A DNA stretch of 32,000 nucleotides, taken from Candidatus Lokiarchaeum ossiferum (GTDB lineage: Archaea > Asgardarchaeota > Lokiarchaeia > Sigyniarchaeales > Promethearchaeaceae). The stretch covers positions 3,510,001-3,542,000 of the forward strand of contig CP104013.1 in the NCBI GenBank assembly GCA_025839675.1, read 5' to 3'. Below, in pieces: positions 1 through 32,000 of this stretch. How positions within the stretch are numbered: position 1 is the stretch's first letter; the number at the start of each line of letters is the position of its first letter. A model generated the notes under the pieces. The model was not told where the DNA came from and ran no database searches. It saw only the letters and a list, made by a program, of their open reading frames with translations. The position numbers were made by a program, and so were the translations under genes.

Positions 1-1050
1 AACCCTCCTTATCTGTATTTGGGATATATTGTAAAAACCGCAGAAACTCAAAAATATCTTCCCCTTTTCACCAATGAAAATAGAGGGTTACAAGATTTGT
101 ATCAAATTGCTCTTATAAATGACTTACGAAATGCTATAGATCAAATGATTTACATCATACCTTCGAATTTCATTTTTGGTAATTCGGTTTCCAATAAAAT
201 TAGGGATGAATTTTTACCTTATTATTCGATTAGTCGTTCTTTCATTTTCGAAAAACAAATCTTCAAACATACTGGGACCAATGTGATGATCAATTTTTTC
301 CAACGTAATTTAAATCCTCAGTATTCCACTGTTGAATTTCAAGGCATTAAAATTGGTAAGGAACAAAAAGAAAATAGATATCTCTTAGAACCACAATATC
401 ATTATAAAGCAGGGTCAGAGTTTGAAACATTTATCACTAATTTTAAGGTGAAAAATCCCGTAATTATGAAATATTACCTTAAACAGCATGACGTGGATGA
501 ACATCCAGGCAAAAATGAGATAAAAGTAATTGATGCAAACAATTTTGAAAAAAGTGAATATGTTCTTTTAACCATTTTCGTAGATTCAAAATTCGCAAAC
601 GAAATTCAATCCAATCTTCTCTGGATACGTACGGTAGACACTGGAACACTAGATGGTCGTGCAGGACTTTATTCTATTAAAGGTTCATTCAATGCATCTG
701 GAATTTTGGTGACCAAAGCGACATATCGAACCCATCCAATTCAAATTTTCTTTTCTCCCCCACTATCAAAAGCAGAACAAAGATTATTGCAAAACTATTT
801 CAACTTAACTCTTGAATATCTTAGATCGATTACCGATAGTGAATTTATGACGACTTACAAGTATTCCTCGGGGCCCTATACTCGAAAATATTTTGGACTC
901 TCTCAAGCCAAGAAAATAATTGCTACTTTCCCCTTGAATCATTTGGATGATTCTGAGAAGAATTATTTCTCCAAACTTATTTATAATAAGGACGTTACTC
1001 AACTTCTCGAATTTTTAAAAACCGTTAAAAATAAATGGAAATCGAGTTAA
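1..1050 (+). CDS. N6-adenine DNA methyltransferase, Eco57I/gamma-class-like; C-terminal 349 codons only, 5' end lies outside the window
   Basis: Frame 1 is open from nt 1. Its first four codons (aac cct cct tat) read NPPY, the catalytic motif IV of amino-methyltransferases. Downstream, DLYQIALIN...MIYIIPSNFIFGNSVSNKIRDEFL...IFEKQIFKHTGTNVMINFFQR follows the usual Eco57I-type layout. The last ~230 aa would be a target-recognition region. The track start at 19 is a TTG inside this open frame and is probably not the true start. Stop TAA 1048-1050. Confidence 0.7.
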   Translation, partial: NPPYLYLGYIVKTAETQKYLPLFTNENRGLQDLYQIALINDLRNAIDQMIYIIPSNFIFGNSVSNKIRDEFLPYYSISRSFIFEKQIFKHTGTNVMINFFQRNLNPQYSTVEFQGIKIGKEQKENRYLLEPQYHYKAGSEFETFITNFKVKNPVIMKYYLKQHDVDEHPGKNEIKVIDANNFEKSEYVLLTIFVDSKFANEIQSNLLWIRTVDTGTLDGRAGLYSIKGSFNASGILVTKATYRTHPIQIFFSPPLSKAEQRLLQNYFNLTLEYLRSITDSEFMTTYKYSSGPYTRKYFGLSQAKKIIATFPLNHLDDSEKNYFSKLIYNKDVTQLLEFLKTVKNKWKSS

Positions 1051-1796
1051 TGAGAACATGTATGTTGTCAGAAGAAGAAAAAGAACGGTATCAGCGCCAA
1101 ATCTTGATTATTGGGGATAAAAAACAAGAATCTCTCAAAAATAAGAAGATTCTACAAGTAGGGGCTGGCGGATTAGGAGGCCCCCTAATTCTCGCTCTGG
1201 TTGCAGCGGGAGTTGGTGAAATTATTCTTTTCGAAAATGATGTAGTATCTCTTTCCAATTTAGGAAGACAAATTTTGTATAAAACACAAGATTTAGGACT
1301 TTCAAAAGGTGTATTGGCTCAAAAAAGATTGCAAGAATTGAACCCTCATGTCAAAATCACTGTGATTGAAGAATGGCTATCCGCAAAATCTGCCCCAAAA
1401 TATTTAGATCCAGGAGATGTTGATTACTTAGTTGATGCTTCTGATAATTTTGAAACCAAATTCCTTGTTAATGATCTTGGGTTAAAATATAATATTCCTT
1501 TTACAATAGCGGGGATCCAAGGGTTTGAAGGGCAACTTATTTCTGTAGATCCCCATCGTACGGCATGTTATCGATGCTTGTTTGGTGATGTACCCAAAAA
1601 GAAAGATACTTCGCCTATTCCAGTGATGAGTTCCACTTGCGGTGTGGTAGGTTCCCTCCAAGCAAATGAAATATTGAAAGGACTTTTAAACCATGGAACT
1701 CGCATTTTGAATGCATTGTTGATGATTGGGCTAGAAACTGGAGATTTCACCAAAATTCCAATTAATCCAAATCCAAATTGCATCTGCCAAAAATAG
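1050..1796 (+). CDS. ThiF/MoeB/UbaA-family adenylyltransferase (short E1-like enzyme for a sulfur-carrier or SAMP/Urm1-type beta-grasp protein)
   Basis: Family motifs present: RYQRQILI, Rossmann loop VGAGGLGG, NLGRQILY, DASDNFETKF, CYRC Cys pair, STCGVVG, and a C-terminal C-I-C. ATG 1050-1052 overlaps the upstream stop as TAATG. Alternative in-frame ATGs lie at 1035 and 1062. Confidence 0.85.
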   Translation: MRTCMLSEEEKERYQRQILIIGDKKQESLKNKKILQVGAGGLGGPLILALVAAGVGEIILFENDVVSLSNLGRQILYKTQDLGLSKGVLAQKRLQELNPHVKITVIEEWLSAKSAPKYLDPGDVDYLVDASDNFETKFLVNDLGLKYNIPFTIAGIQGFEGQLISVDPHRTACYRCLFGDVPKKKDTSPIPVMSSTCGVVGSLQANEILKGLLNHGTRILNALLMIGLETGDFTKIPINPNPNCICQK

Positions 1797-1851
1797 TTAA
1801 AATATATATATTTAATAGGTCAAAGTTTTCTAATATTTTTGGTGGACTCAA

Positions 1852-2202
1852 ATGAGTGAACGAACAAAATTTTGTTCCTTTGCCAGCGATCCCGAAAAAT
1901 GTCATCAATTTGAAAAAATGATGTCCAACATTGGCAACAAAATGAATTTACCCGTACAAATGCTCCAATCCATTGGGCAAAGCTCATTTCAAAAAATTGA
2001 GAACAACAAAAATATCACTCTCTCCAATTACTTCACAGCATCTCCGACAAAAAAATCACACATAATCCAAGAAATTCTTGATATTCTTTGTGGAGAACTA
2101 AAAAACACTGGACATTCACGTAAAATGGTTAATAATTTTCGAGATATCGCTGAAATACAGCTGGATATTTTTTTTAATGAGAAAAAATCGTTATTTAGTT
2201 AA
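1852..2202 (+). CDS. hypothetical small protein (116 aa)
   Basis: ORF with an ATG start, 55 nt after the ThiF-like gene on the same strand. No recognisable domain. It contains EKMMSNIGNKMNLPVQ, which resembles the start of the partial ORF at 31923. Confidence 0.4.
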   Translation: MSERTKFCSFASDPEKCHQFEKMMSNIGNKMNLPVQMLQSIGQSSFQKIENNKNITLSNYFTASPTKKSHIIQEILDILCGELKNTGHSRKMVNNFRDIAEIQLDIFFNEKKSLFS

Positions 2203-2214
2203 TAGAAGGTTAAC

Positions 2215-2559
2215 TTATTGGTCTTTTTTTTCTTGTTCGTCCTTTGAAGATTTATCCACGAGGATATTTTGCAAATTTTCTTTGGAAATGTCTAAATCCG
2301 TATCTGGATCTAAATCATCGGGAAATTCTTGTTTCAATTTCTCCAAATCTGCAAAATTGGCTGCATCTTCTTCAGGATCAACTTCCAAATAAAAAGCCCC
2401 TTCATAATCACATTCACGGCATCGAAAGTGCTCAGTGGCGACCCAACTTCCGGTAGTTACTCGATAGATTGAGGCTTGCTTACATTGAGGGCAGATTTTA
2501 ACTGATTTTGTATTTTTCTTTCGTCTTAGACTTTTTAAAATTTCTTTTAAAGCTCCCAT
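2215..2559 (-). CDS. small zinc-ribbon protein with acidic C-terminal tail
   Basis: Two Cys knuckles, CPQC and CREC, spaced 20 residues apart. The tail is D/E-rich (DPEEDAANFADLEKLKQEFPDDLDPDTDLD). ATG at 2559 (MGALKEIL) is preferred over the upstream ATG at 2589. Confidence 0.55.
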   Translation of the reverse strand: MGALKEILKSLRRKKNTKSVKICPQCKQASIYRVTTGSWVATEHFRCRECDYEGAFYLEVDPEEDAANFADLEKLKQEFPDDLDPDTDLDISKENLQNILVDKSSKDEQEKKDQ

Positions 2560-2657
2560 AACAAATATCAAAAAACACCGATATCTCAAAAACCCTTTTA
2601 TTTAAAAAAAAAGAAAGGTATAAATGAATCAAAGTAAAAAATTTGGGAATTTTTCAA

Positions 2658-5381
2658 ATGTCTATGTCCACTACGGTATTACTTCAACAAATTAATGATG
2701 TCGATACGGAAGCTCGGCTTCTCGCCATCAAACGTCTAGGTATGATCTATGATGATGAAAAAATTATCGATCCTCTCCTAAAATTGCTCTTGGATAACGA
2801 TGCCCGGATAAGAGAAGCAGTTATTTTATCTTTAAGCGTTCAATCCTCTTCACCCAAAATAATTAAGCCCATTATTAATGCGTTATCTGATGAAGTGGTT
2901 GATGTTCAACTCGCGGCTATTAAAGCCTTGTCAGAATTTAGGTCAATTCTTGCGACGAAACCATTAATCAAAATCTTATCGGATCCTGAAGATGAAGTAA
3001 GAGCAGGGACTGTCTTAGCTCTGGGATTAATTGAAGATAAAAATGCTTTATTTCCTCTTATAGATTGTTTGGAAGATCAAAATTCTCAAGTGCGAATTAA
3101 TGCACTCGTAGCATTATCACAACTCGGGGATCCCCGATCAATTGATCCGATTATCGATTTAATTCAGAATGAAACGGATGATATAGTCAAACAGATGGCT
3201 ATTCTTTCTTTGGGACCATTAGGCAAAGGGGATAAACGAATAGTTGAACCCTTAATTCAACATTTATCATCTCCCAATCCTCGCTTTCGTCAATATGCAA
3301 TTGTCTCGCTAGGACAAACAAAAAATCCCGAAATCATAAAGCCTCTTCTCAAACTGTTAAATGATGAAGATGCTTATGTAAGAAGAGCATGTGCAACTGC
3401 ATTAAGTGATGTGAAAGATCCTGCAACTGTTAAAGAATTCATCGCACGACTTGATGATGAAAACGCAGAAATTCGGGAAACCGCAGCCCGAGCTTTAGGA
3501 AAATTGGGTGATATTGATGCTATTTTAGGATTAATCCACGCATTATATGATACATCAAATGCTGTTAGGGAAGAAGCGGCTAAAAGTTTAGGTGATTTGG
3601 AAGATTCCGCCGCAAGTAAATCGTTAATTTCTGTTTTCAAAAAAGAACAAGATCCTAGTGTTAAAATTGCTATGGCAATTGCTTTGGGGAGAATAGAAGG
3701 TAATTCTCCTCCATCCACTTCATTTGTTCTGGCAAATCCCGCGATGCGAGTTCTGTCTAAAGCACTTTCCCATAAAGAATTAGGTGTAAGGGCTGCTTCT
3801 GCAGAATCTCTTGCAAAAATCTGCATAAACAATAAAAAATATGGTAAAGCCAAAAATTATTATCGACGGGCCAGTGATGAATCGCTGACTTGGGAGTTTA
3901 AACAACCTTTCAATTTAGCCTCATCCTTAGGATGCGAGGTAATGGATCGCCTATCAAAGAAACATTATGGTGGGATGGCGAGTATTTTCGAGGCTATTTA
4001 TGACAATTTAGCAACGGCTGCTAAAATGATAGGAAATCACACATTTATTTCCAAAAACTATTGGAAGATCTTGGAAGTTTATGATCAGATTTTTCAAAGT
4101 AAAAATAAAGGCCAATTTGTGCAACATTTTCGAGATTTGGGTTTAAAGATATTATTACTTGCAAAAAAATTACCTGAAGATAAACAAAATCTATTAAATA
4201 CCTCGCAAGACCGTTTGAATGAAAAATTTCAAGTTATTGATAAACGAGGATTAGCATTATCAGAATCACTCGTGGAAATGGAAAATTTAAAACCTGATTT
4301 ATTTGATATCGGAAATAAAATACTTCAAATCGAGCCTTTGGAATTGCGTATGGATGAAGATCAAGAAAATACGATTAATGTGATTGAAGATCTGTCTGAA
4401 ATTCCTTCAATGGGTGCCTTAGCAACTATGGATACCACAGATCTCCTCCGTGAAGAAGAAAATATAATCCAACGTCATGTCACGCGGGAAGTAGATCGGA
4501 AATTTTTATTGGAAGACATTCCTCTAACCATGGATACGCACCTCTTTGCAGGAAAAGATCTTTCCGTTGGATTAATTCAATTTTTACAAGGAGCAAAACG
4601 TGAAAGTTTTATTGAGGATGATAGAGATTTGTGGGAAAAATTTGTCAGAAGATATTATGATGAGGAAGTCTATCGACAAACCCGCATTTTACAATTTACT
4701 CAAGAATCCATTCAATTTCGAGCTAAACCAAAAATAATTGGTTATTTGGATGATGCAATTTATGAAGGGTGTAAATTAATAATATTTCCAGAATGCTCGA
4801 TGCCAGAATCATATCTCCCGAAATTACAACAATTTGCGGATCGATTCAATATTTTCATTATTGCTGGAGTTGAATGTATTTCCGATCAAGGACATTTTTA
4901 TAATCGAGCCTATTTTATCTCCCCAATGAATGAGAATATGCCATACCAACAAAAAAATACACGCACCGTAATGCCCAGTTCTGAAAAGAATATGCTGGAA
5001 TGGGTTGAAAACATTGAAACTACGAGCCCACCTAAATTCAGTATCTTTGAGTCTCCCTTCGGGAAATTTATCATATTGATTGGAAATGATATTAAAGAAT
5101 ATTCTCAGTTTATTCCATTTATCACTCGAGAACGGGGATTGGATTTCGCATTGTTCTTGAATAATGGAATTGAAAATACCGCTCTAAGTCATAAATATCA
5201 GGAATTAGCAACTGAAATTTCCAAACCGATCTTATATCTCAATACTGGTCAATTTGGAGGTACTAATGTCTACTTGGCGAAAGACACTCAGCAATCGCCC
5301 CTCCAATCAGAATATTCTGAAGGCATTTTCCATTGGAAATATGCGGTACCAGAAGATGATATGCCCGAGTTTGAGTTGTAA
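2658..5381 (+). CDS. HEAT-repeat protein fused to a C-terminal carbon-nitrogen hydrolase (nitrilase-superfamily)-like domain
   Basis: The N-terminal ~390 aa hold about 11 PBS-lyase-type HEAT repeats, a recurring D-x-(D/N)-x-x-V/I-R-x-x-A-x-x-(A/S)-L-G/S pattern (e.g. DNDARIREAVILSL, DEDAYVRRACATAL, DENAEIRETAARALGKLG). The C-terminal ~260 aa follow the CN-hydrolase layout: CKLIIFPECSMP, FIIAGVE, FYNRAYFISP, PYQQKNTRT, FGKFIILIGNDIKEY, GLDFALFLNNG, LNTGQFGGTNVY. ATG 2658 is preferred over TTG 2643. Confidence 0.7.
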   Translation: MSMSTTVLLQQINDVDTEARLLAIKRLGMIYDDEKIIDPLLKLLLDNDARIREAVILSLSVQSSSPKIIKPIINALSDEVVDVQLAAIKALSEFRSILATKPLIKILSDPEDEVRAGTVLALGLIEDKNALFPLIDCLEDQNSQVRINALVALSQLGDPRSIDPIIDLIQNETDDIVKQMAILSLGPLGKGDKRIVEPLIQHLSSPNPRFRQYAIVSLGQTKNPEIIKPLLKLLNDEDAYVRRACATALSDVKDPATVKEFIARLDDENAEIRETAARALGKLGDIDAILGLIHALYDTSNAVREEAAKSLGDLEDSAASKSLISVFKKEQDPSVKIAMAIALGRIEGNSPPSTSFVLANPAMRVLSKALSHKELGVRAASAESLAKICINNKKYGKAKNYYRRASDESLTWEFKQPFNLASSLGCEVMDRLSKKHYGGMASIFEAIYDNLATAAKMIGNHTFISKNYWKILEVYDQIFQSKNKGQFVQHFRDLGLKILLLAKKLPEDKQNLLNTSQDRLNEKFQVIDKRGLALSESLVEMENLKPDLFDIGNKILQIEPLELRMDEDQENTINVIEDLSEIPSMGALATMDTTDLLREEENIIQRHVTREVDRKFLLEDIPLTMDTHLFAGKDLSVGLIQFLQGAKRESFIEDDRDLWEKFVRRYYDEEVYRQTRILQFTQESIQFRAKPKIIGYLDDAIYEGCKLIIFPECSMPESYLPKLQQFADRFNIFIIAGVECISDQGHFYNRAYFISPMNENMPYQQKNTRTVMPSSEKNMLEWVENIETTSPPKFSIFESPFGKFIILIGNDIKEYSQFIPFITRERGLDFALFLNNGIENTALSHKYQELATEISKPILYLNTGQFGGTNVYLAKDTQQSPLQSEYSEGIFHWKYAVPEDDMPEFEL

Positions 5382-5388
5382 AAAATCA

Positions 5389-5399
5389 TTTTTTTTTTT
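5389..5399 (+). terminator. T11 tract, archaeal-type terminator candidate
   Basis: Eleven consecutive T begin 8 nt after the TAA stop (5379-5381) of the HEAT/CN-hydrolase gene. Confidence 0.5.
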
Positions 5400-5478
5400 C
5401 CGTCCTTGTTTTAATAGCCAGTGATTTTATTTAATAAGATATATTTGAGAATTTATAGATATTCATGCGGGTGCCTCA

Positions 5479-7599
5479 ATGGTTAATCTCTCTTCAGCAG
5501 CTCTTCCCTCGGAAGAAGAACTTGAATTTAAAAGGACCAACTTACCCCTTAAACCGGGTGTTTATATTTATAAAGACAAAGATCGCAAGATTATCTATGT
5601 TGGGAAGGCCAAATCTCTTCGGAATCGGGTAAATTCATATTGGAAGGAAAGAAGTAAAAGTGAAGATCCGATATATGCTCAAAAAATCACCCGCTTAGTT
5701 GCACATATTCGGGATTTAGAAGTATTTGTAGTTGATAATGAAACTGAAGCACTCTTGTTAGAAAACGAGCTTATCAAGAAGAATCAGCCGATTTATAATG
5801 TCATGCTTAAAGATGATAAAAGCTACCCTTGGGTTCAGATTACCAACGAAGCTTTCCCACGAATCAGAATAATTCGAGGACCTGAACGATATGGGTTGCA
5901 ACATAAATATATCGGACCTTTTGTCGATGGGTATGATCTTAAGAAAACAATCCGTTTCATTCGAAAAATTTTTCCTTTCTGTACGTGCAAGAAAACGACA
6001 TCCCGAAAAAAGCGAACACGCCCCTGTGTGTACTACCAAATTAAACTATGTCCTGGTCCTTGTTTTGGTTATATCACGAAAGAAAAATATAATCAAAACA
6101 TACGAAATATAGAATTACTTTTAACTGGAGAAATCAAACCGATTCAATCCATGATGAAAACTAAGATGGAAAAAGCGTCATCGGAGTTAGCTTTTGAGGA
6201 AGCTGTAGTCTGGAGAGATCGACTTCAAGCATTGGAGCAATTCACAATTGAACAATCGATCCTATCCTATGATTTAGCAGATCCAGAAGAAAATTCTTCT
6301 CAAGAATTGGAAAACGCTGACGATTCTAATCAAGAAAGGCTGGAGGGACGAACTTATAAAAAACCGTTACAAAATCTCCGAAATTTGGATGTTATTGCCG
6401 GTCATTATTCTAAAAAACGGGCGGGAATTGTAATTATTCATGTTCGGTATGGACGCGTCTTGGGAAAAACTCCCTATGTATTTGATGTGAAAGAAAAGCT
6501 CACCTCAAAAACGGACTATATTCTCTCACTTTTGAAACAACACTATCTTCGACCTGATATTCCCCTTCCTGATGAAATCGTTTTGGAAACTCAACTTCCT
6601 TCAGATATAGAAACAGGGTTGCTTACTTACTTTTCCACCCGCGAAACCCATCCATCTAAGCTCAAAATCTCTCCCCAAAAACGAAAACATGTTAAATTTC
6701 GGTTACCTTCAGAAGTTGATAAGACCGCGGGGTTAATTCGAATTGCCAAAAAAAATATCGAGCTTCTCATCAGTCAAAAGGATGAATATGAACAGCATCA
6801 GAAGGAAAAAGAAATCCAATTGGTAGAACAAAGTAAAATAAATCAAGGTTTGCGAGATTTGCAGACTGTTCTAGAATTGGATGATGTCCCGCTTATTATT
6901 GAAGGATTTGATATGGCTCATCTGCAAGGGACAGATTATACAGGATCAATGGTCTGCTTAGTAGAAGGAAGGCCAAGTAAGAAACATTACCGTCGTTATA
7001 AAGTGCGTACGGTTGATAAACCGGATGATATTGCTGCGATGAAAGAAGTTATGACGCGTCGTTACACACGCGCTATAAAAGAAAGCACGTTACCAGATCT
7101 GGTAGTTGTTGACGGGGGCAAAGGTCAATTGAATATGACCCATAAACTCTTTGTAAATCTTGGTATTGATTATGTTCCTCATATTGGTCTGGTAAAACCC
7201 GAAGGAAGAAGTGAAATTTACAAAACTCCCAGGATAGTCATCCCCGATGAGGAAGAGACACTTCAACTTCCAAAAAATTCACCTGCTTTACATCTGATTC
7301 AACATCTGCGAGATGAATCTCATCGATTTGCGAATGCATATCATCGGAAATTACGAAATAAACGCCAAACTAAATCTGAACTAGATGAAATTCCTGGAAT
7401 TGGCCCAGCCCGAAAAAAGAAGTTACTGCAATTATTGGGTAGTGTTGCCGAAATTAAAAGAGCATCCGAAGAAGCTTTGGAAGGGGTGATAGGTCCTGTC
7501 TTGGCGAAAACGGTGTTCGAATACTTTCAACAAAAAGCTCTTGAAGCCCAGAAAAAGCCAAAAAAGAAAAAATATAAGTTAACAAAAAAAAAGAAATGA
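5479..7599 (+). CDS. uvrC: excinuclease ABC subunit C (UvrC)
   Basis: N-terminal GIY-YIG module (GVYIYKDKDRKIIYVGKAKSLRNRVNSYW, YNVMLKDDKSYPW). UvrBC-interaction-like segment (FEEAVVWRDRLQALE). Endonuclease V-like region (IEGFDMAHLQG, VVVDGGKGQL). C-terminal (HhH)2 (LDEIPGIGPARKKKLLQLLGSVAEIKRAS). A Lys-rich tail is unusual. Confidence 0.9.
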   Translation: MVNLSSAALPSEEELEFKRTNLPLKPGVYIYKDKDRKIIYVGKAKSLRNRVNSYWKERSKSEDPIYAQKITRLVAHIRDLEVFVVDNETEALLLENELIKKNQPIYNVMLKDDKSYPWVQITNEAFPRIRIIRGPERYGLQHKYIGPFVDGYDLKKTIRFIRKIFPFCTCKKTTSRKKRTRPCVYYQIKLCPGPCFGYITKEKYNQNIRNIELLLTGEIKPIQSMMKTKMEKASSELAFEEAVVWRDRLQALEQFTIEQSILSYDLADPEENSSQELENADDSNQERLEGRTYKKPLQNLRNLDVIAGHYSKKRAGIVIIHVRYGRVLGKTPYVFDVKEKLTSKTDYILSLLKQHYLRPDIPLPDEIVLETQLPSDIETGLLTYFSTRETHPSKLKISPQKRKHVKFRLPSEVDKTAGLIRIAKKNIELLISQKDEYEQHQKEKEIQLVEQSKINQGLRDLQTVLELDDVPLIIEGFDMAHLQGTDYTGSMVCLVEGRPSKKHYRRYKVRTVDKPDDIAAMKEVMTRRYTRAIKESTLPDLVVVDGGKGQLNMTHKLFVNLGIDYVPHIGLVKPEGRSEIYKTPRIVIPDEEETLQLPKNSPALHLIQHLRDESHRFANAYHRKLRNKRQTKSELDEIPGIGPARKKKLLQLLGSVAEIKRASEEALEGVIGPVLAKTVFEYFQQKALEAQKKPKKKKYKLTKKKK

Positions 7600-7615
7600 A
7601 AGCAAGGTGGGTATT

Positions 7616-9091
7616 CTAATCATCACCATATTGATCTTGTAAATCAGCAAGTTCTTGCTGGGAAAACTTTTTCGTTTCTCCCCGTTTCACCCGACTGAGC
7701 CAAATCATTGCGATTAGTTCAAATAATATCACATATGGGAAGAGTGCAAAGTATTGCTGGCCACTTGCCAGATTTCCAAGACTTCCATAAATATCAAATA
7801 ATAATCCTGCAAAAACGGGACTAAGGGTTGCCGATAATTGGCTGAAAAGATAATAGGCACCGGTATATGCGCCTATTTTTCCTTCTGGCGCCATTCCCCA
7901 TACGATTACTATCGTATTGATATTTATCATTCCATAAAAGATCCCAACGATCCCCATCAAAATAGTCACGGAGATCTGGGATGTTAAGAACATCATTACA
8001 AATACACAACACGAGAGTCCTACCAAACCAATAAAAATCATGCGTTTTCTACCCATTCTATCTCCAAGTCTGCCTGCGAATACGGCTGTGATTATCATTG
8101 TAATTGGTGCCACCATTAATGTGGTTGATGCCCCTGAATCGCTCCACCCTAAAAATTGGGTTGCGTATAAACTATAAAACGTATCAATTGCATTATACCC
8201 AAAGAACCATGTGAAAACCACTAAAAGCATAAAAAATGCACTTTTTTCTTTTTCTTTGAAAATCATTTTTAACGCTTCGAGCTGGCTCTCCTTCTTTTCT
8301 ATTTCTTGCTCCCCCAAATATTCAAAAGTGACCGGATCTATGGCAATGCTATGGGAAGAAATTTCCATGAATTTATCTCCTGTGGGTGTTTCTTTGATTG
8401 TTACAAGTAAAATTACCAAAGCAATCGTTGTTGCAAAACTAACAAAATAAAATCCCCATGCGCGTGAAGATGCGAGGCCATCGGCTGTGTCAACATCAAA
8501 CATCATCTCTGTTATCATTGGAATCGCTAATCCTATCACCATGGAAAGAGCTCCCATCAAGTTGATAATTGCATTTCCCTCACTTCGTACTTCTGGGTCG
8601 GTTAAATCTGGCATCAAAGAAACAGCGCTACTTCGATAAAATGCCATGCTTAAATTGAAGAAAGTGATCACAGCTAGAAGCGCAATAAAGACACCTAACC
8701 CCTGTGAAGGTGCTATCATTCCAATAGCAGAAAACCCAATAATTGCACCAACGCATCCAATCATAATATAAGGTGTTCTTTTCCCGAATTTTGATTTGGT
8801 TCGATCAGATAATGCTCCAAAATAGGGTAACATTAAAATCGCGACAATGTTATCTAATACCATTATTGCACCTGTGATGGTGTCTAATCCTGTGGTAACT
8901 CCAAGATCTTGCAAAAACCCATTTAGCAAAAGGGGCATTGCAAAATTATAATATGTCCAAGCGATACTGCTTGTCATGAAGGCGAGTCCAATAAGAAAAG
9001 TTCGTCCATACTTCAATTTTCCGGGAGTATTAGGAGACATCCGAGGAGAATACTTTCCTTTTTCATCTAAATTTATTTTAGGGTCTGACAT
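7616..9091 (-). CDS. MFS-fold sugar:cation symporter of the GPH/SLC45-like type
   Basis: About 12 predicted TM helices. Signature loop GALSDRTKSKFGKRTPYIMIG between TM2 and TM3 and a second GRLGDRMGRKR loop. A central hydrophilic loop separates two 6-TM halves. Confidence 0.8.
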   Translation of the reverse strand: MSDPKINLDEKGKYSPRMSPNTPGKLKYGRTFLIGLAFMTSSIAWTYYNFAMPLLLNGFLQDLGVTTGLDTITGAIMVLDNIVAILMLPYFGALSDRTKSKFGKRTPYIMIGCVGAIIGFSAIGMIAPSQGLGVFIALLAVITFFNLSMAFYRSSAVSLMPDLTDPEVRSEGNAIINLMGALSMVIGLAIPMITEMMFDVDTADGLASSRAWGFYFVSFATTIALVILLVTIKETPTGDKFMEISSHSIAIDPVTFEYLGEQEIEKKESQLEALKMIFKEKEKSAFFMLLVVFTWFFGYNAIDTFYSLYATQFLGWSDSGASTTLMVAPITMIITAVFAGRLGDRMGRKRMIFIGLVGLSCCVFVMMFLTSQISVTILMGIVGIFYGMININTIVIVWGMAPEGKIGAYTGAYYLFSQLSATLSPVFAGLLFDIYGSLGNLASGQQYFALFPYVILFELIAMIWLSRVKRGETKKFSQQELADLQDQYGDD

Positions 9092-9249
9092 AAAATCACT
9101 AATTCAAATGTGCGCTCAATGAAATTAAAGGTTCTTTTTGATTTTTCACAACCATGATTAAATGTCAAGGATACTCCACAAATGTCATTTCTATGTGAAA
9201 TCATCAATTTCTAGATATTTAATTTCAATGAGCCATTAATTAACACATA

Positions 9250-10389
9250 ATGAATCTCTTTCAAAGAGCTAAAGAAACACTTGCCGAAATTGGTGCAGAT
9301 GCATGGTTGATTTCCTGCGTGGAAGGAAATGACATTCATTCCAAATTCATTTTGAATGTTAATATTCACATAAGACATTACATCTTCATTTCACAAAAAG
9401 GAAAGGATGTTGTAATCACTTGTCCAATGGAAAAACCCATGGCAGAAAAAGCATTAAAGCGACTGGGTGTGGATGCTGAAGTTAAAGACTTCACAAGAGC
9501 AGCAGATATTCCAGTTATGCTAAAGGATTTAATAAAGGATCAGACTGTGGCCTTAAATTTCGGAGAAAATATTTTTACTCCACAAACTACTGCTTATGCC
9601 GAATTTCTTCCTGTTGGAGAATTACGAGAATTACAAAAAATCGCCCCTAAAGCTAAGTTTATATCAGCCGCCAAAATTATCTATGCTCTCCGAAGTATCA
9701 AATCTCCTTCTGATATTAAGGATTTAGAAGAAGCCGCCAAGATTAATATCGAAATTTTAGAAGATATTCCCAATTGGGTCAAGCTTGGTATGACCGAAAA
9801 TGATGTGAAGCGAAAACTCGAATCTAAATATATGCAATATGGAGAGGTTGGTTTTCCTGCTATTATCGCAAATAATGCAAATGCTGCAGATCCTCATCAT
9901 GGAGGTTCTGACAAAAAAATCGAAAAAGGGGTTCTACTTATCGATTCCGGCATGAAAAAAGATCGAATGACAACCGATATTACCTGGACGTATTGGATTG
10001 GAGGAGAACCTACTGAAAAGTTTTTGGAAATTTATCATTTGATTTATGATGCAAAGCAAGCCTCATTTAAAACTATTAAACCTGGTGTTAAAGCTAATAT
10101 ACCCGACCAAATAATTCGTAAAATGTTTGCGGATCAAGGGATCGATCATATGAAACATTACAACCATGGGTTGGGTCATCCTCTAGGTTATGTGGTGCAT
10201 GATATTGGAATTGGGCTAAGTGCACGAATGCCTGATGAAGCCGTTTTAACAGAAGGTATGGTGATTACTCATGAACCGGGTCTTTATTGGCAGGGTGAAT
10301 GGGGTGTTCGGTTAGAAGATGATTTTGTTGTGACCAAGGATTCCATGAAACTGTTGACTTACTGCCCTAAGGATCCATTCCTTATTTAA
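9250..10389 (+). CDS. M24B-family Xaa-Pro aminopeptidase/dipeptidase
   Basis: Pita-bread-fold metal-ligand motifs: LLIDSGMKKDRMTTDITWTY, HGLGHPLGYVVHDIG, VITHEPGLY, GVRLEDDFVVT. The N-terminal creatinase-like domain is present. Confidence 0.85.
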   Translation: MNLFQRAKETLAEIGADAWLISCVEGNDIHSKFILNVNIHIRHYIFISQKGKDVVITCPMEKPMAEKALKRLGVDAEVKDFTRAADIPVMLKDLIKDQTVALNFGENIFTPQTTAYAEFLPVGELRELQKIAPKAKFISAAKIIYALRSIKSPSDIKDLEEAAKINIEILEDIPNWVKLGMTENDVKRKLESKYMQYGEVGFPAIIANNANAADPHHGGSDKKIEKGVLLIDSGMKKDRMTTDITWTYWIGGEPTEKFLEIYHLIYDAKQASFKTIKPGVKANIPDQIIRKMFADQGIDHMKHYNHGLGHPLGYVVHDIGIGLSARMPDEAVLTEGMVITHEPGLYWQGEWGVRLEDDFVVTKDSMKLLTYCPKDPFLI

Positions 10390-11206
10390 TCCTTTTTTTT
10401 CCCATTCTTCTACGTTTAGCGATACAGAGATACAAATTTTCCCTTCGGATGAGATTTCCTTCTGGAAATTCTGATTTTAAGCAAGATCGAACTTCATTTT
10501 CGAAGTTCTTTATCTCTTTACCGAATAACTCTTGATTAGCAAAGGATGTAGAAAATAATAATCCCATATATTCATTTATTGATTGAGTATAAGAACTAGG
10601 AATTGAATATTCTTTAAACTGGTTAAATTGAGATTCTGATAAATAGTCAGTAAAACTCTTCTGGTCTTGTGAATATAATTTTTCTTTCCCTGCTTTTCGT
10701 TTTTCCCCTAGATATCTCTGAATAATCCGTTTGATTTTAATATCAATAGGTTCTAAGGAATTCCAAAGTCCAGTAACACCTCCAATGCTTGAAAAAATTG
10801 CAATTCCCCCGCTAGGTTCTATCAATCTCTCAAGTTTTCCTAAAACCTTGGTTTTGTCCATCCAATGAAAACTAGATCCACAAATTGTTAATTGAAATAA
10901 TCCTAGGGATTCATCTATTTCTTCAGCTGCTGAATTGTGATATTTCATGTTTTTAATATCTAATTCAGCAAGTTTCTTTTTTCCTTCCGCCATCATTTCT
11001 GGATTAACTTCTACCGCAATTATTTCACGAAATAATTTAATATAAGGGATAGAAGATTGCCCTGATCCTGCCCCTAAATCTAATAATCGACCTGTTCCAT
11101 CTAATTGAAATTCGGATTTCAAAATATTAACTATTTTTCCATGACATTTATGCCGATATCGAGCGTAAAATGAAGCAGTCCCACCAAAAACAGATCTATA
11201 TGTCAT
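10382..11206 (-). CDS. class I SAM-dependent methyltransferase
   Basis: Motif I LLDLGAGSGQSS, post-I acidic strand IIAVEVNPEMM, and FQLTICGSSFHWMD (Methyltransf_11-like). The substrate cannot be assigned. Confidence 0.75.
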   Translation of the reverse strand: MTYRSVFGGTASFYARYRHKCHGKIVNILKSEFQLDGTGRLLDLGAGSGQSSIPYIKLFREIIAVEVNPEMMAEGKKKLAELDIKNMKYHNSAAEEIDESLGLFQLTICGSSFHWMDKTKVLGKLERLIEPSGGIAIFSSIGGVTGLWNSLEPIDIKIKRIIQRYLGEKRKAGKEKLYSQDQKSFTDYLSESQFNQFKEYSIPSSYTQSINEYMGLLFSTSFANQELFGKEIKNFENEVRSCLKSEFPEGNLIRRENLYLCIAKRRRMGKKRIK

Positions 11207-11363
11207 ATTATTATTTGATAATACTCAGTCTTTAAAAATTTTAATTAATTCTACTTTGATTATCGTTTTTTTAGATTTGATCTAGGGGAGATAAAAAGTG
11301 GTCTAATGAAACCATAATAGCAAAAGAGGCCTATGAGAACATAAGTTATTCTTGGTGAAAAAA

Positions 11364-12947
11364 ATGAGTGAAAAAAAAATACATTCCTTAAAACCAAAGG
11401 CCCCTTTTGAACGTATAATTTTCATAATTGTTCTTATCCTATCCATAGGATTTTGGTACATGGTTTTATATTCCCCCATAAATGAAGACGGAGATACTTA
11501 TACAATTCTTTCTAGTGATCCAACCTATGCTAATATCACAAAAATCGAGCTGAACTACAATGCTCAAGTAGCATCTGTTGATATTTATTTAAATGATCAA
11601 ATTGATTCTGGAGTTCTTTTTACTAGCACCTGGCATCATGCATGGGTGGATTGGGGTGATGATGTCGGCTCCATTGAAATATCATATACTCCAGAGTTAT
11701 CCAGTGACAATACAACGTTGATAATCACTGTGGATGATAGCTATGAATCTGGTTTCAGCTATTTTGATACTTCAGTAATAAACGAATTCACTTTTGATAT
11801 TTATATCAATCCTAATTATCTAATTGATTTAAACGCAGATACTTCTTCCGCTCCAATTGACGTGTACGCAGATAATGTTCAATTTGATTCCATTACCATG
11901 GATCAAGAATATTCTTCATTAGATTTGATGTTTTCCTCTGTTTCTGTAAATCATGACATTTTATTGACTGGTAGTAGTGGATTTGTTGATCTAGACTTTG
12001 ATAAAGTTAACATTTCCGGGGATTTATCTATTTCGAGGGAATATTCTTCCATTAGCCTGGAATATACAGATTTGTCTGTTGAAAATATTACCTTTTCTTC
12101 CGATAGTGGATATATTGACGTTGAAGGAACTAATCTCATCTCAGAATCCTTCAATACGCGCCAAGAATCTGCTTCTACTCGATTGAACATGGATACAGTC
12201 CAAATATCTGATGAATTTAATCTATGGGGTGAAAGTGGATATGCCGATGTTTATTTACAATCCGCTGTTATTCAAAGCGATATCACAATTGTGAGATCTA
12301 GCAGTTCAATTTCAATGGATTTAAGAGATTCATCTTTTGGTAATGTGTCTTTGCTTACTTTTTCTGGATATATTGATGTTGATGCTGAAAATAGTATCTT
12401 TGAATCCATTTATACGGAACAAGATACAGCGAGCACCTCGATGGTTTTAGATAATGTAACCATTCAAAATGGATTTGATTTAGTTGGAAATTCTGGTTAT
12501 GCAGATCTAAATGTTATGAATTCCGTTATTGGTTGTGATATGAACATCTATCGAACAAGTGCTTCAATTAGCTTAGAATTTGAATCTCTTACTTTCTCGA
12601 AAGATGTGAACATCACTGCAACAACCATTTCATCTTATATTGATATAAATTGGAACCAACATTTTGATGCGATGGGTGCAAATGTCACTACTTCCTTAGA
12701 ATCCACTTCTGGTTCAATCGATGTCGAACTTAGTATTCCAACTTCTCTAATTCGTTATGATTTTTCAGGAACTTCTGATTCAGGAAACATTTATTTTGAT
12801 TCTGACACTGAAAACTATCAAGAACTCTCCGAAAATCATTTTCAATCCGATAATTATTCGAATCATGCTTTAGATTTGATCACATTTATTGCAGAAACTG
12901 CTCATTCTTCGATTGACTATAACGTATATGAAAATTTGGCTGATTAA
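11364..12947 (+). CDS. membrane-anchored repeat protein (DUF4097/adhesin-like beta-helix repeats)
   Basis: One N-terminal TM helix (IIFIIVLILSIGFWYMVLY) is followed by S/D/N/T-rich repeats. These carry recurring SGY(I/A)D(V/L) strands: SGFVDLD, SGYIDVE, SGYADVY, SGYIDVD, SGYADLN, SSYIDIN, SGSIDVE, SGNIYFD. ATG 11364 is preferred over TTG 11352. Confidence 0.6.
   Translation: MSEKKIHSLKPKAPFERIIFIIVLILSIGFWYMVLYSPINEDGDTYTILSSDPTYANITKIELNYNAQVASVDIYLNDQIDSGVLFTSTWHHAWVDWGDDVGSIEISYTPELSSDNTTLIITVDDSYESGFSYFDTSVINEFTFDIYINPNYLIDLNADTSSAPIDVYADNVQFDSITMDQEYSSLDLMFSSVSVNHDILLTGSSGFVDLDFDKVNISGDLSISREYSSISLEYTDLSVENITFSSDSGYIDVEGTNLISESFNTRQESASTRLNMDTVQISDEFNLWGESGYADVYLQSAVIQSDITIVRSSSSISMDLRDSSFGNVSLLTFSGYIDVDAENSIFESIYTEQDTASTSMVLDNVTIQNGFDLVGNSGYADLNVMNSVIGCDMNIYRTSASISLEFESLTFSKDVNITATTISSYIDINWNQHFDAMGANVTTSLESTSGSIDVELSIPTSLIRYDFSGTSDSGNIYFDSDTENYQELSENHFQSDNYSNHALDLITFIAETAHSSIDYNVYENLAD
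12072..12599 (+). repeat. intragenic tandem duplication, 2 x 264 nt (88 aa)
   Basis: Unit 1 (from 12072) aligns without gaps to unit 2 (from 12336) over SGYIDV(E/D)...(E/Q)(S/T)AST...(W/V)G(E/N)SGYAD...(S/T)(S/A)SIS(M/L). More degenerate copies flank the pair. Confidence 0.7.
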
Positions 12948-12964
12948 ACTTGAAGTCAAAAGTG

Positions 12965-12988
12965 TTTTTTTATTTTTCCGAATTTTTT
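12965..12988 (+). terminator. cluster of T tracts (T7, T5, T6)
   Basis: gtttttttatttttccgaatttttt starts 18 nt after the stop of the repeat-protein gene. Confidence 0.45.
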
Positions 12989-13010
12989 CCTTGACCCAAC
13001 CTTTTTACCT

Positions 13011-15344
13011 ATGACTGAGAATATTATTTTGAGAACTTTGCCACAGAACGATTTTAATTCTTCCATTTCTCGAGATGCTCACACCTTTCTGGAAACAAAA
13101 TACAAAGTTCTCTTTGAAAATACTTCGGATGCTATCATTATATATGAAAATTCAAAACTTTCGGATTGTAATGAAGCGGCCTTCAAATTACTCCGGTATT
13201 CATCAAAAGAAAAATTCCTCTCATGTAGTTTTTTAGATTTTACTCCTGAGTTCCAACTTAATGGTCTTTCATCACTTGAAATGGCTCAAAATGTCATAAA
13301 AATTGCTTTTTTGAATGGTTCTCATCATTTTGATGCTCTTCTTAAACGAAATGATGGTTCTATTTTTCCTGCTGAAATTTTATTAACTGCCAGAATTTTT
13401 GAAAGTAGTAAACTGTTATTTATAGTCGTAAGAGACATATCTCAAAGAAAACAATTCTTAGAAGAGTTAAAAATCAGTGAGAAACGCTTTCGGTTGCTCT
13501 TTGAAGAAAGTCCTCTCGGAATTGCTTATCATCAGATGATTTATGATGAAAATCAAAATCCAATTGACTATATATTTCTCGATTATAATAAAAGGTTTGC
13601 TGAAATGACAGGTCTCGGTGATGATATTGCAGGAAAAACGATAATGGAACTCATACCCGATTTTCAAAACCGAAAACCCTTAGTTTTTGAAAACTATAAG
13701 GTTGTTGTTAAAACGGGGAAAACCTTACAATTTGAATCATTTCATGAAGAATCTCAGACATGGTTTGATGTAACAGCCTATAGTCCGCGAAAAGGCTTTT
13801 TTGTGTCCCTACTGAAAGATATTACAGATCGGAAAGAAGTAGAAATTGCCCTTAATGTCAGTGAAGCTAAACATCGCGCCATTTATGATAGCTCCCATGA
13901 TGCGATTATGATTTTAGTTCCTAATAAGGGTTTCATCGAAGCAAATATCGGTACTTTAAAGTTATTTGGAATTCAACAACAATCAGAGTTTGTTGGAAAA
14001 ACTCCCGCAGATTTTTCTCCTAAATTTCAACCAGATGGACAATTAAGTTCTGTAAAAGCAGATCAAATGATTCAAATTGCTTTGGATACTGGTTCTCACT
14101 TTTTTGAATGGGTTCATCAAAGAACTACTGGGGAAAATTTTCAAGCGACTGTCTTACTCAATCGGATGGAGATTCAAGGAAACGTCTATGTACAAGCACG
14201 AGTCCATGATATCTCTTTCATTAAAAATTCTGAAGCTGAACGGGAGCGTTTAAATGCTATTATTGAATCAACCACTGATCTCATTTCTACTTCTGATGCA
14301 ATGCAAAATTTAACTTTTATGAATAGTGCAGGTCTTGCCTTGCTTGGAATAGAAAAAAAATCTGATTTAAGCAAGATGAAGATCGAAAATATTCACCCAA
14401 AATGGGCTTTTGAGAAGATTTCCCGCGAAGGAATTCCTAAAGCCATTAAAAATGGTGTTTGGAGAGGTGAGACTGCTTTAATCTCCCAAAATTTAATAGA
14501 AATTCCAGTTTCGCAAGTAATAATGACTCATTGCGATGATTCAGGCAAGGTTAATTTCTTTTCTACCATCATGCGAGACATATCCGAACGAAAAAGAATT
14601 GAGGAAAAAAATAAGCAAATGGAAGAAGAGTTGTGGAAGAATCAAAAAATGGAATCTATTGGGTTTCTTGCTGCAGGAATTGCCCATGACTTTAATAATT
14701 TTTTAACTACCATCCTAGGTAATATTTCATTAGCTCGATCGGAAGATTCAGCCTTAACTCCTGAACTACGTGAGATATTAGAAGAAGTTGAAAATGCATC
14801 TCAACGGGCCAAAGAACTAACTAACCAATTATTGCTTTTTGCCAAGGGAGACGCTCCAACAAAAAAACTAACAACAATTCAGGATTTGATTATAGAAACC
14901 TGCAATTTTACTTTACGAGGATTAAGTGTAAAACCCACCTATGATATTGCTCCCGATTTATGGAAAATAAATGTTGATGCGGGCCAAATTAGTCAAGTTA
15001 TAAACAATCTGGTATTAAATGCTTATCAATCATTTGAAATTAGTAATAATATGGAAAATGCTGTAATTTTAATTAAAGCCTGTAATATTACTGATGCATC
15101 TAAATTAAATAGTTCATTGAACTTTCAGAAATCGATCCAAATAACAGTCCAAGATAATGGACGTGGGATTTCTCCCGATGTGGTGCCACGAATTTTTGAT
15201 CCATATTTTACTACCAAAGAAACAGGTTCTGGGCTTGGACTTTCGGTGTGTTATTCTATAGTTAAGAAGCATGGTGGGCATATTGAAGTAGAATCTAAGA
15301 TTGATGAAGGAAGTAGTTTTACCATATATCTTCCTGTGCATTAA
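13011..15344 (+). CDS. multi-PAS sensor histidine kinase (cytoplasmic)
   Basis: About four PAS/PAC modules (repeated YxxLFExSxDAI, RDI(S/T)xRK linkers). HisKA H-box GIAHDFNNFLTTILG. HATPase_c N-box VINNLVLNAYQS, G1 QDNGRGI, G2 GSGLGLSVCYSIVKKHGG. No TM segment seen and no receiver gene adjacent. Confidence 0.85.
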   Translation: MTENIILRTLPQNDFNSSISRDAHTFLETKYKVLFENTSDAIIIYENSKLSDCNEAAFKLLRYSSKEKFLSCSFLDFTPEFQLNGLSSLEMAQNVIKIAFLNGSHHFDALLKRNDGSIFPAEILLTARIFESSKLLFIVVRDISQRKQFLEELKISEKRFRLLFEESPLGIAYHQMIYDENQNPIDYIFLDYNKRFAEMTGLGDDIAGKTIMELIPDFQNRKPLVFENYKVVVKTGKTLQFESFHEESQTWFDVTAYSPRKGFFVSLLKDITDRKEVEIALNVSEAKHRAIYDSSHDAIMILVPNKGFIEANIGTLKLFGIQQQSEFVGKTPADFSPKFQPDGQLSSVKADQMIQIALDTGSHFFEWVHQRTTGENFQATVLLNRMEIQGNVYVQARVHDISFIKNSEAERERLNAIIESTTDLISTSDAMQNLTFMNSAGLALLGIEKKSDLSKMKIENIHPKWAFEKISREGIPKAIKNGVWRGETALISQNLIEIPVSQVIMTHCDDSGKVNFFSTIMRDISERKRIEEKNKQMEEELWKNQKMESIGFLAAGIAHDFNNFLTTILGNISLARSEDSALTPELREILEEVENASQRAKELTNQLLLFAKGDAPTKKLTTIQDLIIETCNFTLRGLSVKPTYDIAPDLWKINVDAGQISQVINNLVLNAYQSFEISNNMENAVILIKACNITDASKLNSSLNFQKSIQITVQDNGRGISPDVVPRIFDPYFTTKETGSGLGLSVCYSIVKKHGGHIEVESKIDEGSSFTIYLPVH

Positions 15345-15386
15345 AATTGCCGTGGTCAATAAAAAAATTATTATGGTTCTTTTCAC

Positions 15387-16379
15387 TCAATTGTTTGGCA
15401 GATACTCAAATAATGTATCGATTGATGGAGTAGGAATTGAAGATTCTTGTTTGATTTTTTTGAATTCATTCGCAATCTGTAACATTTCATCCGGAGCTGC
15501 CATCGCATGATCTCGCATGGCTAATTTTCCATTTTCAGAACCCATTAATTTTTTTAGCATCATTCGAAGGACGAAACGAGGCATGTGGTACAACTTTTTA
15601 AGATAATTTGGGGTAATGGGATGTCCTAAATCTTGAAGGACTCTGAATCCTTCCTTTATAGCGGTTATCATGAGTTTCATTGCATGTTTATTTTTTGCTA
15701 AGGCAAAATTATCTCCCTTTGCTAAATATATTCCATTGGCTAATGGACTAACTAAAGCTATATGGTATTTCAACCAAGCATCAATGTTTTCTGCGATTTT
15801 TACTTGAATTCCTGCCGTTTCTAAAATCGTTTTCAATGTTTTAATTCGACGAGTTGTCTCTCCTGAGATTTCCCCAATCGTTAGAGGTGAATCCTCTCGA
15901 TAGATTGATTTGATTAGTTGATCTTCCCGCTGTCCTCCTGCTGAGGGAAAACCTAGCAAAATCCGTTTAGGATCTATTTCATCTTTGAAATCTTCGATAC
16001 ATGTTCCATTATTTCCCATAAAAACAATATTAGGTGAAATATTTTGATTTAGTTTCGGTAAAATTTCTTTTATCTGATTTTTCCGCATAATAACAATGAT
16101 AAAATCAAAATAATCGCTAGGGGACAATTTTTCAATTACTGGCACATATTCGCGGGTACGTCGTTGTTGGAGATAGTGCTCTATTACAACTCCTTCCTTT
16201 TTTATTGAAGAATATCTTGCCCCTCGAGCAAGTAAAGTAATTTGGAAAGAGGAAGTTCCTTGATCTATTTGATCAGTTTGAAGCTGTGATAGAATTTTTT
16301 CAATATTTGCCCTATTTTCATATAATCGTGTGGCATAAAGACTGCCTATCACACCTGCACCATAGATGAGAATTTTCAT
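15387..16379 (-). CDS. ketopantoate reductase (ApbA/PanE)-family NAD(P)-dependent oxidoreductase
   Basis: N-terminal Rossmann motif MKILIYGAGVIGSLYATRL. Length and C-terminal helical domain are typical of the family. ATG 16379 is preferred over GTG 16388. The substrate is not assignable. Confidence 0.6.
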   Translation of the reverse strand: MKILIYGAGVIGSLYATRLYENRANIEKILSQLQTDQIDQGTSSFQITLLARGARYSSIKKEGVVIEHYLQQRRTREYVPVIEKLSPSDYFDFIIVIMRKNQIKEILPKLNQNISPNIVFMGNNGTCIEDFKDEIDPKRILLGFPSAGGQREDQLIKSIYREDSPLTIGEISGETTRRIKTLKTILETAGIQVKIAENIDAWLKYHIALVSPLANGIYLAKGDNFALAKNKHAMKLMITAIKEGFRVLQDLGHPITPNYLKKLYHMPRFVLRMMLKKLMGSENGKLAMRDHAMAAPDEMLQIANEFKKIKQESSIPTPSIDTLFEYLPNN

Positions 16380-16501
16380 GATGATCACTTGAGTTAATAA
16401 CTTGGGATGGAAGAAATCCTAATTAATATTAGGCATGTCTAATTTAAAAAATTTTGGGATAATGTAAATTGATTTATTTAGTGCAAATCCAAATAATGAT
16501 C

Positions 16502-16918
16502 ATGGTTTCTGAATTACACAAAATAAAAATAAACACAAAAGTTGATGAAATCGTGGATATAACAGATCAGATTCAATCCCTAGCCAATCAAAGCTCAATA
16601 AAAAATGGAATTCTGAATATCTCTTGTCCTGGTAGTACAGGAGGAATCAGCTGTGTAGAATACGAACCAGGGTTAATCAATCATGATATTCCTGCACTCC
16701 TTCATCAAATTGCGCCTGAAGGTCCAGATTATGCTCATCATCAAACATGGGGAGATCACAATGGACATTCCCATTTGCGGAGTTTTCTCATAAAACCAAC
16801 TTATACTGTGCCTGTTATTGATGGAAGCATTATGTTGGGTACTTGGCAACAGATTATTTTTTGTGAATTCGATGAAAAACCCCGTTCTCGAACGATTTAC
16901 TGTCAATTTGTAGGGTAA
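16502..16918 (+). CDS. YjbQ/UPF0047-family protein (secondary thiamine-phosphate synthase-like)
   Basis: Family signature NGHSHLRSFLIKPTYTVPVIDGSIMLGTWQQIIFCEFDEKPRSRTI. Upstream in-frame starts at 16469 and 16496 are possible. Confidence 0.8.
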   Translation: MVSELHKIKINTKVDEIVDITDQIQSLANQSSIKNGILNISCPGSTGGISCVEYEPGLINHDIPALLHQIAPEGPDYAHHQTWGDHNGHSHLRSFLIKPTYTVPVIDGSIMLGTWQQIIFCEFDEKPRSRTIYCQFVG

Positions 16919-16994
16919 CTTCAAAGTTACTACATTCCCCCTATAGAGTAAAAAAAGTGTTTTTATTGACCTTATCTTAACTAAAATTGTAGCA

Positions 16995-17861
16995 ATGGAA
17001 ATTTCCCAAAAAATCGGTCTATGCTGTGAAGGCGGAGGTCAAAGAGTAGTTCATACTTGCGGAATACTCGATTATTTTCTTGAAAAAGATCTTCATTTTC
17101 CTTATGTGATAGGTGTTTCTGCCGGAGCGTCTAATACACTTTCGTATGTCTCCCAGCAAATTGGCCGAAATTGGAAAGTGGATATTCAATACATTAAAGA
17201 CTCTCGTTTTCTTAGTCTTAAAAATTTCGTTAAAATGAGAAGTATTTTCGGATGGGATTTCATTTTCCGAGAACTTCCAAATAATTTGATACCGTTCGAT
17301 TATGATCAATACTTCAATTCCTCTTCAGAACATGTCATCGGGGTCACAAATGCTAAAACCGCTTCGATCGAGTATTTCTACAAAAGTAACCATTCTTCAG
17401 AAGAAATTATGAATATCACGGCTGCTTCCTGCAGTCTACCTTTAATTACTCCTTTTCGATATATCAATGATACTCCGTATTTGGATGGAGGAGTTTCAGA
17501 TCCGATTCCAGTCCAAAAAGCATTTGAGGATGGATGTACAAAATGTGTAGTTATTTTAACACAACCTCAAGGATATCGTAAGGAACCCTTTAAACATCTT
17601 AAATTAATCAAAAAGATGTTCAAAGGCTATGATCAACTGCAGAACTTAATGATTTCTAGGCATAAAATGTATAATGATACTTTAGATCTACTTGACACAA
17701 TGGAAAGCGAAGGAAAAGTCTTCATTTTGCGTCCAGAGATGTTATTAGATGTTGGAAGAACGACAAAAAATACCGAAAAATTGGTCAAATTATTCAACCA
17801 AGGATACTCTCTCGCAAAAGATATATACAACGATTTAGTTAAATGGGTCAATGAAGACTAG
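16995..17861 (+). CDS. patatin-like phospholipase
   Basis: Oxyanion loop CEGGGQRVV, nucleophile elbow GVSAGAS (GxSxG), and catalytic Asp in YLDGGVSDPIP. Confidence 0.85.
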   Translation: MEISQKIGLCCEGGGQRVVHTCGILDYFLEKDLHFPYVIGVSAGASNTLSYVSQQIGRNWKVDIQYIKDSRFLSLKNFVKMRSIFGWDFIFRELPNNLIPFDYDQYFNSSSEHVIGVTNAKTASIEYFYKSNHSSEEIMNITAASCSLPLITPFRYINDTPYLDGGVSDPIPVQKAFEDGCTKCVVILTQPQGYRKEPFKHLKLIKKMFKGYDQLQNLMISRHKMYNDTLDLLDTMESEGKVFILRPEMLLDVGRTTKNTEKLVKLFNQGYSLAKDIYNDLVKWVNED

Positions 17862-18055
17862 GATTTCCGAAAAAGAACATTGTTTCCAAGTAATTAATCG
17901 TTGTTGACTCATTACTTTGATTTAAAAGAGAAAAAAGGCATCGTCCAATATTTTATGGGAAATTGTAAATCCAGGAACATTTTCCAGTGAATTTTGTTAA
18001 AAATAATGCCAAATTAGTAAAGAAAAGTAAAAGTAAAGTAAAAAAAGAGAAAAAA

Positions 18056-19099
18056 TCACTGTTTAAATATTTTTTTGAGTAACCAGGGGACAGCTAGACC
18101 TGCTATAATCATCATTAGTCCATATTTAATGAATCTAGTTATAAAATAGATGCTGGGGAAGAGATCGAACAAAAATCCCGCTCCTAAAAATATCCCAAAG
18201 GTTAATGCAAATCCGATTGCAATGGCAATTAGTTTTTTCCACCAAATTAAAGGACGTGGGTCGTATTTAATATGATTTACCTCTAATGGAAATGCAATTG
18301 CTCCACCACACATTAAGGCACAAGAAACGGAGAGTTGTTGAAAAGCATCTTTAAGATAATCTATTCCATCTGCGAAATTAACTAAATAAAGGAGTAAAGA
18401 GCTTAAAATCCATAAACCTACACTTACTGTGACTCCAATTCCAATCTGTTTTTTCATTGACCAAGATTTTGTAACTTCTCTCACTCTCGGCGCGTAGAAC
18501 ATATAGAGAGTGATAACAATAAATCCTACAACAATTCCCCCAATGACATCTTGTAGATCGTGGACCCCAATTATTAATCGTGATATCGGAACGGCTATAA
18601 TCAAAAAGATCGCTAAAGATTGCCATGGAATTCCTTTTTTCTTTTCTTCTCCCTTGAAATTGAAAAATGTATAGCCCCAAAAACTCAAGGTTCCGCTAGA
18701 ATGTCCACTTGGAAATCCATATCCTGTCGCTGCATCTTCTCCTCGAAGATCATTGGATAAAGGTCTCGGATCTTTGAACAACGTTTTTCCAAAATCGGTG
18801 AGATGAAGGGATATAAGAAAACCGATCAGCAGTCGTTTAGCAAATTTTTTGTCAATTCCAAAATAAAAGACAGCAAAAAATACAATATAAAGTTCTTCAT
18901 CTCCAAATAATGTGATGATTTCAAAAATCTGAACAAGAGCCTCATTACTTGAATCAAAGCTCTCATTTAAATTGAGTGCGAGGAGAATAATTCCCGTGAT
19001 AAGTACCAATGCTGCAATTGCCAGATTGATTATAAATTCAGTTCGTGATAGTTTATGATAGGGTTCATATGTTAATTCAGTCAAAACAAATTCCTCCAT
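18056..19099 (-). CDS. PAP2-superfamily (type 2 phosphatidic acid/lipid phosphate) phosphatase, polytopic membrane protein
   Basis: Three canonical motifs in order: KTLFKDPRP (KxxxxxxRP), PSGHS, and SRLIIGVHDLQDV (SRxxxxxHxxxD). They sit in an ~8-10 TM protein with extra C-terminal helices. Confidence 0.8.
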   Translation of the reverse strand: MEEFVLTELTYEPYHKLSRTEFIINLAIAALVLITGIILLALNLNESFDSSNEALVQIFEIITLFGDEELYIVFFAVFYFGIDKKFAKRLLIGFLISLHLTDFGKTLFKDPRPLSNDLRGEDAATGYGFPSGHSSGTLSFWGYTFFNFKGEEKKKGIPWQSLAIFLIIAVPISRLIIGVHDLQDVIGGIVVGFIVITLYMFYAPRVREVTKSWSMKKQIGIGVTVSVGLWILSSLLLYLVNFADGIDYLKDAFQQLSVSCALMCGGAIAFPLEVNHIKYDPRPLIWWKKLIAIAIGFALTFGIFLGAGFLFDLFPSIYFITRFIKYGLMMIIAGLAVPWLLKKIFKQ

Positions 19100-19156
19100 T
19101 TTCTAAATTTTCTTTACTTGCTTATAAATGTATCAAGTGGTTGGAAATTTCTCGGC

Positions 19157-19165
19157 TTTTTAAAA
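19157..19165 (+). promoter_or_regulatory. TATA-box-like element, implies a leaderless transcript
   Basis: tttttaaaa is centred ~25 nt upstream of ATG 19186. No Shine-Dalgarno-like purine run lies in between. Confidence 0.4.
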
Positions 19166-19185
19166 GAGATAGATAAAATAAAACT

Positions 19186-19491
19186 ATGGGTCGACCGTCT
19201 CAAGGATGGTATTGTGGATTATGTGGGGCAGAATCCGATTGGGATGATAATGAAATTGATCGTTGTTCCTGAGGAACTTTTTATGGAGAATGTTGTGCAC
19301 TAATCTGTGAATCTTGCGGCAATTCCTTTTGCTCAGAATGCAGTGAAGGTTTTAAACTTGAATGTTTTAACGTGTTTGTATGTGAATCTTGTACTAATTC
19401 TACCAAGAATGGAGGATGCTGTCAAAATTGCCAGGAAATGATGGTGAAATGTCCTTCTTGGGCTGACTCCATTTGTTTAAACTGTCAATAA
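19186..19491 (+). CDS. all-Cys zinc-finger-like small protein (101 codons) with one in-frame TGA at codon 29; selenocysteine candidate or nonsense pseudogene
   Basis: My own translation of frame 1: MGRPSQGWYCGLCGAESDWDDNEIDRCS[TGA]GTFYGECCALICESCGNSFCSECSEGFKLECFNVFVCESCTNSTKNGGCCQNCQEMMVKCPSWADSICLNCQ*. It has 18 Cys and no His, and both sides of the TGA (19270-19272) are equally Cys-rich. It is not in the ORF track, because the downstream part has no early Met. Confidence 0.4.
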
Positions 19492-19634
19492 GTATTAATC
19501 TATTTCCTTTTTTTTGTTTTATTTCTTTCTTTTCAGTCTTTATTTTCTGACAATTCGCAAGACGAAGATCTTTCTTTTTTCCTTTAAATTAATAAAGAAC
19601 AATTTTGTAATAATCTATAATAGGTTGTGATTAT

Positions 19635-20390
19635 ATGGTATCAACAGCAATTCTTCAGACATTTCTCATCAACGGCTCTATCATGATGATGTTTTTGTTT
19701 TGGGGCTATAAAATTATCGCCCGTAAAAGAACACGAATTTCTTTAACTTTAGCAGGAGTTTTCATCATTCCCGCAATAGGATTATTTATCAATATTTTAT
19801 ATCGAGGATTTGACAATCTTCAATTCAATATAATCGGAAATATTCTCACCATTTCCTTAACAATCATAGGAATATTGCAGTTATTTTTCTTCAATCAGAT
19901 CCTTTTCAAATCTCAAAAAGCCTTTACCTTAAGTAAACAATTCCAATATATTGGTTTATTCCTTGTTTTATTATTAGGATTATTTTTAATTGGAATATTC
20001 GGTGGAGTTCAATGGCAATATGATTCTGGTTTAAACGATATAGGATATTCAACCCGTTTACAAGATCCATTAGATGTGGGTGTTCCTGTTTGGTCCCTTG
20101 CCTTTTGTATTTATGGGTTAGTAATTTCTCAGAGTATCGCAATCGCCGTAATATTTTCAGGTTTTAGATTATTCAAACAGATGGGGGGAAAATCCTCTAA
20201 ATACAGTCGGAAATTTATCTATAGTATTATTGGAATATTATTGATGGATCTCATCGTTATTGGGAATTTCATTTTCAATACTCTCAATAATCCAACAGGA
20301 AGAACAATTCTTCTCATCGTAAGCATAACTATTATACCTGCAGGTTTCCTTCTATATGCTGGATTGAAAGAAGAAAAACAGAAAATTTAA
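19635..20390 (+). CDS. polytopic membrane protein, unknown function
   Basis: About 7 hydrophobic helices with positive-inside loops (RKRTR, KSSKYSRK). No recognisable motif. Confidence 0.5.
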   Translation: MVSTAILQTFLINGSIMMMFLFWGYKIIARKRTRISLTLAGVFIIPAIGLFINILYRGFDNLQFNIIGNILTISLTIIGILQLFFFNQILFKSQKAFTLSKQFQYIGLFLVLLLGLFLIGIFGGVQWQYDSGLNDIGYSTRLQDPLDVGVPVWSLAFCIYGLVISQSIAIAVIFSGFRLFKQMGGKSSKYSRKFIYSIIGILLMDLIVIGNFIFNTLNNPTGRTILLIVSITIIPAGFLLYAGLKEEKQKI

Positions 20391-20544
20391 GGTGTCCTTA
20401 AAGATTATTCTAAGGAAATTACCACATATTCTAAATTTAATCAAACAAGTATGGACAAAAATGAATAATATCATTTTATAGGGTCAGATGTCCTGAATAG
20501 TCAAGAATCAAAATTTATTCAATATGAGGAAAGGATTTTTGCAG

Positions 20545-20566
20545 AAAAAAAAATAAAAAAAAAAAA
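20545..20566 (-). terminator. T12-A-T9 tract on the minus strand
   Basis: On the plus strand this reads a9-t-a12. It lies ~70-90 nt downstream of the stop of the minus-strand gene ending at 20634. Confidence 0.4.
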
Positions 20567-20633
20567 GTCTTTTTGGGTTGGGTTGTGTCTTTTTGGATGC
20601 AGAGGGGTTTTTTTCAGTGAGGTCTGTCTTCGG

Positions 20634-21653
20634 TTAGTTATCAATGTCAATGATGAGTTTTTTATTAAAATCGGTCAGAATTTTTTCATGTTCTTCCAAC
20701 ATTTCTTTTTCTTCAAGCTGGATTACTTCATATTTGTAAAGTTTTGTTCCACAATAACGGCAGAAACTTTTCCCTTGGTCAATTAATTCTGAAACATTGA
20801 CTTTTTGGAAAGGTGTGGAACAATACTTACATATTTTAGTATTAGATACTTTTCCTCCTGCTGTAAAATCATCTTTTTCAACTGGATAATAACGAAGTTG
20901 TGTGAAATGGGCATAGAAGGCTATTATCCCACTAAAAGAATTTAATAATAAAATTAAATCTATAATATTTTCCCAAACAATTCTGATTTCTCCCATATAA
21001 TAACAGTAGGATATTAAAAATCCCATAATACTTCCAGAAATGCAACAAAAGAAAATCAAACGGATGTAATTTGTGAAATCTTGTGTAGTAGGTTTATATT
21101 TTTGATGATATCGATAGAAATTAATCACTCCTAAAAACGCGAAAATGAAGCTACCTCCTTCTAAACTTAAAAAAACTGCCATTTCAACTAAAAGAACTTG
21201 TAATATAATAAATATGAGTTTTTCTTTTCCTTTCGCTTCATTTCTATAATGAAATTGTATATTGATCCATTTCCTGCCCTCTTCTTCATAATGAGCAGAT
21301 ATTAATAATAATATTGGTATATCTGCAATTATTGCGGTAAATGTACTCCACGATGCACCAATATTGTTACTCCAAGCAGGTATAATTGAAATTTTTATAA
21401 AATTCATAATAACCCAGCCTAGTATCATTAAGATCTCATAATTCTTCATATTAAAAGAGACCGGTCGATAAACAGAGATCAATGTATATAAATAAAATCC
21501 CGAAAGAATTGTAAAAATGATAATAAACCATTCGGAAATTTTCCAATCATTACTCACAACTTCAGAATTTTGTGCAAACGGATAAGAAACAAGAGAAAAT
21601 ATGATCCAAAGAAAAATTATTGAAATTTTTTTTGCTAGATTTGGGTTTTTCAT
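20634..21653 (-). CDS. membrane protein with C-terminal zinc ribbon and conserved helical tail, paralog A
   Basis: About 8 TM helices, then CKYC-x17-CRYC, then LYKYEVIQLEEKEMLEEHEKILTDFNKKLIIDIDN. ATG 21653 (MKNPNL) is chosen by alignment with paralog B. Confidence 0.6.
   Translation of the reverse strand: MKNPNLAKKISIIFLWIIFSLVSYPFAQNSEVVSNDWKISEWFIIIFTILSGFYLYTLISVYRPVSFNMKNYEILMILGWVIMNFIKISIIPAWSNNIGASWSTFTAIIADIPILLLISAHYEEEGRKWINIQFHYRNEAKGKEKLIFIILQVLLVEMAVFLSLEGGSFIFAFLGVINFYRYHQKYKPTTQDFTNYIRLIFFCCISGSIMGFLISYCYYMGEIRIVWENIIDLILLLNSFSGIIAFYAHFTQLRYYPVEKDDFTAGGKVSNTKICKYCSTPFQKVNVSELIDQGKSFCRYCGTKLYKYEVIQLEEKEMLEEHEKILTDFNKKLIIDIDN
20637..20831 (-). repeat. conserved 3' segment of paralog A (pairs with 21718-21912)
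   Basis: This 195-nt segment encodes the zinc ribbon plus tail. It is clearly alignable to 21718-21912 at nucleotide level. About 56 of 65 codons encode the same residue, versus roughly half in the TM region. Confidence 0.7.
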
Positions 21654-21672
21654 TGTATACATCACCACCATA

Positions 21673-22755
21673 TTATAAAAAAAATTGAATTGAAGTTTCT
21701 GTGAACTTTTGGGTTAAATTATCAAGGTCAATTATGAGTTTTTTGTTAAAATCGGTTAGAATTTTTTCATGTTCTTCTAACATTTCTTTTTCTTCAAGTT
21801 GAACGACTTCATATTTGTAAAGTTTCGTTCCACAAAAACGGCAGGTACTTTTCCCTTGATCAATTAATTCTGTTATATTGACTTCTTGGAATGGGGTAGA
21901 GCAATAGTTACATTTCTTTGTATGAGAATTTTCTCCAGTGGCTATATATTCATATTTTTCAATAGGATAGTAATGAATCTGTGCAAAATGAGCATAAAAC
22001 GCTACTATTCCAGTTAATGATATTAGCAATAATATTATATCAATTAAAATTGACATTCCAGCGAATATCTCTCCTAAATAATAGATATAAACGACATAAA
22101 TTCCCATAGTGCTTCCAGAGATTCCACTAAAAAAAACTAATCGCACATATTTTGTTAAATCTTGTGTGGATGGATTGTGTTTTTGGTGATAAATACAAAA
22201 AATAATTGCTCCAATAAATGCAAAACTAAAACAACCAAATAGTAAAACAAATACCGTAAAAATTGCTAATTCTAACAAAATCATCTGAATTGTAATGAAA
22301 AATATTATTTCCTTTCCCTTTGCCTCATTTCTAGAAAAAATTTCCAATTTGATCCATTTATTAAACTTCTCCTCATAATCTAATGAAATTCTGATTAGTA
22401 TGAAGATATCTATGATAATAAAAATAATAGTAATCCCAAATATCCCAAAAGTGCTATTGAATGATAAGATAGTTCCATCAAGATCAAAAGACAACCCAAT
22501 TTTGATTAGATTTATGAAACTCCAGCCCAATATCATTATAATCTCATAATTCTTCATACTGAAAGAGATTGGCCTATAAATGGATATCCAAATATATAGA
22601 TAAAATCCGGAAAGAATTGGAAAAATCAGAAGCAACCATTTGATTACATCTCCATCAAGACTAGAAACACTTGGTACAAAATGATAGACAACCAGAGATA
22701 ACATAATCCAAAGGATGACCATTGTTTTTTTTTTTATGAGATTAGAGTTTTTCAT
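21673..22755 (-). CDS. membrane protein with C-terminal zinc ribbon and conserved helical tail, paralog B
   Basis: Same architecture as paralog A: CNYC-x17-CRFC, then LYKYEVVQLEEKEMLEEHEKILTDFNKKLIIDLDN plus a 14-aa extension. Shared TM-region motifs: ILSGFYLY, YRPxSFxMKNYEIxMILGW, RNEAKGKE, YHQK, AFYAHF. ATG 22755 (MKNSNL) is preferred over 22788. Confidence 0.6.
   Translation of the reverse strand: MKNSNLIKKKTMVILWIMLSLVVYHFVPSVSSLDGDVIKWLLLIFPILSGFYLYIWISIYRPISFSMKNYEIIMILGWSFINLIKIGLSFDLDGTILSFNSTFGIFGITIIFIIIDIFILIRISLDYEEKFNKWIKLEIFSRNEAKGKEIIFFITIQMILLELAIFTVFVLLFGCFSFAFIGAIIFCIYHQKHNPSTQDLTKYVRLVFFSGISGSTMGIYVVYIYYLGEIFAGMSILIDIILLLISLTGIVAFYAHFAQIHYYPIEKYEYIATGENSHTKKCNYCSTPFQEVNITELIDQGKSTCRFCGTKLYKYEVVQLEEKEMLEEHEKILTDFNKKLIIDLDNLTQKFTETSIQFFL
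21718..21912 (-). repeat. conserved 3' segment of paralog B (pairs with 20637-20831)
   Basis: See the partner entry at 20637-20831. The last 36 codons of the shared region differ at only 2 positions (I/V, I/L). Confidence 0.7.
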
Positions 22756-22784
22756 CGCGTTTATCACCAATATAAAAAAAGGGG

Positions 22785-23039
22785 TCACAGTTTCTTTTTT
22801 ACTGCTTCTAATAATTCGAAATATAATTTCTTATATAGGTTTCGTTCTTCTTGGCATCGATCTAACTGCTCACGAAGAGATTTGGCTTCTTCCATCTTTT
22901 CTTGCATTTTTTTGAGAGTGGTGTTCGACATCCCACTTCCAAATTTGGATTTCAAAGTAGCTTGAATTTCTCGATAGGGCACACCTAATTGAAGAAGTTG
23001 TCTTGCTAAGTTAACTTTTTCATCACTAGATTTACCCAA
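22785..23039 (-). CDS. small helix-turn-helix protein with C-terminal coiled coil (putative regulator)
   Basis: NLARQLLQLGVPYREIQATLKSKFGSGMSNTTLKKM resembles a 3-helix HTH. It is followed by a heptad-like segment, EEAKSLREQLDRCQEERNLYKKLYFELLEAV. It sits directly upstream of, and co-directional with, the paralog pair (30-nt gap). Confidence 0.5.
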   Translation of the reverse strand: MGKSSDEKVNLARQLLQLGVPYREIQATLKSKFGSGMSNTTLKKMQEKMEEAKSLREQLDRCQEERNLYKKLYFELLEAVKKKL

Positions 23040-23141
23040 TATCTTATCTCCTGTAAATGTGATCTGCTATGCTGAGATTACATTTTTGAACTACTTTATC
23101 TATATTATGGTTTTTTTATATTTAAGGGTTATGGTAGATGT

Positions 23142-23219
23142 TATCATTATACTCCCTATAATGATGAAAATGCTGTTTTAGTGATTTTACATGATAACTC
23201 AATGATAAGATGGTATCAT
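23142..23219. promoter_or_regulatory. cluster of four ATGATA/TATCAT hexamers, including a palindrome (operator candidate)
   Basis: TATCAT at 23142-23147, ATGATA at 23191-23196, and ATGATA-agatgg-TATCAT at 23202-23219. The cluster lies 100-180 nt upstream of the HTH gene start (23039, minus strand). Confidence 0.3.
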
Positions 23220-23386
23220 GAATAACTGCACATCCATCAAAGTTATTTCAAATAAAATCAGTTAATCAAGAGATCAAATGAAATTAATTATCCTTTTGAA
23301 TCAATTTTGCATTTAAGCGAAATTTATTATTTTGATTATGTATTTCTATCGAATTATTGAAATGCGCTTGATAACTAGTATAAATC

Positions 23387-23397
23387 AAAAAAAAAAA
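23387..23397 (-). terminator. T11 tract directly after the MFS stop codon
   Basis: The plus strand shows a11 at 23387-23397, abutting the tta (minus-strand TAA) at 23398-23400. It is the first long T tract downstream of the RING-MFS gene pair. Confidence 0.5.
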
Positions 23398-24735
23398 TTA
23401 ATCCGCTTCCAGGTGCACAGTATCTTGTTGGGTTTGCATTTCTTTCAAAAATATCCTGCTATTTTTAGAATAGAGAGTGAAAGCAACAATTATTATGTTT
23501 AAAATTCCACACCAAACATACAATTCTCGAATCGAACCCAATGCATCAGCAATAGGGCCAGCAAGGATCATACCAATGGGAGAGGCTAAAGTAGCTAAAC
23601 TTACCACAACGGATATAACTCTTCCCATTTTTTCAGGAGGGACACTCCTCTGAAGAGTTGTTTGAAAAAGTGCATTTACAATTGGATTGAGTAGTAACAT
23701 GAAAAATGCTACTGTATACAGCAAAATGAAATTACTTTGCCCTATCACACCTAGCAATAACAATCCGATTCCAGTTGAAAATAATCCCACAGACATAATT
23801 GCTATAACATTCTTCCACCGTTTCTTGAGGGCAGAAATTAATCCTCCTAATAACATGCCTGCTTGTAAGAATGCCATGAAGTACCCTAAGTGCTGTTTCT
23901 CACCTAAATGTTCATATTTAATAAAATTCGGAAGAAGCACATCTAAGGGTTGCATAATGAAGTTTGCAAAAATTGCTAAAATCATGATACCTGTAAATCC
24001 CTTAATTTCTTTGATTGCATGGATCCCTTCTTTAAATTGCGTGAAAAAGGATGGTTCTGGAGGGTGTTCATAGGCATCTCCCATTTCTTGTTTTTGTTGC
24101 TCGATTTGTTTCTCTTTAAGCGATTTCGGAATTTTAATTTGGATTATCGTCAGTAGAGCAAGAAGAAATGTAATAATATCTATCCAAAGAATCAACTCTA
24201 CCGCAAGGAATACCATTAACCAAGCTCCAATGACGGGCCCAATTATTCGGATGATACTAGAAAGGAAGAAGTTGATACCATTAACACGAGATAATTTTGA
24301 GGGGGGGACCAATTGAGGAATCAATGAAAAAGTGACCGGTTCATGGAATGCTTGACAAACACTCCGCAATGAGTTCAAAGTGAGAATGTGCCATACTTTC
24401 ACCTCAGAGAAGTAGAAAATTAGGATGATACCTAAGGTTAAAAATGCTTGAGCTGAATCGGCAATTATAATAATCTTCTTTTTGTCATGTTTGTCGGCAA
24501 ACACACCTGCAATGGGGGATAAAATGACAATAGGAATTAGCCCTAAAAAGAATGCCAAGGAGAGAATTGTATTGTTTTCTCCCACCATATCCGTTAAATG
24601 CCAAATTAATACAAACATTATAATTGACGAGCCAAAAATTGAGGTCATTTGGCCAGATAAGAACAATAAATATGAACGATATTTTGCTTTTGATTCTAAT
24701 GAGTTGATCTGATCAAATTTGTTTTCTTCAACCAT
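23398..24735 (-). CDS. MFS transporter (MFS_3/EntS-Mef-like efflux type)
   Basis: About 12 TM helices. The N-terminal YLLFLSGQMTSIFGSSIIMFVLIWHL and GVFADKHDKKK loop are typical of this MFS subgroup. A central charged loop is present. Only 36 nt separate it from the RING-like gene, with no long T tract between. Confidence 0.8.
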   Translation of the reverse strand: MVEENKFDQINSLESKAKYRSYLLFLSGQMTSIFGSSIIMFVLIWHLTDMVGENNTILSLAFFLGLIPIVILSPIAGVFADKHDKKKIIIIADSAQAFLTLGIILIFYFSEVKVWHILTLNSLRSVCQAFHEPVTFSLIPQLVPPSKLSRVNGINFFLSSIIRIIGPVIGAWLMVFLAVELILWIDIITFLLALLTIIQIKIPKSLKEKQIEQQKQEMGDAYEHPPEPSFFTQFKEGIHAIKEIKGFTGIMILAIFANFIMQPLDVLLPNFIKYEHLGEKQHLGYFMAFLQAGMLLGGLISALKKRWKNVIAIMSVGLFSTGIGLLLLGVIGQSNFILLYTVAFFMLLLNPIVNALFQTTLQRSVPPEKMGRVISVVVSLATLASPIGMILAGPIADALGSIRELYVWCGILNIIIVAFTLYSKNSRIFLKEMQTQQDTVHLEAD

Positions 24736-24771
24736 AGAAGAGCTATAAAATATTATTTGCTTTATTTATTT

Positions 24772-25968
24772 TCAAAATTTTTTCTTCCAAAATTTGTAGG
24801 CCCGTAAGTAGTCTTTCACTTGGATTACTTTGGGATTACGGCGAAAACTGCTTGGAATCGTCCCATCACAACGAGAACATAGACTAGAAGTGCGTACCCA
24901 ATTTTTGAATTCATCCACGTGGGCGGGATAATTACAATTTGGACAGAGAACAATCCCCCGATGCCCGTCAGAAGTACTCGGAAGTTCAAAACAGAATATA
25001 CACTTGAAATCATCGGGGGTTAACACTCCAGTCTTTGGTTTCATACGTAAAAGTTCTTTTTTGCTTACTGAGGAAGAAGAGGTGGTCCTAGAAACTTTTG
25101 GTTTAGAAGACGATTTGGACTTTGAACGTTGTAGGCGTTCTTGTTCCCTTTGTTGTTTTCTCCGGGCTTTCTCTTCCTGCTCACGACGACGAGATTGTTT
25201 TCTCTCCAAATCTCTTTGTCTTCTTCTCTGGTCACGCTTCTGTTGTTCTTGGGCTTGGGCTTTTTTCTCTCTCTGGCGAGCTGCATCGGCAAAACGATCT
25301 GCGTCCTCTATTTGACGATCGATATTGTTCAACCTATTAGAAACACCTCGCATTGAAAATCCTGAGATTCTGGGCCTACGTTTGGTGATCGCAAAGAGAA
25401 AATAGATTACTAATACACACAAATTCAGAAGAATTATCAAATTGATTCCAGAAGTTTCAGGCGCAATATTTTGAAACACGTTTCCTCCCAGAACAAGATA
25501 AATAAAATCAAAAGAAATGAGAATCAAACTTGTAATGATCATAAATGGACGAGCATCAATTGATTTGGTTCCAATGAAAACGGTAAAATATTTTGAAATG
25601 CAAAACGACAATAAGATCATACTAAAAAATAAATAGGGGACAGCAAGAATTAGAGTCCAAATATTGAAGGATACATTGATAGGCAGTACCACATCCTGCA
25701 AAATTGTTGTAAAATCTCCCCAAATCCCATAAAATGTTCCTACTAATAAACCCCCAAATATAATTACAAAATTATTCAGCGAAGCACTATATTCGCGGAC
25801 TCGTTTTATCTTGGAAACATATTCGAATAAAATACAAAGCCATAATCCAAGTAATATATGTGAAAAGAAACCATTCAAAGAATCACTTGGTGCATTTCCG
25901 GTAAAAACTGCAATGAGTAAGCTAACTACAAGAACTACAAAATATAAAATGATCTTTGAAACTTTCAT
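24772..25968 (-). CDS. polytopic membrane protein with charged linker and C-terminal RING-like zinc finger (candidate membrane E3 ligase)
   Basis: The N-terminal ~200 aa hold ~6 TM helices. A ~75-aa R/K/E/Q segment follows (RQREKKAQAQEQQKRDQRRRQRDLERKQSRRREQEEKARRKQQREQERLQR), then a Ser/Lys-rich spacer. The finger reads CIFC-x15-CPNC-x4-H-x2-E-x3-W-x7-CSRC. Confidence 0.7.
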   Translation of the reverse strand: MKVSKIILYFVVLVVSLLIAVFTGNAPSDSLNGFFSHILLGLWLCILFEYVSKIKRVREYSASLNNFVIIFGGLLVGTFYGIWGDFTTILQDVVLPINVSFNIWTLILAVPYLFFSMILLSFCISKYFTVFIGTKSIDARPFMIITSLILISFDFIYLVLGGNVFQNIAPETSGINLIILLNLCVLVIYFLFAITKRRPRISGFSMRGVSNRLNNIDRQIEDADRFADAARQREKKAQAQEQQKRDQRRRQRDLERKQSRRREQEEKARRKQQREQERLQRSKSKSSSKPKVSRTTSSSSVSKKELLRMKPKTGVLTPDDFKCIFCFELPSTSDGHRGIVLCPNCNYPAHVDEFKNWVRTSSLCSRCDGTIPSSFRRNPKVIQVKDYLRAYKFWKKKF

Positions 25969-26034
25969 TGTTTTTACCTAAGTTCCCAAAATTAAAAATC
26001 CCTAAAAAAAGGATGGAAAAAAAATTATTTATTT

Positions 26035-26871
26035 TTATTCGTCATATTCCAAAAACAAATCTTGACCATCTACAATAGGATTAGCAAAATCCAACAGTTC
26101 GGGAAGGACATTTGGAGAGATATTTCCTTTGATTTTAAACGGAACTTCATACCACTTGGCAGTCTTTAAATTAGCACGGAAAATATTAAATCCATATGAA
26201 CTTCCATCAATTTGGTAAGGATCGATAACTAATGCTACCGATTTTTTCCATAATTTCTGATAACGAGCTTGAGTCCCCATATCCTCAGAGCTTAAAAATA
26301 GTCCATAGGATGGATGGGAGTGATACCATCCGCAAATAAAGAGGCCTTTTTTTTGCAAGTCGGTGTATGCTTTAACATAGTTGTTATAATCTTTAATTTC
26401 TGCATGAATGGCATTTCCATGCCCCATTGGGTAGACATCTTCAATATAAAGTACTTCATTGGGCTCATCCCACTTTCCCGCCAATAAACCAATAACTTCT
26501 ACCCATTTAGATCTTTCTATTTTGTCATTTGCATATTTTTTTGCATGAGTTGCAATTTTTAAAATGGCTTTTGCTGAAATTAGAGTTTTTTCTTCTTCTT
26601 TTACTGGTGCCATTTGGGAGCCAATTAACTTTTCACTATTCGCTTGGGCATTATTTTTCTTCACTATTTTTTTAAAACTTGTACTCAGAGTTTCATCGGA
26701 AAGCATTTCTTGTTCGCTAAATTTTTCCTCATTACTCTCTTCATTTTTGAGTTCCTGATAGATTTCTTGAAGAACTTCTTTTTTTATCTCGTTTTTTAAT
26801 TGCTTTAGCATTTCTGCTTTTAATTTTACTTTTAATTCCTTGATTTCAGGAGAATCGTTTTCATTTTCCAT
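26035..26871 (-). CDS. JAMM/MPN+ metalloisopeptidase (Rpn11/CSN5-like)
   Basis: Catalytic Glu in WVEVIGLLAG and the complete JAMM motif GWYHSHPSYGLFLSSEDM (HxHx7Sx2D). The catalytic core is preceded by a ~100-aa K/E-rich extension. Confidence 0.9.
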   Translation of the reverse strand: MENENDSPEIKELKVKLKAEMLKQLKNEIKKEVLQEIYQELKNEESNEEKFSEQEMLSDETLSTSFKKIVKKNNAQANSEKLIGSQMAPVKEEEKTLISAKAILKIATHAKKYANDKIERSKWVEVIGLLAGKWDEPNEVLYIEDVYPMGHGNAIHAEIKDYNNYVKAYTDLQKKGLFICGWYHSHPSYGLFLSSEDMGTQARYQKLWKKSVALVIDPYQIDGSSYGFNIFRANLKTAKWYEVPFKIKGNISPNVLPELLDFANPIVDGQDLFLEYDE

Positions 26872-26884
26872 AATAATTACCTGA

Positions 26885-27412
26885 TCACCATTTTTTGTTG
26901 GCGTATTTCTTGACTAAATTTTTGACTTTTTTATCAAATTTTTTCGGCTCTTTCATCATTTCCAGCGCTGCTTTTTTATTAAATACGTCTGTTGGATTAA
27001 TATACGATCCAGCAGTGTTCAACATTGCTGTAATTGCTTGAATCACTGTAACTGCCGTTTTTGAAGGACTCCAACCTCCCTTCTTTCCTATGTAGTTTGG
27101 ATCCACTAACGCTAAGCAAATATTTCGTTGTCCTACATATTCGGTAGGTTTGGGCCAAAAATTCGGATGCCATATTGGTGTGTGTAAACGAACGAATGGT
27201 GGTTGGCTTGGATACTCTGCTGGGAATTTCATCTCAAGCCTAAATAATCCCTTTGCATAGGCTGTTCCTTTTGGTCCTACTAACAGTATTTTCAAGTGAT
27301 CAATACTTTTTTTACTGGAATCAAAAGCTTTCAATTGTTTAATTGTCCCATCTTTGTACAATTTCTTTAATCTAGCGTAATCTTGTGTAATTCTTTTTTG
27401 TCTGAGACTCAT
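26885..27412 (-). CDS. UBC-fold ubiquitin-conjugating enzyme (E2)
   Basis: GPKGTAYAKGLFRLEMKFPAEYPSQPPFVRLHTPIWHPNF...RNICLALV...WSPSKT. The HPN triad is at residues 82-84. The active-site Cys99 codon is at 27116-27118, with WSP downstream. Confidence 0.9.
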   Translation of the reverse strand: MSLRQKRITQDYARLKKLYKDGTIKQLKAFDSSKKSIDHLKILLVGPKGTAYAKGLFRLEMKFPAEYPSQPPFVRLHTPIWHPNFWPKPTEYVGQRNICLALVDPNYIGKKGGWSPSKTAVTVIQAITAMLNTAGSYINPTDVFNKKAALEMMKEPKKFDKKVKNLVKKYANKKW

Positions 27413-27503
27413 ATTTCTAAACTCTTTTTATTTATTGCTAATACTATGTTTTTATAGCTATTTGTATTTTTCAATTGTATGTTTAAAAAAAAATGAAGTT
27501 GGT

Positions 27504-28742
27504 CTATTTAAATAACCGTATAGTGACATATATTTCCCCTTCTTGAAACCCAGAAAGAGTAATTAAAGACAGTGACCGTATTTTGTTCTCCTTAGCATTT
27601 TTTTCTAAATCCAACTCTCTTAGTGAATCAAAATCTGGTACCGTCAAAATAGGTTCCATCTCTTCATCTAGATGATATCCCTTCATCTTCAAGGCATTTA
27701 TGATACATTCTAGGTTTTGGTCCTTTCGCAGATAGAATTCTTCACGCAACACATTTTTGCCACATTGAAAGCATTCGGGGTTTCGCGGCTTTTCTAAATG
27801 ATAAAATCGTTCAGTCATACCATTATAAATAATATATTCTTTGCTTGGAATTCCTAATGCCGTATTTCCCTTAAGATAGTTGAGAATTTTCAATATTTCT
27901 TGAGATTGAATGCTCGCAATTACTGCATTAATCGTAATAATACCTGGTTCATGGTGATCTATGATATTTATAACTTCTTTTACAGTAAAATCTGGTTTAA
28001 ATCCATATTTATCGACTAACTTATTCGCAAAGGATTTTAGGAATTTAATATCTTCATAATTTTGTGGATCTGGATCCTTTGCAAATTTCTCTTCATAGGC
28101 CATCGTTGCTTTGAAAAGACAATGAACTCGTTTACGGGGTATTCCAACAACAGTACAGGCGGCCATTTCATCACTTTCAGTCGACGATGTTGGATGGCAT
28201 TCATAACATGCGTTTTCAAAAGGAAAGATCGTATAAATATGACCATGATACCCATTAACTCCACCGTCTACCAAAGGTTTATTAAATCGAATTGCTTGTA
28301 GGTTTAAATTAACCCTCGCATTCATGGAATCTAATCCGCCTACAATGACATCTGCTTTCTTGAATAGAATAGGGGGCAAATTTTCAAGGGATGTATGGTA
28401 TCCTTTCAATGTAATATTAGGATTAATTTTTTGTAACATTTCCGCTGCGGCGATAGCTTTAGGCTTCGCTATATCTGCATTAATGAATAACATTTGGCGA
28501 TTTAAATTTGAATGCTCAATTACATCCAAATCAACTAGATCAATATGACCAACTCCAAGCATAGTAAGATTTTTTGCTATTTCACAACCGAGACCGCCTA
28601 CACCTGCAATCAAAACTCGAGCATTCTTCAATATTCGCTGATCCCAACCTTTTAACCGGAATTGTCTGTCATAAAGCTGGCGCTCTGATTCAGTAAGATC
28701 TTTAGAAAAGAAATTTGATTCTTCCAAAACATAATCCCTCAA
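27504..28742 (-). CDS. eukaryote-type ubiquitin-activating enzyme (E1, Uba-like) with catalytic-Cys segment and C-terminal ubiquitin-fold-like domain
   Basis: LYDRQFRL, IAGVGGLGCEIAKNL, DLDVIEHSNLNRQMLF, GGLDSMNAR, zinc pairs CYEC and CFQC, and an inserted segment with AACTVVGIP that resembles the PxCT catalytic-Cys motif of eukaryotic E1s. The ~70-aa C-terminal domain ends EGEIYVTIRLFK. No in-frame ATG exists near the 5' end, so the start must be TTG (28742 or 28727). Confidence 0.9.
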   Translation of the reverse strand: MRDYVLEESNFFSKDLTESERQLYDRQFRLKGWDQRILKNARVLIAGVGGLGCEIAKNLTMLGVGHIDLVDLDVIEHSNLNRQMLFINADIAKPKAIAAAEMLQKINPNITLKGYHTSLENLPPILFKKADVIVGGLDSMNARVNLNLQAIRFNKPLVDGGVNGYHGHIYTIFPFENACYECHPTSSTESDEMAACTVVGIPRKRVHCLFKATMAYEEKFAKDPDPQNYEDIKFLKSFANKLVDKYGFKPDFTVKEVINIIDHHEPGIITINAVIASIQSQEILKILNYLKGNTALGIPSKEYIIYNGMTERFYHLEKPRNPECFQCGKNVLREEFYLRKDQNLECIINALKMKGYHLDEEMEPILTVPDFDSLRELDLEKNAKENKIRSLSLITLSGFQEGEIYVTIRLFK

Positions 28743-28750
28743 TAATTTTT

Positions 28751-28776
28751 AAAAAAAAATAGTAATTGAAAAAAAA
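28751..28776 (-). terminator. T8 and T9 tracts in the 46-nt Ubl-E1 spacer (partial terminator/attenuator candidate)
   Basis: The minus strand reads ...ccttttttttcaattactatttttttttaaaaattaTTG. This follows the hairpin at 28792-28816. Confidence 0.35.
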
Positions 28777-28788
28777 GGAAACTATGTT

Positions 28789-29145
28789 TTATATTCCCGC
28801 AGTACTTGCGGGAATAAGTAAAACTGTATCTCCGTCCTTGACGGGATAATCCATTATGAATTTTCCTTCATCCATGGTAACTCCACCATGGGACAAGTGA
28901 AAATCGGATGGATTAACTCCAAATATATTTCCAACAGTTGTTTTAATATCTCCAACTTGATTTCCAGTGTTCACGAGTAATTTCTGCTTTTTCTCACCAG
29001 GACCAATTGTAGACATGAAGAAAACTGAAATATCTTTACCTCCTGGTGCTTGTGCCGCATTTGGTGTTTTTGAGGCAATAGCAGGGGTTTTATCTTCGAT
29101 ATCTTCATCCAAATCTTCATCTAAGTCATCAAAATCTTCTGACAT
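28789..29145 (-). CDS. ubiquitin-like beta-grasp protein with acidic N-terminal extension
   Basis: First gene of the E1/E2/JAMM cassette. The C-terminal ~80 aa (DISVFFMSTIG...KKQKLLVNTGNQVGDIKTTVGNIFGVNPSDFHLSHGGVTMDEGKFIMDYPVKDGDTVLLIPASTAGI) have the length and hydrophobic pattern of a beta-grasp Ubl and a Gly next to the C-terminus. The N-terminal ~40 aa are D/E-rich. The fold assignment is inferred, not demonstrated. Confidence 0.65.
   Translation of the reverse strand: MSEDFDDLDEDLDEDIEDKTPAIASKTPNAAQAPGGKDISVFFMSTIGPGEKKQKLLVNTGNQVGDIKTTVGNIFGVNPSDFHLSHGGVTMDEGKFIMDYPVKDGDTVLLIPASTAGI
28792..28816 (-). promoter_or_regulatory. perfect 10-bp stem, 5-nt loop hairpin over the last codons of the Ubl gene
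   Basis: tattcccgca-gtact-tgcgggaata. The GC-rich core stands out in an AT-rich context. It spans the codons for PASTAGI and ends one nt before the stop. Confidence 0.45.
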
Positions 29146-29324
29146 ATGTTTTCACTTTTTTTATTTACATTTCCTTTTTTCAGAGAAAAAAAGAAATTTG
29201 ATCCTTATCATCGTTTCCAGCTTTTTATGTGTTTAGTTTTTTCTAACCTTAACCGAACATAAATAAGGGAAGTTGGTGCAATTTATATAAGAGTAAGAAT
29301 AACTCAATCTCCAAAATTTATTTT

Positions 29325-30560
29325 GTGATCAAAGTGGTAAAGCAAAAAACTCCCGATTCTACTATTCGCGTGAAAACACCTGTTATTTCATCGAAAACTC
29401 CCTCGGATCTTGATTCAAATCAACTAAAATCTGAACGCAAAAAACTTGAAGCGGAACGTCAAAAACTAGAAGAAGAACGAAATCAATGGCAAAAAATACT
29501 TAACAAAATGCAACAATATTCCGATTCCCTTGATGAACTTGAACAAAAACGAAAAGACAAGATTGATGATATCAAAATTCTTGAGCGTGATCGGAAAAAT
29601 ATTGTTGAAGACATCGATCGTTTGAATAAATCATTCGATGAAGGAAAGAAACGACTTGACAATGTAATTTATGATCTTGAAGACAAAAATGGAGTTCTTA
29701 GACGTAAAGAACTAGAGTTGGAAGATCGAGAGAAAGATCTTGAAGATCGCCATCATCAGATTAAAAAAACCCGCATAAAAGTTCAGGATAAAATCAATGA
29801 CGCAAAAGAACAACTTGAAGATTTTGACTCGAAAAAAGATCGTCTTGATCGGGATGTCCAAAATCTTGAGCGTAAGAAACAAAATTTAATTGACGATCTC
29901 CAGAACGAAAAAGAACGTCTCAATAAAACAAATAGGGATCGAAAAGCACTAGAAAAAGAACGAAATCAATTGCAAAATGAAGTAGATCGCTTGAATCGTG
30001 AAAAAGATAGGATAAGGGATGAACGTAAGCGATTAAATCAAGAGAAAGATGATTTAAACAAAGTCCGTGATCGGATTCAAGATGAAAAAGATGCTTTAAG
30101 AAAGAAACGGAAGCAAGAAGAAGATCGTATGAACAAAATCCAACGAAATGCTGCTGATGATCTCAAAAAAACACAACAAAAACGAAAACAAGCAGAAAAT
30201 GAATGGAATAATTATCGTAAAAAAATTCCTGAAGCCGAACGGAAACTGCGTTCAATGGAGAAAAAGGTTGATGACGCTAAAGGAGATTGGAATCGTATCA
30301 AACGTGATAATGATCAATTGAAAAATGAAAATAAACACCTTCAAAATGATAATCGACGAATCAATGATGAAAAGAAACGTCTAAGAAAAGAACGAAATGA
30401 CATTGAAAATGAAAAGTCTAAAATCAAGCGATTGGAGAAAGACCTCGAGGGAAGGATGCGCAAAGTTCAAAATTTACAAAAAGATTTAGAGAATCAAATT
30501 CAAAAGGCGAAAATAAAATCTAAAACCCCTGGAATTCGGTCTAAAACTCCAGGTTGGTAA
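29325..30560 (+). CDS. long heptad coiled-coil protein with KTP-motif termini
   Basis: About 360 aa of nearly uninterrupted K/E/R/D/N/Q heptads (e.g. EVDRLNR-EKDRIRD-ERKRLNQ-EKDDLNK-VRDRIQD-EKDALRK). They are flanked by QKTP..VKTP..SKTP at the N-terminus and SKTPGIRSKTPGW at the C-terminus. The start is uncertain: GTG 29325 or GTG 29334, with no nearby ATG. Confidence 0.6.
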   Translation: MIKVVKQKTPDSTIRVKTPVISSKTPSDLDSNQLKSERKKLEAERQKLEEERNQWQKILNKMQQYSDSLDELEQKRKDKIDDIKILERDRKNIVEDIDRLNKSFDEGKKRLDNVIYDLEDKNGVLRRKELELEDREKDLEDRHHQIKKTRIKVQDKINDAKEQLEDFDSKKDRLDRDVQNLERKKQNLIDDLQNEKERLNKTNRDRKALEKERNQLQNEVDRLNREKDRIRDERKRLNQEKDDLNKVRDRIQDEKDALRKKRKQEEDRMNKIQRNAADDLKKTQQKRKQAENEWNNYRKKIPEAERKLRSMEKKVDDAKGDWNRIKRDNDQLKNENKHLQNDNRRINDEKKRLRKERNDIENEKSKIKRLEKDLEGRMRKVQNLQKDLENQIQKAKIKSKTPGIRSKTPGW

Positions 30561-30589
30561 CTTTTTTTTTCCTTTTTCTCTAACACGTT

Positions 30590-31558
30590 TTAATCCAAAA
30601 AGAGATGGAACAGATCCTTAATAACATCCAAATGGGCTAAAAAGTCCCAATTCTTGAATAAAAAAGGTTTAATTTGCTCTTTAAACATTTGAGCCCAATC
30701 ATGGTCACCCAATGCTTTTGAAATAATCGTGATATAATGTTTTAGGGATGTATTGAACAAATCAATCATAATTTCTATGTCTACATCTTCAACCTTCATC
30801 TCAAATAATTTATTTCGATTTGCTTCCACAAAGATGATCTTTTCTTTTTTCATATCTACACGAGGGATAAAGATATGCAATATTTCAAAAGTTTTTTCGA
30901 ATCCTTCCTTTCTAGACCATGTTTCAAGAATTAACGGCAACTTCTTCAAATTTAGTAAAATATATTTTAGACGCATCCCACTAAATTTATTTTCTACTAT
31001 TCTAATGAGTTTAATAAAGAGATTTTGATAAATTCCCAGTAGATCAAACATCTCACCTAAATTTGTTGATTGATAGGCTCGCTTCCATTGAAAATGGATC
31101 TTTTCGATTCTGGTATGAAATCCATCGAATTGAGTTGTTTCCTTATCCCAGAAGTCCCAAAAAATACCTTTCACTTTGTATTCATTGATAAATACCCGAT
31201 CTAAGACTTTTAATTGGGAAAGAACTAAATGATAATGACTCGGTTGGTCCGTAGCGGCCACATATAACAAGTTTGCCTCAGAATTAATGTAATAAACCCA
31301 ACTTAAATTTCCCATGTTCACCGATTCAATACCTTGGTTTCCCATTTTCATCTCACTGAATTGATTTAGGGCTGATAGCAATCCGGAAATCATTATTCCG
31401 TCTAATTCGCCATCTTGGGAAAAATCATGGTAGAAAATGTTCAATGATGAGTTTTTCTCAATGATCCAGAAATGTTTGATTTGAAATGATTTGATCACTT
31501 TAACCTCATTTCTCAACTTTTTATCTGATTTTTGATGAAACGCCTCATCATATTCCAT
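30590..31558 (-). CDS. hypothetical protein; the N-terminal ~130 aa have a longin/roadblock-like alpha-beta pattern
   Basis: Apparent strand-strand-helix-strand-strand-strand-helix pattern: HFWIIEK / LNIFYHDF / DGIMISGLLSALNQFSEM / IESVNMGN / LSWVYYINSE / LLYVAATD / HLVLSQLKVLDRVFINEY. The C-terminal ~190 aa look helical. This is pattern recognition only. Confidence 0.4.
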   Translation of the reverse strand: MEYDEAFHQKSDKKLRNEVKVIKSFQIKHFWIIEKNSSLNIFYHDFSQDGELDGIMISGLLSALNQFSEMKMGNQGIESVNMGNLSWVYYINSEANLLYVAATDQPSHYHLVLSQLKVLDRVFINEYKVKGIFWDFWDKETTQFDGFHTRIEKIHFQWKRAYQSTNLGEMFDLLGIYQNLFIKLIRIVENKFSGMRLKYILLNLKKLPLILETWSRKEGFEKTFEILHIFIPRVDMKKEKIIFVEANRNKLFEMKVEDVDIEIMIDLFNTSLKHYITIISKALGDHDWAQMFKEQIKPFLFKNWDFLAHLDVIKDLFHLFLD

Positions 31559-31860
31559 AGGTTATTTAAAATATTCATATATTAAAAATACCACTTTTTT
31601 GTCATCTGGACCAATTTTGGTTTTGAAGAAAGGTTTTTAATGAAAAGATAATTTAATGGGGTTAATTTGCAGTGATTAAATTTTCATTATTATAAATAAG
31701 AAGGAATATCCTATGAATCGCACAAAATCGATAAATTCTCATTCTCACACTTTATCGTTACGTGGATTTTCTCTTCTTGGTTTATTACACTTGCAATTGT
31801 TAGTTCTTCTTCTCTTATTATAGTGGCCTCTTAGATTCTTGGCTATTATAATCCATCTTT

Positions 31861-31905
31861 CTTTTGAATCTAAGGGGCCGCTGTTGAAACATTAGAATTC
31901 AAAAG
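31861..31905 (+). promoter_or_regulatory. imperfect 13-bp inverted repeat with 18-nt GC-rich loop upstream of the ORF at 31923
   Basis: cttttgaatctaa-ggggccgctgttgaaaca-ttagaattcaaaag, with one bulged A. The right arm runs into a GGAG ~14 nt before ATG 31923. Confidence 0.3.
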
Positions 31906-31922
31906 GAGATTTTAGACAAATT

Positions 31923-32000
31923 ATGACCCAAAATAAAAATATTTCAGTTTCCCAAATGATGGAAAAGATGCAAAATCAAATGAATTTGCCTCCCCACGCC
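31923..32000 (+). CDS. 5' end of an ORF running off the window (26 codons visible)
   Basis: ATG preceded by GGAG. MTQNKNISVSQMMEKMQNQMNLPPHA resembles a motif in the 1852-2202 protein. Too short to call a product. Confidence 0.3.
   Translation, partial: MTQNKNISVSQMMEKMQNQMNLPPHA

Follow-up and report, generated by a model that had tools for sequence, protein, structure and literature searches.

The locus described here raises the question of whether five adjacent archaeal genes encode a complete eukaryote-like ubiquitin-tagging system, and of which of its features are peculiar to it. The locus lies in a stretch of 32,000 nucleotides (the window) from the published genome of the cultured Asgard archaeon Candidatus Lokiarchaeum ossiferum B-35, and UniProt labels for all five domains already exist. 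An ORF check of the window placed five consecutive co-directional genes at 24772-29145 on the minus strand, encoding in order a ubiquitin-like modifier (Ubl), an activating enzyme (E1), a conjugating enzyme (E2), a JAMM protease and a TM/RING-like protein, with intergenic gaps of 46, 91, 13 and 66 nt; ORFs, coordinates, strand and gaps are exactly those given in a first-pass annotation made from the sequence (Table 1). The products are identical to NEF87_002996 to NEF87_002992, except for the E1, whose GenBank model is 5 aa shorter than the window ORF. All five roles were recovered by profile or fold evidence: in Pfam searches with the individual proteins the E1, E2 and JAMM were matched, while the Ubl fell just below the cut-off and the fifth protein gave no RING match. 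Failure to recover the folds, or placement in a bacterial clade, had been named as grounds for abandoning the eukaryote-like reading, which is instead favoured, the relatives being eukaryote-like or archaeal by score.

Table 1. Features of the cassette and its divergent neighbour (window coordinates; functional assignments are predictions)
Feature	Position	Strand	Length	Predicted features and motifs
Ubl	28789-29145	-	118 aa	Ubiquitin-family modifier; acidic N-terminal tail (residues 1-18); two x-K-T-P motifs (K19, K26); beta-grasp core (residues ~40-112)
E1	27504-28742	-	412 aa	Rossmann/ATP site GVGGLG 47-52; NLNRQ 79-83; zinc pairs C179/C182 (CYEC 179-182) and C324/C327 (CFQC 324-327); AACT 194-197; catalytic-Cys insert AAC196T...H207-C208
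E1, C-terminal domain			83 aa	Putative E2-recruiting ubiquitin-fold domain
E2	26885-27412	-	175 aa	UBC fold; HPN 82-84; catalytic Cys99
JAMM	26035-26871	-	278 aa	Rpn11-like JAMM/MPN+ metalloprotease; charged N-terminal extension (residues 1-93); Glu125; H184-x-H186-x7-S194-x2-D197
TM/RING-like protein	24772-25968	-	398 aa
Membrane domain (residues 1-200)	25369-25968	-		Six predicted TM helices and a short cytoplasmic beta-hairpin
Linker (residues 201-317)	25018-25368	-		Basic, Arg/Lys/Gln/Ser-rich
RING/U-box-fold domain and C-terminal helix (residues 318-398)	24772-25017	-		From fold model and motif; CIFC 323-326, CPNC 342-345, H350, CSRC 364-367
Coiled-coil protein	29325-30560	+	411 aa	Divergently transcribed; K-T-P motifs at both ends (K8, K17, K24; K400, K407)

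Comparison covered 85 related loci, which were drawn from many Asgard lineages, both from GTDB species representatives and from further assemblies. About 76 of the 85 have the genes in the order Ubl-E1-E2-JAB-TM/RING, separated by short gaps or overlapping, so that chance does not account for it; the order is found in Loki-, Hel-, Thor-, Hod-, Odin-, Hermod- and Sif-type genomes, and the catalytic motifs seen in the window are kept in 72-82 orthologues per gene. Housekeeping genes surround the cassette in the window and in the other Asgard loci, and none of the loci whose gene content was examined has an ESCRT gene beside it. The recurrence of this order across Asgard genomes indicates, at the level of sequence comparison, a vertically conserved Asgard module and not a bacterial defence system (CBASS/Bil). 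That an E1/E2/JAB module of bacterial type (an anti-phage system of the CBASS Cap2/Cap3 or Bil-like kind) was acquired horizontally could be suspected from the match of the E1 Rossmann region to PADLOC CBASS 'E1-E2' models (1.9e-17), but this match is limited to residues 32-190 and to 61 bits, against 198 bits for Pfam ThiF (1.2e-58) and 125-135 bits for eukaryotic E1s, and the E2 and JAB reach 16 and 18 bits against PADLOC defence models. The E1 and E2 are moreover separate genes, with no E1-E2 fusion and no CD-NTase or effector nearby, and keep one fixed order among housekeeping neighbours across Asgard lineages, making such an origin scarcely credible; membership of the CBASS Cap2/Cap3 or Bil systems is effectively refuted.

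The E1 is predicted to combine an adenylation domain with a UBA2/UBA3-type catalytic-cysteine insert. Its best solved relatives in the PDB are the eukaryotic UBA1, SAE2 and UBA3 (135, 129 and 125 bits), the UBA3 alignment spanning residues 36-330, with lower scores for MoeB (104 bits) and ThiF (83 bits). The claimed GxGxxG, NLNRQ, two zinc Cys pairs and ACT insert were all located, and these motifs are invariant in an alignment of 22 sequences and present in 82/85 orthologues; the invariant positions include A-A-C196-T...H207-C208, which presumably corresponds to the C-T-x4-P-x4-H-C catalytic motif of UBA2/UBA3. The C-terminal domain found no match in a PDB profile search (best E 0.11, unrelated). 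For a Lokiarchaeum E1, a C-terminal ubiquitin-fold domain has been assigned at 84% HHpred probability (PMC5654768 supplement).

The E2, as claimed, carries HPN and a putative active-site Cys in a predicted UBC fold (Pfam UQ_con, 4.6e-26, 91.5 bits; cut-off 27), and its top 60 PDB relatives are all named ubiquitin-, NEDD8- or SUMO-conjugating E2s. HPN and Cys are spaced by 14 residues, about 7 more than in UBE2D2, and a second insert follows the Cys. These enlarged loops around the active site are conserved, with HPN-x14-C in all 79 orthologues and the insert 'W.KP.EY.GQRN' at least 95% conserved; E2 identity across Asgard lineages is 69-92%.

The Ubl, identical to UYP46711.1 (UniRef name 'Ubiquitin-like domain-containing protein'), is assigned by sequence profile to the ubiquitin family, as a beta-grasp modifier whose C-terminal Gly would be activated. 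It scores 23.1 bits against Pfam ubiquitin (cut-off 25.4), and a family profile of 23 sequences matches ubiquitin monomers in the PDB (E ~6e-4), in agreement with the beta-grasp claim, as well as the 8hm1-3 'putative ubiquitin' entries, which are the best single-domain matches (2e-6). Its C-terminus is ...LLIPASTAG-I, in which Gly117 is followed by one Ile and preceded by Ala instead of a second Gly. The ...ASTAG end is conserved in 80 Ubl orthologues adjoining E1, of which 49 end exactly at the Gly and the others have tails of 1-3 residues.

The JAMM appears to be an Rpn11-like protease with the E...HxHx7Sx2D signature. It matches Pfam JAB (1.1e-14), which outscores Prok-JAB, and among PDB structures it comes closest to Caldiarchaeum CsRpn11 (6fjv, 58 bits), followed by Rpn11, CSN5 and AMSH. 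The sequence HSHPSYGLFLSSED at 184-197 is the canonical HxHx7Sx2D, so that the 'HSHPx7Sx2D' of the first-pass annotation names the right motif but, read literally, contains one residue too many. All 77 of 77 orthologues have the motif and also keep the N-terminal extension.

The membrane domain of the fifth protein was modelled by AF2 with a pLDDT of 87.1, and Lys and Arg in this domain are confined to the N-terminus, loops 2 and 4 and the segment after TM6; by the positive-inside rule, applied to the sequence and the modelled helices, an N-in/C-in topology is therefore predicted. The domain has no detectable relatives beyond its own family: no PDB structure resembled it in Foldseek (best E 1.4, TM-score <=0.31), and when 1.84 billion representative proteins were searched with an HMM, only 52 matched, none clearly another family; 31 of them contain the RING-like motif, and most of the 12 lacking it are short fragments. 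The linker (R 22, S 15, Q 14 and K 14 of 117 residues) aligns with poor conservation and differs in sequence between lineages.

The C-terminal 98 aa of this protein gave an AF2 model with pLDDT 88.8, and the model indicates a RING/U-box fold: the top 50 Foldseek matches in the PDB are all RING/U-box (probability up to 1.0), several of the catalytic ones solved with their E2, at E-values of 6e-3 to 0.17, which are modest, as would be expected of a domain of ~60 residues. The RING-like finger claimed for this protein thus stands as a fold, but with seven zinc ligands, not eight. The pattern C323-x2-C326-x15-C342-x2-C345-x4-H350-x13-C364-x2-C367 recurs in 120/120 homologues with the seven Cys/His conserved, short of the eight ligands of the cross-brace spacing, and the position of the usual ligand 6 is Glu or Ala. 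Pfam gave no RING match to the window protein (UniRef name 'RING-type domain-containing protein'); its relatives gave sub-threshold matches to zf-RING_16 (37/45), Prok-RING_1 (34/45) and zf-RING_2 (18/45).

The missing eighth ligand is one argument for a reading in which the fifth protein is no ligase, its RING-like module being a structural zinc scaffold as in IFT-A, GATOR2 and HOPS-type proteins; its task would be to tether the E2, JAMM or substrate to the membrane, and the E2 would act on targets by itself, perhaps recognising a consensus motif as Ubc9 does. In PDB profile searches the domain best matches the zinc domain at the C-terminus of IFT144/WDR19 (E 0.06), its best sequence-profile neighbours include IFT144/IFT121 and GATOR2-type zinc domains, zf-RING_16 and Zf_2nd_IFT121 recur among the weak Pfam matches, and WDR19 and GATOR2 chains are among the fold matches; IFT144/IFT121 and GATOR2-type RINGs are structural rather than catalytic. 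The enlarged, conserved E2 loops and a defined K-T-P motif on candidate targets (see below) are also consistent with this reading. However, most of the fold matches are catalytic, linkage of the fifth gene with that of the E2 extends across the Asgard archaea, and the Ile after the first Cys and the Trp of the central helix (Ile324 and Trp357 in the window protein) are invariant, at what we take to be the classical E2-contact positions of RING domains. A non-catalytic role is therefore considered improbable, and ligase activity is inferred because of the RING/U-box fold and the strict operon linkage.

Much less probable still is an Atg8-like reaction in which the modifier is joined to a membrane lipid or some other acceptor that is not a protein. 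The ...AG-I terminus, where only one Gly is present and 0-3 residues follow it, would suit this (yeast Atg8 ends Phe-Gly-Arg, of which one residue is trimmed), as would a polytopic ligase whose membrane domain is without relatives. Unlike Atg3 or Atg10, however, the E2 is a canonical UBC with HPN, the E1 resembles UBA1/2/3 and not Atg7 (46 bits against the NCBIfam Atg7 model), and the modifier profile matches ubiquitin itself and not Atg8. A membrane-embedded ligase acting on proteins is accordingly the reading followed below.

These comparisons also settle the standing of the features that the first-pass annotation had presented as departures from the textbook. The acidic Ubl extension, the expanded E2 active-site loop, the extended JAMM and the membrane-embedded E3 (six predicted TM helices and a RING-like fold) are all present but not specific to this locus, and the single-Gly pro-form has an extension of just one residue, which most orthologues lack. 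Being conserved in essentially all Asgard orthologues, most of the listed departures are Asgard family traits: the Ala-Gly tag end (with one Ile here), the acidic N-terminal tail, the 7-residue E2 insert, the JAMM N-terminal extension and the membrane-embedded ligase. A co-transcribed MFS transporter, also listed among the departures, is found next to the cassette in 0/85 related loci.

The K-T-P-motif neighbour is itself conserved. A homologue of the coiled-coil gene lies upstream on the opposite strand in 68/85 loci, and 66 of these 68 proteins contain K[TS]P, mostly at their termini, with the consensus I-[KR]-[EST]-K-T-P. A hydrophobic-x-x-K-T-P motif is common to the N-terminal tail of the Ubl and both ends of the coiled-coil protein, a sharing that appears to be undescribed so far; proteins with at least two such motifs in these loci comprise 74 Ubls, 57 coiled-coil proteins and 5 others. 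From this pattern, the coiled-coil protein is probably an associated component, substrate or adaptor. A separate MoeB/UbaA-like ThiF gene is located at 1035-1796 in the same window.

The system class is already known from Caldiarchaeum and Asgard precedents, as the first-pass annotation had noted, and reconstituted operons have been published (PMC5654768, PMC6043591, bioRxiv 10.1101/2023.07.25.550441). [quoted passage not shown] Both loci are chromosomal clusters of the same five functional classes, with enzymes that are eukaryote-like rather than ThiF/MoeB-like, a modifier with a C-terminal extension that a JAMM would remove and, here, a JAMM closest to CsRpn11 among solved structures. By contrast, the Caldiarchaeum RING is small and soluble, whereas the counterpart here is a polytopic membrane protein of 398 aa whose RING-like domain has seven ligands; in CsUb the terminal Gly-Gly is followed by 9 residues, in the modifier here the Ala-Gly by 1, and the latter also has an acidic N-terminal tail with K-T-P; there the JAMM gene is adjacent and divergent, here it is inside the operon and co-directional; and the E2 here has the 7-residue insert between HPN and Cys. 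Asgard Ub-ESCRT clusters have been described (Hatano 2022, PMC9192718), and an ESCRT-linked helarchaeial E1/E2/small RING E3 cascade with a Gly-Gly pro-ubiquitin was reconstituted (bioRxiv 10.1101/2023.07.25.550441). The present cassette shares with the latter its Asgard origin, E1/E2/RING logic and a modifier whose pro-form has a short tail at the C-terminus, but it adjoins no ESCRT genes in the loci examined, has an Ala-Gly end and a membrane-embedded ligase, and occurs in Loki-/Thor-type genomes, which the paper on that cascade says lack UEV-Vps23.

The SAMP/UbaA/JAMM1 and MoeB/ThiF systems likewise use a ThiF-fold E1 to activate a beta-grasp modifier at its C-terminal Gly, with JAMM removal, but have no E2, no RING and no catalytic-Cys insert in the E1, whereas all of these (the RING as a RING-like domain) are present here. 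The cassette does not belong to SAMP/UbaA sampylation, given its E2 and RING-like genes and NCBIfam scores far below the cut-offs (SAMP-E1, 101 vs 450 bits; desampylase, 31 vs 130). The fifth protein shares the design of Hrd1, which pairs a polytopic membrane domain with a cytoplasmic RING-type domain of the kind that would recruit a UBC E2, and the Hrd1 RING (6f98) is among both the fold and the profile matches. Doa10/MARCH6 and Pex2/10/12 are further eukaryotic membrane-embedded RING ligases of the same architecture. Unlike these, the membrane domain here resembles no solved structure, theirs included, and its sequence relatives are confined to its own family, so the resemblance is one of design, not of demonstrated ancestry.

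The cassette is thus, with good probability, a chromosomal ubiquitin-like conjugation and deconjugation operon of Candidatus Lokiarchaeum ossiferum, for which sequence, fold models and analogy suggest the following cycle. By analogy with Caldiarchaeum Rpn11, the JAMM would trim the modifier (118 aa) by its one terminal Ile, leaving Gly117 exposed; in most orthologues the modifier is encoded already mature. The E1, judging by its motifs, would adenylate Gly117, carry the modifier as a thioester on Cys196 and hand it on to Cys99 of the E2. The six predicted membrane helices of the fifth protein would hold its cytoplasmic RING/U-box-fold domain on the long basic linker, and this domain would dock the E2~modifier at the inner membrane face and promote transfer to lysines of nearby proteins; the same JAMM may undo the modification. 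The coiled-coil protein and the modifier's own tail, both bearing hydrophobic-x-x-K-T-P, are speculative candidates for acceptors or docking partners. Whatever the details of this cycle, the eukaryote-like ubiquitin-tagging cluster is real and is conserved across Asgard archaea.

The five genes of the cassette form a co-directional string on the minus strand (see the table), with intergenic gaps of 46, 91, 13 and 66 nt, in a window that is AT-rich throughout (GC 0.29-0.39) and shows no compositional break in the cassette region. The ORF listing of the window reproduced the genes and gaps reported in the first-pass annotation, the motifs it named were found in the E1, E2 and JAMM proteins, and its interpretation of the string as a eukaryote-like conjugation cassette is supported. 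In Candidatus Lokiarchaeum ossiferum B-35 the five proteins correspond to NEF87_002996 to NEF87_002992 with full sequence identity, apart from the E1, whose deposited model is 5 aa shorter. All five are labelled 'hypothetical protein' in GenBank, while in UniRef the modifier is a 'Ubiquitin-like domain-containing protein', the E1 a 'THIF-type NAD/FAD binding fold domain-containing protein', the E2 a 'UBC core domain-containing protein', the JAMM an 'MPN domain-containing protein' and the fifth protein a 'RING-type domain-containing protein'.

Coordinates of the cassette, its neighbours and related features, with presence in the 85 related loci and conservation of diagnostic motifs among orthologues
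Feature	Position	Strand	Product	Present in	Motif kept
Modifier (Ubl)	28789-29145	minus	118 aa	82/85	
E1	27504-28742	minus	412 aa		three E1 motifs, 82/85
E2	26885-27412	minus	175 aa	85/85	HPN-x14-C, 79/79
JAMM (JAB)	26035-26871	minus	278 aa	78/85	JAMM motif, 77/77
Fifth protein	24772-25968	minus	398 aa	76/85	seven-ligand motif, 72/72
RING-like domain (alignment A3)	24853-25017	minus			
MFS transporter	23398-24735	minus		0/85	
Coiled-coil protein	29325-30560	plus	411 aa	68/85	
Upstream ORF	30590-31558		322 aa		
Tandem paralogue	20634-21671	minus			
Tandem paralogue	21673-22788	minus			
ThiF-family gene	1035-1796	plus	253 aa		
Unannotated ORF	19-1050		343 aa		
Extra upstream gene, locus L025	3299-3715	plus			
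Extra upstream gene, locus L025	3758-4567	minus			
K-T-P motif example, locus L012	4445-5473	minus			
K-T-P motif example, locus L040	1934-3115	minus			
Extra protein, locus L092	352-2394				
Extra protein, locus L092	7178-9361				

The E1 matches Pfam ThiF at 1.2e-58 and contains GVGGLG, NLNRQ, two CxxC pairs and A-A-C196-T. Among solved structures it scores highest against UBA1 (135 bits), SAE2 (129) and UBA3 (125), the last aligning over residues 36-330 including the catalytic-Cys region, with MoeB (104) and ThiF (83) below; a profile search against the PDB gave no match for the C-terminal region, a candidate ubiquitin-fold domain. The E2 (Pfam UQ_con, 4.6e-26) contains HPN and Cys99, and each of its best 60 solved relatives bears the name of a ubiquitin-, NEDD8- or SUMO-conjugating E2. 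Relative to UBE2D2 and UBE2G2 it is enlarged by two insertions, one of 7 residues separating HPN from the catalytic Cys and another following the Cys, each conserved to at least 95%. The JAMM protein matches the eukaryotic-type Pfam JAB/MPN family (1.1e-14) better than Prok-JAB and contains H184-x-H186-x7-S194-x2-D197 with Glu125 upstream; among solved structures Caldiarchaeum CsRpn11 is closest, with Rpn11, CSN5, AMSH and BRCC36 next. The modifier falls slightly below the cut-off of Pfam ubiquitin (23.1 versus 25.4 bits). A profile of 23 sequences, comprising the modifier and its orthologues, matched ubiquitin monomers in the PDB (~23 bits, E ~6e-4) and three 'putative ubiquitin' entries of 76-77 residues (E 2e-6 to 4e-6), and the modifier is therefore assigned to the ubiquitin family of beta-grasp proteins.

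An origin in bacterial defence, the alternative named in the first-pass annotation, was ruled against by a PADLOC scan, in which the CBASS-type models reached 61 bits for E1-E2 (Rossmann part only), 16 for E2 and 18 for JAB; the closest solved relatives are eukaryotic or archaeal. A SAMP or sulfur-carrier reading was likewise rejected, the NCBIfam SAMP-E1 and desampylase models scoring far below their cut-offs. The affinities of E1, E2 and JAMM, together with these low scores, therefore place the cassette in the eukaryote-like archaeal type. The window also contains a separate ThiF-family gene, MoeB/UbaA-like and without the catalytic-Cys insert, which overlaps the end of an unannotated ORF and is likely the sulfur-carrier/SAMP-type E1 of the same genome.

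Caldiarchaeum operons encoding ubiquitin, E1, E2, a small RING finger protein and Rpn11 are functional in vitro, and Asgard archaea have been reported to carry such clusters, E3-like RING proteins included (PMC5654768, PMC6043591). A Helarchaeial E1/E2/RING cascade, with a Gly-Gly pro-ubiquitin and linked to ESCRT, has been reconstituted (bioRxiv 10.1101/2023.07.25.550441). Because of these precedents the system class is already established; the cassette is not new as a system discovery, and is an uncharacterised representative of that class within a published genome. In the literature searched, which includes few subscription journals, neither the membrane-embedded RING-like protein nor the Ala-Gly terminus nor the K-T-P motif was found described, a negative that is weak evidence.

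At E <= 1e-20 the E1 finds 488 homologues; those with a name come nearly all from Asgard MAGs and show ~60% identity. One Loki MAG has its E1 and E2 orthologues deposited under the names 'putative E1-like ubiquitin activating protein' and 'putative E2-like ubiquitin conjugating protein', respectively. E1 relatives were sought in one genome per GTDB species, giving 142, from which 80 loci were retrieved, and 85 loci were analysed overall. The order Ubl, E1, E2, JAB, ~400-aa protein is found in Harpocratesius, Loki, Hod, Thor and Hel assemblies, and most missing components belong to loci at a contig end. Between lineages, E2 identity amounts to 69-92%, a higher conservation than that of the E1. 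The modifier ends in ...(I/M)P(A/S)STAG in 80 of 80 orthologues adjoining E1, with Gly as the last residue in 49 and extensions of 1-3 residues (I, M, YF or FHE, among others) in the rest; the L. ossiferum protein has a single residue to remove beyond Gly. The acidic N-terminal tail of the modifier is also conserved, and the N-terminal extension of JAMM is retained in all orthologues. Thus the Ala-Gly end, acidic tail, E2 loops and JAMM extension, initially taken for peculiarities of this locus, are family traits. The MFS transporter, lying 36 nt 3' of the cassette without an evident T-run in the interval, had been listed in the first-pass annotation as co-transcribed; it was rejected as a module part because no related locus has a counterpart beside the cassette, and its adjacency therefore looks lineage-specific. 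Oxidoreductase subunit genes lie downstream of the cassette in L005, and L007 has an MFS gene on the opposite strand. The upstream 322-aa ORF was similarly rejected as a module part, having no Pfam match and no homologue in related loci.

Several loci show variations of their own. Many Hod-, Thor- and Odin-labelled loci (L025, L020, L021, L031 and others) have additional genes located 2-3 kb upstream of the cassette. One encodes a conjugatable second paralogue of the modifier, whose acidic/K-T-P tail is longer and which ends in ...AS(T/I)AG, and the other a membrane-anchored protein with, at its C-terminus, a ubiquitin-like domain that ends in ...ALIPSRKEKN, without Gly; neither occurs in the L. 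ossiferum window. In the Loki MAG locus L092 (SHMV01000048.1), a 727-aa HTH-like protein splits the cassette between E2 and JAB, and a 680-aa protein with a weak zf-RING_2 match lies upstream beside a proteasome subunit gene. MAG ABR05 (Promethearchaeia) has two cassette copies on different contigs (L055 and L070), through genuine duplication or because the bin is mixed. Complete Asgard cassettes with ~60% identical E1 are also filed under bacterial MAGs labelled Candidatus Nanopelagicaceae and Candidatus Deferrimicrobium (L080, DATKTW010000176.1; L082, DATKTP010000227.1), most likely through mis-binning.

The fifth protein, the ligase candidate, has no RING match in Pfam. Its C-terminal motif C-x2-C-x13-16-C-x2-C-x4-H-x13-C-x2-C is present in 120 of 120 homologues among the matches listed, and 45 family members scanned singly gave weak Pfam matches to zf-RING_16 (37/45), Prok-RING_1 (34/45) and zf-RING_2 (18/45). 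The last 98 residues were modelled confidently by AlphaFold2 (pLDDT 88.8), and the best 50 Foldseek PDB matches of the model are all RING or U-box domains (e.g. EL5 RING-H2, Rad18, RNF168, RNF4, Ring1b/Bmi1, HRD1, LubX and E4B), with modest E-values of 6e-3 to 0.17 and probabilities up to 1.0; zinc domains of IFT-A WDR19 and GATOR2/SEAC are also matched. Because of these fold and profile matches, and because only seven ligands are conserved (the canonical sixth position being Glu or Ala), the domain is RING-like, a member of the RING/U-box superfamily and not a canonical RING. By profile, its nearest solved relative is the IFT144/WDR19 C-terminal zinc domain (E 0.06), and zf-RING_16 and Zf_2nd_IFT121 recur among the weak Pfam matches; these similarities, all scoring below significance, hint at a link to the RING-like domains of coat-related eukaryotic complexes.

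Residues 1-228 are predicted to form six transmembrane helices and one short hairpin (pLDDT 87.1). Lys and Arg are confined to the N-terminus, loops 2 and 4 and the segment after helix 6, so that both termini, and hence the RING-like domain, are predicted to be cytoplasmic. Foldseek found no PDB match for the membrane domain (best E 1.4), and a profile search of 1.84 billion representative proteins retrieved only 52 proteins, none clearly of another family, of which 31 have the RING-like motif and 12, mostly short fragments, lack it; a Hrd1/Doa10/Pex-like or other known fold was rejected on these results. A match to Pfam PFF1_TM (23 bits against a cut-off of 32) is weak and was judged compositional. 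Elsewhere in the window, two 57% identical tandem paralogues, which lack a Pfam family and are absent from related loci, encode polytopic membrane proteins, each terminating with a CxxC...CxxC zinc ribbon plus an acidic helix common to both, and resembling the fifth protein in design (membrane domain plus zinc finger) without sequence similarity.

The motif x-K-T-P occurs twice in the tail of the L. ossiferum modifier, and three times N-terminally and twice C-terminally in the divergent coiled-coil protein, whose homologues lie upstream on the opposite strand. It is present in 66 of 68 coiled-coil homologues, mostly terminally and often as 7-residue tandem repeats, with the consensus I-[KR]-[EST]-K-T-P, the consensus in the modifier being [VPI]-x-S-K-T-P. 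ORFs with at least two motifs in the ~85 loci comprise 74 modifiers, 57 coiled-coil proteins and 5 others; E1, E2, JAMM and the ligase candidate almost never contain it. Its role may be that of an acceptor site, a site of phosphorylation or a docking motif.

A joint reading, which we consider unlikely, is that the cassette is a second pan-Asgard Ubl pathway, motif-directed and distinct from the Gly-Gly ubiquitin/ESCRT cascade. The membrane-embedded RING-like ligase and the E2 with its enlarged active-site loop would attach the modifier, which ends in Ala-Gly, to the lysine within hydrophobic-[KR]-x-K-T-P. The motif in the modifier's own N-terminal tail would, by analogy with the SUMO-2/3 tail, allow chain building, and further copies would be offered in tandem at both ends of the coiled-coil protein.

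Tagging of the ubiquitin type counts among the defining traits of eukaryotic cells, whose closest known relatives among prokaryotes are the Asgard archaea. The cassette as such is of modest interest; greater interest lies in two details, the fusion of an orphan membrane domain with a seven-ligand RING-like domain, and the common K-T-P motif. The universal features of the Asgard cassette, namely the modifier's Ala-Gly terminus, the loop in the E2 and the membrane-anchored RING-like protein with seven ligands and an orphan membrane domain, can now be told from an incidental one, the MFS transporter, and the K-T-P-ended coiled-coil protein is a concrete candidate partner or target. L. ossiferum is one of few cultured Asgard archaea, so the predictions are testable in real cells, beyond recombinant metagenome proteins. 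If true, the joint reading would mean a SUMO-like logic, directed by a motif, at the membrane of the archaeal cell.

Follow-up and report, generated by a model that had tools for sequence, protein, structure and literature searches.

The window analysed here, a stretch of 32,000 nucleotides of the Candidatus Lokiarchaeum ossiferum genome, carries an Asgard ubiquitin operon of five consecutive genes on its reverse strand. These encode, in operon order, a Ubl modifier (28789..29145), an E1-like activating enzyme of the ThiF family (27504..28742), an E2 of the UBC fold (26885..27412), a JAMM/Rpn11-like deubiquitinase (26035..26871), and a membrane protein with a C-terminal RING-like finger (24772..25968), here called TM-RING. 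The Ubl modifier, with its acidic N-terminal extension and the C-terminus ...ASTAG-I, has a weak match to the Pfam ubiquitin model (6.5e-5) and termini that are conserved across loci; the next three assignments are based on Pfam ThiF (1.2e-58, supplemented by a conserved operon position), UQ_con (4.6e-26), and JAB (1.1e-14). The JAMM protein has a charged N-terminal extension of ~90 residues. The E2 has an HPN motif, the catalytic Cys99, and the RING-binding loops YPSQPPF and WSPS; motif, catalytic Cys, and both loops are invariant in 61 orthologs, and E2 identity across Asgard classes is 74–92%.

The TM-RING gene is a constant member of this operon. In all 87 loci that were reached from the TM-RING protein, it is the fifth gene, after Ubl, E1, E2, and JAMM, with the JAMM gene directly upstream (87/87; the gap is usually ~30–130 nt). 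Approached from the E2 instead, the gene is present in 46 of 47 complete loci and in all 12 partial ones (58/59). The family is restricted to Asgard archaea, and no other gene within the operon is RING-like. The original prediction had proposed a survey of Asgard genomes for this protein architecture and its linkage to E1 and E2, and these counts bear the linkage out.

The flanks of the operon are less stable. An MFS gene (23398–24735) follows the TM-RING gene at a distance of 36 nt, without a long T run between them, as had been described when the transporter was put forward as a possible substrate or partner; that role did not hold up, as tblastn with the MFS protein of the window yielded 0 matches in 87 + 80 related loci (0/167), and the gene downstream of TM-RING varies among loci (LysE, GCHY-1, POR). 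In about 20 loci, Ubl and E1 at first seemed to be separated by a 2.2-kb insertion, but this proved to be an artefact: these loci carry a second, distal Ubl gene, which was the best tblastn match, and the proximal Ubl adjoins E1.

The TM-RING gene itself is a genuine frame of 398 aa with an ATG start and a stop codon at 24772–24774, and its product shares 98% identity with a Ca. Lokiarchaeum ossiferum hypothetical protein. From N- to C-terminus, the protein runs from six TM helices through an R/Q/E/K helix of 72 residues and a spacer of Ser/Lys type to the finger. This build, a polytopic membrane protein joined to a finger by linker and spacer, had been predicted from the sequence, and the open reading frame, hydropathy, AF2 models, and composition all agree with it. 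Homolog searches recovered about 120–190 full-length proteins of the same architecture; since so many homologs share it and the finger residues are invariant (117 aligned), the architecture is not a product of chance. Database names for the family are either ‘hypothetical’ or misnomers derived from the charged linker (e.g. ‘ATP synthase subunit b’ and ‘FlhF’), and no family for the protein was found in NCBIfam. Judging from sequence and model, TM-RING is probably a membrane-embedded RING-type E3. Full-text searches of the searchable literature turned up no account of an Asgard ubiquitin operon with a transmembrane RING.

The TM domain (residues 1–195; 25384..25968, reverse strand) is assigned an N-in/C-in topology from hydropathy, AF2, loop charge, and conservation. 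Kyte-Doolittle analysis gives six hydrophobic segments, and AF2 places helices at residues 3–22, 31–59, 67–83, 103–125, 139–160, and 177–195, with pLDDT mostly >90. Conservation singles out a core of TM2–TM4 together with two loops on the cytoplasmic side, one with the consensus KxYREFNSPHNT and the other, which forms a beta-hairpin, with CFKKYxVIYFGTKSxxAR, TM5–TM6 being variable; conserved polar and aromatic residues of the core are N65, T87, W43, W104, K126, and R140. Over 117 sequences, the mean number of K+R per loop is 3.2/4.4/5.0 inside versus 0.06/0.07/0.27 outside. By the positive-inside rule, the finger is therefore predicted to face the cytoplasm rather than the outside, which answers the topology check that had been named beforehand.

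The fold of the TM domain has no credible counterpart in the PDB, either by Foldseek with the full-length model or by profile search of PDB sequences. Its identification as VKOR or ZnT-like was rejected (Foldseek probability just 0.1–0.2), as were the Pfam models PFF1_TM, Presenilin, and Selenoprotein_S, which gave sub-threshold, sporadic matches overlapping the low-complexity linker. A TM-only profile run against 5.8 billion proteins retrieved exclusively proteins of the same architecture among the 120 matches listed out of 192. TM domain and finger thus co-occur throughout the family in searches with each domain (for the TM-only profile, among the matches listed). The short finger matches that we examined (91–190 aa) begin inside the linker or TM region or appear truncated or frameshifted, and we read them as fragments rather than soluble versions of the finger. 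One of them, P0156, appears to be a single-TM version.

Between membrane and finger lie two segments that are distinguished by composition and AF2: a basic juxtamembrane stretch (KRRPR...) continuing into an R/Q/E/K-rich helix (residues 196–283; 25120..25383, reverse strand), and a flexible Ser/Lys-rich spacer (residues 284–305; 25054..25119, reverse strand). Residues 206–283 of the linker comprise 20 R, 14 Q, 9 E, 7 K, 7 A, and 6 D in 78 positions, for a net charge of +12. AF2 models a single continuous helix over 206–277 (pLDDT 78–95), which would span ~11 nm if straight. Not counting Ala, hydrophobic residues make up 8/78 of these positions, fewer than a coiled-coil core would need. The spacer contains 10 S and 5 K in 22 residues, and AF2 models 277–298 as disordered (pLDDT <50).

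The helix-like linker of the original prediction is thus present in the Lokiarchaeum protein, but it is not a feature of the family: the helix-type composition is confined to a Lokiarchaeum-proximal clade of ~30 close relatives, and elsewhere the linker is mostly a basic, Ser/Thr/Arg/Pro-rich tether that is probably disordered. What is kept in 64/64 loci measured is the positive net charge of the linker, which lies between +15 and +26 for every 100 aa. A single alpha-helix (SAH) domain is a long and stable helix in which E alternates with K/R at near-neutral charge and which is kept as a spacer; the one predicted helix here, poor in hydrophobic residues, would suit such a domain, its net charge of +12 and its limitation to a clade less so. 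The acidity of the Ubl N-terminal tail does not correlate with the basic charge of the tether (Spearman -0.06, p 0.64, n=64), although the two could still bind each other.

The RING-like domain (residues 306–398; 24775..25053, reverse strand), delimited by AF2, Foldseek, and hhalign and including flanking helices at 303–308 and 384–397, shows the highest conservation within the protein. Its core, C323...C367 (24868..25002, reverse strand), was defined by column counts and by a census of 207 fingers set against 25 canonical relatives, and is spaced C323-x2-C326-x15-C342-x2-C345-x4-H350-x2-E353-x3-W357-x6-C364-x2-C367. This is the previously noted pattern in all spacings except one: from the Trp to the seventh Cys, there are six residues rather than seven in 232/232 fingers. 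All 117 aligned sequences retain C323, C326, C342, C345, H350, W357, C364, and C367; seven of the eight zinc-ligand positions are therefore invariant Cys or His, and the sixth is Glu in 204/207 fingers, also in divergent sub-branches in which D352 varies. W357, the RING-H2-type Trp, follows Glu353 by four residues. Both peculiarities, the Glu at the sixth ligand position and the retained Trp, had been predicted; hhalign register and census are in accord with the former, and the 117 aligned sequences with the latter. In a cross-brace arrangement read from the alignment to canonical RINGs, C323, C326, H350, and E353 would form zinc site 1, and C342, C345, C364, and C367 site 2. Carboxylate zinc ligands do occur in RINGs, such as the Asp in RBX1.

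A RING/U-box fold is supported by structure prediction, one part of a check that had also been suggested at the outset. The AF2 model of the domain (pLDDT 90.7, pTM 0.79) has Foldseek matches to RING/U-box E3 domains in the PDB at a probability of 0.9–1.0, and among the best 50 PDB matches (probability 0.6–1.0, TM about 0.5), every entry whose description reveals its identity is a RING, a U-box, or a RING-like domain. The E-values are modest (6e-3 to 0.2) because the domain is small. Its E3 neighbours, several of them solved with bound E2, include 3lrq, 7xed (OsUBC8), 4wz3 (UBE2D2), Bmi1/Ring1b-UbcH5c, Rad18, the HRD1 RING, and RNF4.

At the level of sequence, homology to Pfam-recognised RINGs is established only transitively, via small archaeal RINGs. 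A direct Pfam scan of the window protein gave no RING model below E 0.7, the best RING-type model being Prok-RING_1 (E 0.77); across 117 family members, zf-RING_16 matched 13/117 weakly and zf-RING_2 matched 1/117. A finger profile searched against 1.84 billion proteins did recover small proteins of archaea, with E between 1e-9 and 1e-3, and these exceed the Pfam zf-RING_2 threshold and match Prok-RING_1. When the finger alignment is compared with these small archaeal RINGs by hhalign (98.6%, E 9.5e-16), the ligands are in register, with E353 opposite the sixth-ligand His.

Residues of the putative E2-contact surface are retained in part. In the small RING finger protein (srfp) of the Caldiarchaeum subterraneum ubiquitin operon, I30 and W58 matter by mutagenesis for E2-dependent activity, and R69 is required for activity (PMC5654768). 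The counterparts of I30 and W58 are conserved in the TM-RING family: I-F follows the first Cys (I324/F325 here) in 183/207 fingers, and the Trp, which the search pattern of the census required, is independently invariant in 117/117 aligned sequences. I324/F325 and W357 are hence putative E2-contact residues.

Three systematic departures from the nearest canonical relatives accompany these similarities. In addition to the Glu at ligand 6, the Pro after the seventh Cys, which belongs to the usual E2-binding surface, is mostly lost (Ser 189, Ala 7, and Pro 11 of 207, S365 in the window protein, versus Pro in 25/25 canonical relatives), and the linchpin position after the eighth Cys (D368 here) holds D89 N68 S29 G12 E4 A3 T1 L1, with K/R in 0/207 fingers versus 14/25 canonical relatives. 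A linchpin Arg or Lys at this position locks E2~Ub in the closed state. Many active RING E3s are without an Arg linchpin, RBX1 having Asn, and R366, which precedes the eighth Cys and lies two residues before the linchpin position, is near-invariant (196/207) and might substitute for it. We infer E2 binding and E3 catalysis. For the E3 label of the original prediction, the RING/U-box fold, the RING homology, and the operon linkage speak in its favour, but the linchpin is lost in all fingers and the Pro after the seventh Cys in most.

The archaeal operon E3s described in PMC5654768 and PMC6043591 are small RING finger proteins, in line with the original prediction, which called them small and soluble; another small Asgard RING E3 comes from Helarchaeia (bioRxiv 10.1101/2023.07.25.550441). 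Like TM-RING, srfp and the small Asgard RINGs are encoded with Ubl, E1, E2, and an Rpn11-like JAMM, and srfp shares the hydrophobic residue after the first Cys and the conserved Trp. They are, however, small and soluble, whereas TM-RING has 398 aa, six TM helices, and a basic tether of ~100 aa, and its finger differs from that of srfp in the Glu sixth ligand, the absence of the linchpin Arg, and Ser in place of Pro after the seventh Cys. The small RINGs nearest in sequence to the finger (P0218 and P0217) are encoded outside ubiquitin operons, and four finger relatives (P0213, P0225, P0228, and P0233) match Prok-RING_1 at 1e-6 to 5e-11, compared with E 0.77 for the window protein. Burroughs, Iyer and Aravind reportedly described prokaryotic RING families next to Ub, E1, E2, and JAB genes in 2011 (Mol Biosyst 7:2261). 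Bacterial versions of Pfam Prok-RING_1 (PF14446) are described as carrying transmembrane helices, so a membrane-tethered prokaryotic RING has precedent as an idea. To our knowledge, the 2011 description includes neither the conserved polytopic TM domain nor the Glu ligand, nor a five-gene operon found across Asgard archaea.

Among eukaryotic membrane E3s, those of the Hrd1/gp78, Pex2/10/12, and RNF121 types likewise combine an N-terminal multi-spanning domain with a cytosolic C-terminal RING, a build that would carry E2~Ub to the surface of the membrane, and both structure and sequence comparisons list the HRD1 RING (6f98) as a neighbour of the finger. The TM domain, though, has no similarity to Hrd1, Doa10, or Pex complexes by Foldseek or by profile search of the PDB; the ligand pattern is C4-H-E-C2 with C-x2-C-x4-H, in contrast to the C3H2C3 of the Hrd1 type; and the TM-RING operon lacks genes for a membrane E2, a Cdc48 adaptor, or a lectin partner. 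RING-CH proteins (MARCH, Doa10/MARCHF6) are also membrane-bound and share a Cys at ligand 4, a His at ligand 5, and a Trp after ligand 6. The RING-CH finger lies N-terminal to the TM segments, has C-x-C-x7-H spacing, and carries Cys at ligand 6, whereas that of TM-RING is C-terminal, has C-x2-C-x4-H spacing, and carries Glu; Pfam RINGv matches neither the window protein nor the family. The earlier comparison with Hrd1, Doa10, and MARCH consequently survives as an analogy of architecture, but not as a match of TM domain, spacing, or finger position. As an observation on the small archaeal RINGs, these weakly match Pfam Zf_2nd_IFT121.

TM-RING could be a non-catalytic membrane receptor or scaffold, in which the RING-like domain, no longer capable of E3 activation, docks E2, Ubl, JAMM, or ubiquitylated proteins at the membrane, or oligomerises. 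The joint pattern of a Glu sixth ligand, no linchpin K/R, and a rare Pro after the seventh Cys is equally expected of such a module, and the RING-like domains of IFT-A, GATOR2, and HOPS/CORVET subunits are non-catalytic and have a structural role in assemblies. The best PDB sequence match of the domain profile is the C-terminal zinc-binding domain of IFT144 (WDR19), which is not significant (E 0.073 in a PDB database of 178k sequences), and the top Foldseek matches include structures from large assemblies instead of E3-E2 complexes, namely the GATOR2 RINGs and WDR19/IFT-A (26–28% identity, TM reaching 0.58); IFT144 shares the motif CPxC[KR][FY]PA and superposes with TM 0.58 and rmsd 2.1 Å over 75 columns (9a2d_F). 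The domains of IFT144/IFT121 and of GATOR2 WDR24/WDR59/MIOS, however, end beta-propeller/solenoid proteins without a membrane domain or ubiquitin operon. Against a purely structural role stand the conserved hydrophobic E2-contact positions and Trp, and an operon E2 that is intact, extremely conserved, and equipped with canonical RING-binding loops in an operon lacking another RING; moreover, active RING E3s such as RBX1 (Asn) lack the Arg linchpin, and R366 could replace it. We regard this scaffold reading as unlikely, though with an appreciable chance of being correct.

Two other readings leave the E2 aside. TM-RING might regulate the JAMM or anchor it at the membrane, as an adaptor positioning or activating the adjacent protease. 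The constant adjacency of the two genes fits this reading, and the charged N-terminal extension of the JAMM could pair with the tether, but operon order alone explains adjacency equally well, finger conservation fits E2-binding positions, and no role of a RING fold in JAMM activation is known; we consider such an anchor very improbable. Slightly less probable still is a function apart from ubiquitylation, as a transporter, sensor, or lipid-handling protein with a regulatory or nucleic-acid-binding finger and a merely regulatory co-transcription with the ubiquitin genes. The polar and aromatic residues of the TM core are conserved as in a functional membrane domain, the tether is very basic, and VKOR and ZnT transporters appear among the Foldseek matches, but only at the low probabilities given above; by homology, the finger belongs with RINGs and not with DNA-binding fingers, and the E2 linkage holds in both directions across Asgard classes while metabolic and transport neighbours vary freely.

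We therefore favour, with reasonable though far from full confidence, the reading of the TM-RING gene product as an integral membrane protein that supplies the E3-like function to the Ubl-E1-E2-JAMM operon of Asgard archaea. The six-helix domain would span the cytoplasmic membrane, its two ends on the inner side, and the strongly basic tether of ~100 residues—mostly a rigid charged helix in the Lokiarchaeum organism—would hold the divergent RING in the cytoplasm, up to ~10 nm or more off the bilayer. There, the RING would bind the thioester of the operon E2 with the Ubl through its hydrophobic surface, formed by I324/F325 after the first Cys and by W357 on the helix, and would direct the Ubl onto lysines of proteins in or near the membrane, among them perhaps TM-RING itself. 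The TM2–TM4 core and the two conserved cytoplasmic loops may select the substrate or partner, and the JAMM would both process the precursor of the Ubl (...TAG-I here) and remove the modifier again. Zinc binding, in which Glu353 would be the fourth ligand at site 1, and the type of substrate are likewise proposals.

No known organisms are more closely related to eukaryotes than Asgard archaea, whose ubiquitin operons are used to model the ancestral ubiquitin system. Reconstitutions published so far have relied on small soluble RING proteins. The E3 proposal is directly testable because the family occurs in cultured genera (Lokiarchaeum and Promethearchaeum), the soluble domain is small and confidently modelled, and the partners are encoded adjacently. 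With its Glu ligand and without a linchpin or a Pro after the seventh Cys, the family is also a natural variant from which the minimal needs of a RING may be learned. The predicted tethering of the cytoplasmic finger to a membrane domain suggests that the ubiquitin system of this operon works at the membrane. A bolder version, which we hold to be improbable, has the core Ubl system of most Asgard lineages dedicated to the membrane through its sole operon-encoded E3, with TM2–TM4 recognising or even helping to extract membrane proteins, an unusual Ala-Gly-ended Ubl tagging them for sorting by ESCRT or removal by Cdc48/proteasome as a prokaryotic forerunner of membrane protein quality control of the ERAD and MVB type, and a Cys2-His-Glu site with non-linchpin activation. 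If the E3 of the most conserved Asgard operon is indeed an integral membrane protein, the system probably served at the membrane from the beginning, in protein turnover, sorting, or remodelling, which would relate it both to the link between Ub and ESCRT that has been proposed for Asgards and to how ERAD-like pathways arose.

The TM-RING gene (24772-25968, minus strand) is the fifth in a co-directional row that otherwise comprises genes for a ubiquitin-like protein (Ubl; 28789-29145 (-); weak Pfam ubiquitin match), an E1 (27504-28742 (-); Pfam ThiF, 1e-58), an E2 (26885-27412 (-); Pfam UQ_con, 5e-26), and a JAMM/Rpn11-like protease (26035-26871 (-); Pfam JAB, 1e-14). Its 398-aa product, for which Pfam returned nothing above threshold, matches a hypothetical protein of Candidatus Lokiarchaeum ossiferum at 98% identity. 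Neither Pfam nor NCBIfam holds a model for the family, and source annotations of its members read 'hypothetical' or are artefacts of the charged linker. The E3s of archaeal and Asgard operons have been described as small RING finger proteins (PMC5654768; PMC6043591; bioRxiv 10.1101/2023.07.25.550441). Full-text literature searches returned no mention of a transmembrane (TM) RING in Asgard ubiquitin (Ub) operons. Polytopic RING E3s are numerous in eukaryotes, and the Pfam entry Prok-RING_1, which is based on Burroughs et al. 2011, reportedly has bacterial members with TM helices.

Linkage to Ub-system genes, which the original prediction proposed to survey, proved nearly complete. Among 185,579 species, each represented by one genome, 141 loci came to light, of which 80 were retained; these are labelled as Asgard archaea (Promethearchaeota including Promethearchaeum, and Hel-, Hod-, Hermod-, Odin-, and Sifarchaeota) or as unclassified 'uncultured archaeon' metagenome-assembled genomes (MAGs), except for one probably misbinned MAG. 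The latter, labelled Candidatus Nanopelagicaceae bacterium (DATKTW010000176.1), carries a complete Asgard-type operon including TM-RING, and its contig is most likely misbinned. The JAMM gene lies directly upstream of TM-RING on the same strand in all loci examined (87/87), with E2, E1, and Ubl ahead of it wherever the contig extends far enough. Approached from the E2 side in metagenome contigs, TM-RING is present in 46 of 47 loci with sufficient downstream sequence and in all 12 partial ones. The sole exception (L126, 5486-7300) has the Ubl-system genes through JAMM and then the usual downstream neighbours without a TM-RING gene, which suggests loss or relocation. Two related loci offer a second membrane connection of the operon neighbourhood (1019-1840 (-) and 1922-2593 (-) in L011; 3055-3849 (-) and 3929-4606 (-) in L003).

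The gene downstream of TM-RING differs among loci (LysE, GTP cyclohydrolase, POR, MFS). In the window it encodes an MFS transporter (23398-24735; Pfam MFS_1, 5e-37), earlier put forward as a possible substrate or partner; an MFS homolog occurs in none of 167 related loci, which refutes the link as a conserved feature and confines the idea at most to the window genome. The 36-nt gap between the two genes is without a T run, whereas the 66-nt JAMM/TM-RING gap (25969-26034) holds runs of T8 and T7 and then a stretch rich in A/T; TM-RING may thus have its own promoter and, given the short gap without a T run, may in this genome share a transcript with the MFS gene.

Apart from one spacing slip (the spacer between Trp and Cys7 of the finger is x6, not x7), the architecture originally observed was confirmed. 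Residues 1-195 contain six hydrophobic segments by hydropathy, and a full-length AlphaFold2 model (117 homologs as input; mean pLDDT 86.6) comprises six TM helices with a small beta-hairpin in the helix 4-5 loop, a single uninterrupted helix at 206-277, disorder at 277-298, and a compact C-terminal domain (pLDDT ~95). Loop K+R counts in the window protein are 2, 4, 3, and 8 (the last for residues 195-230) on one side versus 0, 0, and 0 on the other, and the means over 117 family members are 3.2, 4.4, and 5.0 versus 0.06, 0.07, and 0.27. This distribution obeys the positive-inside rule, which predicts, as anticipated, a cytoplasmic location for both termini and hence for the finger; were TM1 removed as a signal peptide, the remainder would keep its orientation. 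Conservation is concentrated in TM2-TM4 and two cytoplasmic loops (KxYREFNSPHNT and CFKKYxVIYFGTKSxxAR), with TM5-TM6 variable. The proposed analogy to ERAD and MARCH-type ligases (Hrd1, Doa10, MARCH) survives for general architecture but not beyond it: neither structural nor sequence-profile comparison with the PDB gave a credible match to the membrane domain. A TM-only profile matched 192 of 5.8 billion proteins; almost all of the 120 matches listed are 360-391 aa (a few are shorter or partial) and so share the whole TM-RING architecture, for which reason membrane domain and finger are read as an obligate pair.

The charged linker is indeed predicted to be helical in the window protein, but as a helix it is clade-specific. 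Residues 206-283 (R20 Q14 E9 K7 A7 D6 of 78) include only eight larger hydrophobics, too few to make a coiled-coil core likely; one stable helix is plausible. Classical SAH domains are near neutral, and a net charge of +12 is unusual for them. Such composition is limited to ~30 sequences near Lokiarchaeum, most other members examined having a low-complexity linker rich in Ser/Thr/Arg/Pro. Because the family instead conserves length (61-156 aa, median 105) and a markedly positive charge (between +15 and +26 per 100 residues; 64/64 loci measured), its common feature, as read from composition, is a long basic tether rather than a helix.

The finger reads C323-x2-C326-x15-C342-x2-C345-x4-H350-x2-E353-x3-W357-x6-C364-x2-C367. 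None of its seven Cys/His residues, nor the Trp, varies among 117 aligned homologs, and D352 and E353 are each kept in 115. A direct Pfam scan did not recognise it (top RING-type match Prok-RING_1, E 0.77); three independent lines, namely fold, distant relatives, and profile-profile comparison, nevertheless assign it to the RING fold. When residues 300-398 were modelled separately (pLDDT 90.7, pTM 0.79), the model retrieved from the PDB almost exclusively RING and U-box E3 domains, several solved with E2, at probabilities of 0.9-1.0 and TM ~0.5, with E-values of only 6e-3 to 0.1 for so small a domain. A finger-domain profile found only 124 of 1.84 billion representative proteins, ~100 of them TM-RING proteins or fragments; the weaker matches form a tail of other archaeal proteins, with fingers that exceed the Pfam zf-RING_2 threshold and match Prok-RING_1. 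Aligned to 13 small RING proteins from this tail (98.6% probability, E 9.5e-16), the family finger has its ligands in register, with the sixth-ligand His opposite E353. As Glu also occurs there in 204 of 207 family fingers, while D352 varies in divergent branches, the original placement of Glu at the sixth ligand position is borne out; by cross-brace logic, zinc would be bound by Cys2-His-Glu at site 1 and by Cys4 at site 2.

Apart from E3 RINGs, the finger (24775-25071 (-)) has its nearest neighbours in the GATOR2 RINGs and in the zinc-binding domain at the C-terminus of IFT144/WDR19. IFT144 and the finger share a CPxC[KR][FY]PA motif (Foldseek identity 26-28%; profile E 0.073), and related small archaeal RINGs weakly match Pfam Zf_2nd_IFT121. 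These similarities, not significant at present, might offer a clue to how protocoatomer RING-like domains arose.

Among the operon partners, the E2 shows 74-92% identity between Asgard classes and never varies in its HPN motif, its catalytic Cys99, or either of its RING-binding loops; TM-RING identity is only ~30%, an unusually large rate gap for presumed partners. The Ubl, compared through the proximal ORF upstream of E1 in the 69 of 87 TM-RING loci where it was recoverable, carries at its N-terminus a very acidic, conserved extension of MSFDEFDEDL type followed by a KSKTP..KTP motif, and ends in ...LLIPASTAG plus 0-6 extra residues (...STAG-I in the window), with Ala-Gly in place of the Gly-Gly of ubiquitin. 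The extra residues would fit precursor processing by the operon JAMM; such processing has been demonstrated in C. subterraneum (PMC5654768; PMC6043591). KTP motifs recur at both ends of a divergently transcribed 411-aa coiled-coil protein (29325-30560 (+); N-terminus VKQKTP..VKTP..SKTP, C-terminus KSKTPGIRSKTPGW), homologs of which lie upstream of the operon in ~30 related loci. Elsewhere in the window, a second, short ThiF-family E1-like gene (1035-1796 (+); 253 aa; Pfam 1.9e-61) and a 116-aa ORF without a family (1852-2202 (+)) possibly form a separate SAMP/MoaD-type system. A few genes downstream of the operon, tandem paralogs (20634-21671 (-) and 21673-22788 (-)), without a family in Pfam or NCBIfam, each encode a multi-spanning membrane protein with a zinc ribbon (CxxC...CxxC) and a short coiled coil at its C-terminal end.

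Whether the finger acts as an E3 was judged against 25 fingers of the nearest canonical relatives. Ligand 6 is E in 204 and A in 3 of the 207 family fingers, versus H in 20, E in 3, D in 1, and C in 1 of the relatives; Cys7 is followed by S (189), P (11), or A (7) versus P in all 25; and the linchpin position after Cys8 is mainly D/N/S/G and never K/R, versus K/R in 14. Full activity of srfp, the small RING finger protein of the C. subterraneum operon, needs linchpin R69, hydrophobic I30, and W58 each (PMC5654768). TM-RING fingers are without the linchpin but retain the other two features: Cys1 is followed by a pair of hydrophobic residues (I-F in 183/207), and the Trp, which the census pattern required, never varies among the 117 aligned sequences. 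Of the 207 fingers, 196 have an Arg (R366) one residue ahead of Cys8. The surface for E2 docking thus looks preserved, and the element that normally holds E2~Ub in its closed conformation is missing or has moved. Catalytic competence is uncertain, the linchpin being lost in all members and the Pro after Cys7 in most, and mainly because of the missing or moved locking device we rate an E3 role as moderately probable rather than higher. The original interpretation is, overall, partly supported, and its core, a membrane-embedded, RING-like candidate E3 belonging to the Ub cassette, with its finger in the cytoplasm and Glu as ligand 6, stands much strengthened by the operon statistics.

What the first reader, a model, noticed from the sequence alone, without database searches (positions are those of the whole stretch)
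28789..29145. Ub-like protein has a 40-aa polyacidic N-terminal extension and ends in -TAGI instead of a Gly-Gly terminus
- **C-terminus:** the translation ends LLIPASTAGI*. Ubiquitin, SAMPs and Urm1 end in GG. A single Gly followed by a short pro-peptide resembles Atg8/UFM1-type precursors, which need proteolytic maturation. The cassette JAMM is the obvious candidate for that step.
- **N-terminus:** MSEDFDDLDEDLDEDIEDKTPAIASKTPNAAQAPGG is disordered-looking and strongly acidic. I know of no precedent for this among Ub-like modifiers. It would travel with the modifier onto its targets.
- **Alternative:** the annotated ATG may be too far upstream. The next in-frame Met (FFMSTIG) lies inside the predicted first strand, which argues against a shorter product.
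Basis: partly seen in the sequence, partly recalled or inferred. Interest (0 to 1): 0.65.

Follow-up and report, generated by a model that had tools for sequence, protein, structure and literature searches.

The report
Asgard ubiquitin-like tag with acidic leader
This gene encodes a ubiquitin-like protein tag from an Asgard archaeon that ends in Ala-Gly plus one disposable residue and carries a conserved acidic leader, features shared across Asgard archaea that I could not find described in the papers I searched.

Summary
ORF 28789..29145 (-) encodes 118 aa in four parts:
- an 18-aa polyacidic stretch (12 D/E of 17, P≈3e-8);
- an 18-aa KTP/Ala-Pro linker;
- a confidently predicted beta-grasp domain whose best PDB match is Caldiarchaeum ubiquitin;
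- the tail ASTAG followed by Ile.

It heads an operon of Ubl, E1, E2, an Rpn11-like JAMM protease and a membrane-anchored RING-like protein.

The protein is not an oddity. 727 homologues and 251 genomic loci were found, and every locus examined is from an Asgard archaeon. All keep an invariant Ala-Gly followed by 0-7 unconserved residues; about half have no tail. All keep the leader: [F/L]DE[D/E] repeats, one to three [S/T]KTP motifs, and a Gly before strand 1. Leader dN/dS is 0.02-0.29, so it is translated and constrained.

Relatives include tandem poly-[leader-Ubl] ORFs whose units join exactly at ...STAG|. This supports cleavage after Gly and retention of the leader.

The KTP motif is about 60-fold enriched. 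It otherwise occurs at both ends of a coiled-coil protein that is always encoded divergently next to the Ubl.

I read this as a conjugatable modifier matured and deconjugated by the JAMM protease. The leader's function is inferred only. Verdict: new variant of a known kind.

The parts
28789..29145 (-). Ubl precursor ORF (118 aa)
   Evidence: ORF and translation. 727 homologues. Beta-grasp model. Foldseek top hit is Caldiarchaeum ubiquitin 6fno_D.
29092..29145 (-). Leader module 1: polyacidic stretch MSEDFDDLDEDLDEDIED (residues 1-18), one version of the family's [F/L]DE[D/E] repeats
   Evidence: 12 D/E of 17, P=3e-8. Repeats are present in all homologues, 1-8 copies. D9, E10 and L12 are at least 90% conserved. 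pLDDT 52-53.
29062..29091 (-). Leader module 2: two KTP motifs (KTPAIASKTP, residues 19-28)
   Evidence: K26 and P28 invariant, T27 at least 90% conserved. KTP occurs at 6.9 per 1000 aa in Ubls against 0.12 in 566 other genes. The motif lysine sits a fixed 17 or 22 residues before the GPGE loop.
29038..29061 (-). Leader module 3: Ala/Pro linker ending in invariant Gly36 (NAAQAPGG)
   Evidence: G36 invariant. The residue before it varies (G/A/S/E/T).
28810..29037 (-). Beta-grasp core (residues 37-112), with the invariant STIGPGEKKQK loop between strands 1 and 2
   Evidence: AF2 secondary structure E38-45, E52-59, H64-75, E82-86, E107-112 with pLDDT about 90. Foldseek probability 1.0 and target-normalised TM 0.78-0.89 to CsUb, ubiquitin, ISG15 and NEDD8. 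Pfam PF00240 E=6.5e-5.
28795..28809 (-). C-terminal tail ASTAG (residues 113-117), with Gly117 the predicted activated residue
   Evidence: S114, A116 and G117 invariant; A113 and T115 at least 90% conserved. The tail is in the register of ubiquitin LRLRGG. Tandem precursors are joined right after this Gly.
28792..28794 (-). Ile118: one-residue C-terminal propeptide
   Evidence: Position not conserved. Tails are 0-7 residues; 53 of 120 homologues have none, and close relatives carry I/R/C/K/M.
27504..28742 (-). E1 (ThiF-family adenylating enzyme, 412 aa)
   Evidence: Pfam ThiF 1.2e-58. Best PDB matches are Uba1, SAE2 and UBA3. It lies next to the Ubl in about 60 loci.
26885..27412 (-). E2 (UBC fold, 175 aa; HPN at 82-84, Cys99)
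   Evidence: Pfam UQ_con 4.6e-26. PDB matches to E2s. 175 aa in all but a few cut or short ORFs. Motif positions.
26035..26871 (-). Rpn11-like JAMM metalloprotease (278 aa) with a roughly 90-aa Lys/Glu-rich N-terminal extension
   Evidence: Pfam JAB 1.1e-14. Best PDB hit is CsRpn11 6fjv. E125 and H184-S-H...D197 are intact.
24772..25968 (-). Multi-pass membrane protein with a basic disordered linker and a C-terminal RING-like zinc finger (candidate E3)
   Evidence: Conserved FKCIFCF...CPxC...PAH...LCSRC pattern. Linker net charge +22 here, mean +19 in 28 orthologues. Syntenic in 49 loci. The RING fold was not verified structurally.
29325..30560 (+). Divergently transcribed coiled-coil protein capped by KTP motifs (N-terminal 29346-29402: KTPDSTIRVKTPVISSKTP; C-terminal 30522-30551: KTPGIRSKTP)
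   Evidence: Only coiled-coil-type family hits. Present next to the Ubl in about 60 loci across Asgard lineages. The motif PK[YH]xI[RK]xKTP sits at both termini, with Ile at -3 in 95-96%. 61 of 62 orthologues contain KTP.
29146..29324 (.). Divergent intergenic region between the Ubl and the coiled-coil gene
   Evidence: An A/T-rich TAAATAAAAAAAG element lies 13-25 nt upstream of the Ubl ATG. This is compatible with a short-leader or leaderless archaeal transcript; inference only.

Best explanation
The gene encodes the precursor of a conjugatable ubiquitin-like modifier. It belongs to a family found across Asgard archaea.

Proposed pathway:
1. The operon's Rpn11-like JAMM metalloprotease removes Ile118 and exposes Gly117 (inferred).
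2. The canonical-type E1 adenylates Gly117 and passes it to the E2 (Cys99) (inferred).
3. The membrane-anchored RING-like protein directs transfer to substrate lysines (inferred).
4. The same JAMM protease reverses conjugation (inferred).

The family's functional terminus is Ala-Gly rather than Gly-Gly.

The 36-aa leader is part of the mature modifier and travels with it. It is a disordered arm with an acidic [F/L]DE[D/E] module and one or two [S/T]KTP motifs at a fixed distance from the fold.

Most likely use of the leader (inferred, not shown):
- The invariant KTP lysine is a preferred acceptor or docking site, read by the same factor that reads the KTP caps of the adjacent coiled-coil protein. 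That would make the coiled-coil protein a dedicated substrate or scaffold and would allow chains to form through the leader, as in SUMO.
- The acidic module is attracted to the strongly basic linker of the membrane E3.
For: Fold:
- AF2 gives a beta-grasp with pLDDT about 90 for residues 38-112.
- Foldseek top hits are Caldiarchaeum ubiquitin 6fno_D and 6fj7, then ubiquitin, ISG15 and NEDD8.

Operon:
- ThiF E1, UQ_con E2 and JAB protease.
- The E1 best matches Uba1/SAE2/UBA3. The JAMM protease best matches CsRpn11 and has intact catalytic residues.
- The order coiled-coil<>Ubl-E1-E2-JAMM-TM-RING is kept, wholly or as far as the contig reaches, in most of the 85 loci from many Asgard lineages.

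Terminus:
- A116 and G117 are invariant, followed by 0-7 unconserved residues.
- More distant relatives keep ..IP-x-S-x-A-G.
- Tandem ORFs of two or three [leader-Ubl] units join exactly at STAG|. Their units are only 48-67% identical, so they are not assembly artefacts.

Precedent:
- CsRpn11 removes the propeptide of Caldiarchaeum pro-ubiquitin, and only the trimmed form is activated by E1 (PMC5654768).
- CsRpn11 still cleaves the penultimate G77A mutant, though slowly (PMC6043591).

Leader:
- It is conserved in all homologues, with dN/dS 0.02-0.29 while dS is near saturation, and is predicted disordered.
- KTP occurs at 6.9 and 7.3 per 1000 aa in Ubls and coiled-coil proteins against 0.12 in 566 other genes.
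- The E3 linker has net charge +8 to +27 in 28 orthologues, against -10 for this leader.
Against: - No biochemical evidence exists for this family: processing, activation and conjugation are all inferred.
- Sequence similarity to ubiquitin is faint. BLASTP finds nothing, and the Pfam PF00240 score of 23.1 is below the 25.4 cut-off.
- In Caldiarchaeum a penultimate Ala slows Rpn11 cleavage, so this JAMM and E1 must have adapted to Ala-Gly.
- AF2 shows no confident docking of the leader onto the fold.
- None of the three possible roles of KTP (acceptor, enzyme dock, reader-binding motif) could be distinguished, because no multimer prediction was available.
- The E3's RING fold was not verified.
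Confidence: 0.72

Rival explanations
1. The leader is an N-terminal propeptide. It is cut off at the invariant Gly36 (x-G|K, which resembles the C-terminal A-G|x), so the mature modifier is a leaderless protein of about 81 aa. The acidic/KTP peptide would act only before maturation, for example as an inhibitor or chaperone, or be released as a separate peptide.
For: G36 is invariant, and the residue before it is often A or G ('SAG|KK', 'PGG|KD'), echoing the C-terminal 'TAG|'.
Against: - Rpn11-type JAMM proteases position the scissile bond by binding a folded Ubl upstream of it (PMC6043591). No fold precedes Gly36.
- The leader's motifs are under purifying selection as strong as the core's in close relatives.
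- The KTP-Ubl module is kept intact in fusion proteins.
- An invariant Gly just before strand 1 can be structural.
Confidence: 0.1
2. The protein is not conjugated. It is a ubiquitin-like domain adaptor whose leader motifs and fold mediate non-covalent interactions only, and the operon enzymes act on another substrate.
For: Related proteins carry the same domain at the end of larger proteins with Zn-ribbon or roadblock-like domains. A 264-aa membrane protein with a related domain lacks the AG terminus.
Against: - The fusion proteins that keep the KTP module nearly all end in ..S-T-A-G at or within 6 residues of the C-terminus.
- The Ala-Gly terminus is invariant and the gene sits directly upstream of E1-E2 in about 60 loci.
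- Tandem precursors make sense only if units are released by cleavage.
Confidence: 0.06
3. It is a MoaD/ThiS-type sulfur carrier, as some database entries name its homologues ('molybdopterin converting factor small subunit').
For: JGI names several homologues this way. The E1 also scores against MoeB/ThiF models.
Against: - The terminus is not Gly-Gly.
- An E2, a RING-like protein and an Rpn11-like protease are in the operon.
- The E1 aligns best and longest with Uba1/SAE2/UBA3.
- No MoaE, ThiG or other cofactor genes are adjacent.
- The structure is closest to ubiquitin proper.
Confidence: 0.03
4. The start codon is mis-called. The real product starts further downstream and lacks the leader.
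For: None beyond the general risk of start-codon errors in automated annotation.
Against: - The leader is conserved at the amino-acid level across Asgard classes, with synonymous changes dominating (14.8 synonymous against 3.2 non-synonymous differences to L007).
- The only in-frame Met (M44) lies inside strand 1.
- Internal units of tandem ORFs carry the leader.
Confidence: 0.02

Closest known systems
Caldiarchaeum subterraneum ubiquitin system (CsUb, E1, E2, srfp RING, CsRpn11)
   Same: Best structural match of the Ubl and best sequence match of the JAMM protease. Operonic Ub-E1-E2-RING plus an Rpn11-like protease. The precursor has a C-terminal propeptide that Rpn11 removes before E1 activation (PMC5654768, PMC6043591).
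   Different: - CsUb ends Gly-Gly plus 9 aa and has no N-terminal leader. This protein ends Ala-Gly plus 1 aa and has a 36-aa acidic/KTP leader.
- The E3 here is a 398-aa multi-pass membrane protein with a basic linker, not a small soluble RING finger.
- A KTP-capped coiled-coil gene is always adjacent.
Gly-Gly-type Asgard pro-ubiquitin encoded with ESCRT genes (Helarchaeia; bioRxiv 10.1101/2023.07.25.550441) and the Asgard ubiquitins of Hatano et al. 2022 (PMC9192718)
   Same: Asgard ubiquitin-like modifiers with their own E1, E2 and RING E3. A short C-terminal propeptide (SPKN) lies beyond the activated Gly.
   Different: The published protein is described with a conserved di-glycine, and no leader is mentioned. 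The family studied here has an invariant Ala-Gly and a conserved leader and sits in a different operon. It also occurs in Helarchaeota (L005), so it may be a second system there; the Gly-Gly sequence itself was not compared.
SUMO (eukaryotic)
   Same: A beta-grasp modifier with a disordered N-terminal tail that stays on the mature protein. In SUMO-2/3 the tail holds a consensus lysine used for chain formation (general knowledge). Here an invariant Lys in a fixed motif lies 10-15 residues before strand 1.
   Different: SUMO ends Gly-Gly, its tail is shorter and not polyacidic, its consensus is psi-K-x-E read by Ubc9, and its proteases are cysteine proteases. No test here shows that the KTP lysine is an acceptor.
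Atg8 / UFM1 single-glycine precursors
   Same: One C-terminal Gly preceded by a non-Gly residue and followed by a short propeptide that must be removed.
   Different: Those systems use non-canonical E1s (Atg7, Uba5) and cysteine proteases (Atg4, UfSP). Here the E1 is of the canonical type and the protease is a JAMM metalloprotease. The fold is closer to ubiquitin.
Eukaryotic polyubiquitin genes
   Same: Relatives of this protein are encoded as head-to-tail repeats ending in a 2-residue cap (P0121: 3 units + VL; P0122: 2 units + IY). The window gene is a single unit plus a one-residue cap.
   Different: Units are divergent (48-67% identity) rather than identical, and each carries its own leader. 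They are known only from short metagenomic contigs.

Membership tests
Ubiquitin-like beta-grasp modifiers (conjugatable Ubls) | Beta-grasp (ubiquitin) fold | tested here: met
   AF2 gives the beta-beta-alpha-beta-beta-(3-10)-beta order with pLDDT about 90. Foldseek probability 1.0, TM (target) 0.78-0.89, to CsUb, ubiquitin, ISG15 and NEDD8.
Ubiquitin-like beta-grasp modifiers (conjugatable Ubls) | Passes the Pfam PF00240 gathering threshold | tested here: not met
   23.1 bits against a cut-off of 25.4 (E=6.5e-5) for the window protein. Many homologues carry a precomputed PF00240 hit.
Ubiquitin-like beta-grasp modifiers (conjugatable Ubls) | Flexible C-terminal tail ending in, or processed to, a Gly | tested here: met
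   G117 is invariant, with 0-7 unconserved residues after it. Tandem units join after this Gly.
Ubiquitin-like beta-grasp modifiers (conjugatable Ubls) | Di-glycine terminus | tested here: not met
   A116 is invariant across 69 aligned sequences and in distant relatives.
Ubiquitin-like beta-grasp modifiers (conjugatable Ubls) | Covalent attachment to target lysines through E1 and E2 | not testable with these tools
   Only genetic linkage to E1 and E2 is shown.
Caldiarchaeum/Asgard-type archaeal ubiquitin operon | Ub, E1, E2, RING-type E3 and Rpn11-like JAMM protease encoded together | tested here: met
   The RING assignment rests on the Cys/His pattern only.
Caldiarchaeum/Asgard-type archaeal ubiquitin operon | Small soluble RING finger protein (srfp) as the E3 | tested here: not met
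   The candidate E3 is 398 aa with several hydrophobic segments and a 125-aa basic linker.
Atg8/UFM1-type single-Gly Ubls | Non-canonical E1 (Atg7/Uba5) and cysteine-protease maturation | tested here: not met
   The E1 matches Uba1/SAE2/UBA3 at 1e-35 to 1e-38 against Uba5 at 1e-15. The operon's protease is a JAMM metalloprotease.
MoaD/ThiS/SAMP sulfur-carrier-type Ubls | Gly-Gly terminus, E1 only (no E2 or E3), linkage to cofactor or thiolation genes | tested here: not met
   Ala-Gly terminus. E2 and a RING-like protein are present. No MoaE or ThiG neighbours.
SUMO-like modifiers with a chain-forming tail lysine | The tail lysine is used as a conjugation acceptor | not testable with these tools
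   Only the invariance of K26 within [S/T]KTP and its fixed spacing to the fold are shown.

The most novel reading that the evidence does not exclude
The [S/T]KTP motif is a consensus site read directly by this system's E2/E3 (or by its reader). The modifier would then polymerise through the lysine in its own leader. The divergently encoded coiled-coil protein, capped at both ends with the same motif, would be the system's dedicated substrate or scaffold at the membrane. That would be consensus-driven, SUMO-like conjugation in Asgard archaea, carried out by a ubiquitin-type modifier that ends in Ala-Gly and in some lineages is encoded as a polyubiquitin-like tandem precursor.
Probability: 0.25. 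Interest if true: 0.8.

Novelty: new variant of a known kind. Interest (0 to 1): 0.6.

Why it matters
Asgard archaea are the closest known relatives of eukaryotes, and their ubiquitin operons are used to reconstruct how ubiquitin signalling began.

If the widespread operon-encoded modifier ends in Ala-Gly and always carries a structured-by-motif leader, several consequences follow:
- Experiments that assume a Gly-Gly end, or that trim the N-terminus, would misfire.
- The di-glycine rule is not ancestral to all E1-E2-E3 systems.
- The KTP-capped coiled-coil neighbour offers a concrete candidate for a natural substrate or partner, which I did not find named for this operon in the papers I read.
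- Tandem precursors suggest that polyubiquitin-style gene organisation may not be confined to eukaryotes.

All of these points can be tested directly with recombinant proteins and with proteomics of cultured Asgard strains.

Tried and rejected
- BLASTP of the protein against human ubiquitin gave no alignment. The homology claim therefore rests on profile and structure evidence.
- NCBIfam has no model for the Ubl, the E3 or the E2. The coiled-coil protein matches only SMC/Rad50-type coiled-coil models far below their cut-offs.
- The PDB 'putative ubiquitin' entries 8hm1-3, first suspected to be Asgard proteins, are Bacteroides fragilis ubiquitin.
- Five literature searches and six papers read in part found no description of the Ala-Gly terminus, the acidic leader, the KTP motif or tandem precursors in Asgard Ubls. 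Absence from this library is not proof of novelty.
- Orphan copies of the Ubl away from the operon (L042, L050, L061, L066, L069, L070) have unrelated neighbours and gave no clue. The one other protein with two KTP tripeptides (L070, 497 aa) sits among unrelated genes and is probably chance.
- The sigma-70 promoter and terminator scan is uninformative for an archaeon.
- Not attempted: structural verification of the RING finger, and multimer prediction of the leader with E1, E2, E3 or JAMM (no tool for it).

Full report
**1. What is in the sequence**

The ORF 28789..29145 on the minus strand encodes 118 aa ending LLIPASTAGI*. The same protein is found on five contigs from independent assemblies. 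One of them is a 6.27-Mb complete genome (GCA_041410205.1, CP163304.1), from which the window derives.

The protein has four parts (coordinates verified):
- Residues 1-18, MSEDFDDLDEDLDEDIED. This stretch has 12 D/E of 17, P=3e-8 against the window's 12% D+E.
- Residues 19-36, KTPAIASKTPNAAQAPGG.
- Residues 37-112, the folded core.
- The tail ASTAG followed by Ile118.

The 'extension' is therefore about 36 aa, and only its first half is polyacidic.

**2. Fold and operon**

AlphaFold2 with a 69-sequence alignment predicts a beta-grasp: E38-45, E52-59, H64-75, E82-86, E107-112. pLDDT is about 90 for the core and 52-57 for residues 1-30.

Foldseek against the PDB puts Caldiarchaeum subterraneum ubiquitin first (6fno_D, 6fj7), followed by ubiquitin, ISG15 and NEDD8.

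Sequence similarity to ubiquitin is faint:
- Pfam PF00240 scores 23.1 bits against a cut-off of 25.4.
- BLASTP finds nothing.
- phmmer aligns Ile111 with Ub Val70, which puts PASTAG in the register of LRLRGG and leaves Ile118 as a one-residue extension.

Downstream on the same strand lie four genes:
- A ThiF-family E1, best matched by Uba1, SAE2 and UBA3.
- A 175-aa UBC-fold E2 with HPN and Cys99.
- A JAMM protease whose best PDB hit is the Caldiarchaeum Rpn11 homologue and whose E...HSHP...D motif is intact.
- A multi-pass membrane protein with a C-terminal RING-like Cys/His pattern.

**3. The protein belongs to a large Asgard family**

A search of 5.8 billion proteins gave 727 homologues of 112-130 aa. 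They are named, where named at all, from Promethearchaeota, Hel-, Hod- and Lokiarchaeota and Harpocratesius.

A scan of one genome per prokaryotic species found 251 loci. The best 80 are all from Asgard lineages: Loki/Promethearchaeia, Hel, Hod, Hermod, Odin, Thor, Sif and Sigyn. Two are labelled as bacterial MAGs and are probably mis-binned.

The gene order is kept, wholly or as far as the contig reaches, in most of the 85 loci: coiled-coil gene (divergent) <> Ubl - E1 - E2 - JAMM - TM-RING. In many lineages a second Ubl copy, a 264-aa membrane protein with a Ubl-like end and an HTH gene are inserted.

**4. The C-terminus**

- In the 69-sequence alignment L109, L110, I111, P112, S114, A116 and G117 are invariant.
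- What follows the Gly is not conserved. Among 120 homologues, 53 have nothing, 42 have one residue, 19 have two and 6 have three. Tails reach 7 residues in the loci.
- Close relatives of the window protein carry I, R, C, K or M.
- An exhaustive phmmer search with the core alone found more distant Asgard relatives (36-76% identity). All end ..[LI]IP-x-S-x-A-G plus 0-6 residues.
- Among them are ORFs made of two or three complete [leader-Ubl] units joined exactly at ...STAG|ADD[F]ED... and ending in a two-residue cap (P0121, P0122). They occur on contigs from three data sets.
- The units of these tandem ORFs are only 48-67% identical at the protein level and 63-66% at the DNA level, so they are not repeat-assembly artefacts.

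Together this is the signature of a modifier whose functional end is the Gly of Ala-Gly and whose extra residues are removed. The precedent is experimental. The Caldiarchaeum pro-ubiquitin (GG + 9 aa) is cut by its Rpn11 homologue, and only then activated by E1 (PMC5654768). The same enzyme still cleaves G78A and, slowly, the penultimate G77A mutant (PMC6043591).

About half of the family needs no trimming yet keeps the JAMM gene. Deconjugation is therefore probably the protease's main job.

**5. The leader**

Every family member has the same three modules:
- One to eight [F/L]DE[D/E] repeats. These are expanded in the paralogue next to the coiled-coil gene.
- One to three [S/T]KTP motifs.
- A Gly two residues before strand 1.

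K26, P28 and G36 are invariant. D9, E10, L12 and T27 are at least 90% conserved.

Codon comparisons with relatives give leader dN/dS of 0.02-0.29 with synonymous sites near saturation. For the closest relatives this is comparable to the core.

The leader is also present in the internal units of the tandem ORFs and in fusion proteins. It is therefore translated, constrained and most simply part of the mature modifier. The alternative start at Met44 would begin inside strand 1.

**6. The KTP motif links the Ubl to its neighbour**

- In the window, KTP preceded by S/A/V/R/K occurs only in the Ubl and in the divergently transcribed coiled-coil protein at 29325..30560. That protein has three copies at its N-terminus and two at its C-terminus.
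- Across 85 loci, KTP occurs at 6.9 per 1000 aa in Ubls and 7.3 in the coiled-coil proteins, against 0.12 in 566 other genes.
- The coiled-coil orthologues carry PK[YH]xI[RK]xKTP at both termini, with Ile at -3 in 95-96%.
- In the Ubl, the motif lysine lies a fixed 17 or 22 residues before the GPGE loop.
- The membrane E3 has a linker of about 100-130 aa that is Ser/Thr-rich and carries net charge +8 to +27 (mean +19) in 28 orthologues. This is opposite in sign to the leader (-10 here).

**7. Mechanism**

Shown:
- the fold prediction;
- the operon content;
- the family-wide invariance of Ala-Gly and of the leader motifs;
- the tandem precursors;
- the motif sharing with the coiled-coil protein.

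Inferred:
- The JAMM protease removes Ile118.
- E1 activates Gly117, and transfer runs through the E2 to the membrane-anchored RING-like E3.
- The JAMM protease also reverses conjugation.
- The leader stays on the modifier.

For the leader's role, the reading I favour has two parts. The KTP lysine is an acceptor or docking element shared with the coiled-coil protein, analogous to the consensus lysine in SUMO's tail. The acidic repeats pair electrostatically with the E3's basic linker. AF2 gives no confident intramolecular docking of the leader, which argues weakly against an autoinhibitory fold-back.

Rivals, in order of likelihood: leader removal at Gly36, a non-conjugated adaptor, a sulfur carrier, and a mis-called start. 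Their evidence is listed in the Rival explanations section.

**8. Comparison with what is known, and novelty**

The system is a member of the Caldiarchaeum/Asgard type of archaeal ubiquitin operon. It differs in four ways:
- an Ala-Gly terminus;
- the leader;
- a membrane-anchored E3;
- the KTP-capped coiled-coil partner.

It is distinct from the Gly-Gly pro-ubiquitin (GG+SPKN) characterised from a Helarchaeia ESCRT cluster (bioRxiv 10.1101/2023.07.25.550441).

The papers available to me describe Asgard ubiquitin operons in general (PMC9192718, PMC5654768, PMC6043591, PMC11354881). None mentions these features. Database names for the family are generic ('ubiquitin-like domain-containing protein') or wrong ('molybdopterin converting factor small subunit').

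I therefore rate it a new variant of a known kind. It is of real interest to people working on the origin of ubiquitin signalling, and every functional step still needs experiment.

Noticed in passing
window 29325-30560 (+); also L005:6677-7780, L006:6648-7784 and about 60 other loci: A coiled-coil protein of 280-500 aa is always encoded divergently next to the Ubl. It carries the motif PK[YH]xI[RK]xKTP at both its N- and C-termini. No family model describes it.
   Followed up: partly
L086:205-957, L087:59-1177, L088:59-1177 (proteins P0122, P0121): Tandem 'poly-Ubl' ORFs of two or three divergent [acidic leader-KTP-beta-grasp-STAG] units plus a two-residue cap, reminiscent of polyubiquitin genes. 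They are on short metagenomic contigs, and their subfamily resembles a Hodarchaeales protein (P0146).
   Followed up: partly
proteins P0129-P0133, P0135, P0136, P0138, P0142, P0145, P0161, P0163, P0188: The KTP-Ubl module, nearly always ending in ..STAG, is fused to the C-terminus of larger Asgard proteins. These include a Zn-ribbon family ('YNCPKCK...RYPFPY'), a roadblock/LC7-like protein and proteins of about 565 aa. Whole proteins might therefore be conjugated through their Ubl end.
   Followed up: no
L006:8429-9223 (-), 9309-9980 (-), 10255-10587 (+), and the same arrangement in about 35 loci: In Hod-, Hermod-, Thor- and Odin-labelled genomes the operon holds two Ubl paralogues: a long-leader copy next to the coiled-coil gene and a short-leader copy next to E1. 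Between them lie a 264-aa membrane protein with a Ubl-like C-terminal domain that does not end in Ala-Gly, and a winged-helix gene.
   Followed up: partly
window 24772-25968 (-): The candidate E3 has several hydrophobic segments and then a 125-aa Arg/Lys/Ser-rich linker of net charge +22 before the zinc finger. The positive charge is conserved in 28 orthologues (mean +19), complementary to the acidic Ubl leader.
   Followed up: partly
window 26035-26871 (-), residues 1-90: The JAMM protease carries a roughly 90-aa Lys/Glu-rich N-terminal extension, probably helical, which is absent from the crystallised Caldiarchaeum Rpn11 core.
   Followed up: no
window 26885-27412 (-), residues 82-99: The E2 has 14 residues between the HPN motif and the catalytic Cys99. 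From memory, typical E2s such as UbcH5 have about seven. E2 length is 175 aa in all but a few cut or short ORFs.
   Followed up: no
L039 (DATKTW010000117.1) and L057 (DATKTP010000227.1): Two contigs carrying the Asgard-type locus belong to MAGs labelled as bacteria (Nanopelagicaceae, Deferrimicrobium): the full operon on L057, and the coiled-coil gene with two Ubl genes on L039. They are probably mis-binned Asgard contigs.
   Followed up: no
window 30590-31558 (-): A 322-aa protein next to the coiled-coil gene has no family match. In the loci examined it has homologues only in the same genome's own copies (L001, L002).
   Followed up: no

Follow-up and report, generated by a model that had tools for sequence, protein, structure and literature searches.

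The ubiquitin-like modifier (Ubl) of Candidatus Lokiarchaeum ossiferum and the coiled-coil (rod) protein of the adjacent gene have a short motif in common, K-T-P, which occurs seven times in the leader of the Ubl and at both ends of the rod; we confirm that this occurrence is real and far beyond chance. A preliminary description of the window (that is, the whole stretch of 32,000 nucleotides of contig CP104013.1 that was analyzed) had proposed that the coiled-coil gene is linked through the motif to the ubiquitin-like cassette, and this link is now strongly supported by motif conservation, synteny, and co-loss. The rod protein is thus the first candidate for a natural target or docking partner of the Ubl tagging system. 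We tentatively prefer to read the motif as an acceptor-lysine consensus in the style of SUMO, which would serve to build chains on the leader of the Ubl and to tag the two rod ends.

Organization of the locus

The genes for the Ubl, a ThiF-type E1, a UBC-fold E2, a JAMM protein, and a RING-type protein are co-directional, as judged from Pfam, direct reading, and synteny, and the rod gene diverges from them (Table 1). The Ubl is built from an acidic leader with two KTP copies (its translation contains DIEDKTPAIASKTPNAAQ), a beta-grasp core (residues 33–117), and the end ...STAG-I. It gives a weak match to ubiquitin in Pfam (PF00240, 6e-5), and its AlphaFold2 model is a confident beta-grasp with a disordered leader. 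A second ubiquitin in the L. ossiferum genome is of the GG type and has neither a leader nor KTP. In the E2, HPN and the Cys are separated by an insertion of 7 residues, FWPKPxEY, which is invariant (by alignment, in comparison with Ubc15 and UBE2T), and this insertion beside the catalytic Cys could possibly form a motif-reading surface. The translation of the membrane protein reveals a charged linker and, at the C-terminus (about residues 300–398), a Cys/His zinc finger of the RING-like kind; Pfam gave no RING match, and the finger was read from the translation.

The rod protein, which starts with MIKVVKQKTPDSTIRVKTPVISSKTPSD, is predicted by AlphaFold2 to comprise about 360 residues of alpha-helix (helices 31–63, 69–163, and 171–392) with disordered tails. 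Only sub-threshold generic coiled-coil families, and no filament family, were found for it in Pfam, and the ESM Atlas returned only generic coiled-coil look-alikes, all with a score below 0.8 or a TM below 0.3. The length of 179 nt first given for the shared divergent region holds if the rod gene starts at GTG 29325; however, orthologs beginning with MVKQKTP suggest that the true start is GTG 29334, in which case the gap would be 188 nt.

Table 1. Features of the Ubl/rod locus (nucleotide positions within the window).
Feature	Position	Strand	Basis or remark
Multi-pass membrane protein with RING-like domain	24772..25968	minus	translation; syntenic
JAMM/MPN+ isopeptidase	26035..26871	minus	PF01398 (JAB), E = 1e-14; syntenic
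E2 (UQ_con), catalytic Cys99	26885..27412	minus	PF00179, E = 5e-26
E1, ThiF family, directly downstream of Ubl	27504..28742	minus	PF00899, E = 1e-58
Ubl modifier gene	28789..29145	minus	ORF, 118 aa
Ubl leader motif 2, K26-T27-P28 in AIASKTP, invariant copy	29062..29070	minus	
Ubl leader motif 1, K19-T20-P21 in DIEDKTP	29083..29091	minus	read from sequence
Ubl acidic-hydrophobic N-leader, residues 1–18, MSEDFDDLDEDLDEDIED	29092..29145	minus	
AT-rich divergent intergenic region, 179 nt	29146..29324	.	read from sequence
Putative TTTATATA box, upstream of coiled-coil gene	29282..29289		read from sequence
Coiled-coil rod protein gene	29325..30560	plus	ORF, 411 aa
Rod N-tail motif cluster: K8TP, K17TP (IRVKTP, conserved copy), K24TP	29346..29402	plus	KTP at 29346–29354, 29373–29381, 29394–29402
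Rod C-tail motif cluster: K400TP and K407TP, protein end KIKSKTPGIRSKTPGW*	30522..30551	plus	KTP at 30522–30530, 30543–30551

Occurrence of the motif relative to chance

The preliminary description placed the seven K-T-P tripeptides in three ranges, each bounded by the first K and the last P of a cluster, and a sequence check recovered every copy there. The other genes of the window contain three copies, as had been stated (GKTPYV and YKTPRI in UvrC, 5479–7599, and GKTPAD in a PAS histidine kinase, 13011–15344), although these genes amount to about 9,600 residues rather than about 8,000. Similarly, the claimed enrichment at the locus was borne out, but the tripeptide is not rare in general: genome-wide, 289 KTP were counted in 1.78 million residues versus 255 expected from composition. 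At the background rate of 1.6e-4 per residue, the probability of at least five copies in 411 aa is 9e-9 (5e-5 for the rod protein after correction for 5,213 genes), and no other protein of the 6.04-Mb genome has more than two KTP.

Closely spaced copies are equally particular to the locus, where KTPxIxSKTP occurs three times. When the whole genome was translated in six frames, KTP pairs no more than 12 residues apart were found in real genes at this locus only; further close pairs consisted of three off-frame or non-coding chance cases and one repeat. The only other KTPxIxxKTP of the genome, at position 1471570, was rejected as chance, as it lies off-frame within a 1,260-aa gene, in a stretch of 34 codons; the few terminal single copies, among them that of a 194-aa protein ending in SRIEQKTPK (genome positions 2845393–2845977), are indistinguishable from chance. 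Of 48 KTP pairs with a spacing of seven in 26 related genomes, 33 fall in Ubl or rod genes, and the other 15 are at the control level (16). The form [IVM]xxKTP shows no excess elsewhere in the L. ossiferum genome (51 found versus 49 expected), which speaks against the motif being equally frequent outside the locus.

The members of a cluster arose by tandem duplication of a 21-nt unit, and the independent units are therefore the three clusters, not the seven sites. Recent duplication of this kind, together with the ordinary genome-wide frequency of KTP, would be compatible with the absence of any function, the motif being a chance occurrence, a low-complexity or tandem-duplication by-product, or a nucleotide signal (AAAACNCC) near divergent promoters. 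We consider this highly improbable: the background controls lie at chance level, and the two genes together retain all three clusters even between lineages in which rod proteins are just 25–30% identical. The idea is effectively refuted by this conservation. Motif codons vary synonymously (ACT/ACA/ACC/ACG and CCT/CCA/CCC/CCG), and selection therefore acts on the protein. Free variation at third codon positions, and the distance of 1.2 kb between the C-terminal cluster and the promoter region, led us to reject a nucleotide-level signal.

Conservation and co-inheritance

Comparison of orthologs extends the motif beyond its first description, to psi(-3)-[R/K](-2)-[S/T/E](-1)-K-T-P, with K-x-P as the minimal core. 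In the Ubl, at least one leader KTP is present in 137 of 149 distinct orthologs, and the leaders without it (n = 11) mostly carry SK[A/V/S/I]P at the same position. Residues K26, T27, and P28 of motif 2 show no variation among 36 aligned sequences, which represent several Asgard families, whereas motif 1 (K19–P21) is variable. In 108 of the 137 orthologs, the spacing from the motif 2 lysine to the downstream STIGP core motif is 14 or 19 residues. A (D/E)F(D/E)E(D)L-type stretch of the leader is kept in all aligned orthologs, and stand-alone Ubl copies also keep the leader KTP. The protein ends exactly at AG in 103 of 148 orthologs, with one to seven extra residues in the rest.

On the rod side, K17 and P19 are invariant in 32 aligned orthologs, and KTP is found at both ends of 56 of the 66 complete sequences. 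The N-tail follows the consensus I-[RK]-[E/S]-K-T-P and the C-tail I-[KR]-[ST]-K-T-P, the latter followed by about three residues, with Tyr as the final one in 54 of 68 orthologs. The motifs are confined to predicted disordered tails, as had been noted from the sequence: in the AlphaFold2 models, pLDDT is below 50 at Ubl residues 1–4 and 10–26 and at rod residues 1–6, 12–16, 21–27, and 395–408.

The order that links the coiled-coil gene to the Ubl, E1, E2, JAMM, and membrane RING genes recurs, across several Asgard lineages, in the majority of 78 loci, as does the divergent Ubl/rod arrangement (likewise in most of the 78), and the motif is kept where E1 is only about 43% identical. The rod protein is present in most of the Lokiarchaeia sampled. 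Among the 33 genomes sampled for both the rod gene and the Ubl, 24 have both, nine have neither, and none is discordant; genomes without the pair retain only paralogous E1 and E2, and one of them holds a 24-codon relic of the rod tail. In distant families the rod is replaced, inside the cassette, by unrelated K-x-P-rich or VapB-like proteins that keep RIKxKTP, and in distant lineages the motif decays to numerous K-x-P copies whose middle residue varies.

A role in assembly was also considered, whereby the same end peptides would join rods head to tail into a filament or lattice, much as intermediate filaments use their conserved rod ends, and the Ubl leader would cap or join their ends. The long uninterrupted alpha-helical rod with its short disordered ends would suit such a role, as would the approximately 12-residue peptide IPKYxI[RK]xKTP common to both ends in many orthologs and a length that ranges from 283 to 569 aa, as for a spacer. 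We nevertheless deem it improbable, since both tails are basic, which makes tail-to-tail pairing electrostatically unfavorable, the distant motif carriers are short disordered K-x-P-rich or VapB-like proteins rather than rods, and the strict linkage to E1, E2, and JAMM is left unexplained.

Residue preferences within the tails

The tails contain 208 KTP, 42 near-miss K-x-P, and 14 x-T-P tripeptides, none of the last being R-T-P. The strong preference for Thr at +1 (208 of 250 tail K-x-P), the location in disordered tails, and the fact that T-P is the minimal site for proline-directed kinases would fit proline-directed phosphorylation, or another modification, of the Thr as a means of regulating the Ubl and the rod. 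This hypothesis, raised in the preliminary description, is disfavored, and we regard it as no less improbable than assembly. Ser is nearly absent (5 KSP versus 208 KTP), mostly non-phosphorylatable residues (A, V, I, K, R, Q, and Y) replace Thr in degenerate copies while Lys and Pro stay, and some Ubl leaders, for example those with SKAP or SKVP, are without any Thr-Pro. In addition, no Ser/Thr kinase or phosphatase was found in the conserved neighborhood (78 syntenic loci), and the kinase of the window, located 14 kb away, is a PAS histidine kinase.

Acceptor lysine or docking peptide

The reading that we prefer, with some reserve, takes the motif as the attachment code of the Ubl system. The E2, possibly with the RING protein, would read the extended K-T-P peptide, the C-terminal Gly of the modifier would be transferred onto the motif lysine, and the JAMM enzyme would reverse the attachment. 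In the Ubl leader the motif would permit chains, comparable to Lys11 of the SUMO2/3 tail; on the rod it would mark both ends as dedicated acceptors, the rod being the built-in substrate of the system, and the number of copies (1 to 4 per tail) would shift via tandem duplication of the 21-nt unit. This proposal is supported by the restriction of the motif to the locus, by the co-inheritance of rod, Ubl, and cassette, and by the lack of both leader and KTP in the GG-type ubiquitin of the same genome. Lys is the only reactive motif residue never exchanged and, as far as the alignments indicate, the best-kept one. The presence of the same motif in the modifier tail and in its neighbor, both disordered, parallels the SUMO2/3 architecture, and its retention on unrelated cassette proteins suggests that it acts as a portable tag.

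Other observations count against an acceptor lysine. A consensus is not normally required for ubiquitylation that depends on a RING protein, lysines are also abundant elsewhere in the tails, and the acidic +2 residue of the SUMO consensus is missing. Genome by genome, Thr loss from the Ubl leader is not associated with Thr loss from the rod (table 19/19/9/9). The Thr preference at +1 and the invariant Pro at +2 would also be expected of a docking groove, and the invariant proximal Ubl KTP at its near-fixed distance from the core seems to fit a recognition element at least as well.

A shared docking peptide, one of the possibilities first listed, is nearly as likely as an acceptor lysine, although still doubtful in itself. 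Here K-T-P would be bound non-covalently by E1, E2, JAMM, the RING-like domain, or an unlinked reader; the modifier would need the motif for its handling, and the probably dimeric rod would serve as a multivalent scaffold, recruiter, or pseudosubstrate regulator. Such binding would account for the presence of the leader KTP at a fixed core distance in every Ubl paralog, including the stand-alone copies, for the constraint on three consecutive residues plus a hydrophobic -3 position (as in typical short linear docking motifs), and for the conserved aromatic tail end three residues after the motif, and it fits co-inheritance and co-loss with the cassette as well as the acceptor reading does. However, Lys-to-Arg exchange is usually tolerated in docking motifs, yet R-T-P is absent among 222 x-T-P tail tripeptides, and the degenerate K-x-P copies are easier to understand as a lysine before proline than as the ligand of a precise groove. 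Docking of the Ubl leader onto its own beta-grasp core was not seen in the AlphaFold2 model, in which residues 1–30 are disordered; this is a weak argument that concerns self-binding only. When the E2, the Ubl core (33–117), and the C-terminal 40 residues of the rod were co-folded with their own alignments, the score was 0.02 versus a mark of 0.32, which counts neither for nor against binding.

Comparison with known systems

In the SUMO system, a psi-K-x-[D/E] consensus is read directly by Ubc9, and chains are formed via consensus lysines in a disordered N-terminal tail (Lys11 of SUMO2/3, and yeast Smt3). The Asgard motif is likewise short, lysine-centered, provided with a hydrophobic position, and placed in disordered regions (here with pLDDT below 50), and it too is shared between other proteins and the modifier itself, whose N-terminal extension carries it immediately before the beta-grasp core. 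It differs in having psi at -3 rather than -1 and Pro at +2, with no Asp/Glu, and in this genome it is carried by one dedicated neighbor rather than proteome-wide. Moreover, the Asgard modifier ends in Ala-Gly and is distantly ubiquitin-like, outside the SUMO family with its Gly-Gly end; the E1 is a single 412-aa ThiF protein; and a JAMM metalloprotease stands in place of the Ulp/SENP cysteine protease. E2 binding and modification of the motif lysine are, in the Asgard case, predictions from sequence.

UFM1, once processed, ends in a single Gly and is attached to lysines of the RPL26 tail, and the Atg12–Atg5 module includes the coiled-coil protein Atg16. The Asgard system resembles these in its single-Gly end, sometimes with a short pro-peptide, in the very few dedicated targets proposed for it, and in a candidate coiled-coil partner within the module. 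No relationship of the Ubl to UFM1 or Atg12 was detected in its sequence, for which Pfam gives only the weak ubiquitin match; furthermore, the E2 is of the canonical UBC fold, unlike UFC1 or Atg10, and those systems are without a linear motif common to modifier and target. The rod itself resembles intermediate filaments in being a long alpha-helical rod with conserved end segments (N and C peptides), but it matches no filament family in Pfam.

The ubiquitin operon of Caldiarchaeum subterraneum reportedly has the order Ub-E1-E2-small RING-Rpn11. Archaeal ubiquitin operons share with the present locus a single gene string with a Ubl, a ThiF-type E1, a UBC-fold E2, a JAMM protein, and a RING-like protein, whereas their modifiers end in Gly-Gly and are without an acidic KTP leader; in addition, the RING-like protein of L. 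ossiferum is a multi-pass membrane protein, and its genome holds the motif-free GG-type ubiquitin separately. Eukaryote-like ubiquitin gene strings are described for Asgard ubiquitin/ESCRT systems in two reports (PMC9192718; bioRxiv 10.1101/2023.07.25.550441), the second of which supplies a precedent for an operon-linked substrate, UEV-Vps23 being ubiquitylated by a Helarchaeota cascade. Within the text of both reports, term searches turned up neither a motif nor a coiled-coil neighbor. A full-text literature search on Asgard ubiquitin neighbors and extensions and on KTP motif names found no description of the motif. The only paper on a "KTP motif" that was found deals with the C-terminal tail of Raf, which is unrelated.

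Implications for Asgard ubiquitin-like systems

Eukaryote-like ubiquitin cassettes of Asgard archaea have reportedly been reconstituted in vitro; to our knowledge, almost nothing has been established about their natural targets and site rules. The shared motif offers a concrete candidate substrate or partner and a candidate recognition code for an Asgard Ubl system. In the most specific version, psi-x-x-K-T-P may be an "attach here" code resembling that of SUMO, which a ubiquitin-type E2 or the membrane RING E3 would read to yield leader chains and rod-end tags; we regard this proposal as plausible but far from secure. If it is true, an archaeal Ubl system of the eukaryote-like kind would for the first time have a natural substrate and a site code, and motif-directed Ubl conjugation would be older than eukaryotes. 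Should the lysine be the acceptor, the locus would constitute an archaeal counterpart to consensus-directed conjugation and tail-mediated chains, which have so far been hallmarks of SUMO. Should the motif instead be a docking peptide, it would define a new recruitment element for Ubl modifiers that end in Ala-Gly, a family separate from the GG-type "Loki ubiquitin". In both cases the rod protein would acquire a functional context.

Locus and Gene Products

The source genome is a single contig of 6.04 Mb with 33.6% G+C, of which the window covers positions 3,510,001-3,542,000 and in which five consecutive co-directional genes on the minus strand of the window encode an Ala-Gly-ending ubiquitin-like modifier (Ubl) and its enzyme cassette, with the gene for a coiled-coil (rod) protein diverging from it.

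Features of the Ubl locus and of related sites (unprefixed positions refer to the window; G000 is its genome, G011 a related genome, and L numbers are fetched loci of this or related genomes)
Feature	Position	Strand	Description
Ubl	28789-29145	-	118 aa; first of five-gene row; weak PF00240 match
Residue past Ala-Gly end of Ubl	28789-28791		one Ile
ThiF-type E1		-	second in row
UBC-fold E2	26885-27412	-	third in row
JAMM isopeptidase		-	fourth in row
Multi-pass membrane protein	 	-	last in row; C-terminal Cys/His finger
Rod ORF	29325-30560	+	411 aa; divergent from Ubl, 179 nt off
Alternative rod starts	29325-29336		GTG 29325, GTG 29334
Rod K-I-P	30222-30230		residues 300-302
Second ubiquitin	G000:C1:2823804-2824058 (L155 1453-1707)	+	84 aa; GG-type, ends ...QAGGY
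Second E2	G000:C1:4002513-4002947
Relic of rod C-tail	L159 8104-8178 = G011:C1:594103-594177	-	stop-to-stop, ...SKTPGIRTKTPYY*
Genes at locus with second Ubl paralog	L043 8243-9037, 9135-9797, 5553-6602	-	large Lokiarchaeia family
VapB/RHH-like gene	L065 9041-9421	+	distant Asgard family; equivalents in L064, L068
Gene after membrane RING	L065 2310-3170	-	equivalents in L064, L068

AlphaFold2 models give the rod protein three long helices (residues 31-63, 69-163, and 171-392) with disordered ends, and the Ubl a confident beta-grasp core (residues 33-117) with a disordered leader. The second GTG is probably the true rod start (MVKQKTP...), matching orthologs that have an ATG at that position; the spacer would in that case be 188 nt. 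The internal K-I-P sits within an unbroken modeled helix, and 23 of 32 orthologs have K-[I/L/V]-P there; it may be a hinge or an additional motif site. Past the Ala-Gly end, 45 of 148 Ubl orthologs (~30%) carry one to seven extra residues and the remainder stop right at Gly, so processing would be needed in some genomes only. Compared with Ubc15 and UBE2T, the E2 has a seven-residue insertion after its HPN motif and before the catalytic Cys99 (residues 85-92, FWPKPTEY), most of which is invariant (FWPKPxEY) among 13 orthologs of distant Asgard families.

Occurrence and Conservation of the Motif

All seven K-T-P tripeptides that the preliminary description had placed in the Ubl leader and the rod tails are present there, and three of them fall into a decapeptide pattern, KTPxIxSKTP (KTPAIASKTP, KTPVISSKTP, and KTPGIRSKTP). 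The tripeptide itself is not rare (289 observed vs. 255 expected in 5,213 ORF calls). Genome-wide, the rod protein alone has more than two copies (the probability of at least five in 411 aa is 9e-9, or 5e-5 with multiple-test correction), and in a six-frame translation of the whole genome, pairs no more than 12 residues apart occur in real genes at this locus only. No other carrier in the source genome rises above chance. Within each cluster, the copies stem from tandem duplication of a 21-nt unit, so that the independent count is three clusters, and conservation rather than count is therefore the decisive statistic.

By that measure, a lysine-centered linear motif, psi(-3)-[R/K]-[S/T/E]-K-T-P, is common to the disordered leader of the modifier and both disordered ends of the co-inherited rod protein. 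Searches for Ubl orthologs located them in 100 of 121 genomes of the class, and five more families of the phylum also have them (record labels include Promethearchaeota, Promethearchaeia, Hel-, Hod-, Hermod-, Odin-, Thor-, and Sifarchaeum MAGs). When 36 Ubl sequences are aligned, some of them from lineages with only ~43% E1 identity, the leader differs in both length and sequence; what is kept is an acidic stretch with F/L and a single invariant K-T-P (K26-T27-P28 here). At least one KTP is present in 137 of 149 distinct Ubl leaders, and most of the others have SK[A/V/S/I]P in its position; in 108 of the 137, the motif Lys precedes the STIGP core motif by 14 or 19 residues. Rod orthologs were detected in 29 of 41 related genomes; of 66 complete sequences, 56 bear KTP in both tails, many with the same dodecapeptide at each end (N-terminal ...IPKYQIREKTP, C-terminal ...IPKYKIKSKTPSKY*). 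Third codon positions vary freely, and selection is thus on the peptide; a motif devoid of function is highly improbable.

Residue Requirements and Mechanistic Readings

Among tail tripeptides, K-T-P occurs 208 times. In 42 more, Lys and Pro flank a residue other than Thr (K-x-P; K-S-P only five times), and in 14, T-P follows a residue other than Lys (x-T-P), which is never Arg; Lys and Pro are thus the hard core and Thr a strong preference. The proline-directed phosphosite (Ser/Thr-Pro) suggested earlier is disfavored by the 208 K-T-P vs. 5 K-S-P and by the other residues that replace Thr between Lys and Pro, and modification of the Thr is unlikely.

We tentatively rank first an acceptor-lysine consensus: Lys is the only residue never exchanged, the architecture mirrors SUMO2/3 Lys11 together with psi-K-x-E substrates, and the motif shifts between unrelated carrier proteins within the cassette. 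The E2 insertion could form a surface that reads the motif. Almost as likely is a docking peptide, in which case the rod would serve as a multivalent scaffold or pseudosubstrate. Every Ubl paralog, stand-alone copies among them, has the proximal KTP unchanged and at a constant spacing from the core, which suits an element required for the modifier's own handling. End-to-end assembly via the motif is unlikely.

In its distribution, the motif resembles a portable tag. Three more distant families (f10, f19, and f26) have, in place of the rod, shorter, highly charged, K-x-P-rich proteins or a VapB-like protein that retain RIKxKTP, encoded divergently from Ubl or at the cassette end. In one distant Asgard family, the Ubl-divergent gene encodes a VapB/RHH-like protein of 126-149 aa with RI[KQ]xKTP mid-protein, and the membrane RING gene is followed by one for a disordered protein of 230-290 aa with up to five psi-x-x-KTP. 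Some genomes have a stand-alone Ubl with two KTP in its leader (L109, L117, L125, L128, L133, L135, L136, and L146), far from any E1/E2 and with no adjoining rod gene; no convincing terminal motif was found among its neighbors.

Comparison With Known Systems

The eukaryote-like ubiquitin operon of Caldiarchaeum reportedly has the same enzyme set. That set is shared with Asgard operons of this type (PMC9192718; bioRxiv 10.1101/2023.07.25.550441). The modifiers of these archaeal operons end in Gly-Gly, whereas the Ubl here ends in Ala-Gly; a term search of the two Asgard papers found no mention of a leader motif or a coiled-coil neighbor. Literature searches found no published description of the motif. 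The source genome also encodes a second, GG-type ubiquitin, lacking both N-leader and KTP, and a second E2; two separate Ubl systems thus coexist, with the motif in the Ala-Gly one only. The logic of Ubl and rod motif is similar to that of SUMO, but the psi-K-x-E sequence, a SUMO-family modifier, and a Ulp protease are lacking, making the system SUMO-like in its working at most and not a SUMO family member.

Linkage of the Rod Gene to the Cassette

Most of 78 loci fetched by Ubl profile have the order rod(-)/Ubl(+)/E1/E2/JAMM/membrane RING. One large Lokiarchaeia family has two Ubl copies separated by two additional genes. These encode a 264-aa protein that ends in a beta-grasp domain, without Ala-Gly end or KTP, and a 220-aa protein with a double winged helix; there, the rod gene is regularly followed by one of nucleotidyltransferase fold. 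A seven-spaced KTP..KTP DNA pattern gave 48 matches in 26 related genomes vs. 16 for the reversed control, 33 of them within rod and Ubl genes and the other 15 equaling the control.

Rod and Ubl were both sampled in 33 genomes, of which 24 contain the pair, nine neither gene, and none only one, a count that kinship inflates; several independent losses are implied, because absences fall inside genera otherwise having both. Five genomes without rod and Ubl have only a paralogous E2 (38-41% identity; orthologs 55-78%) and a longer paralogous E1. The complete genome G011 has no AG-type Ubl, no orthologs of the cassette E1 and E2, and no rod gene, yet an intergenic gap contains a 24-codon relic of the rod C-tail (NDLENHLRDINSKTPGIRTKTPYY*), which looks like the footprint of a whole-module deletion. 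The tie between rod gene and ubiquitin cassette proposed in the preliminary description is thus strongly supported by shared motif, synteny, and co-presence and co-loss.
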